From the IMG/VR virus record IMGVR_UViG_3300030104_001475, positions 1-34,965 of that record: 34,965 nucleotides of DNA; one strand, 5' to 3'. Both the position numbers and the translations under genes were made by a program. The notes beneath the pieces were generated by a model. The model ran no database searches, was not told the DNA's origin, and saw only the letters and a list, made by a program, of their open reading frames with translations. This DNA comes from a virus (lineage: Duplodnaviria > Caudoviricetes). Positions 1 through 34,965 of this stretch are shown here, piece after piece (position 1 is the first letter of the stretch; each line of letters opens with the position of its first letter).

Positions 1-99
1 TTTACTTTTTTACTAACAAACATATGTTGATTTTTTTAATTACTGATTTATCTTATAGTGTTGCCTGTGATTCTAACACATTTACTGTTCTTTGGCTGC
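1..99. repeat. Terminal direct repeat, copy 1 (identical to 34867-34965; probable assembly overlap)
   Basis: Exact 99-nt match to the end of the window. Confidence 0.95.
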
Positions 100-3000
100 T
101 AGTTATATCTGATTCTACTACATATACTTTTTGCATACCCCCTTTATTACCCATACCTGATGAGAACTGTTGATTAGCAAATTGAGGACTATTAAGCAAT
201 CCTCCATCTGCAAATTTAACACCACCACCTGCTTCATTCATAGCAGATAATTGACTTCTATACATTGATGTGCTTCTTTTGTTTATTACAGCCTCTCCTC
301 CTTCTAACTCTACCACTCTACCACCTACAGCAAACTTTTCTCCACCTTGTGCGTGTGATTTTCCTTTAACCATTCCTCCATCTGCAAACTTTTTGATTAC
401 ACCACCTTTACCAAACTCATCTACAATACCACCTTTTTCAAATACTCCCATAATCTTTCCAAGTAATGCTAGAGTTCCAATTACTGCAATTATATTAAAA
501 GGAAATGGTATTTTAGTTTGACTTGCTGCCCCTTTAGCAACTTCAGATTTTGCTGTAATTAGATTTGCTATAGCCAACTTACCTTCTGCAATAGTTTGTA
601 AATTTGTTTGTAATGTTGTTATTGCCTGTATAGTATTTGCAATAGCAGATATTTTATTTCCTGCTTCTTTAATAGCGTTAAATCTTTCGTTTTCTCCTGC
701 TAAAGTACTCATTGCACTACCTACACCACCCAAAGCAGAAACTTGTTCATTAAGCATTTCTTTTTGAGTTTGATTAACTTTAATAGTGTTTTTTAATATA
801 GAATTATTTATATCAATCAACTCTAAAGCATTACCTGCATATAGGTCTTTCTTTTTATTTAAGTATTGAGCCTCAAGTATAAGCATATTAGTTTTAAATA
901 CAGCATCACTCATCATTGTTGTTGCTCTTTCATTCTCTAACTCTAAAACCTGCTTTTCAAATTCTTGTTTTAAAAGCCTTTCTTTTTCGGATGTTTGAGT
1001 TTTAATTAGATTAAGTTCAACAGCGTTATAGGATTTTCTGTTTTCCTCTATAGCGACAGCCTCCTCTTTGGTTAGCATTTTTCTATCTCCTATAGCGTCT
1101 ATCATTTCCTCATACTCGGCATTTAAAAACCATTTTCTAGCCTCTAAAGACCTTTCATTAAACTCTGCTTCTGTTATTTCTTTTTTAATTAACATTTGCT
1201 GTAGGTCTGTGATTTCGTCAGCATAATCACTTTGATATACCTTCATAGTTTCGCCCAACTTTAACTTGGTAAGTTTTAGTTTATCATCTAAATATTTACC
1301 TTGAAGTGCCACCCCTCTTTTACCATTTCTATCGCTTTCTTTCAAGGTCGCATACTCCTGCCTGTTAATACTCTGTTGAGCCTCTATTATTTTTATTGCA
1401 GCCTCTCCAACACCATACTCTCCTGAATCTTGCTTTGCCTTTATATCGTTAAGTTTTGCCTGAAGTTTAGTAGCCCAATCAATAGCATCTTGACCTGTTG
1501 TACCACCATTACCACCACTACCGCCACCTCCTAAATCAAGACCAAGCATTTTTTCTAAATCTATACCATCTAAATTTTTCTTTAAAATTTTTCTTAAATC
1601 TTGTGCCTCTTTTAGTTCTTGTTTTAAAACATTTACTTTGTCTATAGCAGCACTAATATCATCTCTTGCCTCTCCTTGCATTCCTCCATTAAAGGCATTC
1701 ATTACATCATCAGCCAAAACCAACAAACCCATCCCTAAAATGTCAGTCCTGTTTTCATTTTTAAATTCTTTTATTAAATCATTAAGTTCATTAGCATCCT
1801 CTAGTGCTGAAAATGCGTGTTCTAGTTCTGATTTTATTGTAACAAGTTCTATATCTACCTCTGCAAGTGATTCTGTTGTTGCTTTAACTCTTGCTATTTC
1901 TACTAATTCTTTTTTATATTCTGCAGAAGCGTCTTTTAAGTCATTCACAGTGGTTATACCTGTCCTCATTCCTCCAAAGAAATCGCCATTAATTCTTTCT
2001 AGTTTTTTTAATATTTTTTCTTGCTCTTTAAGGGTAGTGTTTTCATCTGCATACTTATCAATTAACCCCTCTATTATTGTAAACTTTTTGGCATCTACAT
2101 TTTCAGATTCTTTTTTTATTTTATTAAGAGTTTTTTCTTTGTCTATTATTCCTTGTATAGCCCTTCCGTGTTCATCAGTAATAGCAGCCAATTTTTCCTC
2201 CTCACTAGCAGCAAACATAAATCTAGCAGCAAGTTCTCCTAAAGCAATAATCAAAAGACCAACACCTGTAGAGGCAATAGCAACTTTTAACCCTCTCATA
2301 GCGGCAGAAAGGGCAATAGCAAAACCTTTAGTTACCGTCATAGCAACACCTGTTGCTGCTACATCTGCAGCAAATAATTTCATTAAAACCCTAGTAGGTT
2401 TTAAACCTATAACTAACGCTAATAAACCTTTAACTAAAAGTTTTACCTGTTTGATTGTTTTTTTAATTCCCTCCTCATTTTCTGCTAATCTATTGAGAAA
2501 ATTAGCCAATTTGTTAATACTTTCTTTTAAGGCATCTCCAAAGTTATCCATTAAAGCGATGCTCATACCTTGTGCTGCAGACTTTAACCTTAAAAAAGAA
2601 CCTTGTAGCGTATCTCCAACCATTTGAGCCATTCTATACCCCTCTCCTGTAGCGTTATTTAATTCATTTCTAAAGTCTATAAGACCATCAGCACTCATAA
2701 GTAAAGTTTCAAATGCTGCTGCCTGTCTAATATCCACAACCTCCATTACATCAGCCATACTACCACCCTCTAAAACAAACTTTTCCATTGCAGGAACTAA
2801 ATCATCTAATGAGTGTATTGTACTTCCAAAACTCATAGATAGTTCAGATGTAGGGTCTTGCATTTTAAGTAAGATATTTCTTAAAGATGTACCTGCAATA
2901 GAAGCCTCAATACCTGCGTCTGTTAGTTTACTCATCATTGCTGCTGTGTCCTCAATAGAGAATCCTGCTGATTTTGCAATCGGAGCAACTTTAGTCATAG

Positions 3001-3736
3001 ATGTTTGCCACTTTTCAATATCCATAGCAGAACTTGCAAAGGAAACAGCCATTACATCAACTACCCTTGTTGTTTCAGAAGCGTCTAGCCCAAAACCTCT
3101 TACTGCTGCTCCTGCTACTGTTGCACTTCTAGCCAAATCACTACCTGTTGCAGTTGCTAATGCAAGTGTAGGCTCTACAGCCTTTTGTATTTCTTGTGCT
3201 GTAAAACCAAGTTTAGAGAAATTTAACATTAATTCTCCTACCTGTGCTGCAGTAAAGAATGTAGACCTACCTAATTCCTCTGCTGTTTTTGTAAGTCCTT
3301 CAAATTCTGATTCTGTTGCCCCTGAAACAGCATTTACTTTAGCCATAACAAATTCAAATTCTGTAAATGTAGAAACAACACTACTTATAGCACGACTTAC
3401 AGTTCTAAATGCTCCAACTATAACCCCTATCGCTGCAGCCCCTTTAATAAACTGTTTCGCCATACTATTTTGAGATTGAGTTGCTTTTTTAGTAGCAGAT
3501 GTAGTACCTGCCATATTCTTGTTTAACTCTCTTAATTCTTTAGAGTTTTGCTTTATTGCTTGGGCTCTTTTTTTATAGGCTTCTGCATTTTTTTTAGACT
3601 GAAATCTACCTGATTTAGACTCTTTTTCTTGGTCTTTTTGAGCCTTTCTTAATTCTTTTAACTCTTGTTTAAGGTCAGCAATCTTTTTAATATTTTTGAT
3701 TTCTACCTCTATTGCTACTTTGCTATTTATTGCCAT
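53..3736 (-). CDS. Tail tape measure protein
   Basis: 1227 aa, helical and Ala-rich. TP901-like core (AEELGRSTFFTAAQV...AGTSLRNIL), hydrophobic segments, C-terminal FxxGG repeats. Confidence 0.93.
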   Translation of the reverse strand: MAINSKVAIEVEIKNIKKIADLKQELKELRKAQKDQEKESKSGRFQSKKNAEAYKKRAQAIKQNSKELRELNKNMAGTTSATKKATQSQNSMAKQFIKGAAAIGVIVGAFRTVSRAISSVVSTFTEFEFVMAKVNAVSGATESEFEGLTKTAEELGRSTFFTAAQVGELMLNFSKLGFTAQEIQKAVEPTLALATATGSDLARSATVAGAAVRGFGLDASETTRVVDVMAVSFASSAMDIEKWQTSMTKVAPIAKSAGFSIEDTAAMMSKLTDAGIEASIAGTSLRNILLKMQDPTSELSMSFGSTIHSLDDLVPAMEKFVLEGGSMADVMEVVDIRQAAAFETLLMSADGLIDFRNELNNATGEGYRMAQMVGDTLQGSFLRLKSAAQGMSIALMDNFGDALKESINKLANFLNRLAENEEGIKKTIKQVKLLVKGLLALVIGLKPTRVLMKLFAADVAATGVAMTVTKGFAIALSAAMRGLKVAIASTGVGLLIIALGELAARFMFAASEEEKLAAITDEHGRAIQGIIDKEKTLNKIKKESENVDAKKFTIIEGLIDKYADENTTLKEQEKILKKLERINGDFFGGMRTGITTVNDLKDASAEYKKELVEIARVKATTESLAEVDIELVTIKSELEHAFSALEDANELNDLIKEFKNENRTDILGMGLLVLADDVMNAFNGGMQGEARDDISAAIDKVNVLKQELKEAQDLRKILKKNLDGIDLEKMLGLDLGGGGSGGNGGTTGQDAIDWATKLQAKLNDIKAKQDSGEYGVGEAAIKIIEAQQSINRQEYATLKESDRNGKRGVALQGKYLDDKLKLTKLKLGETMKVYQSDYADEITDLQQMLIKKEITEAEFNERSLEARKWFLNAEYEEMIDAIGDRKMLTKEEAVAIEENRKSYNAVELNLIKTQTSEKERLLKQEFEKQVLELENERATTMMSDAVFKTNMLILEAQYLNKKKDLYAGNALELIDINNSILKNTIKVNQTQKEMLNEQVSALGGVGSAMSTLAGENERFNAIKEAGNKISAIANTIQAITTLQTNLQTIAEGKLAIANLITAKSEVAKGAASQTKIPFPFNIIAVIGTLALLGKIMGVFEKGGIVDEFGKGGVIKKFADGGMVKGKSHAQGGEKFAVGGRVVELEGGEAVINKRSTSMYRSQLSAMNEAGGGVKFADGGLLNSPQFANQQFSSGMGNKGGMQKVYVVESDITSSQRTVNVLESQATL

Positions 3737-3737
3737 A

Positions 3738-4265
3738 TTATCCTATTGTTAATTGTATTGCTTTACTTTTACCTGTTTGCCCTATAACTACATCAATTTG
3801 CTTTCTTATATCCTCCTCAATCATATCGTTCAAACCCATTCTCTCTGCTGCATCAAAAGCCACATCTATAAAGAAATACCTTCTAGGAGCAACTCTATCT
3901 CCCATTGGAGTAAAGTATTTTGTTTTTAATTCACTAACTATATGTGATATAGATTTTCTTTCGTGTTTTTGATTATCAAAAACAAAGCCTTTGTTTAAAG
4001 CCCATTCTTTTATTGTGTCATAATCGTTTTCAATGTTTAAATCTACACCTGCAGGACTACCATCATTAACAAGCCACATATACTCTACGTTATTCATAAC
4101 GTCCATAACAAGGCTTCCTCCTTTTTTATGAATTCTAACAAAAAAACCTTTACTTAATTTTCCTGAAGCATTGTGTTGTTGAAAAGCCAACTCCTCTCTT
4201 AAGAGGTCAATATATAAGCCCCCTGCAGTTCTTAAAGCATCTTTTATGATTGTTAATTCAGCCAT
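3738..4265 (-). CDS. Putative neck/tail-completion protein (HK97 gp10-like)
   Basis: 175 aa. ASGKLSK and APRRYFF motifs. Lies next to the tape measure gene. Confidence 0.55.
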   Translation of the reverse strand: MAELTIIKDALRTAGGLYIDLLREELAFQQHNASGKLSKGFFVRIHKKGGSLVMDVMNNVEYMWLVNDGSPAGVDLNIENDYDTIKEWALNKGFVFDNQKHERKSISHIVSELKTKYFTPMGDRVAPRRYFFIDVAFDAAERMGLNDMIEEDIRKQIDVVIGQTGKSKAIQLTIG

Positions 4266-4267
4266 AG

Positions 4268-4993
4268 TTATTTAGGTAGATTAAATTTATTAGGATTACT
4301 AACAGTATTGTCATATCTGTTGTTACCCACACTAATTGTATTTAACTTAAAATCATCAGATGTGGTTTGAGAATTATTAGATTTAAAAACCATATTAAAA
4401 CTTCCTTGAAATTGACCACAAGGCTCTCCTTCATCTCCACTTCTCCTAACACTAACTATTATTGCTTTTTTTGAGGTTATATCAGTAGTCCCTAAATCAG
4501 CATATGTAGTTCCGTCTATCGGCAAAACATAATCATCAGAACTTGCTGCAAAAACAAAAGTCTGTCTAAATATTAAATTAACAGGAGTCGAGGTTGTTCC
4601 TGAATTAGTTTCTTTCATCCAAACAGACAAAACAAGACTAACTTCAGGGCATTTTAACCTATCAAGACTCCTCACATAGCCATTTACACTTTTTAATGAG
4701 CAATCATAAGGAGCAATAAATTGAGAATGAGCAGCCCCCCAACTATTACTATAACTAACAGCGTTAGTAATTACTGCTCCTGAATTTTGAGTAAAATATG
4801 CGTTTTGTATTGGGTTGGATAACAGGTCATTAGTAGTGGCAGTTCTGTTATCTACTCCAAACCTGCAGTTATGAGAAAGTTCTTTATTTTCAACTGCAGT
4901 AACTAAATTAAAATCAGCCATAGTGCCTAATCCTGAATTTAGATGAGTTCCATTTGCCCTTACATTCCTTCCTGTTAAATTTTGTATTGCCAT
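4268..4993 (-). CDS. Virion structural protein, beta-rich (tail fibre/accessory candidate)
   Basis: 241 aa, S/T/N-rich, within the tail operon. Confidence 0.5.
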   Translation of the reverse strand: MAIQNLTGRNVRANGTHLNSGLGTMADFNLVTAVENKELSHNCRFGVDNRTATTNDLLSNPIQNAYFTQNSGAVITNAVSYSNSWGAAHSQFIAPYDCSLKSVNGYVRSLDRLKCPEVSLVLSVWMKETNSGTTSTPVNLIFRQTFVFAASSDDYVLPIDGTTYADLGTTDITSKKAIIVSVRRSGDEGEPCGQFQGSFNMVFKSNNSQTTSDDFKLNTISVGNNRYDNTVSNPNKFNLPK

Positions 4994-5002
4994 ATCTTTT
5001 TT

Positions 5003-8000
5003 TTATTCTTGATTCACAGGGTCGTTAGGGGCAGAACCATCAGGATTGAATATCCCTCCACCTGTATTACCTGAATTATTATTTACCCAAACCCCTTCAG
5101 TAGGAAAACTAGAACCCTCATTAGGACTCCATTGGTGCAACTCTACTTTAGTAGGCTCATTCTTATGAGGTTGGAAATCTATCACTTTTACAAGCCTATA
5201 ATAAACACCATCAATATAAACCATTTTTCTGAAATCTAATTTCGTTATATCTGTTATTTTTAAATCAATATAACACACCCTCATTTTGGGTCTTGCTTGT
5301 AACCCTAAAATCATAGGTTTATAATATCTAGTGTACAATCCTTTCCCTACCTGATTTCCTATCTGCTGAAAGGAATTAGTAGAAGGGTCGTAGTCTTTAG
5401 CCCAATAATTACCATAAGACAAACCAAACTGATTGCTAAAGTCATATCTATTTATAAATGTCGCTGTACAATAAAAAGAAGTATTTAAAAGCAATCCATT
5501 GTATTGGTTTTGATTAATAGAGTCTGTAGGGGCAATTTGAACCTTTCTACTTCCAAACAATAAACTATTTTGAAACTCTCCTATTTCTGCTTTAAATCCT
5601 TGCCATAATGGGTCGTGTTGAACAGGCATTGTCATTTTATTGTAGTAAAGCATTCTTGGTTTAAACTCATATCCTTTTGTTGATGAATACCAATAACTAG
5701 CCTTCCATAACGCAGCAGTATAGGCATTTTCCCCATAAGTAACAGTTTCTCCTGCTCCATAATTTTTAGAATCATATGTACCTGCAAAGAAAGGGTTCTC
5801 AAATATTGTTTCTCCTGCAGGGTAAGTATTAGGAAGTTCTACCTGTTGAGGATAATTATCTCCAATACTATCAAAATAAGCCTCACTCATACTGTTTACC
5901 CTCCAATCTTTATCATCTGTTTTGTATTTAAAGATTAATTTTCTTGTCCAATTACTCTCTATAAAACTTTGAACATCTGAAAGATTTCTTGCTAACTTAT
6001 GAGTCCAATTAACAGCATCCCTAGGAGGTAAGTAAAAGTCGTTAAAAGGCTCTATAAATACTGTTTTAGAGGACTCTTGAGTGTAAAATTGCAAATTAAA
6101 AGCGTGTGCAACACCCTTAACAAAATCTAATTGTTTTTGGTCTGTAGGAAACACATCTTGTAAATCGTATGTCCCTCCCCATACAGGTATCTGCTCATTT
6201 ACTAATTCTATAGTTACTATACCATTAGAACTTGTCCAATCGTTATATGCTGTTCCAAAAAGTTCTGTCCTTACCTCAACCTGTGTTGTATTAGAAAAAT
6301 TTATTGAAGGGCTAGAAACTTTAACTATAGGAGCAACACCAAATGTTAATCTAACTAAATCGTCTTCATTAAAATAATGTGTAGATGATTTTGAAGGTAA
6401 AGTACCACCAAAAGAATAATCGTTGTTACAGTCAGTAAAACTACTTAAAGCATCTGCACTTGCATTATCAACCGAACTTATTGTTTCCCAAGTGCTATTA
6501 GCAACTCTTTTAACTTGAACACAGATATTTCCATATATTGTCATTCCTGAAGCACTATTGTTTACAATACTCCCACTACCTGACCAATCAGCCTCATCCC
6601 AATTAAAAAAATACATTATATTTTGAGTGCTTACTGTATAATAACCTGCCTTGTCTATAGTCCATTGATTACCCACTGCTGCTGTCATTATTTTTAACTC
6701 TTGTTGCTGACCTGCAGATGTTGTTATTACATTTGGAGCAGGTTGAAACCTTCCACTACCATCTCCTGACCCACAAGTCCCTCCAAATCGTATAGCGTCG
6801 TATGGAGTTTGAAATGTATTGTCATATGTTTGAACTCCCCCCACATTTTGAACATTAAATGTCCAAGTTTCAGTATGGTCAAAAATCTTTAAATTTGCTT
6901 GAGTTGCGGCACAACTGCTGTTATCATTGAAATTACCTATGTATGTATTGGATTGTTTTCTTGCGTTAGCATTATTGTAAAGAAAGTTTGGGGTAGCGTA
7001 TAATAATCTTTTAAAATTATCACTTTCTATAAAATTAGACGATATTCTGTACCCTACATCATTAAATATTTTATGATACATATTATATATCCAAACAAGT
7101 GGTCGCCAATCCATTACAGGCTCTACTTTTTGTTGATTAGCCCCTAAAAAACCTGTTTGAGAAACATTGTAGGTAACATTATTCATATAATCAATCTCCC
7201 ATTGCTCTTTAAACATTTGAAACCCATCTCCATAATCATACCCTGTTTCATTTACCTGACCATAACTTGCTAAAGGGTAGGTTACAGGAGAAGTATTTTC
7301 AGTAGTTACACCTGCTCTATCTGTTTTAGATGTAGCATTATCATTTGTCCAAGAATCAGCAATATTTGCAGCACTTAATTTAAGATTAGTGGAGTTTTTC
7401 AACTGTAAATCACTTAAATACCTACCCTCCATAGTTGTAGACCAAGCAAGATTATCTCCTAAAAAAATACAAGAATAAAGAATAGGTTTATCGTTTAATC
7501 TTTCTATATTTTGAACCTGAAGCAGACCTTTTAGTGAGAATAAATTTCCAACTAGAATCCTGCAGGGTATTTTTTCATATAATTGAGCGTCTTGATGTGT
7601 AGAATTAGCAATATTAAAATGCTTTAAAACTCTATTGTTGTTTTTAGTAGCAGGAACCTGAAATGTTTTACTAAATGCTCCTTTTCTAGCATCAATATTG
7701 GAAGGGTCGTTTACAGAAAAAGTAAGTGCAAGAGGAAAATCCTCTGTTGTAGAAGCGTCTAAAACCCCAAATATAGAACTCTTATCAACTGCTGTTCTAT
7801 AAACTCTTAAGTATGTTAGTTCTAGTTCTGTACCGTCATTGGCATAAACACTTAATTTGTCAATATTTGACGAGCCTTGAATCCATTTTGTACTATAATA
7901 TCCATAATCGCTAGTTGTTCCTGCTCCTCCTGAAGGTACAATAGTAGAATTTAACAAGGTTATATTAGCCCCTCCTACTCCGTGATTAGCCAAAAGCAAA

Positions 8001-8269
8001 GACCCCACTCTATTGTAATTTCTAACAGCAAATACAGCCTCATACTGATAACCTTCTACAAAGTCTTGAACTATTGTTGCTCTTGCTGCCCCATTTCCTG
8101 TTGTCAGTTTTCTCATCTGATAACCATTAAATGTAAAAGAATCGGTACTGCTTAAAGCAGGGCTTGTCCATCCTGTTGATGTTGAAAACTCTGAATTAGA
8201 AAGCATTTGCCCTCCAATTCTTACATTCTCTCTACTTTGTAAAAGTTCAATTCTAATATCTTTAGCCAT
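5003..8269 (-). CDS. Tail tip/hub protein with an N-terminal carbohydrate-binding-like domain
   Basis: 1088 aa. FPLALTFSV..RKGAFSKTFQVPATKNN motif, which I recall from Bacteroidota phage tail proteins. C-terminal YIDGVYYRL. Confidence 0.7.
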   Translation of the reverse strand: MAKDIRIELLQSRENVRIGGQMLSNSEFSTSTGWTSPALSSTDSFTFNGYQMRKLTTGNGAARATIVQDFVEGYQYEAVFAVRNYNRVGSLLLANHGVGGANITLLNSTIVPSGGAGTTSDYGYYSTKWIQGSSNIDKLSVYANDGTELELTYLRVYRTAVDKSSIFGVLDASTTEDFPLALTFSVNDPSNIDARKGAFSKTFQVPATKNNNRVLKHFNIANSTHQDAQLYEKIPCRILVGNLFSLKGLLQVQNIERLNDKPILYSCIFLGDNLAWSTTMEGRYLSDLQLKNSTNLKLSAANIADSWTNDNATSKTDRAGVTTENTSPVTYPLASYGQVNETGYDYGDGFQMFKEQWEIDYMNNVTYNVSQTGFLGANQQKVEPVMDWRPLVWIYNMYHKIFNDVGYRISSNFIESDNFKRLLYATPNFLYNNANARKQSNTYIGNFNDNSSCAATQANLKIFDHTETWTFNVQNVGGVQTYDNTFQTPYDAIRFGGTCGSGDGSGRFQPAPNVITTSAGQQQELKIMTAAVGNQWTIDKAGYYTVSTQNIMYFFNWDEADWSGSGSIVNNSASGMTIYGNICVQVKRVANSTWETISSVDNASADALSSFTDCNNDYSFGGTLPSKSSTHYFNEDDLVRLTFGVAPIVKVSSPSINFSNTTQVEVRTELFGTAYNDWTSSNGIVTIELVNEQIPVWGGTYDLQDVFPTDQKQLDFVKGVAHAFNLQFYTQESSKTVFIEPFNDFYLPPRDAVNWTHKLARNLSDVQSFIESNWTRKLIFKYKTDDKDWRVNSMSEAYFDSIGDNYPQQVELPNTYPAGETIFENPFFAGTYDSKNYGAGETVTYGENAYTAALWKASYWYSSTKGYEFKPRMLYYNKMTMPVQHDPLWQGFKAEIGEFQNSLLFGSRKVQIAPTDSINQNQYNGLLLNTSFYCTATFINRYDFSNQFGLSYGNYWAKDYDPSTNSFQQIGNQVGKGLYTRYYKPMILGLQARPKMRVCYIDLKITDITKLDFRKMVYIDGVYYRLVKVIDFQPHKNEPTKVELHQWSPNEGSSFPTEGVWVNNNSGNTGGGIFNPDGSAPNDPVNQE

Positions 8270-8272
8270 ATT

Positions 8273-10441
8273 TTAATTTCTTTGCGTTACAAGTGCGTGT
8301 GAGTGTGTATATTCAAATGTCATTGTTGTTAATCCTTTTGCTTCATCATATGTGTCAATACTAGATGATGTTATTATTATTGGTACATAATCCATATTGT
8401 TAGGGGTTCTACCATCTGTATTTATTCCATCATTTAAATCATCAAGACTTCTGTAATTAGTTTTATACCATAAACCACCATTACCGTGCCATTGTGTTAA
8501 ATATTCTGTCCAAACATTTGGAGATGTTAATATTTCTCTTAACCACTCTGCTTTTTCTGTTCCCATAGGAAGTGTCGTTACCCTTCCTGATTTTGTTCCA
8601 TTTACATTCAACACCTCTAAACCTCCTTTGTAATTTCCTGTAGTCCCTATATTATCAGATAAATAATTTCCACTTACAGGAGCATTATTAGAAGGGTAAG
8701 GTTGAAAACCATCAACACCATCATTAATAGCACCACTCCTTAAATCAAATCTATCAGGCTCTTTCCTTTGTATTATATCTTTTTCTGCATTATAACTAAT
8801 AGATTTCTGACCTTTTATAGTATAACTATCAATGCCACCACATTTATTTAGCCAATGCACTCTAAAATACTTATCGTGATTTGTAAGTCCACCACCTACC
8901 CATCTTATTCCCTTACACCTAATAGGGTTTGGTAATGTTAGTTGGTCAGACCTTAACTCTGTATAATAAATACCTGCATATCTGTAGCCTGTGTTACTCC
9001 CAAGTGTGTTTAACCATCTATCTCTATCTATCTTAAAATACCTAATCTCTGAAATTCTTTTGCTTACTCCTGTACCATTTCCACTTGTTGTTGTTTTGTT
9101 ATATACAGATATAGTATAATAACTGATTTCATCATTTAAAAATAGAGCACTTTTGTCTGATGTAACTCCATTTACATCAATTTCCCTTCTCGTATATGTT
9201 TCTCCTCCATTCTCCCAAATATCTTTTACTGCAGAATCTTTATGTATGCAATTAGCATTTATAAATACAGGAGATATGTTTTGGGCACACATTCTCCATT
9301 GGCTTCTAGGCCATATACCTGCTATTCCATTTATTGTTTCTTTTGGTCTAAAATTTTGAGTAAAATCATATAATTCTGCATTTCTTACAGTATTCCAATC
9401 TGCATCCTTTGCAGTTATCTCAATCCAAACTTGGTCTGTCAAGTCAGAAGTATTATTTGTACCATATTTTGTTTCAGGAGGGTCAGCAGTATCGTCAAAC
9501 CCACTATTCCAAATAGCATAATTGTTTACTGTTCCTTGAATCCATTGTATAAACTCTGCAGCCTCATCCATTCTAACATCTTTAGAGAGTACTCTAGTAT
9601 CTCCATTATAATTAATAGTTCCACCCCAATTTCCATTAGTAGCCCTAGTCATAAAACTCCTCCAATACTTGTTACTTGTTCCCCAACCAAGATGTACAAA
9701 TGATGAAGGTTGACCCCTTACTCCTGCAGGAAAAGAATCGTCATAATCAATTGCTGAATTTATAACAGCAAAATTACTGTTACTTTGTTTTACAGAACCT
9801 GCTAGAGTAGCCTCTCTAATAATTCCATCTCCATCAATTATTTCACATCTAATTTGCACTTTAATTTTTCTGTATGCTCCGTTTCTAGTAACTGAAAAAA
9901 TATCCGTACCTATAAATTCAAATCTATTTTGCTGTTGGTCTGCCCCTCCATTCAATCCACCCCAAAAGGTATTAGCATAAGTTCCTTTTCCGTGAGGAAC
10001 TAAAGAGTAAGAAAGTAAATCTTTGCACATTTCACTAATATCAACAGTAAATATATGTCCTTGTGATGTTGAAACACCATCTCCACCATTAACCCTATCC
10101 ATATCGCTTATATTCCTTATATCTCTTGATTTTCTTATTGAACCTACTAAAGTCCAATCATCAGGAAATGTTGCCCCACTTGACTCGCTTATTTGATAAA
10201 CATCAAATATTACATTTACTATATCTCCATATACATTCGCCCCTGATGTAACGGCATTTGACGCTAATGGCTCTTGGTTTTCGTTAAGCAAATTCCAATA
10301 CGCACCTATTACAATAGGGTCGTTTACCGACCATAGATTATTGTAAGACGAAAAAAAAGCCCTTTGTCTGTTCTTGCTGTTTTCATCATACCCATAAGGG
10401 TCTTGCCCTACATATAATGTTCCATTTATTCCGTATGCCAT
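8273..10441 (-). CDS. Tail (distal tail/baseplate-like) protein
   Basis: 722 aa. WLNKCGGIDSY and WLREILTSPNV motifs, which I recall from Bacteroidota phage tail genes. Confidence 0.65.
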   Translation of the reverse strand: MAYGINGTLYVGQDPYGYDENSKNRQRAFFSSYNNLWSVNDPIVIGAYWNLLNENQEPLASNAVTSGANVYGDIVNVIFDVYQISESSGATFPDDWTLVGSIRKSRDIRNISDMDRVNGGDGVSTSQGHIFTVDISEMCKDLLSYSLVPHGKGTYANTFWGGLNGGADQQQNRFEFIGTDIFSVTRNGAYRKIKVQIRCEIIDGDGIIREATLAGSVKQSNSNFAVINSAIDYDDSFPAGVRGQPSSFVHLGWGTSNKYWRSFMTRATNGNWGGTINYNGDTRVLSKDVRMDEAAEFIQWIQGTVNNYAIWNSGFDDTADPPETKYGTNNTSDLTDQVWIEITAKDADWNTVRNAELYDFTQNFRPKETINGIAGIWPRSQWRMCAQNISPVFINANCIHKDSAVKDIWENGGETYTRREIDVNGVTSDKSALFLNDEISYYTISVYNKTTTSGNGTGVSKRISEIRYFKIDRDRWLNTLGSNTGYRYAGIYYTELRSDQLTLPNPIRCKGIRWVGGGLTNHDKYFRVHWLNKCGGIDSYTIKGQKSISYNAEKDIIQRKEPDRFDLRSGAINDGVDGFQPYPSNNAPVSGNYLSDNIGTTGNYKGGLEVLNVNGTKSGRVTTLPMGTEKAEWLREILTSPNVWTEYLTQWHGNGGLWYKTNYRSLDDLNDGINTDGRTPNNMDYVPIIITSSSIDTYDEAKGLTTMTFEYTHSHALVTQRN

Positions 10442-10444
10442 ATT

Positions 10445-11647
10445 TTAATATATTTTATATTTTTTATTTAAGTAATCTTGTATTTTTCCAAAATCATAAT
10501 CCTCTAATTTGTCATTGTAAATTATAACTTCGTGTAAATTTCCATCCATAAATCTAGTGTTAATTACTGCAGGAGGGGCTCCACCATCACTCTCTCTACC
10601 ACATCCTATTCTAAATTTATCAATATTGTTGAAGTCAATATTAAGGTCAAAAGCCCCTTGATAGTGTGTTAAATTACTTGAACTTGTTGCAGACCTGTAA
10701 TCCACAAATATTGACCTGTTATGTTTTCTTAAGCACCCTATAAAATATTTACCAACAGCATACTCTCCTGCTGTTTTTGTTAATATTGTTGTACCATCGC
10801 TAACGCTACCTGTGAAGCCTCCTGACGCATTTAATCCCATTTCAATATATGAGCCTGTAGGCAAGTCAAAATAGCCAAAAACAGATTGACTTATTGCGTC
10901 TATTTTACACACCACAAATATTGTAAACGCTTGTTGAGTACCTCCACTTGTTTTAAAAGCATTATCTGAAATAAATTTTTCCTGATTTGATGATTTATAG
11001 GTAAAAATTGTTTTATCTAGTAAGCCTCCATATGTATATCTTAATGGTTGGTAAAGTTTAGTTGTTTGACCATAACCATTACTATTTCCTGAACTATCTC
11101 CAACTGCACTTACTTTTTTTGTTGGAATACTAAATGTAACATTGCTGTCTGCCCTCAACCAAGATGATAGATTAGGCAGTTGATTAGGATATGTAGATTG
11201 AGGTCTAAAACATTTACTTAAAACCCTCCAAGTGAATGTCATTTTTATTTGTATTAATTGGTCATTAGCAACCTCTTTATTTCGTTCAACAACAACACTC
11301 TCATCCTCTAAAAATGCAGTTATAGGAGCATCTGCCTGATAGTATTTTAAAAAATTATCTAGCCATTCTGTGCTTAAATCCTGAAGGTTTTCCCATCTTT
11401 GCTCAATAGATTCGTTTGCCTGTGCTGTTCTATTGTATAAATCAGAGAAATAAACCTCAAAAGTATAATTTTCCCAACCATTATTCAATCCTACTTCAGG
11501 AAATACTGAATCAGGAGGAGTTATAAGTAAAGAAGGGTATTGAGTTTTGTGATTATCATTAAACTCCTCTGTATATCCAAAGAATTTATCTCCATAAGTC
11601 CATTTAGACTTCATTACTGTTACTATATCTGTTAATTTTATTGTCAT
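10445..11647 (-). CDS. Tail terminator-like domain fused to a LamG/ConA-like domain
   Basis: The N-terminal ~150 aa contain YPSLLITP..YTFEVYFSD. The C-terminal part runs from LSSWLRAD to DGNLHEVIIYN..IQDYLNKKY. Confidence 0.6.
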   Translation of the reverse strand: MTIKLTDIVTVMKSKWTYGDKFFGYTEEFNDNHKTQYPSLLITPPDSVFPEVGLNNGWENYTFEVYFSDLYNRTAQANESIEQRWENLQDLSTEWLDNFLKYYQADAPITAFLEDESVVVERNKEVANDQLIQIKMTFTWRVLSKCFRPQSTYPNQLPNLSSWLRADSNVTFSIPTKKVSAVGDSSGNSNGYGQTTKLYQPLRYTYGGLLDKTIFTYKSSNQEKFISDNAFKTSGGTQQAFTIFVVCKIDAISQSVFGYFDLPTGSYIEMGLNASGGFTGSVSDGTTILTKTAGEYAVGKYFIGCLRKHNRSIFVDYRSATSSSNLTHYQGAFDLNIDFNNIDKFRIGCGRESDGGAPPAVINTRFMDGNLHEVIIYNDKLEDYDFGKIQDYLNKKYKIY

Positions 11648-11649
11648 CT

Positions 11650-11889
11650 TTAACTTACTTTATTTGGGTTTGCAATTTTCTCGCTAACCTTTGATTCGTA
11701 CTCATTTTTGGCTGAAATCCAACTTAAATAAGTCAATACATTGTATAAATTTGTGTCTTTAACACTATCTATATCATTTTTTCCATCCATTTTAAATATT
11801 CCTTTCTCTGCAAGAACATATAAACTATTCAGCCACCCAAAAGGCTTGATGTAAGTGTTATAAAGTCCTTTTGTTTTTACTGCCATCAT
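11650..11889 (-). CDS. Tail assembly chaperone C-terminal extension (GT-like, reached by -1 frameshift)
   Basis: The -1 frame is open from the T9 slippery run (11953-11961) into this ORF. Confidence 0.7.
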   Translation of the reverse strand: MMAVKTKGLYNTYIKPFGWLNSLYVLAEKGIFKMDGKNDIDSVKDTNLYNVLTYLSWISAKNEYESKVSEKIANPNKVS

Positions 11890-12572
11890 ACTTTGAGATT
11901 TTTCTCCGAATACATATTTGAAATTTTCAGCAACCTCTTGCTTTGTTTGGTCAAAAAAAAAGCGAACTCATATATGATGTCCATTGTTAATTTTTTAAAC
12001 TTTTCAGTTTTTTCAGGAATTATATCATCATCATAATCCTCATCTATTCTCCTGCATAAAATAGCCATTTGTTCAGGCAAAACATCATATCTGCCATTTT
12101 TCATATGTTCAATAGTCATATCAAGTTGAGTAGCCTCAATAAAATCTCCGTAAGTGTTTTTTTTGAATGATTCTGAAGGAAAATAATAAGTTTCTCCTTC
12201 TAACTCAAAAGACCTAATTCCTTTTGGTTGATATTCTTGTGTTAGCATACCTATAACCTCTATTACCTTTTCTATTTGAGCCATATCTACATTTTTCATA
12301 TCATCATCATTTAATCCTGAAAAAAAGCAAAATATATCTTTATTTAAGGCTATACTGTCTATAAAATCTATATCCTGTAGGATTTTATCTAAATCATCAG
12401 CATCTGCATACCTCTCTTTATGAGATGTTTTTTTTAATTCCGATTTTTCCTGATGTTTCGCTATTATAGTAGATAGCCTACCCCAATAATCAACAGTTAT
12501 GTCTTTCCATTCTGTAGGTATGGTAACATCTGCTGATTCGTTGTTTTGTGTTATGCTAATTGTTATGCTCAT
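11886..12572 (-). CDS. Tail assembly chaperone (G-like)
   Basis: 228 aa, acidic. Contains GCT TTT TTT TTG near its 3' end. Confidence 0.7.
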   Translation of the reverse strand: MSITISITQNNESADVTIPTEWKDITVDYWGRLSTIIAKHQEKSELKKTSHKERYADADDLDKILQDIDFIDSIALNKDIFCFFSGLNDDDMKNVDMAQIEKVIEVIGMLTQEYQPKGIRSFELEGETYYFPSESFKKNTYGDFIEATQLDMTIEHMKNGRYDVLPEQMAILCRRIDEDYDDDIIPEKTEKFKKLTMDIIYEFAFFLTKQSKRLLKISNMYSEKNLKV

Positions 12573-12984
12573 TTTTTTGTTTCGTTAGTTTTAATATTTT
12601 TCTTTGAATCTCCTCTTTTACTTTTATATCGTGTAATATATCTGTAGTTTCTCCAATGAAATCCACAGTCCTTTCAAACATTATTTCTGTTAATTCCTCA
12701 ATATAATCAGAATTTTCTTTTCTTTTAATTCCTGATAAAAAACCCATAGTTGCATACATCATAAGATTTGGAGTCATATAAGCCCACTCATTCCTTCTGC
12801 TACTGCTTTTTACTATTTTATTAAAAGTATTTGTGTAGTTTACAATATTTTCTAAAATTTCATTAAAATCTAAAAATTTTTTACTACCATATTCCTCTGT
12901 CGCCTTATATGCTGTTCCTTGTATGAACTTGACATATTTTGTGAGCATTTTTTCGTGTTTTGCGTTTAGGCTACTAATTTCCAT
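12556..12984 (-). CDS. Hypothetical protein
   Basis: 142-aa ORF, first gene after the putative late promoter at 13007-13051. Confidence 0.75.
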   Translation of the reverse strand: MEISSLNAKHEKMLTKYVKFIQGTAYKATEEYGSKKFLDFNEILENIVNYTNTFNKIVKSSSRRNEWAYMTPNLMMYATMGFLSGIKRKENSDYIEELTEIMFERTVDFIGETTDILHDIKVKEEIQRKILKLTKQKNEHNN

Positions 12985-13006
12985 AAAAAATATTCTTAAT
13001 ATTTCG

Positions 13007-13051
13007 CAATTATATTGTTTTTTTTTATATTAAACGAGAAGTTTTTGGAAA
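13007..13051 (-). promoter_or_regulatory. Putative late promoter: TTTCCAAAAACTTC-N23-TATAATTG
   Basis: Same upstream 14-mer and spacing as the sites at 33975-34019, 16087-16131 and 16259-16303. Confidence 0.6.
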
Positions 13052-14512
13052 TCAGGCAAAATATACCACTTTTGCATTATTCCACATATTTTTGTTTAGT
13101 GCCATTACTAAACAATCAACCATATCGTCGTGTTTAGCAGATGGAAACTTAACTAATTGCTGTAAAAATTCCTCATTCCACTTCCCCCTTAATAAACTTA
13201 CCCTTCCTGACTCTAGTGCTGCAGAAATATCCTGAACTCTGGCAACCTTATCTTTTGATGGTGGTTTATCCTCTCTTACATTTAATCCTGTTTCTTTTTG
13301 TAGTGTTTGCACAATAGACTTTCCTGATGCTTTTGGCTCTACATATATTCTACTTCTATTGCTATATCCATTTTTTTGTACCCATTGAGGTATAAATTTT
13401 ACTAATTCAGGAAATTCCTTGTGAACATTTACACAATCTATAATTTGCCACTTATTATTTTTAAATATATATGCTAATAATGCCGAAGGGTCATTTTTTT
13501 CATTTGATGTATATGCAGGGTCTATAACAAAATCTACAACTATTTGCTCTCCAATATCAATCATTTTATTTTGGTCAATTCTCAACCATTCTGCTTTTAT
13601 CATTCCTGAATTAAGAGGGGTTGGGGTTTGCATTAATTGTCCTGCGTAACCATAACTACCTAATGCTTGTTTATAATCATCAAGTATTGTCCTGCTAAAT
13701 CTATCTGTCCAAAACAATCCATCTTTGTCGTAATTTTCCTCTAAAGATTTTGGCTTAATATCATCTGATAATTCTGCAGGTATACAGATATGCTTATATT
13801 TTAATCTGCTTTCGCTTCCATATAATAAAAACCCACTTAAATCGTTATCGTGTATTCTTTGCATAATAACAATCCTAATTCCTGTTAATGGATTATTAAG
13901 TCTTGAGTAAAATGTTGTTCTATACCATTCGTTAGCATTTTCTCTTTCTATTTCAGATGCTGCATTTTGGGGAGATACAGGGTCATCAACAATTAAAAAA
14001 TCTCCCCCCTGCCCTGTAACTGTTCCTCCTACCGAAGTCGCTCTCCTAACCCCCAAAAAATTATTCTCGTATCTTGATTTTAGATTTTGGTCTTTTTTTA
14101 TGTGAAATAATTCTCCCCATCTATCTTTAAACCATTGTGAGTTTATTATATCTCTGCTTCTTGTAGAATGTTCTATTGAAAGTTCGGCAGAATATGATGC
14201 TGTTATAAATCTGAATTTTGGATTCTTAATCCAACTCCAAACAGGAAACATAACTGTAACTAAAAGTGATTTTGTAGAACGAAAGGGTATATTTATAACT
14301 ATATCTTTCGTTTTAGGCTCGTTGGCTATTATTCGTTCTGCTTCTTTTTGTAGAATATCACATAGATATTTATGATGCCAATTAGTAGACAACTCAATAC
14401 TAGGTTCAACGATATGCCAAGCCTTTTTAAAGAACTCATAGAATGATAATTCGCATAATTTTTTTTCTAATGCAAATTTAAGTGCTTCATCAGTTGTTTT
14501 CAATGTCGTCAA
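13052..14512 (-). CDS. terL: Terminase large subunit
   Basis: Walker A-like IPFRSTKS, Walker B LIVDD, MQRIH coupling motif, nuclease IDPA, and C-terminal FPSAKHDDMVD. Confidence 0.95.
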   Translation of the reverse strand: MTTLKTTDEALKFALEKKLCELSFYEFFKKAWHIVEPSIELSTNWHHKYLCDILQKEAERIIANEPKTKDIVINIPFRSTKSLLVTVMFPVWSWIKNPKFRFITASYSAELSIEHSTRSRDIINSQWFKDRWGELFHIKKDQNLKSRYENNFLGVRRATSVGGTVTGQGGDFLIVDDPVSPQNAASEIERENANEWYRTTFYSRLNNPLTGIRIVIMQRIHDNDLSGFLLYGSESRLKYKHICIPAELSDDIKPKSLEENYDKDGLFWTDRFSRTILDDYKQALGSYGYAGQLMQTPTPLNSGMIKAEWLRIDQNKMIDIGEQIVVDFVIDPAYTSNEKNDPSALLAYIFKNNKWQIIDCVNVHKEFPELVKFIPQWVQKNGYSNRSRIYVEPKASGKSIVQTLQKETGLNVREDKPPSKDKVARVQDISAALESGRVSLLRGKWNEEFLQQLVKFPSAKHDDMVDCLVMALNKNMWNNAKVVYFA

Positions 14513-14894
14513 GTTTGGCTCTCAACTCCTCAATACTCACATCATCATTTAATTCTATTTTAACTTTCTTTGTTGTATTATCGTTTATCTCTGATGATGA
14601 TAATTTTGGAACTGTATAGTTAAGTAGTTTTGAAACTGCATTTATATATGCTTCAGGGTTTTGGTCAAACAATTTATCTAAAGCCATTCTTATTTTAGTA
14701 GAATGTCCTTCTAATGCCCAAGTCAAAGCATTTCTGCTAATTTTATTAACTACAACATTATTTTTTTCTCCCTTTTTCCTGCCTTCTGTATTTATTTTAC
14801 CACCATTTGGAAAATATTTTTCAGTAGAATTTTTATATGGGTTTAATTTGTTGAGGTTACTTTCTCTCAACTTGTGTCTTTTATCCTCACTCAT
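14490..14894 (-). CDS. terS: Terminase small subunit
   Basis: 134 aa, overlaps the terL start. GRKKGEKN motif and YTVPKL. Confidence 0.7.
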   Translation of the reverse strand: MSEDKRHKLRESNLNKLNPYKNSTEKYFPNGGKINTEGRKKGEKNNVVVNKISRNALTWALEGHSTKIRMALDKLFDQNPEAYINAVSKLLNYTVPKLSSSEINDNTTKKVKIELNDDVSIEELRAKLDDIENN

Positions 14895-15226
14895 AATTTT
14901 AATTTTTTAACTAATGCAGATAATCCGTCAATTTGTTTTAATTTTTTTATAGCCCAATTAATACCACTCGTTCCTCCCCAACAATCCCACATTAAGCCTC
15001 CACACCCTTCATCATAAGGAACATCTTTATGTTGTTGATGTCTTTTAAAAGATGCCATTCTAGCAATCGTATCTCTTGATAAATTTTCTCTATTTGCTAA
15101 TTGATTTGCTCTTTTTTTACCTACATCAGTCCCACAAGACCCCCAACCATTTTCATCAACCCATTTTAATGCTCTTTTTGCATTATTAGTTGCAGATTGA
15201 GGGTAATCATTATATGTTTCAGCCAT
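14891..15226 (-). CDS. Conserved phage protein (WGG-motif domain, head-associated candidate)
   Basis: CGTDVGKKRANQLA...LSRDTIARMASF...WGG motif, recurrent in phage head modules. Confidence 0.6.
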   Translation of the reverse strand: MAETYNDYPQSATNNAKRALKWVDENGWGSCGTDVGKKRANQLANRENLSRDTIARMASFKRHQQHKDVPYDEGCGGLMWDCWGGTSGINWAIKKLKQIDGLSALVKKLKL

Positions 15227-15227
15227 A

Positions 15228-15614
15228 TTATAATTTTTTTATAGAGTCAGTTAATTTATCTATATACTCATCTAACTCCTCATCTAACATTGATGCTGTT
15301 AGTTCATCATACGATTCCTCTAACTCCTCTGTTTCAATATCCTCAATTTTATAAGTATATAATATGGTCATTGATTCTCCCTCATCTGACTCTACCTCAA
15401 CAATAAGTTCTCCATTAGTATGAAGTTCCTCCATTTGTTCCTCTGTAAAGTTGTAAGAAAAGTCATAATCGCTTTCCTCATTATATTTTGGTTTTATAGT
15501 TTCCTCTAAATACTCTCCCTGATTTGCTAATTGACAATCCTCTAAAGTTTCGTATTCACACTCTCCTGTTTCTCCCCATTTATATTTTCCGTTTTCACAT
15601 TCCTCGCAAGGCAT
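15228..15614 (-). CDS. Highly acidic hypothetical protein with N-terminal Cys motif
   Basis: MPCEEC..KYKWG..GEC..C followed by a Glu/Asp-rich region. Confidence 0.75.
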   Translation of the reverse strand: MPCEECENGKYKWGETGECEYETLEDCQLANQGEYLEETIKPKYNEESDYDFSYNFTEEQMEELHTNGELIVEVESDEGESMTILYTYKIEDIETEELEESYDELTASMLDEELDEYIDKLTDSIKKL

Positions 15615-15642
15615 AATTTCTATTTTTTAAATTTTACATTTT

Positions 15643-16071
15643 TTATGATTGGTCGCAGTCCATATACAATACCACAACTAAAAAAGGATTAAGAATATCC
15701 AACTGAACCATAGTTATATCAGCCATTATACTAAAAGGTTGCCATATAGGAACTCTTTCAATAGCAGAACATTCTATATCACTTATGTTGTTTGCTGCAA
15801 ATTTGATTATTTGTCCTCCAAAAATACAAGGGCAGTTCTTATCAACAGTTTTTGCAATAGTCCCTGTATGTATAACATCCATCCTCCAAGCGTTTCCTTT
15901 ACCCTCCATTGCTGAATTAAAAGCATATTGTTCAAATTCAGAATCCTCTCCAAATCTACTTGTTAGTATTCTAGTGTTACCACATTTTCCGTGCCCCTCA
16001 TAAGCCAAGTCTGCAGTATATATTGGAGATTGGTTATTAGTTATGTTGTTAGGTGGATGATAAAAACTCAT
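15643..16071 (-). CDS. Hypothetical protein
   Basis: 142-aa ORF, first gene of the terminase operon. Confidence 0.7.
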   Translation of the reverse strand: MSFYHPPNNITNNQSPIYTADLAYEGHGKCGNTRILTSRFGEDSEFEQYAFNSAMEGKGNAWRMDVIHTGTIAKTVDKNCPCIFGGQIIKFAANNISDIECSAIERVPIWQPFSIMADITMVQLDILNPFLVVVLYMDCDQS

Positions 16072-16086
16072 AAATTTCTTTTTTTA

Positions 16087-16131
16087 CAAATAAAACATTT
16101 TTTTCCATATTTCATAAGAAACTTTAAGAAA
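16087..16131 (-). promoter_or_regulatory. Putative late promoter: TTTCTTAAAGTTTC-N23-TTTATTTG
   Basis: Degenerate copy of the motif with identical spacing, upstream of the terminase operon. Confidence 0.5.
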
Positions 16132-16176
16132 TTTTACTAACTGCTCTTTATTCATAACTTTCTCTTTATCTCTTTC

Positions 16177-16206
16177 TTTATCTTTAAGAGTATTAAATAC
16201 CCTATA
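16177..16206. repeat. Iteron-like site A (28/30 identical to 25817-25846)
   Basis: TTTATCTTTAAGAGTATTAAATACCCTATA. Confidence 0.75.
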
Positions 16207-16258
16207 CTAACCCTATCATTATGAAATTGAATTTGTTTCCATTTTTATTATATTTTCA

Positions 16259-16303
16259 CTTCCAAAAGTTGCTTAAAAATTAATTTTTTTTACTATACCT
16301 TTG
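16259..16303 (+). promoter_or_regulatory. Putative plus-strand promoter: CTTCCAAAAGTTGC-N23-TACCTTTG
   Basis: Perfect TAnnTTTG box plus a variant of the 14-mer at the same spacing. Confidence 0.6.
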
Positions 16304-16376
16304 ACTTCTTATAGAATACGCTGTTGCTCATATCGCAACTAGCATATTTGATAACCTTCCTAAAAAAATAATCACT

Positions 16377-16466
16377 ATGTTTAAAAAATTAAAGAAACTT
16401 AATACATATAAGTTTGGTAAAATAACTATACAATTATTACCTCCTAAAATAATATGGAATATCTAA
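16377..16466 (+). CDS. 29-aa basic peptide MFKKLKKLNTYKFGKITIQLLPPKIIWNI
   Basis: ATG with A-rich leader downstream of its own promoter. Below the ORF track size cutoff. Confidence 0.55.
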   Translation: MFKKLKKLNTYKFGKITIQLLPPKIIWNI

Positions 16467-16660
16467 TTATGAAATTGAAATCAAAATTAGGATGTGTATG
16501 TAGATATGGTTAAGAATAGGTGTCGCCAAAAATTACGGATTTTGCAAATTTAATCCCCTTTTTTTTCAAATTTTACACAAAATTATGTTTTTTTTCTCGG
16601 ATTCTGACAAATTAAAAGTTTTTAATAAGTTTTTGTTCTTTTTCTTGCATAAAAAAAGAA

Positions 16661-16711
16661 AAAAAGCAGATAATAAAAAGGTTTTTTTATAATTTATTTT
16701 TACTATCTGCT
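16661..16711 (-). terminator. Intrinsic terminator after the early 374-aa gene
   Basis: AGCAGATAxTAAAAA / TTTTTAxTATCTGCT stem followed by a T-run on the minus strand. Confidence 0.65.
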
Positions 16712-16854
16712 AATTTTTTTTAACACCCTAACAAACAAATAAAAATAAATAGAATTGTAATCATTAAATCTGAAAAGGGTATCTTGTCAAAATTAGTATA
16801 ATCTCATAAATGGTTTAATGTTTAGTTAATAAATAGTTAATAGTTTTTTTTGTT

Positions 16855-17979
16855 TTATCTTATATCGTCTGCATAATGATACAAACCTGTATAGTCATTG
16901 TAGACTGCGTTTTCCTCTCGTACTATATCATCTCTTTCATCTATATAAATACTGCAATTGTCGCAGATATATTCTTCTTCTACTTCGCTATATCTTATTT
17001 CATCCTCGCTATATCTTTCTCCACAACAATCGCAAATATAGCCACCGCCTTCTGTAAAACCTCCGCCAGTGTCCTCTAAAATATATTCTTGCGAATCCTC
17101 GTTTGCATCAAATTTTATATTTTGGCTTAATTCTGTCCCCCATCTAAAAGAATCCATATAAGGATAATGCTCTAAGTCAAAAAATGTATTTTGATTTATT
17201 TGTATTGAAAAAGATGGATACGAGGCAGAATTAAAAAAGTTTAGTTTTTCTTTATCTCCTTTAATGGCTTTAATATGTGTAAAAGAATAACAATCTAATT
17301 TTTTTAGTTTTAATGCTCTTTTTATTTTATGATATAATTTAGCCTGTAATTCTGACTGATTAGAATTTTGAAACTCATTACTTATATAAATTCTATCTAG
17401 AAAATATTTCTTTTCAAAACTTCCATCTGTAAAAGTTTTCATATTGTTAGTTTTTGTCCATAAAATTGCTCTCGCAACTACTGACTTTCCAACTTTTAAC
17501 CCTACAATTTGAGCCTTTGTATCTATAAAATTGCTGTAAATCTCAAAATAAGTTGCAGGTTTTTTGCTCATACAGGAGCCGTTAGAATTATAAATATAAT
17601 TTGTATTTTCTTGACTATAAAAGCCTTTCAAATCATCCTCAATAAATAAATCAACATTTTTACAATAGTTTATTCGTAATTGTTTATCAATATCGCTTGA
17701 AATTGTCGCTTGTTTTTCTCCCTCATTTATGAACATTTTAGATAATATTTTGCTTATGCTTGTACTTGTAAAATATTTTTTTCGCTGTTCTGCTGTCCCT
17801 TTTATTTTAGTGCCTGTATATTCTAGTAAAGAATTAATTTTTTCTTGCTTGATATAAGACACTTTTAAGGGGTTGTCAATGCTAGTATCTATAAATTTAA
17901 TACTATTGAAATTTTCGCTTTTAGTAGCGTAAATTGATAAATATTCTATCGCTTTTTTAATTGTGTTTTGTGTTTTCAT
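16855..17979 (-). CDS. Early hypothetical protein with SCM / RAILW / DRIY / PYMD motifs and a C-terminal Zn ribbon
   Basis: 374 aa. CDCC...CDNC at the C-terminus. Confidence 0.85.
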   Translation of the reverse strand: MKTQNTIKKAIEYLSIYATKSENFNSIKFIDTSIDNPLKVSYIKQEKINSLLEYTGTKIKGTAEQRKKYFTSTSISKILSKMFINEGEKQATISSDIDKQLRINYCKNVDLFIEDDLKGFYSQENTNYIYNSNGSCMSKKPATYFEIYSNFIDTKAQIVGLKVGKSVVARAILWTKTNNMKTFTDGSFEKKYFLDRIYISNEFQNSNQSELQAKLYHKIKRALKLKKLDCYSFTHIKAIKGDKEKLNFFNSASYPSFSIQINQNTFFDLEHYPYMDSFRWGTELSQNIKFDANEDSQEYILEDTGGGFTEGGGYICDCCGERYSEDEIRYSEVEEEYICDNCSIYIDERDDIVREENAVYNDYTGLYHYADDIR

Positions 17980-18004
17980 TTTTTTAGTAGTTAGATTAAT
18001 AAAA

Positions 18005-18235
18005 TTATTTGATTAAGTTAAAAATTATATTACTTATTAATATAACAAATGCAACACTAAAAAAAGAAACTGCAAGTGTATTAATAAAATTGTTAATTGT
18101 GTTATCTCTTGGGCTTAATGCACTTGATACAGCGTATTCTCTTATATTATTCTTTTTAAAAAACTGAATCGCTTCATTATGATTGAATAAGTGTTCTGTT
18201 CTCGTTGTTCTGTTTACTACTTTAAAATATACCAT
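18005..18235 (-). CDS. Early small membrane-anchored protein (76 aa, ATG start preferred over the TTG at 18268)
   Basis: C-terminal hydrophobic helix. The TTG start overlaps the -7 promoter box. Confidence 0.7.
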   Translation of the reverse strand: MVYFKVVNRTTRTEHLFNHNEAIQFFKKNNIREYAVSSALSPRDNTINNFINTLAVSFFSVAFVILISNIIFNLIK

Positions 18236-18265
18236 TGTTTTATGTTTTTTAGTTAATAACTGCGA

Positions 18266-18300
18266 CAAACATACAAAATAATTTATAAATAAAATACAAA
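18266..18300 (-). promoter_or_regulatory. Host-type early promoter (TATGTTTG -7 box; upstream TTTG at a long 23-nt spacing)
   Basis: Matches the Bacteroidota TAnnTTTG consensus. Confidence 0.6.
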
Positions 18301-18388
18301 TTAATTAAAAAGTTTTTCAACAATTAGAATGTTAATAACTTTCTTGCAAATAATTTGCATACATAAAAAAAAGATGTAAAGAAATAAA

Positions 18389-18417
18389 ATTTAACATAAA
18401 AAAATATTATGTTAAAT
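18389..18417. other. dif-like Xer recombination site ATTTAACATAA-AAAAATA-TTATGTTAAAT
   Basis: The right arm is the canonical XerD arm and the left arm is its perfect inverse, with a 7-nt spacer. Confidence 0.7.
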
Positions 18418-18456
18418 ATTGTAAAATAGCGGCATACCCCTATAGCAACAAACCTA

Positions 18457-18508
18457 GCAGTTTCAAGGGGTCAGCAGTTTCAACAGGTTTGGCAGTTTCA
18501 ACAGGTTT
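18457..18508. repeat. Three tandem GCAGTTTCAA(CAGGTTT) repeats followed by a ~110-bp almost pure AT tract
   Basis: Copies at 18457, 18474 and 18492. Confidence 0.8.
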
Positions 18509-18637
18509 TTTTCAAAATCTTAAAAATATTTTTTTTAAAAAATAAAAAAATAAAAAATCAAAAAATAAATTTATAAAACAAAAAATAAAAACAATATTTA
18601 TTTTTAATATATGAACTTAATTTATTGGAGTTCGTAT

Positions 18638-18718
18638 AAAAAAATAACCAACAGCGACTAACTGTTGGCTATCTTACTAACTAACTAAAAACAAGTGTAT
18701 TATGAAAACACTTTTCTA
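18638..18718 (-). ncRNA. Candidate 3'-UTR antisense sRNA 1 with intrinsic terminator
   Basis: Contains GUGUUUUCAU and UUUUUAGUUAGUUAGU, complementary to early-gene leaders and starts. Hairpin at 18644-18672 followed by a U-tract. Confidence 0.5.
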
Positions 18719-18919
18719 TTAAACCTTTACATAGGTTTTAAATCTTAATATCTTATTTATAATAGACTGACTTACTTTATACACAGACGCTAACTGATGT
18801 TGCGTGTATTTACCTGATTTGTAGTCTGCTCTTATTTGCTCGGCTTCATCATAAGTGAATTTGCGTTTAGCATATCCACCACCTCGCATATCTTTTCTTT
18901 CATATATATTTATACTCAT
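18719..18919 (-). CDS. Small helix-turn-helix DNA-binding protein
   Basis: TQHQLASVYKVSQSIINKIL HTH. Confidence 0.75.
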   Translation of the reverse strand: MSINIYERKDMRGGGYAKRKFTYDEAEQIRADYKSGKYTQHQLASVYKVSQSIINKILRFKTYVKV

Positions 18920-19311
18920 AGTTTTTTATTAAAATAATCATCAATTACTTGTATACTCTCATCTAACCCTTTAGTAACCCTAGCACAATACCCTTGCTCG
19001 TTGAGGTATGCTATCCACTCTTTCTGCTCTTTAGTTGGATAAGATTTTTTATCCTTCTTTATTTCTAAAAACAATCCGTGGTAGACACCCCCCCCCTCTA
19101 TAGTACCCCCCTCCTTACCTGCCCCCCTCTCCATAGGGACACAGATTTGTAAGTCAGGAAATCCTTTTACATATCCTGTAGCCTTTGCTTTTACTGCCTG
19201 TTTATATGAGGTTCTAATGCCTCCTAAACTAGCACAGTATCTAGCCTTTGGGTATCTAATCTTTAGATACTTTACGACTCCTTTTTGTACTTCTGCTTCT
19301 TGGTCTTTCAA
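18916..19311 (-). CDS. VRR-NUC family nuclease (Holliday junction resolvase-like)
   Basis: GFPDL...GLFLEIK...PTKEQKEW..L.EQGY, a PD-(D/E)xK motif set. Confidence 0.85.
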   Translation of the reverse strand: MKDQEAEVQKGVVKYLKIRYPKARYCASLGGIRTSYKQAVKAKATGYVKGFPDLQICVPMERGAGKEGGTIEGGGVYHGLFLEIKKDKKSYPTKEQKEWIAYLNEQGYCARVTKGLDESIQVIDDYFNKKL

Positions 19312-19492
19312 TGAGTTTAGTTTTAAGACAGGCTTTAATATCTTTATCTAATTCTTTAGCCTTATCGTTTAGTTTTGTATCTAACTCTATTAAACCTAAC
19401 TCTAAATCAAACATCTCATCTTGCAATGATTTGATTCTTAAGTTTAAATAAATTGCATACAAAGTAACAAAAATAAATAAAATAGTTTCCAT
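19256..19492 (-). CDS. Small protein with N-terminal TM helix and coiled coil
   Basis: 78-aa ORF in the operon. Confidence 0.65.
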   Translation of the reverse strand: METILFIFVTLYAIYLNLRIKSLQDEMFDLELGLIELDTKLNDKAKELDKDIKACLKTKLIERPRSRSTKRSRKVSKD

Positions 19493-19505
19493 AATCTTTT
19501 TTTAA

Positions 19506-19745
19506 TTAATAACTTGTGAATCCATATTGACCCTCAACATAGATATTTCTAAATGTTATTTCAATATCTTTCTTTCTTGACTTGCATTGTCTTTTAATTC
19601 TTTCGTTCAATGTCTTGTCTTTTTTTATTAGTTCAACATCATTTGTTAATACAAATGTATCTATTTTTCCATATTTATAAGCCCTTACCGAGCCTTTAGC
19701 CCTGTAGCCATACTCTACAATAACCCTAAATATAGGGCTAGGCAT
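19506..19745 (-). CDS. Hypothetical basic protein
   Basis: 79-aa ORF with coupled start/stop. Confidence 0.7.
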   Translation of the reverse strand: MPSPIFRVIVEYGYRAKGSVRAYKYGKIDTFVLTNDVELIKKDKTLNERIKRQCKSRKKDIEITFRNIYVEGQYGFTSY

Positions 19746-19962
19746 CTTTATTTTTTAGTTCATCTATTTTTTCTAACTCAAACTCTAAATGTGCTATTGC
19801 TTTTTTAATGCACTCTGTAGGTTTTGCGTGTTTCTTTTCTGCTCTTAACAAATAAGTAACAGCAGTTCCTATATTGTAGGATAAATCAAATCCTGAAACA
19901 ACCTTTCTTGCTTCATAACCATTGCTTCCAATGTAATAATGTGGTATTTTACTTCTTATCAT
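19738..19962 (-). CDS. DUF3310-like protein
   Basis: PHYY..YEA..YNIGTAVTYLLRA.KK..ECIKKAI.HL. Confidence 0.75.
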   Translation of the reverse strand: MIRSKIPHYYIGSNGYEARKVVSGFDLSYNIGTAVTYLLRAEKKHAKPTECIKKAIAHLEFELEKIDELKNKDA

Positions 19963-20146
19963 TTTCTTTGTATTTATAATCGCTATGCAGCCCTCCTGTC
20001 CTTGTTATGTGTTTCTCTTTCTTTTCCTGTTTTTCAATATTATCCTTCAGTTTTTCGTTGGGGTCTTGCCCTCTTAAGAATTTTTTAATAGGCTTTATCT
20101 CTAGCACTAAACAAAAAACTATAAATATTATTACAAATGTCATCAT
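19949..20146 (-). CDS. Small protein with N-terminal hydrophobic anchor
   Basis: 65-aa ORF in the operon. Confidence 0.6.
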   Translation of the reverse strand: MMTFVIIFIVFCLVLEIKPIKKFLRGQDPNEKLKDNIEKQEKKEKHITRTGGLHSDYKYKENDKK

Positions 20147-20157
20147 TTTATTATCTT

Positions 20158-20253
20158 TTATTCAATTTCATCATCAGCAAATGTAGTACAAAAAATGGCT
20201 TCTAATATACATATTATAATAATTATTAACCATATGCCTGTTAATATCATCAT
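20158..20253 (-). CDS. 31-aa hydrophobic peptide MMILTGIWLIIIIICILEAIFCTTFADDEIE
   Basis: ATGA overlap with the upstream stop. Fills the gap. Not in the ORF track. Confidence 0.55.
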   Translation of the reverse strand: MMILTGIWLIIIIICILEAIFCTTFADDEIE

Positions 20254-20828
20254 TTTCTTAAACTTTCTCCCTTAAAAAACACAACCAAACAAAGCCTTTT
20301 AATCCTGTCATATATTCTTTCTCCATATCTTTCTTTAATAGCACTAGCATCAAGATTAGATGTTAATAAAAGTGTTTTTAAATCATCCTCTGCCTCAAAA
20401 ATAGCGTTCTCTACAGCGTCTATTTTAGTTCCATAATCATTCACTATTTCCTCTGTGCCTATATCATCTATAACTATGTAGGGAGAAACAAACTCTTTAA
20501 CTGTATGTAGTTTTCTTGCTGCGATAGGTTTTAAAATTTTACCTTTTTTAGCGTTAAAAATCAAAGGTAGAACTCCTGTGATTATAACAGACTTACCTCT
20601 ACCACAATTTCCAATTAAAAACAACCCCTTACCTTGAGTGTCAGAAAGCCAACTTGCAACAGTATCGTATTCAGGCAAGTGCTTATACTCTGTAACGGTT
20701 TGGTCTACTAATAAAAAAGCCTCTTTAAATAATGCTAGGCACTCCTCATAAGTTCCAAAACTATATCGCTTATAACCTCTTACCTTTATATGTGTAGCGT
20801 TCTTTAATGTCTCTTGTAGTGTTCTCAT
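20250..20828 (-). CDS. DnaC/IstB-like AAA+ ATPase (helicase loader)
   Basis: Walker A GNCGRGKS, Walker B IDDIGTE, TSNL, and YGERIYDR..G.SLR. Confidence 0.88.
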   Translation of the reverse strand: MRTLQETLKNATHIKVRGYKRYSFGTYEECLALFKEAFLLVDQTVTEYKHLPEYDTVASWLSDTQGKGLFLIGNCGRGKSVIITGVLPLIFNAKKGKILKPIAARKLHTVKEFVSPYIVIDDIGTEEIVNDYGTKIDAVENAIFEAEDDLKTLLLTSNLDASAIKERYGERIYDRIKRLCLVVFFKGESLRK

Positions 20829-20829
20829 A

Positions 20830-21456
20830 TTAAAATGTTGTATAATCTTTATTGTCTAATATCTTTCTATTAGTTTTGTCTTTAGGAGCATTTCTTTCCC
20901 AATTTCTAACTGCAGCCTTCCAATCTTTCATAGAGTTTTTTCCAACCTTCCAACCATTGCTTTGGTAAAAATCAAAAAACTTTAAACTATCAACCCTATT
21001 GTTTCTTTCGGTACAATAAACTTCTACTTCATTTACAGTAGGCTTTTTAAACCTTTTAACTTTGACAGGGTTTCTTATCTCGCCCTCAAAACCTGCAACA
21101 TCTACAGGGCTTATACCTTCTATGTTATAAACATCATATTTGTCTAGCAGTTTAATTACTGCCTGATGAGGTCTTGAATTTTCATTAAGCGTTCCATATT
21201 GAAAGTCAATAAACTTTGGTATAAACCATTTATTACCCTTATCAAATATCTTTATCTGCTCTGCGAACACCTTACAAGCCTCTTTCTCGCTTATCTTACT
21301 GCCTATTCTAATTGAAGCAACCTCAAAATCTGTGTCCCATATTCCTGCGTGGTTGCAATCATCTAATATGTATAGCCATAATAGTTTAAACTTTGCAGGT
21401 AGGTTTCTTATAAAACCTTTTTTCCATTTGTCTGTGTCTGTAAATCTTTTTGCCAT
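20830..21456 (-). CDS. Replication initiator protein
   Basis: N-terminal HTH-like domain. C-terminal FKKPT..FFDFY.SNGWKVGKNSMKDWKAA. Lies directly upstream of the loader. Confidence 0.8.
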   Translation of the reverse strand: MAKRFTDTDKWKKGFIRNLPAKFKLLWLYILDDCNHAGIWDTDFEVASIRIGSKISEKEACKVFAEQIKIFDKGNKWFIPKFIDFQYGTLNENSRPHQAVIKLLDKYDVYNIEGISPVDVAGFEGEIRNPVKVKRFKKPTVNEVEVYCTERNNRVDSLKFFDFYQSNGWKVGKNSMKDWKAAVRNWERNAPKDKTNRKILDNKDYTTF

Positions 21457-21458
21457 AT

Positions 21459-21620
21459 CTATTTATTTTCTTTTTGTTTTTTATTAGCGTAATCACACGC
21501 TTCATTGTATTTTTTGTTGTCTGAATCAAATATGTAACTTACAAAATAATTATACCAATCTATTTTCTTTGGAAATATTTTTAACATATGATGCATTTTT
21601 ATTTTTTCTTTTTCAGTCAT
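21459..21620 (-). CDS. 53-aa hypothetical protein (MTEKEKIKMHH...)
   Basis: Fills the gap exactly between neighbouring genes. Not in the ORF track. Confidence 0.6.
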   Translation of the reverse strand: MTEKEKIKMHHMLKIFPKKIDWYNYFVSYIFDSDNKKYNEACDYANKKQKENK

Positions 21621-21622
21621 AA

Positions 21623-21814
21623 TTATATTTGTTTTAGTAGTTTGTCCATTCTTTTTTTTCTTTCCTCAAAAGGTAGTTCATCCCAATCATCAGGTTTGAT
21701 TACCCCCTCTGTAGCAAACACTATTCTCTCCTGAAATGCTAGTGCCTGTTTATCATCTTGATTTGCTAATGTTCCCATCTTAAGAAACATTTTCATAAAG
21801 TTTATTTTATCCAT
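21623..21814 (-). CDS. Hypothetical protein
   Basis: 63-aa ORF in the operon. Confidence 0.7.
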   Translation of the reverse strand: MDKINFMKMFLKMGTLANQDDKQALAFQERIVFATEGVIKPDDWDELPFEERKKRMDKLLKQI

Positions 21815-21816
21815 AA

Positions 21817-22917
21817 TTATTTGTTTTTGTTATAATCAATTAAGTATTGGTTTACTATCTGCTTGTGCTTTGTTGAGCCATCATAACTATCTGATATATC
21901 CTCATAATCCTCATCATCTAAAAAAGAATCATTCCACGCTTTTTCCTCATAATTCTCTGCAGAAAGTATATCACTATTACAATCAGGACAGAACTTATAG
22001 CCCTCAAACGAACTTTCTTTTAGCGTTTTGCATCCACAGTAATAACAAGTCTGATTGCCCTCATCATCATTTATAACCTCAACATCCTTTCCGTACCAAA
22101 AGTCCTCGTCTGCTCCACTCCAATCTCCCCATTTGCTATTGTAATTATAATTGCCATAACTATGTGTAAATCTATACTCAAACTTATTACAGCCTAATTC
22201 AGATATAAGTTTCTCCATCATTTGTCTGCAGTTATCTGCGTGTTCAAATTCTACAACCTCCTCATCTGAATGTGGAGCATAGTACCCACAACTCATATTA
22301 GCAACACATACGCCAATACCATTTTCTGCAAGTTGCCCTACATCTGTAATAGCCCCTGATGTTTCTGAATATCCGTGATGTTTAAGTATAGGGGCAATAG
22401 TCTTGCTAAACTTTTTACTGAATAGTTTGCCTGATATATTATTTACAAAATCTTTATTACCCCTTCTATCCCCTTGTAAACAATATCCTACATCTTTAAA
22501 CCAATCCATATCTGCTGCTCTGCTACCAACACAGCCAACCTCCTCTGAATGAAAGAAGGCACATTTAATTTTATCAAATTTCATTAGCATTTCTAGTGCT
22601 AACCATATACCTACCTTGTCATCTCCACCTACACCTACCTGCTTACCTGTTTCTGCATTAAATGCAAACAAGCAACCATCATCATCAAATACTTTGAAAA
22701 AGTCGTGTATGTCGTGAACTGTGTCTGTGTGAGCCACAACACAAGGGTATATATCTGACTCCCCTTTTGTTATATAAATATTGTTGTCTTTTACTTTTAC
22801 ATCTGCTTCAGGCACATTCTGTCTGCAAAAGTTAAATATATGTGCTATCATATTGAACTCATTACCACTTGTGGTTTGAACTGATAATAAATCAATAAGC
22901 AATTCCTTTTTAGTCAT
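21817..22917 (-). CDS. M20/M28-like zinc peptidase with C-terminal Zn ribbon and acidic tail
   Basis: HTDTVH, GGDDKVG, EEVG, DRRG and GYYAPHS..E metal-ligand motifs. CYYC...CPDC. Confidence 0.85.
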   Translation of the reverse strand: MTKKELLIDLLSVQTTSGNEFNMIAHIFNFCRQNVPEADVKVKDNNIYITKGESDIYPCVVAHTDTVHDIHDFFKVFDDDGCLFAFNAETGKQVGVGGDDKVGIWLALEMLMKFDKIKCAFFHSEEVGCVGSRAADMDWFKDVGYCLQGDRRGNKDFVNNISGKLFSKKFSKTIAPILKHHGYSETSGAITDVGQLAENGIGVCVANMSCGYYAPHSDEEVVEFEHADNCRQMMEKLISELGCNKFEYRFTHSYGNYNYNSKWGDWSGADEDFWYGKDVEVINDDEGNQTCYYCGCKTLKESSFEGYKFCPDCNSDILSAENYEEKAWNDSFLDDEDYEDISDSYDGSTKHKQIVNQYLIDYNKNK

Positions 22918-22984
22918 TAGCGTTTTCTTTTAGTTAGTAGTTAGTTAGTTGAATTAAAGAGTTATCTAACCCTTAAATTCTATA

Positions 22985-23016
22985 CAAAGATACGAATAAT
23001 ATTTGAATCTACCAAA
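22985..23016 (-). promoter_or_regulatory. Host-type early promoter TTTG-N20-TATCTTTG
   Basis: Bacteroidota consensus. Near-duplicate of 25707-25737. Confidence 0.8.
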
Positions 23017-23196
23017 TTATTTAGTAGTTTTTTTAATATTATTTAGTTTTTCTCTCAATTCTATAATTTGTAGTTTTAAATCAATATTATACTCTGAAAG
23101 TCTAGTGTTATCTGTTTTGGCTTTATCAAGCCTTATTCTTAATGTTTTTCTGTCTAGGTCAGAGTTAATACTGTTTAAAGGAATATAAGTTTCCAT
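23017..23196 (-). CDS. 59-aa coiled-coil protein (METYIPLNSINS...)
   Basis: ATG with A-rich leader, heptad pattern. Replaces the plus-strand shadow ORF. Confidence 0.65.
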   Translation of the reverse strand: METYIPLNSINSDLDRKTLRIRLDKAKTDNTRLSEYNIDLKLQIIELREKLNNIKKTTK

Positions 23197-23215
23197 ATAG
23201 TTAATTTAAGTTAAT

Positions 23216-23303
23216 AAAAAAGGAAGTGAGAGGGAATTGTAATCACACACAAAGTATAACTGCTCGGTTATTAATTAGAATTACTAACCCTCCCACAACC
23301 TAT
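23216..23303 (-). ncRNA. Structured RNA/terminator downstream of ssb
   Basis: Long outer stem AGGUUGUGGGAGGG / CCCUCUCACUUCCU, inner AUAAC-CGAGCA-GUUAU hairpin, then a U-tract. Confidence 0.45.
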
Positions 23304-23308
23304 GCTAT

Positions 23309-23566
23309 TTAAAATGGTAAATCATCATCATCTTTAGATGTTTTAGCATCTGCTGTTACCTCTTTTGGTGGCTCGTAAGTATTCTCATAAGCATAGTGAG
23401 TTGCTCCTTTTTCAGAAGGTTCTCTCCTTTCTGCTATAGTTATATTACACCAACCTTTTTTTGCTATTTTTTGCAAATCATCTACCTTAAAACTTGCGTT
23501 AAATAAATCTCCATATTGAGTAGTAACTTTTTTAATACTACTTGCTACATAATTTTTGTCTGCCAT
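23309..23566 (-). CDS. Single-stranded DNA-binding protein (small phage type)
   Basis: Acidic C-terminal DDDDLPF tail. Lies in the recombination module. Confidence 0.7.
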   Translation of the reverse strand: MADKNYVASSIKKVTTQYGDLFNASFKVDDLQKIAKKGWCNITIAERREPSEKGATHYAYENTYEPPKEVTADAKTSKDDDDLPF

Positions 23567-24000
23567 TTTTCTTTATTTTTAATTTTTAATTTATAATCAT
23601 TTTTCTTTTCTATTAAATCTTGTAGTCTAACCGACAACTCATCCATTTTTCTTTCCACCTCTTTTACTTCGTGAATATAGTAATTATCGTCTATCATTAA
23701 AAGGCTTTCTATTTCCTCATAATTTGCCTTATAAGACTTTAAAATCTTTACAAAGATATCGTGTTGCTGCATATTATGTATTATTGTTGCGTGATTTTTA
23801 TTAAGAATATACGCTATATCGTGATAGGTTAAGCGAAATATATTTCTTAAAAGACCACTATAAAGCCTTCTTGCGTCTACAACTTTTCTAATTCTGCTTT
23901 TGCCTTGCACAACAGACCAAGCCAAATTATATCTTTTGCATATTTCAGATTTAATTTTTTCATCTCTCTCTTTTGTGAACTCTAATTTATATCTATTCAT
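23545..24000 (-). CDS. DnaA C-terminal (domain IV)-like HTH protein with coiled coil
   Basis: KSRIRKVVDARR...TYHDIAYILNKNHATIIH. Confidence 0.75.
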   Translation of the reverse strand: MNRYKLEFTKERDEKIKSEICKRYNLAWSVVQGKSRIRKVVDARRLYSGLLRNIFRLTYHDIAYILNKNHATIIHNMQQHDIFVKILKSYKANYEEIESLLMIDDNYYIHEVKEVERKMDELSVRLQDLIEKKNDYKLKIKNKEKWQTKIM

Positions 24001-24310
24001 CTTTTGATATTTCTAACTTTAATATAGATTTAAATGGTTGAAAATTATCCTCTCCCTCTATTATTATATCCTCTCCTTTTAAATCAACCTCTATAATATC
24101 TATAACATCTTTAACATCTATATTTAGAAAGTTTGCAAATCTTTGCATTTGGTAATATCTTAAGTGATAAGGATTGTCTAGGTATTTTTCAATAGTTGAG
24201 CCTTTTATATTTAAAATTCTACCAAATCTTTGTTTTGATATTCCTCTTATTCTTAAGATTGCTTCAAGTTCGTTTCTTGAAGTTCTTACTTTTTCATAAT
24301 CATTTTTCAT
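23993..24310 (-). CDS. Cro/C1-type HTH protein
   Basis: GISKQRFGRILNIKGSTIEKY. Confidence 0.7.
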   Translation of the reverse strand: MKNDYEKVRTSRNELEAILRIRGISKQRFGRILNIKGSTIEKYLDNPYHLRYYQMQRFANFLNIDVKDVIDIIEVDLKGEDIIIEGEDNFQPFKSILKLEISKDE

Positions 24311-24321
24311 TTTATTATATT

Positions 24322-24573
24322 TTAATTAAACATTCCGTCTTTAACCATCTTGTTATATTGGTCTTTAGGGTCTATAAGTTGTTGATTTTCTTTTAAATAA
24401 GGTATAATCTTATCTGCATCAACATCTGTTAAACTATCAAGACTTTTGTATATTTTGTCTTTTTCTGATTGCTCTATACAAGTGTATGGTAAGAGGTTCT
24501 CAATATATCCTATTTTCCACCATTCTGCTTCTAATGGTTTACCATCAAGAACCTCATCCATCCAATCACTCAT
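24322..24573 (-). CDS. Hypothetical protein
   Basis: 83-aa ORF, coupled to the upstream gene. Confidence 0.7.
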   Translation of the reverse strand: MSDWMDEVLDGKPLEAEWWKIGYIENLLPYTCIEQSEKDKIYKSLDSLTDVDADKIIPYLKENQQLIDPKDQYNKMVKDGMFN

Positions 24574-24998
24574 TAGTCTACAATTTCATCTTGACCAAAT
24601 ACTCCTTGCTCGTAGAATCCTGCAATCTTAAGAACTACTCTACTCATTGCTCTTTTTTCAGCCATAGCAACAGGAAACTTTTTACCACCACCCATTAAGT
24701 TAGAGTCTGATGCCTCTCCAAAACTCATCATATTTCTAACATCTTGCTCTCCACTTCCTGTTCTCATACTTGCTGTTGCCCTTATAACAACCCATTCTTG
24801 AGTCATCATAACAGGCTCATACGCAACCTGTATGTTTAGGCTAGAAACAATCTTATCTATACCTGTTCTTGTTATTATTACAAATCCTCTCTTGTCTTTG
24901 TAAACATCCTCTTTAACCAAGTTGTGTGCTAAAAATAATCTTTTTAAAGCATCCTCTTTAGTTTCTTTTACTGCTGTAGTGTTTTCAACTTTTTTCAT
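24573..24998 (-). CDS. Putative single-strand annealing protein (Rad52/Sak-like)
   Basis: SFGEA...AMAEKRAMSRVVLK motif. Lies upstream of ssb. Confidence 0.6.
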   Translation of the reverse strand: MKKVENTTAVKETKEDALKRLFLAHNLVKEDVYKDKRGFVIITRTGIDKIVSSLNIQVAYEPVMMTQEWVVIRATASMRTGSGEQDVRNMMSFGEASDSNLMGGGKKFPVAMAEKRAMSRVVLKIAGFYEQGVFGQDEIVD

Positions 24999-25020
24999 TT
25001 TTAAAAAATTTAATTAATAA

Positions 25021-25314
25021 TTAGTTTAATATTGATTCTATAAAGTTCTTAAGCCTAGAATCAAAGCCTTTTTTATTTTTAATATCATTAAGCCTGTAAT
25101 TAACTATAGTAGCCATCTTAACCCCTCCATCTGATTTTTTATATCTAGTTGGGACTTCGGTTGGTATAGATGTTATGTCGTGCCCTTGCTTTCTTAATCT
25201 ATGTATAATGCCTGACAATCTGTATGCCCCATACTCGTTAATAGCCTCTTTTTGTGTTAGTTTTCTACCATCTTTTAAGTGTTGTAGAATATCACTCGTT
25301 TGTGTTTTAGTCAT
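25021..25314 (-). CDS. Winged-helix DNA-binding protein (HTH_39-like)
   Basis: ILQHL..G..LT..EA...GAYRLSGIIHRLRKQG. Confidence 0.75.
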   Translation of the reverse strand: MTKTQTSDILQHLKDGRKLTQKEAINEYGAYRLSGIIHRLRKQGHDITSIPTEVPTRYKKSDGGVKMATIVNYRLNDIKNKKGFDSRLKNFIESILN

Positions 25315-25456
25315 TTTGAAATAGTTTAGTTAATTTTCTTTTAAATATTTTGCTGTCGTATGTCTTGCCTGAATATTTAAAGTAATCACAAAGATTAATT
25401 GTATTACTTTTGTTTTGTGTTTTTTTTATATAATCTTTTATAAGACTATCTCTCAT
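25307..25456 (-). CDS. 49-aa basic hypothetical protein (MRDSLIKDY...)
   Basis: Overlaps both neighbours by a few nt. Not in the ORF track. Confidence 0.55.
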   Translation of the reverse strand: MRDSLIKDYIKKTQNKSNTINLCDYFKYSGKTYDSKIFKRKLTKLFQND

Positions 25457-25661
25457 CTCTTTCTCCATCTGCCATCATCTCAAGATAATTTTCTCTTTGT
25501 ATTTCCTCATACTCATAATCCTCTATAGGTTCACAATGTTCTTTACAGTCAGAACACACATCTGTATCGTCATATAATACAGACCCACAGCAATTACTTA
25601 CCATATTATATCCATATCCGTCGTCTATAGGGTTGCTTAACTTCCAATCGTCATAATTCAT
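25446..25661 (-). CDS. Small acidic Cys-rich (Zn-binding) early protein
   Basis: SNCCG...CSDCKEHC. Confidence 0.75.
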   Translation of the reverse strand: MNYDDWKLSNPIDDGYGYNMVSNCCGSVLYDDTDVCSDCKEHCEPIEDYEYEEIQRENYLEMMADGERDER

Positions 25662-25706
25662 AATAGTTAGTGTTTTAGTTAATAGTTAGTTAGTTAAAAT
25701 TCTATG

Positions 25707-25737
25707 CAAAGATACAACAATTTTTTAAACTACCAAA
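25707..25737 (-). promoter_or_regulatory. Host-type early promoter TTTG-N19-TATCTTTG
   Basis: Bacteroidota consensus. Confidence 0.8.
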
Positions 25738-25816
25738 ATATTTAGCAAGTTTTTTCTAAAAAATATATAATTTCTTGTTATTTACCCTAGTATTTAACTT
25801 TAACCATATCTTTATA

Positions 25817-25846
25817 TTTATCTTTAAGAGTATGGAATACCCTATA
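25817..25846. repeat. Iteron-like site B
   Basis: TTTATCTTTAAGAGTATGGAATACCCTATA followed by two TTAAGGGTT copies. Confidence 0.75.
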
Positions 25847-25870
25847 TTAAGGGTTATTTAAGGGTTTATT

Positions 25871-26956
25871 TTAAAAATAGTGGGTTAGTCTAGCAACCTG
25901 ACCACTTTCTTTATCGTGTAAAAATGCTTCACACGCTTTAGATGCTCCTGTAAAACCTTTTCTTGAATGCCAACTATCTGCTGATGAAGGACTTCTCATA
26001 TATTCTACAGTAACACCTATAAAATCTTTAGCGTCTAGCCATTTATGTTTTACTTTGTGATGTAAATGATGTAAATACCAATACCTAAATTTAGTTTCAC
26101 TCCACATTTTAGGTCGTTCTTGTGCCATTAATAGTGGGAGTTTATCCATTTTCGCCCCATCTCCGTGCTCTAAACCTATTAAATTTGCTCCATATTGATA
26201 GTATTTTCTATGTGCTACACTTATATCAAATTGAACATCATCTGCTTTTCTGAACCACGCTTTTAATGTGTGTGCTAAATGAAATCCACTTTGATAATCG
26301 TGATTACTCATAGAATGTAAAACATCAACAGGGGCTATCTCTCTTAACATCTCTATTACCCTAACATATAACATTAAAGCAATCTGATAATGTTCCCACC
26401 ATTTACCATCAGTATCTTGATGTGTTCCTTTGGTTGTAGTATTATATACATTGTCTATATGCAAAACATCATTACCAATACAGAATAATATTTTTTCTAC
26501 ATCAAACCCTTTAGATTTATCTATTAATCCCTGAACACCCTCTAAAACCCTCATAACAGCAGTTTCACAATTATAAGACTCTCCTGTTTCTAATTCATTA
26601 GCATATTTACCTATATGTATATCAGCAGGATTTATAACTAAAAGATGATTTCCTTTTTTTCTTTTAATAGATTTATATTCAGGAGAATATCCTTCTATAA
26701 ATTTATTAACGCTATCAAAAATTTGTTGGCTATCTAAACCATAATCCTCTTTAGTTACTATAGAAAATCTGTACTCTCCATTAGCAGACTGCCAATGTTT
26801 TACAGAAACAACATCTTTTTTTTCAATGCCTCTTTCAAGTAAATGTTGGTCTAAAGCAGAATTATCATTTATATTGTCTAAAGACTTTGCTCTATGCTGA
26901 TAAATTAAATTTTCCTCATCAGTAGATAATCTTAACCTCCTTCCGTATTTTTTCAT
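25871..26956 (-). CDS. Calcineurin-like metallophosphoesterase (probably leaderless; ATG start at 26956)
   Basis: DIHIG, GND, SNHD, HGD and HLHH motifs. TAAATTTG box at 26960-26967. Confidence 0.85.
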   Translation of the reverse strand: MKKYGRRLRLSTDEENLIYQHRAKSLDNINDNSALDQHLLERGIEKKDVVSVKHWQSANGEYRFSIVTKEDYGLDSQQIFDSVNKFIEGYSPEYKSIKRKKGNHLLVINPADIHIGKYANELETGESYNCETAVMRVLEGVQGLIDKSKGFDVEKILFCIGNDVLHIDNVYNTTTKGTHQDTDGKWWEHYQIALMLYVRVIEMLREIAPVDVLHSMSNHDYQSGFHLAHTLKAWFRKADDVQFDISVAHRKYYQYGANLIGLEHGDGAKMDKLPLLMAQERPKMWSETKFRYWYLHHLHHKVKHKWLDAKDFIGVTVEYMRSPSSADSWHSRKGFTGASKACEAFLHDKESGQVARLTHYF

Positions 26957-26985
26957 ATTCAAATTTATTAAAAAAACACCTTCGC

Positions 26986-27064
26986 AAAAAGAAAGGGTAG
27001 AAAGTTATTAACCGTCTACCCTTAACTACTAACTATCCAATCTGAAAACACAATCAAGAAAGGA
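26986..27064 (-). ncRNA. Candidate stand-alone antisense sRNA 2 (~80 nt)
   Basis: Own promoter at 27069-27097, no ORF, terminator stem 26993-27023 plus U-tract. Complementary to early-gene leaders. Confidence 0.6.
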
Positions 27065-27068
27065 ACTA

Positions 27069-27097
27069 CAAAAGTAATAAATTATTTTAAATATCAA
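27069..27097 (-). promoter_or_regulatory. Promoter for sRNA 2: TTG-N18-TACTTTTG
   Basis: Perfect TAnnTTTG box. Confidence 0.6.
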
Positions 27098-27100
27098 TGA

Positions 27101-27301
27101 TTATTTCTTTGATTTTGCTGCGTCAGCAATACCCTGACCTAGCACAAGTGCCATTACAGAATATAATATTTGTTCTGTTTGTAAAGGGTCTAATCCAAAT
27201 GTTTCGTGAAGGAATGTTACTATAACAGCAATAACTGTGTACCAAAACTTCTTTGACTTTACCATTTGTCCAATTAGGAATTGTTCTAAAAACTTTTTCA
27301 T
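27101..27301 (-). CDS. Holin (two TM helices)
   Basis: KSKKFW + TM ... TM + GQGIAD. Follows the endolysin. Confidence 0.75.
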   Translation of the reverse strand: MKKFLEQFLIGQMVKSKKFWYTVIAVIVTFLHETFGLDPLQTEQILYSVMALVLGQGIADAAKSKK

Positions 27302-27316
27302 TTTATAAAATTTTAA

Positions 27317-27766
27317 TTAATAATAATGCCAAATTAAATCTTGGCTTTTGTTTTTGTCTGTGTCGCAATGTATGAAATTTTTTCCAATACCAATGCGATT
27401 TATACCTACTTTTAATAGTGAATCAATCACTTTATATCTAGTAATACTATTAGGAATTGCAATATCACAAGCATTGCAAGGTATATTCATATGTGATGAG
27501 GTTATAGACCCTCCAACAGCAGTATTATGTTTTGGAGTTCTATATCCTGATGTTATCTTAAAAGGAACACCTGCTATTTCTCTAGCCTCATCTATTAATC
27601 TAACAAAATCTAAATCCATATTTTCTCCTGAATTACTATCATCAGGACTATCAAATTCAGATAAGTCAAAATATTTTATTTCTCTAGGAATATCTTTATT
27701 CCTGTCAAAATCATAGTAATAATCACTATGACCTTCCTTGCCCTCTATACTTTTTTTTATAGCCAT
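27317..27766 (-). CDS. Endolysin, peptidase M15 family (start revised to ATG 27766)
   Basis: YF..SEF, ITSGYRT..HN..VGG...SSH, ACD, RIGI...FIHCD. Confidence 0.88.
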   Translation of the reverse strand: MAIKKSIEGKEGHSDYYYDFDRNKDIPREIKYFDLSEFDSPDDSNSGENMDLDFVRLIDEAREIAGVPFKITSGYRTPKHNTAVGGSITSSHMNIPCNACDIAIPNSITRYKVIDSLLKVGINRIGIGKNFIHCDTDKNKSQDLIWHYY

Positions 27767-27851
27767 TTTGAGATTTTGAAGCATTTTTAGAATGAACACC
27801 TTTACGCTTTTTATTCTTTTTCTCACGAAATAAAAAAGTTAATTTTGCCAT
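27726..27851 (-). CDS. 41-aa highly basic peptide MAKLTFLFREKKNKKRKGVHSKNASKSQNGYKKKYRGQGRS
   Basis: ATG GCA start right after the upstream stop. YRGQG-ending peptide of a type I recall from marine phages. Not in the ORF track. Confidence 0.7.
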   Translation of the reverse strand: MAKLTFLFREKKNKKRKGVHSKNASKSQNGYKKKYRGQGRS

Positions 27852-27854
27852 AGA

Positions 27855-28355
27855 TTAAGCCTCATCACCCCCTGCAGGGTCTGCCCCACCTTTAAACACA
27901 GCAACATACTCTATATATGAGGAAACAACACTTTTGTCTCCATCTGTTTTAGCCTTAACAGAAACCAAATCTGCTAAAGTAAAAGAATCTCCTTCACATA
28001 AGAAATCCATATCGTTGCTCATTAAAACAAAACTACATCCTGCAGGTAAATGAAAGAATCCTGATTTTGTTGCACTAACATAAAGTTGAAGCGTTATACC
28101 AACCGAATTATCTGTATTTGTTATTCTGAAATAAGCAAACTCACTTTTAACACCTGAACCTGATAAATCAGGAAGTGCAGCGTGATATTCAAAAACTGAT
28201 GTTAGTCTAGTACTATTAATTTCCATTACTCTTTGGTCTACCTTACCATTGTCTGCAAATGATTTTGTTATGTTGTTACCATATGTTACTCCATTTATTG
28301 ATATTTGCTCGTTTATACTAACATTAAGAATTGTTTGTTGTATTGTATTTGCCAT
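27855..28355 (-). CDS. Probable virion structural protein
   Basis: 166 aa, beta-rich, YFRITNTD motif. In the late operon. Confidence 0.6.
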   Translation of the reverse strand: MANTIQQTILNVSINEQISINGVTYGNNITKSFADNGKVDQRVMEINSTRLTSVFEYHAALPDLSGSGVKSEFAYFRITNTDNSVGITLQLYVSATKSGFFHLPAGCSFVLMSNDMDFLCEGDSFTLADLVSVKAKTDGDKSVVSSYIEYVAVFKGGADPAGGDEA

Positions 28356-28358
28356 TTT

Positions 28359-28520
28359 TTATTTCTTTTTTGATAATTTGTAAAACTTGTAAACTGTAAA
28401 GCATATAGCAAGAGTAGTTGATATAAAAAGAAGTATTTCATTACACTCTGCCAAACTCAATCCCAAAACTCCCCCATTTGCAATTAGCACTTCTGTTGTA
28501 TCTTTCATATTGCTTTTCAT
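28359..28520 (-). CDS. 53-aa membrane protein (holin-like)
   Basis: MKSNMKDTTEVLIANGGVFGLSLAECNEILLFISTTLAICFTVYKFYKLSKKK fills the gap. Not in the ORF track. Confidence 0.65.
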   Translation of the reverse strand: MKSNMKDTTEVLIANGGVLGLSLAECNEILLFISTTLAICFTVYKFYKLSKKK

Positions 28521-28521
28521 T

Positions 28522-29013
28522 TTAACTCACTTGTCTATAACCTATTAAATATACTTTTAAATCTCTTGGAGCCTCTCCTTCTCCTATTGTTAAATTAACA
28601 ACCACTTCATTATCATTACCTAATTCATAATCAGATATTACAACAGGAGTAGCAGCAGTTGTTGATGTTTTCTCTCCTGAATCTATTGTTAAAAGAGTAG
28701 AAAGTATTGAAACTCCTGACTCTTGTATGTCTACAGTAACTAAAGCCCCTGTAAACTGAACACTAGCCCTTACCTCTGTTAATCTGAAGTTATAAGGCAT
28801 CCTAATATAATCAATATTATTGTTTGTAGCCAAAACATTATCTAACCTTAAAACAAATGTTTGTAGTGGGTAAACCCAACCATAATTACCTGTTTTATCA
28901 TCATATGAAACCCCACTCTTTTTGCTTGGAACCATATTGTTTTGAGCAAATTCATACCCTAGAGGATAATGCCTGTTAGGGTCTAATAAGTTTTTATGTT
29001 CGTTTGCAGCCAT
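28522..29013 (-). CDS. Probable virion accessory/fibre protein
   Basis: RMPY.F.LTEVRAS...TVDI...SILST.LTID.GE domain, as seen at fibre C-termini. Confidence 0.6.
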   Translation of the reverse strand: MAANEHKNLLDPNRHYPLGYEFAQNNMVPSKKSGVSYDDKTGNYGWVYPLQTFVLRLDNVLATNNNIDYIRMPYNFRLTEVRASVQFTGALVTVDIQESGVSILSTLLTIDSGEKTSTTAATPVVISDYELGNDNEVVVNLTIGEGEAPRDLKVYLIGYRQVS

Positions 29014-29022
29014 ATTTATATT

Positions 29023-29634
29023 TTAACAATCATTACAATTACAATTACACTTTCCTTTATAATAAGGGTTACCACAACTTATACACCCATCAATACCATC
29101 ATACCCATATATACTATCATAGAATATCATTCCGTGATTTTTATATGTGTCATTCATACTATTAGGCTTGTTGTTTTCAAATGTTGGATAATTACCATCC
29201 TCGTCTTTTGAGTTTAAATAATCCATCATATCCCCTGCAAATATTTCTGCCTTTCTATATGTGTCTTGCTTGAAAGCGTTATATGTTTCTTGATTTATAA
29301 TCCTTGAAAACTCATCAAGATTATTCACAACCCCACTAGATGTTATATTACTCATAATATCATTAACAACCTCAAACCTAACATACCAAGAAAGACAATC
29401 CTCTAAATAATATGTCATAAACTCTTGATTCTTAACAGTTAAGGTTCCTGTGTCGTGCTCCTCCTTTAACTCTGCGTAAAATTTTTCTCCCAACAAAGGT
29501 CTTATATGGGCAAGTTCTGCTAAAACAATAGTATTTTCAGAAACAAGAACAGGGTCTGTGTTTTTATTAGTAAATGTCTTATCAATTACCTCTCCTGCAG
29601 ATACTAATGTAATATATTGTTTAGTGTTTGCCAT
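29023..29634 (-). CDS. Head-tail adaptor protein
   Basis: HIRPLLGEKFY.EL motif. Lies directly after portal. Confidence 0.65.
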   Translation of the reverse strand: MANTKQYITLVSAGEVIDKTFTNKNTDPVLVSENTIVLAELAHIRPLLGEKFYAELKEEHDTGTLTVKNQEFMTYYLEDCLSWYVRFEVVNDIMSNITSSGVVNNLDEFSRIINQETYNAFKQDTYRKAEIFAGDMMDYLNSKDEDGNYPTFENNKPNSMNDTYKNHGMIFYDSIYGYDGIDGCISCGNPYYKGKCNCNCNDC

Positions 29635-29637
29635 TAT

Positions 29638-30960
29638 CTATTGTTCTAGTGTTACTGATTTTTCCTCCTCTATCTCTCCATCTCCATCATCATCTCTTTG
29701 AGTAACTATAATTTCTCTATCTGCTACAAACATATCTCCATCATCTAGCATTGGTAAATCCTCATCTATTAATGCTCTTTGTTCATTTATAGTTAATACC
29801 TCTCTAATATCTACATCATTCGCATAAGAGATAGGTGGCTCATAATGTATTTTTAAATCTTTAGGGTCATAGCCCATTTCATTGTAAAGAACCGTTCTTA
29901 TTCCGTTTAATAATAATTCTGAAGTATCTCTAATTACTGTTGTCATTACTAGGTCATAAGCAATTCTAATTTCACTACCTGTATTATTCATTTTACCTGA
30001 ACTTACAATACCTGAAAGTGATGGCTGCCATCTGTTAGCAGTTATAATATTTTGGTCAGTTATTTTTTGTAAATCTATCCAACTACCCTCTTGGTCATCT
30101 TTTATAACCTGAACATTGGCAGGAGAAGTGTCCCCATTCTTTACTATAAATAATATCTTTCCATTATTACCCTCTCCTACAAATTTCTTTTGAGCCTCTC
30201 TAACCATTTTTTGAGCCTCTTTTTCTCCCATATCTCCATTAATTTCTACAATAGCAGAAGGTTGAAAACCATTTAAGAATTTAGTATGATTCCATTTACC
30301 AATCTCATAATCAACACATATATGCTCTAGTGCTGCTACATAATCAGGAAGTCCATAAAAATTAAATGTAGGTTCGTAATCTTTAAAGTGCATTACGAAT
30401 TTATTGTGTGCTACTCTAGGGTAAATAGGTAGTCTTTTTATTTTTGTATCGTTATTCCAATACTTACACCAATCAGAATTTATATAAACCTCTTTTTTAG
30501 ATTTACTCATTCTAACTGTTGTTGCATCTAAATGATAAATATTTACACCTCCATCATATATAACGCACTCCATATAAGCGTTACCAAAAGTGTAATAATC
30601 ATCTGCTAATTTTTTGAAAACATCTCTTAAGGATTCGTGGTCAGCATTTACATCCTCTATAAACCTTCTTAAATTCTCATCCTCACAAACAAATTTTGCC
30701 CCACTTGTGAACACAGTTTTTTGAGCCAAAACACTTCTATGAGTAGATGATTTTCTTTTAAGTTCTGCTAGATATTGAGGAAACAAATTGTCATCTCCAA
30801 AAGGAACCCACTCGTTTGGAAGGTTTTTAATGTTTTTTGTTTCTTTTATACTAGGAGGAACTGATAAATCAAATACTCCAAACTCAAAAGTATTATTTTT
30901 CTTTTGAGTCTTTCTTGTTGTCGCTACTTTTTTTACTGACCTTGTTGTCGCTTTTTTCAT
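29638..30960 (-). CDS. Portal protein
   Basis: 440 aa. WVPFGDDNLFP, FGNAY, YGLPDY, NGFQPS, GEGNNGK, LTINEQR. Confidence 0.88.
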   Translation of the reverse strand: MKKATTRSVKKVATTRKTQKKNNTFEFGVFDLSVPPSIKETKNIKNLPNEWVPFGDDNLFPQYLAELKRKSSTHRSVLAQKTVFTSGAKFVCEDENLRRFIEDVNADHESLRDVFKKLADDYYTFGNAYMECVIYDGGVNIYHLDATTVRMSKSKKEVYINSDWCKYWNNDTKIKRLPIYPRVAHNKFVMHFKDYEPTFNFYGLPDYVAALEHICVDYEIGKWNHTKFLNGFQPSAIVEINGDMGEKEAQKMVREAQKKFVGEGNNGKILFIVKNGDTSPANVQVIKDDQEGSWIDLQKITDQNIITANRWQPSLSGIVSSGKMNNTGSEIRIAYDLVMTTVIRDTSELLLNGIRTVLYNEMGYDPKDLKIHYEPPISYANDVDIREVLTINEQRALIDEDLPMLDDGDMFVADREIIVTQRDDDGDGEIEEEKSVTLEQ

Positions 30961-31177
30961 TAGATGATGTTTTCGTAATTAAATCTGTCATTCCCTTCTC
31001 CTCATATAAGTAAGCCAATTTTTCTTGAGTCGCTAACGACCAATTTACATAATCGCCTCCATAAAAAGTAGTAGAAGTTCCTTCTAAATGTTTTTTTGCT
31101 TTATAAGTTGCCATATTTGTATATATTTTAAGATGTGGTAAATCTACCACATTTTTACTATTATTACAATCACACAT
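30893..31177 (-). CDS. Hypothetical protein
   Basis: 94-aa ORF with ATQEKLAYLYE and a Lys/Ser-rich tail. Start uncertain. Confidence 0.6.
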   Translation of the reverse strand: MCDCNNSKNVVDLPHLKIYTNMATYKAKKHLEGTSTTFYGGDYVNWSLATQEKLAYLYEEKGMTDLITKTSSNEKSDNKVSKKSSDNKKDSKEK

Positions 31178-31189
31178 ATAAAAGATATT

Positions 31190-31216
31190 AGCAGGGAGTG
31201 TTAATAACCCCCTGCT
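31190..31216 (-). terminator. Stem-loop after the tail tube gene
   Basis: AGCAGGG...CCCTGCT stem, weak U-tract. Confidence 0.55.
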
Positions 31217-31231
31217 TTATCTTAAAACTAA

Positions 31232-31813
31232 TTACGAAGTAGTTGCTGTTACATCTCCTGCAACAACTGTAATTGCCCCTGTATACTCAAGAGGTAATTC
31301 AAATTGTCTAGCAGTTAATGTTACAGTTACTCCATTATCATCTGCATATGCTGCTCCTGAACCCCCTTCTATTGAAGTAAGGTTTGCATAAGTTTGATTT
31401 CTAGTCCAAGGAGTTGATGATGCTGATTTGTTCTCATATTTATAAGAGTAACCAACAACAAACATTTTTCCTGAATTTAATTCAACTAATGCGACAGGAC
31501 AAGCACTTTCTAAATTTGTAAGTTCGTGAAATCTTGCTCCATCAATATCAGGGATATAGAAAGATAATGCACACTCGTAAGCAGTGCTTCCTCCTTCTTT
31601 TGTTCCTGTTATTGTTAAAGCAGCAGTTTCATTTTTGAACTCAAATCTAGCCCAAGGGTTAGTTGCTGTAAAGCCTGTTAAAGTATGAGTAGCGTTTAAT
31701 GTTGAAGGAGCCACAGTTGCGATATTATCTAAATCTGTAAGTAATATCTGTCTTATCCCTCCTACTGCGTTTAAGTCGCCACAATCTACTAATAATCCTG
31801 AATCTATTGCCAT
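31232..31813 (-). CDS. Major tail (tube) protein
   Basis: G...C.D..VGGI N-terminus and G.A..D.NG.TVT C-terminus, as I recall from Bacteroidota phage tail tube proteins. Confidence 0.7.
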   Translation of the reverse strand: MAIDSGLLVDCGDLNAVGGIRQILLTDLDNIATVAPSTLNATHTLTGFTATNPWARFEFKNETAALTITGTKEGGSTAYECALSFYIPDIDGARFHELTNLESACPVALVELNSGKMFVVGYSYKYENKSASSTPWTRNQTYANLTSIEGGSGAAYADDNGVTVTLTARQFELPLEYTGAITVVAGDVTATTS

Positions 31814-31846
31814 TTTATTCTATTTTTTTAAGGTTAATAATTATTT

Positions 31847-32947
31847 TTATACTAATACACATCCATTAACCAAAGAATTCCATCCATATTGGAAGCCCAT
31901 AGTAAATCCTGCTCTTACATACATTTTATCAGAAACCTCATCATAGAACATTTTTAACTCATTTTCAGGATTTGTTACATCTGTTCCTATAAACAAGTTA
32001 GCCTTTGCTGTATAAATAAGCCCACAAGTTGCATCAATACCTGCAGTCGCTGCAGTAAATAATGCAGGAAACTGACCACCTGTACCTAACATAGTTAAAG
32101 CGTCATCCCACTCATACATAGGCACTAATTCTACACCTCTAAAGTATAATCTTTGTTTTCCAACTTGTGATTCTGAATGTCCATAATCAACTGAACCTGC
32201 CGAAGCAACTTGAGTTAATGCACTATACCAAGCGTTGTATACATTTGGAGTGCAGAAAATTCTTTTCTCTGATGCAGGAATTGCTGCCAATGCTGAAGAA
32301 GCAGTATTGAAAGTGTCCTCTAACATTAAAATTGCATCTGATGGAACTATAGTTGCTCCTACAGTTATTTTTGCTGATGCTCCTGAAGTTCCTGTTACCT
32401 CGTTCATTTGAGTTCCGTTAATTGCACCACCTGCTGACAATGAAACCCAAAGACCATCTCCCATTGAAGCGTAAGTACAGTCAAGTGCAACAACTGCTGC
32501 TGCATTATCTCCTGCCCACATATTTCTAACCATATCGTTAGCAATACCATTTCTTACTCTATTGATGATAACATCTGCTAATTGAGTTCCTGTTAAGTCA
32601 GGCATATTTACCCCATTTCTGTAAGACTCTACTATTACTTCTGATTTGAACTCATCCCAACATTGCTCTTGTTTTACTGCTACATTCTCAACCTCTAAAA
32701 CCTTTTGAGTTACAGAGAAAGAGTTAGTACAAGTATCTGAAACATCAGTACATCCTGCATTTACAGTAGTAATACTGCTTAATGAAGGAGCCATTGTGAT
32801 GTTTTGCTTAAATTTTACATTTGGATAGATAGTATAATTTCTCATAATATCATCCGAATGGAACATAGGCTCTAGCATTATGCCTGAAGCATAAGTACCT
32901 CTATATAAGCCACCTAATCCATTTTGTGCTATATCTGTTGCTGCCAT
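31847..32947 (-). CDS. Major capsid protein
   Basis: 366 aa, follows the protease. PNVKFK, WAGD, NLFIGTD motifs. Confidence 0.82.
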   Translation of the reverse strand: MAATDIAQNGLGGLYRGTYASGIMLEPMFHSDDIMRNYTIYPNVKFKQNITMAPSLSSITTVNAGCTDVSDTCTNSFSVTQKVLEVENVAVKQEQCWDEFKSEVIVESYRNGVNMPDLTGTQLADVIINRVRNGIANDMVRNMWAGDNAAAVVALDCTYASMGDGLWVSLSAGGAINGTQMNEVTGTSGASAKITVGATIVPSDAILMLEDTFNTASSALAAIPASEKRIFCTPNVYNAWYSALTQVASAGSVDYGHSESQVGKQRLYFRGVELVPMYEWDDALTMLGTGGQFPALFTAATAGIDATCGLIYTAKANLFIGTDVTNPENELKMFYDEVSDKMYVRAGFTMGFQYGWNSLVNGCVLV

Positions 32948-32967
32948 TTTTTTCTTTTTTTATATTA

Positions 32968-33969
32968 TTAATTAATGATTTTGTTTAATAGGCCATTCCA
33001 AAATGCCATATCTTTATCCTCTACTTTGTTTTCTACTACTTCAGGGTCTTTTTCTGTAGAGATTTCAGTTCCCTTTGCATTTGCTTTACTTACTAAAGCA
33101 TTAAGTCTTTCAATTTCCTCGGTTAGAGTTGTTTTTTCTCCTTCCAATTCAGCGATAGACCCATTAAGTTCAGTTACTTTTGCTTCAAAATCAACAAATT
33201 TATTTAAAATGTCAGCCTCATCTGCAATAGTTACTTGAACTTCCGATTTAGTTTCAACATTAGAATCAGAACTATCACTCTTTACTCTAGCGATAATGTC
33301 CTCAATCTTTCCGTTGAACCAAGTTTTTAACTCATCAGTCATTTTTTTACTTTTTAGGTTAATGTTTAATTTACTTGCAATTTCCTCGTTTGTTATATTT
33401 TTAAACTTGGAAACATCATATTTGGCTGCCACTTTAATGGCATCCGAGATAGAATCAATAAAACCTAGTTCTAATGCTTCATCAGCATTTAACCAAGTTT
33501 CCTCATCCATCATTTCTTTTACCCTGTCATAAGGTAGTTTTGTCTTTTTTATATAAATATCAGCAATCTCATTACTAATTTTTTCTAATAAGTTTGCTGT
33601 CTTTTTTAATTCTTTTGACTCTCCCATTGCTCCACCCCAAGCGTTGTGAATCATAAATAAAGAGTTTTCAGCCATAACTACATTATCAGCAGCCAAAGCA
33701 ATAACACTACCCATACTTGCTGCTATACCTTCAATATATACAGTTGTTTCGGCAGTTCTTTTCTTAATTATATTGTAAATAGCCATACCATCAAAAACAT
33801 CCCCACCCACACAATTAATATGAATGTTCATAGGTCGTTTTTTGTATGCTTTTATTTCCTCTATGAAAGATTGAGCATTTAAACCATAAGCCCCTATCTC
33901 ATCAAAGATATAGACATCAACAATTCCTTCTGATGTCTTTCCGTTAATGTTGTACCATTTCTTATCCAT
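32968..33969 (-). CDS. ClpP-like prohead protease with C-terminal scaffold-like coiled coil
   Basis: INCVGGDVFDG, GIAASMGS, FMIHN, ETWLNADEALELGFID. Confidence 0.93.
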   Translation of the reverse strand: MDKKWYNINGKTSEGIVDVYIFDEIGAYGLNAQSFIEEIKAYKKRPMNIHINCVGGDVFDGMAIYNIIKKRTAETTVYIEGIAASMGSVIALAADNVVMAENSLFMIHNAWGGAMGESKELKKTANLLEKISNEIADIYIKKTKLPYDRVKEMMDEETWLNADEALELGFIDSISDAIKVAAKYDVSKFKNITNEEIASKLNINLKSKKMTDELKTWFNGKIEDIIARVKSDSSDSNVETKSEVQVTIADEADILNKFVDFEAKVTELNGSIAELEGEKTTLTEEIERLNALVSKANAKGTEISTEKDPEVVENKVEDKDMAFWNGLLNKIIN

Positions 33970-33974
33970 AAACG

Positions 33975-34019
33975 CAAAAATATCTTTTACTTATAAGAAT
34001 TTTACGAAGTTTTAGGAAA
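33975..34019 (-). promoter_or_regulatory. Putative late promoter: TTTCCTAAAACTTC-N23-TATTTTTG (leaderless protease mRNA)
   Basis: The -7 box ends 5 nt before the ATG. Shares the upstream 14-mer. Confidence 0.65.
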
Positions 34020-34024
34020 AAACT

Positions 34025-34342
34025 TTAGTAGGTTATATTAAAGGTTGCTTTTTCTTTGTTTCTCTCTTTGTAAACTATGCTTTGAGCCTGTCTTTCTGAA
34101 ATATCATATTTAATAGATAAGTCCATAAAAGTGTGAGTTCTATTACCTTCATTAAATCTCAACATAGTATCAAAATCATATATTATCATATAATTCCTTA
34201 ATCTTTTAGGGTCTACTATTCCTCTTTCAGTTAAGTGTCTTAAAATATCTACAATGGTTGGCTCGTGCCACCTTTTAAGTATTTCTTTTTCGGCTACTTT
34301 AATATACTCGTAAACTATATCTGATTTATTTTGCCTTGCCAC
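34025..34342 (-). CDS. HTH protein, candidate late transcription activator (Mor-like)
   Basis: C-terminal DLSIKYDISERQAQSIV HTH. Confidence 0.55.
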   Translation of the reverse strand: MARQNKSDIVYEYIKVAEKEILKRWHEPTIVDILRHLTERGIVDPKRLRNYMIIYDFDTMLRFNEGNRTHTFMDLSIKYDISERQAQSIVYKERNKEKATFNITY

Positions 34343-34670
34343 TAACTTTTGCTTTTTTAGAATAAACTTTTTTCTTTTGTGTTTTTACTTCCTTTTCTAC
34401 CTCTTTTACAACTTCAGGAGTTTCTCTTTCTGAAATAATGTAATCTGCAATAGTGTGAAAAAAATGACAAACAGATTTTCTACAAGACAAGCAATTTTTT
34501 GATTGTTTTTGATTAGGAAACATCTCTTTCCATAAATTAAAAAAAGTGTGAATTGCTTGATTATCATATTTGTCCATATCTTGAATGGCTCTTTTATTGT
34601 TTTTTGATAAACCAACTATCAAGTCTTTTTTTTCATTTGAAAAATCTTTGATTATTGAATTATAATCCAT
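34326..34670 (-). CDS. Hypothetical protein with CxxC
   Basis: 114 aa, NCLSC. Confidence 0.7.
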   Translation of the reverse strand: MDYNSIIKDFSNEKKDLIVGLSKNNKRAIQDMDKYDNQAIHTFFNLWKEMFPNQKQSKNCLSCRKSVCHFFHTIADYIISERETPEVVKEVEKEVKTQKKKVYSKKAKVSGKAK

Positions 34671-34688
34671 ATATATAAAGTTTAGTTA

Positions 34689-34889
34689 TTACTCTTTCCA
34701 TTTACCTATAGGGCACTCGCCAAAAAACTCTTTAGTTAAGTTTGTTTTAGCATCTAGGAAGCAACTACACTTTCCACATCTTGCTCCCAAAGTCCATTTA
34801 GGGCTTTTTAACATTAATAAGTTTCTGTAAAAGTCGCACTTTTTACAAGTATCTAACCTATCTTTCTTTACTTTTTTACTAACAAACAT
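34689..34889 (-). CDS. Small Cys-rich protein (DUF6171-like)
   Basis: RL..C..C...C..C.CF...K......CP.GKW. Confidence 0.75.
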   Translation of the reverse strand: MFVSKKVKKDRLDTCKKCDFYRNLLMLKSPKWTLGARCGKCSCFLDAKTNLTKEFFGECPIGKWKE

Positions 34890-34965
34890 ATGTTGATTTT
34901 TTTAATTACTGATTTATCTTATAGTGTTGCCTGTGATTCTAACACATTTACTGTTCTTTGGCTGC
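34867..34965. repeat. Terminal direct repeat, copy 2
   Basis: Identical to 1-99. Confidence 0.95.

Follow-up and report, generated by a model that had tools for sequence, protein, structure and literature searches.

The locus between the holin-like gene and the phosphoesterase gene of this phage raises a simple question: does a short stretch with no open reading frame encode an RNA, and if so, on what does that RNA act? The window analysed here, 34,965 bp long, is a complete phage genome with direct terminal repeats, and the minus strand carries all of its genes. Judging from sequence comparisons across this uncultured phage family, we consider it probable that a trans-acting small RNA (sRNA) of about 78 nt keeps a constant group of the phage's early genes from being translated, and most likely serves to reduce early expression in the course of infection.

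We infer a Bacteroidota host, because TAnnTTTG boxes lie ahead of the operons (consensus in the available part of PMC6847099), the leaders carry no SD sequence and the matches point to Flavobacterium phages, which make up 28 of the 30 annotated records matching the gene next to the unit. Throughout, the early set is the block 25661-16855 (HTH proteins, a peptidase, a DnaC-like loader and small unknowns) and the late set comprises the virion and lysis genes (Clp-type protease, portal, terminase, tape measure and M15 endolysin), labels that rest on gene content and not on a time course. Encoded proteins include wHTH, Cro/C1-type and DnaA-domain-IV types. Among the 50 ORFs scanned none matched an integrase, partition or antirepressor gene, and most early genes are without known function. 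The unit and its neighbours are composed as follows.

27101..27301, minus strand: holin-like upstream gene (66 aa), which precedes the unit in 62 of 66 pattern matches
27097-27095, minus strand: possible -33 TTG of the sRNA promoter, from sequence
27069..27076, minus strand: -7 promoter box TACTTTTG of Bacteroidota type, from sequence; box in 65 of 66 pattern matches
26986..27064, minus strand: predicted small RNA of about 78-79 nt, its 5' end set by promoter spacing
27043..27053, minus strand: seed 1 (UUGUGUUUUCA), nearly invariant in the alignment of the window's family and part of predicted duplexes
27022..27036, minus strand: seed 2 (AUAGUUAGUAGUUAA), complementary to a UAACUA-type leader address
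26986..27023, minus strand: intrinsic terminator (hairpin plus U tract), which by its position also closes the lysis operon
26960..26967, minus strand: second -7 box, just before the 361-aa gene, from sequence; in 46 distinct relatives
25871..26956, minus strand: downstream gene, 361-aa phosphoesterase / 'DNA repair exonuclease' (phrog_704, E 3e-70)

The original prediction placed a promoter box, an ORF-free stretch and a terminator between holin and phosphoesterase, and all three are there, with the box at 27076-27069. The ORF-free stretch is rich in U and G, and the 78-nt strand forms a terminator hairpin followed by a U tail (z -2.9, 0/200 shuffles). The box begins 25 nt past the holin-like stop and no hairpin is seen in between. 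Given that transcription in F. johnsoniae starts 4-5 nt downstream of the box (consensus TANNTTTG; PMC6847099, in the part available), the same spacing would let the RNA run from 27064 or 27063 to about 26986. An ORF check of the RNA strand returned neither an ATG nor an open frame. The upstream gene owes its name to its position after the M15 endolysin, and has no Pfam or PHROG match. Judging by its sequence, the second -7 box would give the 361-aa gene a promoter of its own; it lies 3 nt from the ATG, below the 4-5 nt of the consensus. In 40 sequences of the window's family the terminator comprises 14 consensus pairs, 8 of them with double-sided (compensatory) changes, and pairing is seen in 555 of 560 cells; beyond the terminator no consensus structure emerges. 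The 22 nt that precede it have a predicted mean unpaired probability of 0.39-0.93. Seed 1 is complementary either to a start codon with the first codons or to AAAACAC leader words. Seed 2 is kept within class A and differs in the other classes, where it changes together with the leaders. A small protein starting MKT on the opposite strand could explain the conserved TGTTTTCAT block, and of 42 distinct elements 18 do have an ATG there. In the other 24 the codon is TTG, CTG, CAG, AAG, TAG, CCG or TCG, the ATG frames span 4 to 115 codons, and the window has CTG and then a stop after 11 codons; with start codon and frame length so variable we rejected this frame, and such a protein is scarcely credible.

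The unit of box, ORF-free stretch and terminator is real, and it is conserved in relatives: 136 of 149 related contigs have a box, 68-89 nt (median 74) and a terminator upstream of the 361-aa gene. These contigs, which are not independent genomes and hold 77 distinct element sequences with the window's included, come from 164 loci found by two protein-anchored and two pattern scans, after removal of 8 duplicates and of 7 loci with little upstream DNA or no anchor gene. Twelve of them have no unit upstream of the 361-aa gene and one is cut off. An unanchored scan for the two seeds retrieved 66 viral contigs, 65 with the 361-aa gene downstream and the last ending 38 nt on. In distant classes the layout is kept and the seeds are different; a 5' hairpin is predicted in 11 of 16 class representatives, with unrelated hairpin sequences. 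The exact seed pattern is absent from 185,579 GTDB genomes, and in metagenome-assembled genomes (MAGs) the neighbouring protein was met on two short contigs, L166, which has a class I unit, and L167, which has none. On the latter, part of G001, the holin-like gene is about 60 nt from the phosphoesterase, box and terminator are absent, and a remnant GTAGTTAGTAAGTT is all that is left. The cultured Flavobacterium phage morran9-1 has only the 361-aa gene in common, and no equivalent unit was found in it.

Blind scanning of the contigs without a unit at this place located one elsewhere in a single phage, L142/G002, which a perfect-match pattern had missed. L149, L158, L073 and L076 had no clear unit, L165 and L110 gave putative terminator-ended candidates, and L136 offered too few genes. 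Within G002, a distant phage, the unit ranked second in the scan; it combines a promoter-like region, two seeds and a terminator, it sits downstream of the 361-aa gene, and its seeds match that phage's own repeated leaders. This unit (G002:C1, about 26570-26710, plus strand, inside L142/L195) has a hairpin between the two seeds, and about ten early genes of the same phage have AACTAACTAAAAACAAAAC-type leaders in common. Class D units (e.g. L097, L102, L025) carry TAACTAC at the RNA 5' end, predicted to pair with their own GTAGTT seed, possibly a built-in off state.

Does the RNA pair with early leaders more than chance would allow? All of the pairing matches listed in the original prediction are present in the sequence: Watson-Crick matches of 11 nt (17978-17968) and 10 nt (17993-17984) to the 374-aa gene, 13 nt to the peptidase leader (22943-22931), 9 nt twice to the 71-aa leader (25690-25682 and 25671-25663), 9 nt within a gapped site at the wHTH gene (25308-25300), and 10 nt between the terminator loop and the 18235 gene (18261-18252). 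Against shuffled RNA in the window genome alone, the expected early excess is seen in the number of matches of at least 9 nt (in 5 of 22 early start windows and 1 of 30 late ones, p 0.024; early-late difference p 0.012) and fails in mean match length (p 0.14). Five A-run-rich windows elsewhere in the genome score equally well. The pairing signal of this single genome is thus modestly above chance. Because plain duplex energies in it are dominated by G-rich coding windows, we adopted seed-length, accessibility-aware and comparative tests. The A-run windows bear on a reading in which the unit would be no more than a terminator for the late operon, or else an attenuating leader ahead of the 361-aa gene, its complementarity being a by-product of U-rich meeting A-rich sequence; the unit does close the lysis operon, and A-run windows score well by chance in a single genome.

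Comparison across relatives gives a far stronger signal. From 108 loci with at least 3 kb downstream, 58 remained after dereplication and were assigned by eye to 16 seed classes (L015 was put in class B by hand), which are related by descent and not phylogenetically independent. The pairing matrix took, for each of 27 RNAs, the 30 nt that directly precede the terminator and set them against start windows (-35 to +12) of 28 genomes with at least 11 early ORFs; starts were called as the first ATG, and most of the pairing energies are without accessibility. After double-centring, RNAs paired with the early starts of their own class 2.6 kcal/mol more strongly than expected (null sd 0.34; 0 of 20,000 permutations), which bears out the proposal of a stand-alone RNA complementary to an address shared by early leaders. 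In the same matrix neither late starts (+0.11, p 0.70) nor early coding windows (+0.24, p 0.87) showed an own-class effect. The cognate RNA ranks first in 10 of the 16 classes; in classes A3, A4, F and K it is only 3rd to 7th, and A3, A4 and K pair with few of their own early starts (0-6%). With the classes lumped into seven groups, a step taken after the matrix had been seen, the cognate RNA is first in 7 of 7 (1 of 5040 permutations). Class C illustrates the change of both partners: its RNAs have UAGUUUAGUU, AAACAU and AGUCG, and its leaders read AACUAAUGUUUAACUAAACGACUAACU. A blind scan of 43 genomes identified the unit as the best coding-strand partner of early starts in 22 and among the top three in 29, and never outside the best 2.3% of positions.

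At a cut-off of -14 kcal/mol, picked after the distribution was seen, about 21% of own-class early starts pair, compared with 9% of other-class early and 4% of late starts. The original prediction spoke of a whole early regulon; a subset of it holds, about a fifth of early starts pairing strongly, and the whole does not. This class-specific pairing at early starts, and not at late or coding windows, largely refutes the reading of the unit as terminator or attenuator only, as do the own box of the 361-aa gene, the lack of an alternative conserved structure and the G002 unit downstream of that gene; we regard it as very improbable. Equally improbable is a main role in shutting down translation in the host, by way of a motif generic to strong Bacteroidota leaders. 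Its seeds are complementary to A/C-rich unstructured leaders in general, but in a proxy that stands in for the true host (the Flavobacteriales MAG G001, 218 start regions on 19 stretches) 4% of starts pair at -14 kcal/mol or below, the same as for late starts and against 21% of own early ones, and TAACTA occurs in 3% of proxy host, 4% of late and 20% of early leaders.

Covariation by itself cannot separate a DNA site from RNA pairing. The shared words might accordingly be DNA operators for a phage HTH protein, and the unit an inverted operator beside the late terminator; the wHTH, Cro/C1-type and DnaA-domain-IV proteins of the phage would supply candidates. Yet the sites lie at start codons. 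Start regions, 10% of the sequence, hold 76 of 128 10-mers complementary to the RNA; pairing spans about -20 to +5 with a peak at -11 upstream of the AUG, and a promoter box is lacking in the vicinity of 164 of the 217 strongly paired starts. Complementary sites number 128 versus 18 of the same sense, partly an effect of composition. Among mismatches, the G-U compatible C>T change is in excess (108 versus 71 expected) and T>C is not (14 versus 16), and A>G, the second wobble class, shows no excess (31 versus 29), a point in favour of operators. The unit, moreover, has a promoter and a terminator at its ends and a 5' hairpin in most class representatives. Taken together, the positions of the sites and the mismatches in these sequences favour RNA pairing, and operators seem improbable. 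The pairing peak falls in the zone where adenines at -13/-12, -6 and -3 tune initiation in F. johnsoniae, as the available part of PMC6847099 describes.

Which genes would the RNA reach? The 48 start regions in the window were ranked with accessibility included, and orthologs were counted at -14 kcal/mol or below. The five best are:

25300..25342, minus strand: predicted target, wHTH start region, operon-internal; -18.9 kcal/mol; 20 of 25 orthologs
22904..22947, minus strand: predicted target, peptidase leader; -17.7 kcal/mol; 21 of 23 orthologs
20810..20855, minus strand: predicted target, DnaC-like helicase loader start region (phrog_3277); -17.2 kcal/mol; 14 of 16 orthologs
25663..25697, minus strand: predicted target, leader of the 71-aa gene, first of the early operon; -16.6 kcal/mol; 11 of 16 orthologs
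17968..17994, minus strand: predicted target, leader and start codon of the 374-aa gene, two collinear blocks; -14.9 kcal/mol; 4 of 4 orthologs

The same genes are strongest across relatives, and they lie 1.3-9 kb from the unit, in other transcription units. For four of the five targets that had been proposed (374-aa, peptidase, 71-aa and wHTH) pairing is conserved and, by sequence comparison across relatives, far beyond chance; the fifth, the terminator loop against the 76-aa product of the 18235 gene, did not hold. It shows no covariation (p 0.50 over 16 classes; 3189/5040 over 7 groups), binds at no more than -7.3 in a cofold calculation, which cannot model kissing loops, and pairs in just 1 of 5 orthologs, and we rejected it. 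The DnaC-like loader is a new candidate, absent from the original prediction. The first ORF after the 361-aa gene, of whatever family, pairs in 39 of 58 cases, and no named family was found for the 374-aa gene. In class C phages (L013:~14460-15620, L089) an in-frame TGA seems to divide the peptidase gene into ORFs of 107 and about 265 aa, perhaps a case of read-through or a broken gene. After the 374-aa gene, at 16854-16780 (minus strand), a further TAACTA-type leader stands ahead of only a very short ORF.

The window contains another anti-leader unit, a weaker one:

18638..18718, minus strand: 3' UTR of a 66-aa gene, with both seed-like blocks and its own strong terminator

Its predicted pairing partners are 31 of 243 early windows, 1 of 135 late windows and 17 of 250 coding windows; in the window the leaders of the 71-aa, peptidase and 374-aa genes are preferred. 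Of the 32 genomes shown, 12, all of class A, A2 or A3, retain it, the other rows having matched a different gene, and in classes C and D it is absent after the 66-aa gene. Since no promoter box is seen at 18718-18638, it would work either as a 3' fragment released by processing or by folding back on its own transcript, and would add a feedback exerted by the early transcripts.

Other repeated words occur in these genomes. At 18510-18455 (minus strand) three or more TGAAACTG(C/T) direct repeats are seen, possibly replication-origin iterons, and they change place between classes, lying between sRNA and 361-aa gene in L013 and L014 and after the 66-aa gene in L094-L109. Words of the GTTATTAAC type, which we take to resemble DnaA boxes, recur on the minus strand at 18344-18331 (14 nt complementary to the sRNA hairpin, ahead of the 18273 promoter), at 18261-18252 (the start of the transcript from that promoter) and at 31216-31190 (the loop of a late hairpin after the 193-aa gene); a DnaA domain-IV protein gene lies at 23548-24000 in the same phage.

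What would the RNA do, and when? We infer repression rather than activation, because the predicted targets are unstructured and because there is precedent: in Bacteroides, sRNA pairing at start regions represses mRNAs, as the accessible parts of the reports on GibS (PMC7366714) and FopS (PMC11697453) describe. In the mechanism that we propose, host sigma-ABfr would transcribe the predicted sRNA from its own promoter, and late read-through may add more of it, stopping at the same terminator. The RNA would then pair with initiation regions of operon-leading and replication-related early genes and occlude the ribosome, as for GibS and FopS, and could so serve the hand-over from early to late expression, like the T4 proteins RegA and RegB. 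A -33 TTG is present in 43 of 49 early promoters, in 37 of 55 sRNA promoters and in 0 of 23 late head-operon promoters, which have CGTAAA instead. Because the sRNA promoter is without this late motif, late timing of the sRNA is not supported by its promoter. The promoter of the capsid/Clp-protease operon (33982-33975, minus strand) has its -7 box 5 nt before the ATG and is likely leaderless; a CGTAAA/CGCAA motif, a candidate late-activator site, is conserved about 25-30 nt upstream.

By the same antisense mechanism, an sRNA produced from the onset of infection, or else in carrier cells, could instead silence the early genes of incoming kin and so provide class-specific immunity based on RNA alone, or superinfection exclusion. 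Its promoter, a host-type box without the late motif, agrees with this, and so do the diversification of leader addresses into 16 classes, the graded pairing of own-class early, other-class early and late starts, and the tree of the neighbouring gene, on which classes B and C fall among class A, suggesting address switches; in P1, too, C4 blocks ant expression for lysogeny (PMC8198154, in the part available). Against it, co-drift of seeds and leaders would also yield classes, the 50 ORFs scanned include no integrase or partition gene, and outside the phage contigs the exact seed pattern was missing from GTDB, with relatives on the two short MAG contigs only. Given that neither such a gene nor a prophage copy was found, early shut-off is preferred, and immunity against kin seems rather unlikely. 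Also doubtful is the idea of an RNA address code, in which a lineage-specific leader tag would be read by the promoter-driven sRNA and by the 3'-UTR paralog, and in which tag and reader would switch jointly from lineage to lineage, giving repressor-free kin immunity or a non-integrated carrier state together with early shut-off.

The preferred reading, translational turn-down of the phage's own early genes, has partial parallels. GibS and FopS are chromosomal sRNAs of B. thetaiotaomicron that regulate metabolic and PUL genes (PMC7366714, PMC11697453, as far as these sources are available). Like them, the RNA described here has a single-stranded seed region and a Rho-independent terminator, in our case by prediction; unlike them, it is phage-encoded and aimed at the phage's own early genes, and its seeds change with the targets between lineages. 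No Rfam match links it to the two, the presence of a FopS model in release 15 being uncertain. GcvB represses multiple targets through C/A-rich leader elements that enhance translation (PMC3879156, in part), and DapZ, a type I 3'-UTR sRNA, has its own promoter at an mRNA 3' end (PMC7821165, in part). As in the type I sRNAs of the DapZ and MicL class, the predicted promoter of our unit comes right after the upstream coding sequence, and the terminator is shared with the upstream gene. The seed of GcvB is G/U-rich. GcvB and DapZ differ in being Hfq-dependent, proteobacterial and directed at SD-led transporter mRNAs. Searching the window with Rfam 15, including C4, DapZ and GcvB, gave 0 matches above the gathering threshold; the best weak match, DapZ, reached 17.5 bits against a cut-off of 56 (E 1), and at such a score homology is not indicated. 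Among phage RNAs, the P4 CI RNA pairs with phage mRNA by short boxes and controls development. The C4 RNA of P1/P7 does likewise, but is encoded together with its icd-ant target in one operon and acts on an antirepressor (PMC8198154, available part), whereas here the unit is separate, has at least five distant predicted targets and no C4 Rfam match, and no repressor-antirepressor circuit is evident. T4 silences many early mRNAs post-transcriptionally via an initiation-region motif with RegB, a nuclease, and RegA, a repressor (PMC3014915, in part); those readers are proteins, and here an RNA would read the address. From the sequence, the unit resembles GibS/FopS and GcvB/DapZ in its probable working and appears to belong to no described family. 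Phage sRNAs of known function mostly have one antisense target or act on host genes (PMC12197685, available part). The original prediction knew of no such RNA in Bacteroidota phages, and our search of open papers, the 38 functionless sRNAs of Table S1 in PMC12197685 aside, likewise found no report of a Bacteroidota phage sRNA acting on several of the phage's own early genes.

If the preferred reading is true, the RNA would be a counterpart of T4 RegA/RegB that works through a co-evolving leader address, and would answer how phages of SD-less Bacteroidota switch early translation off. The 16 natural seed-leader classes would then be ready-made compensatory mutants, and could supply orthogonal translational switches for Bacteroidota.
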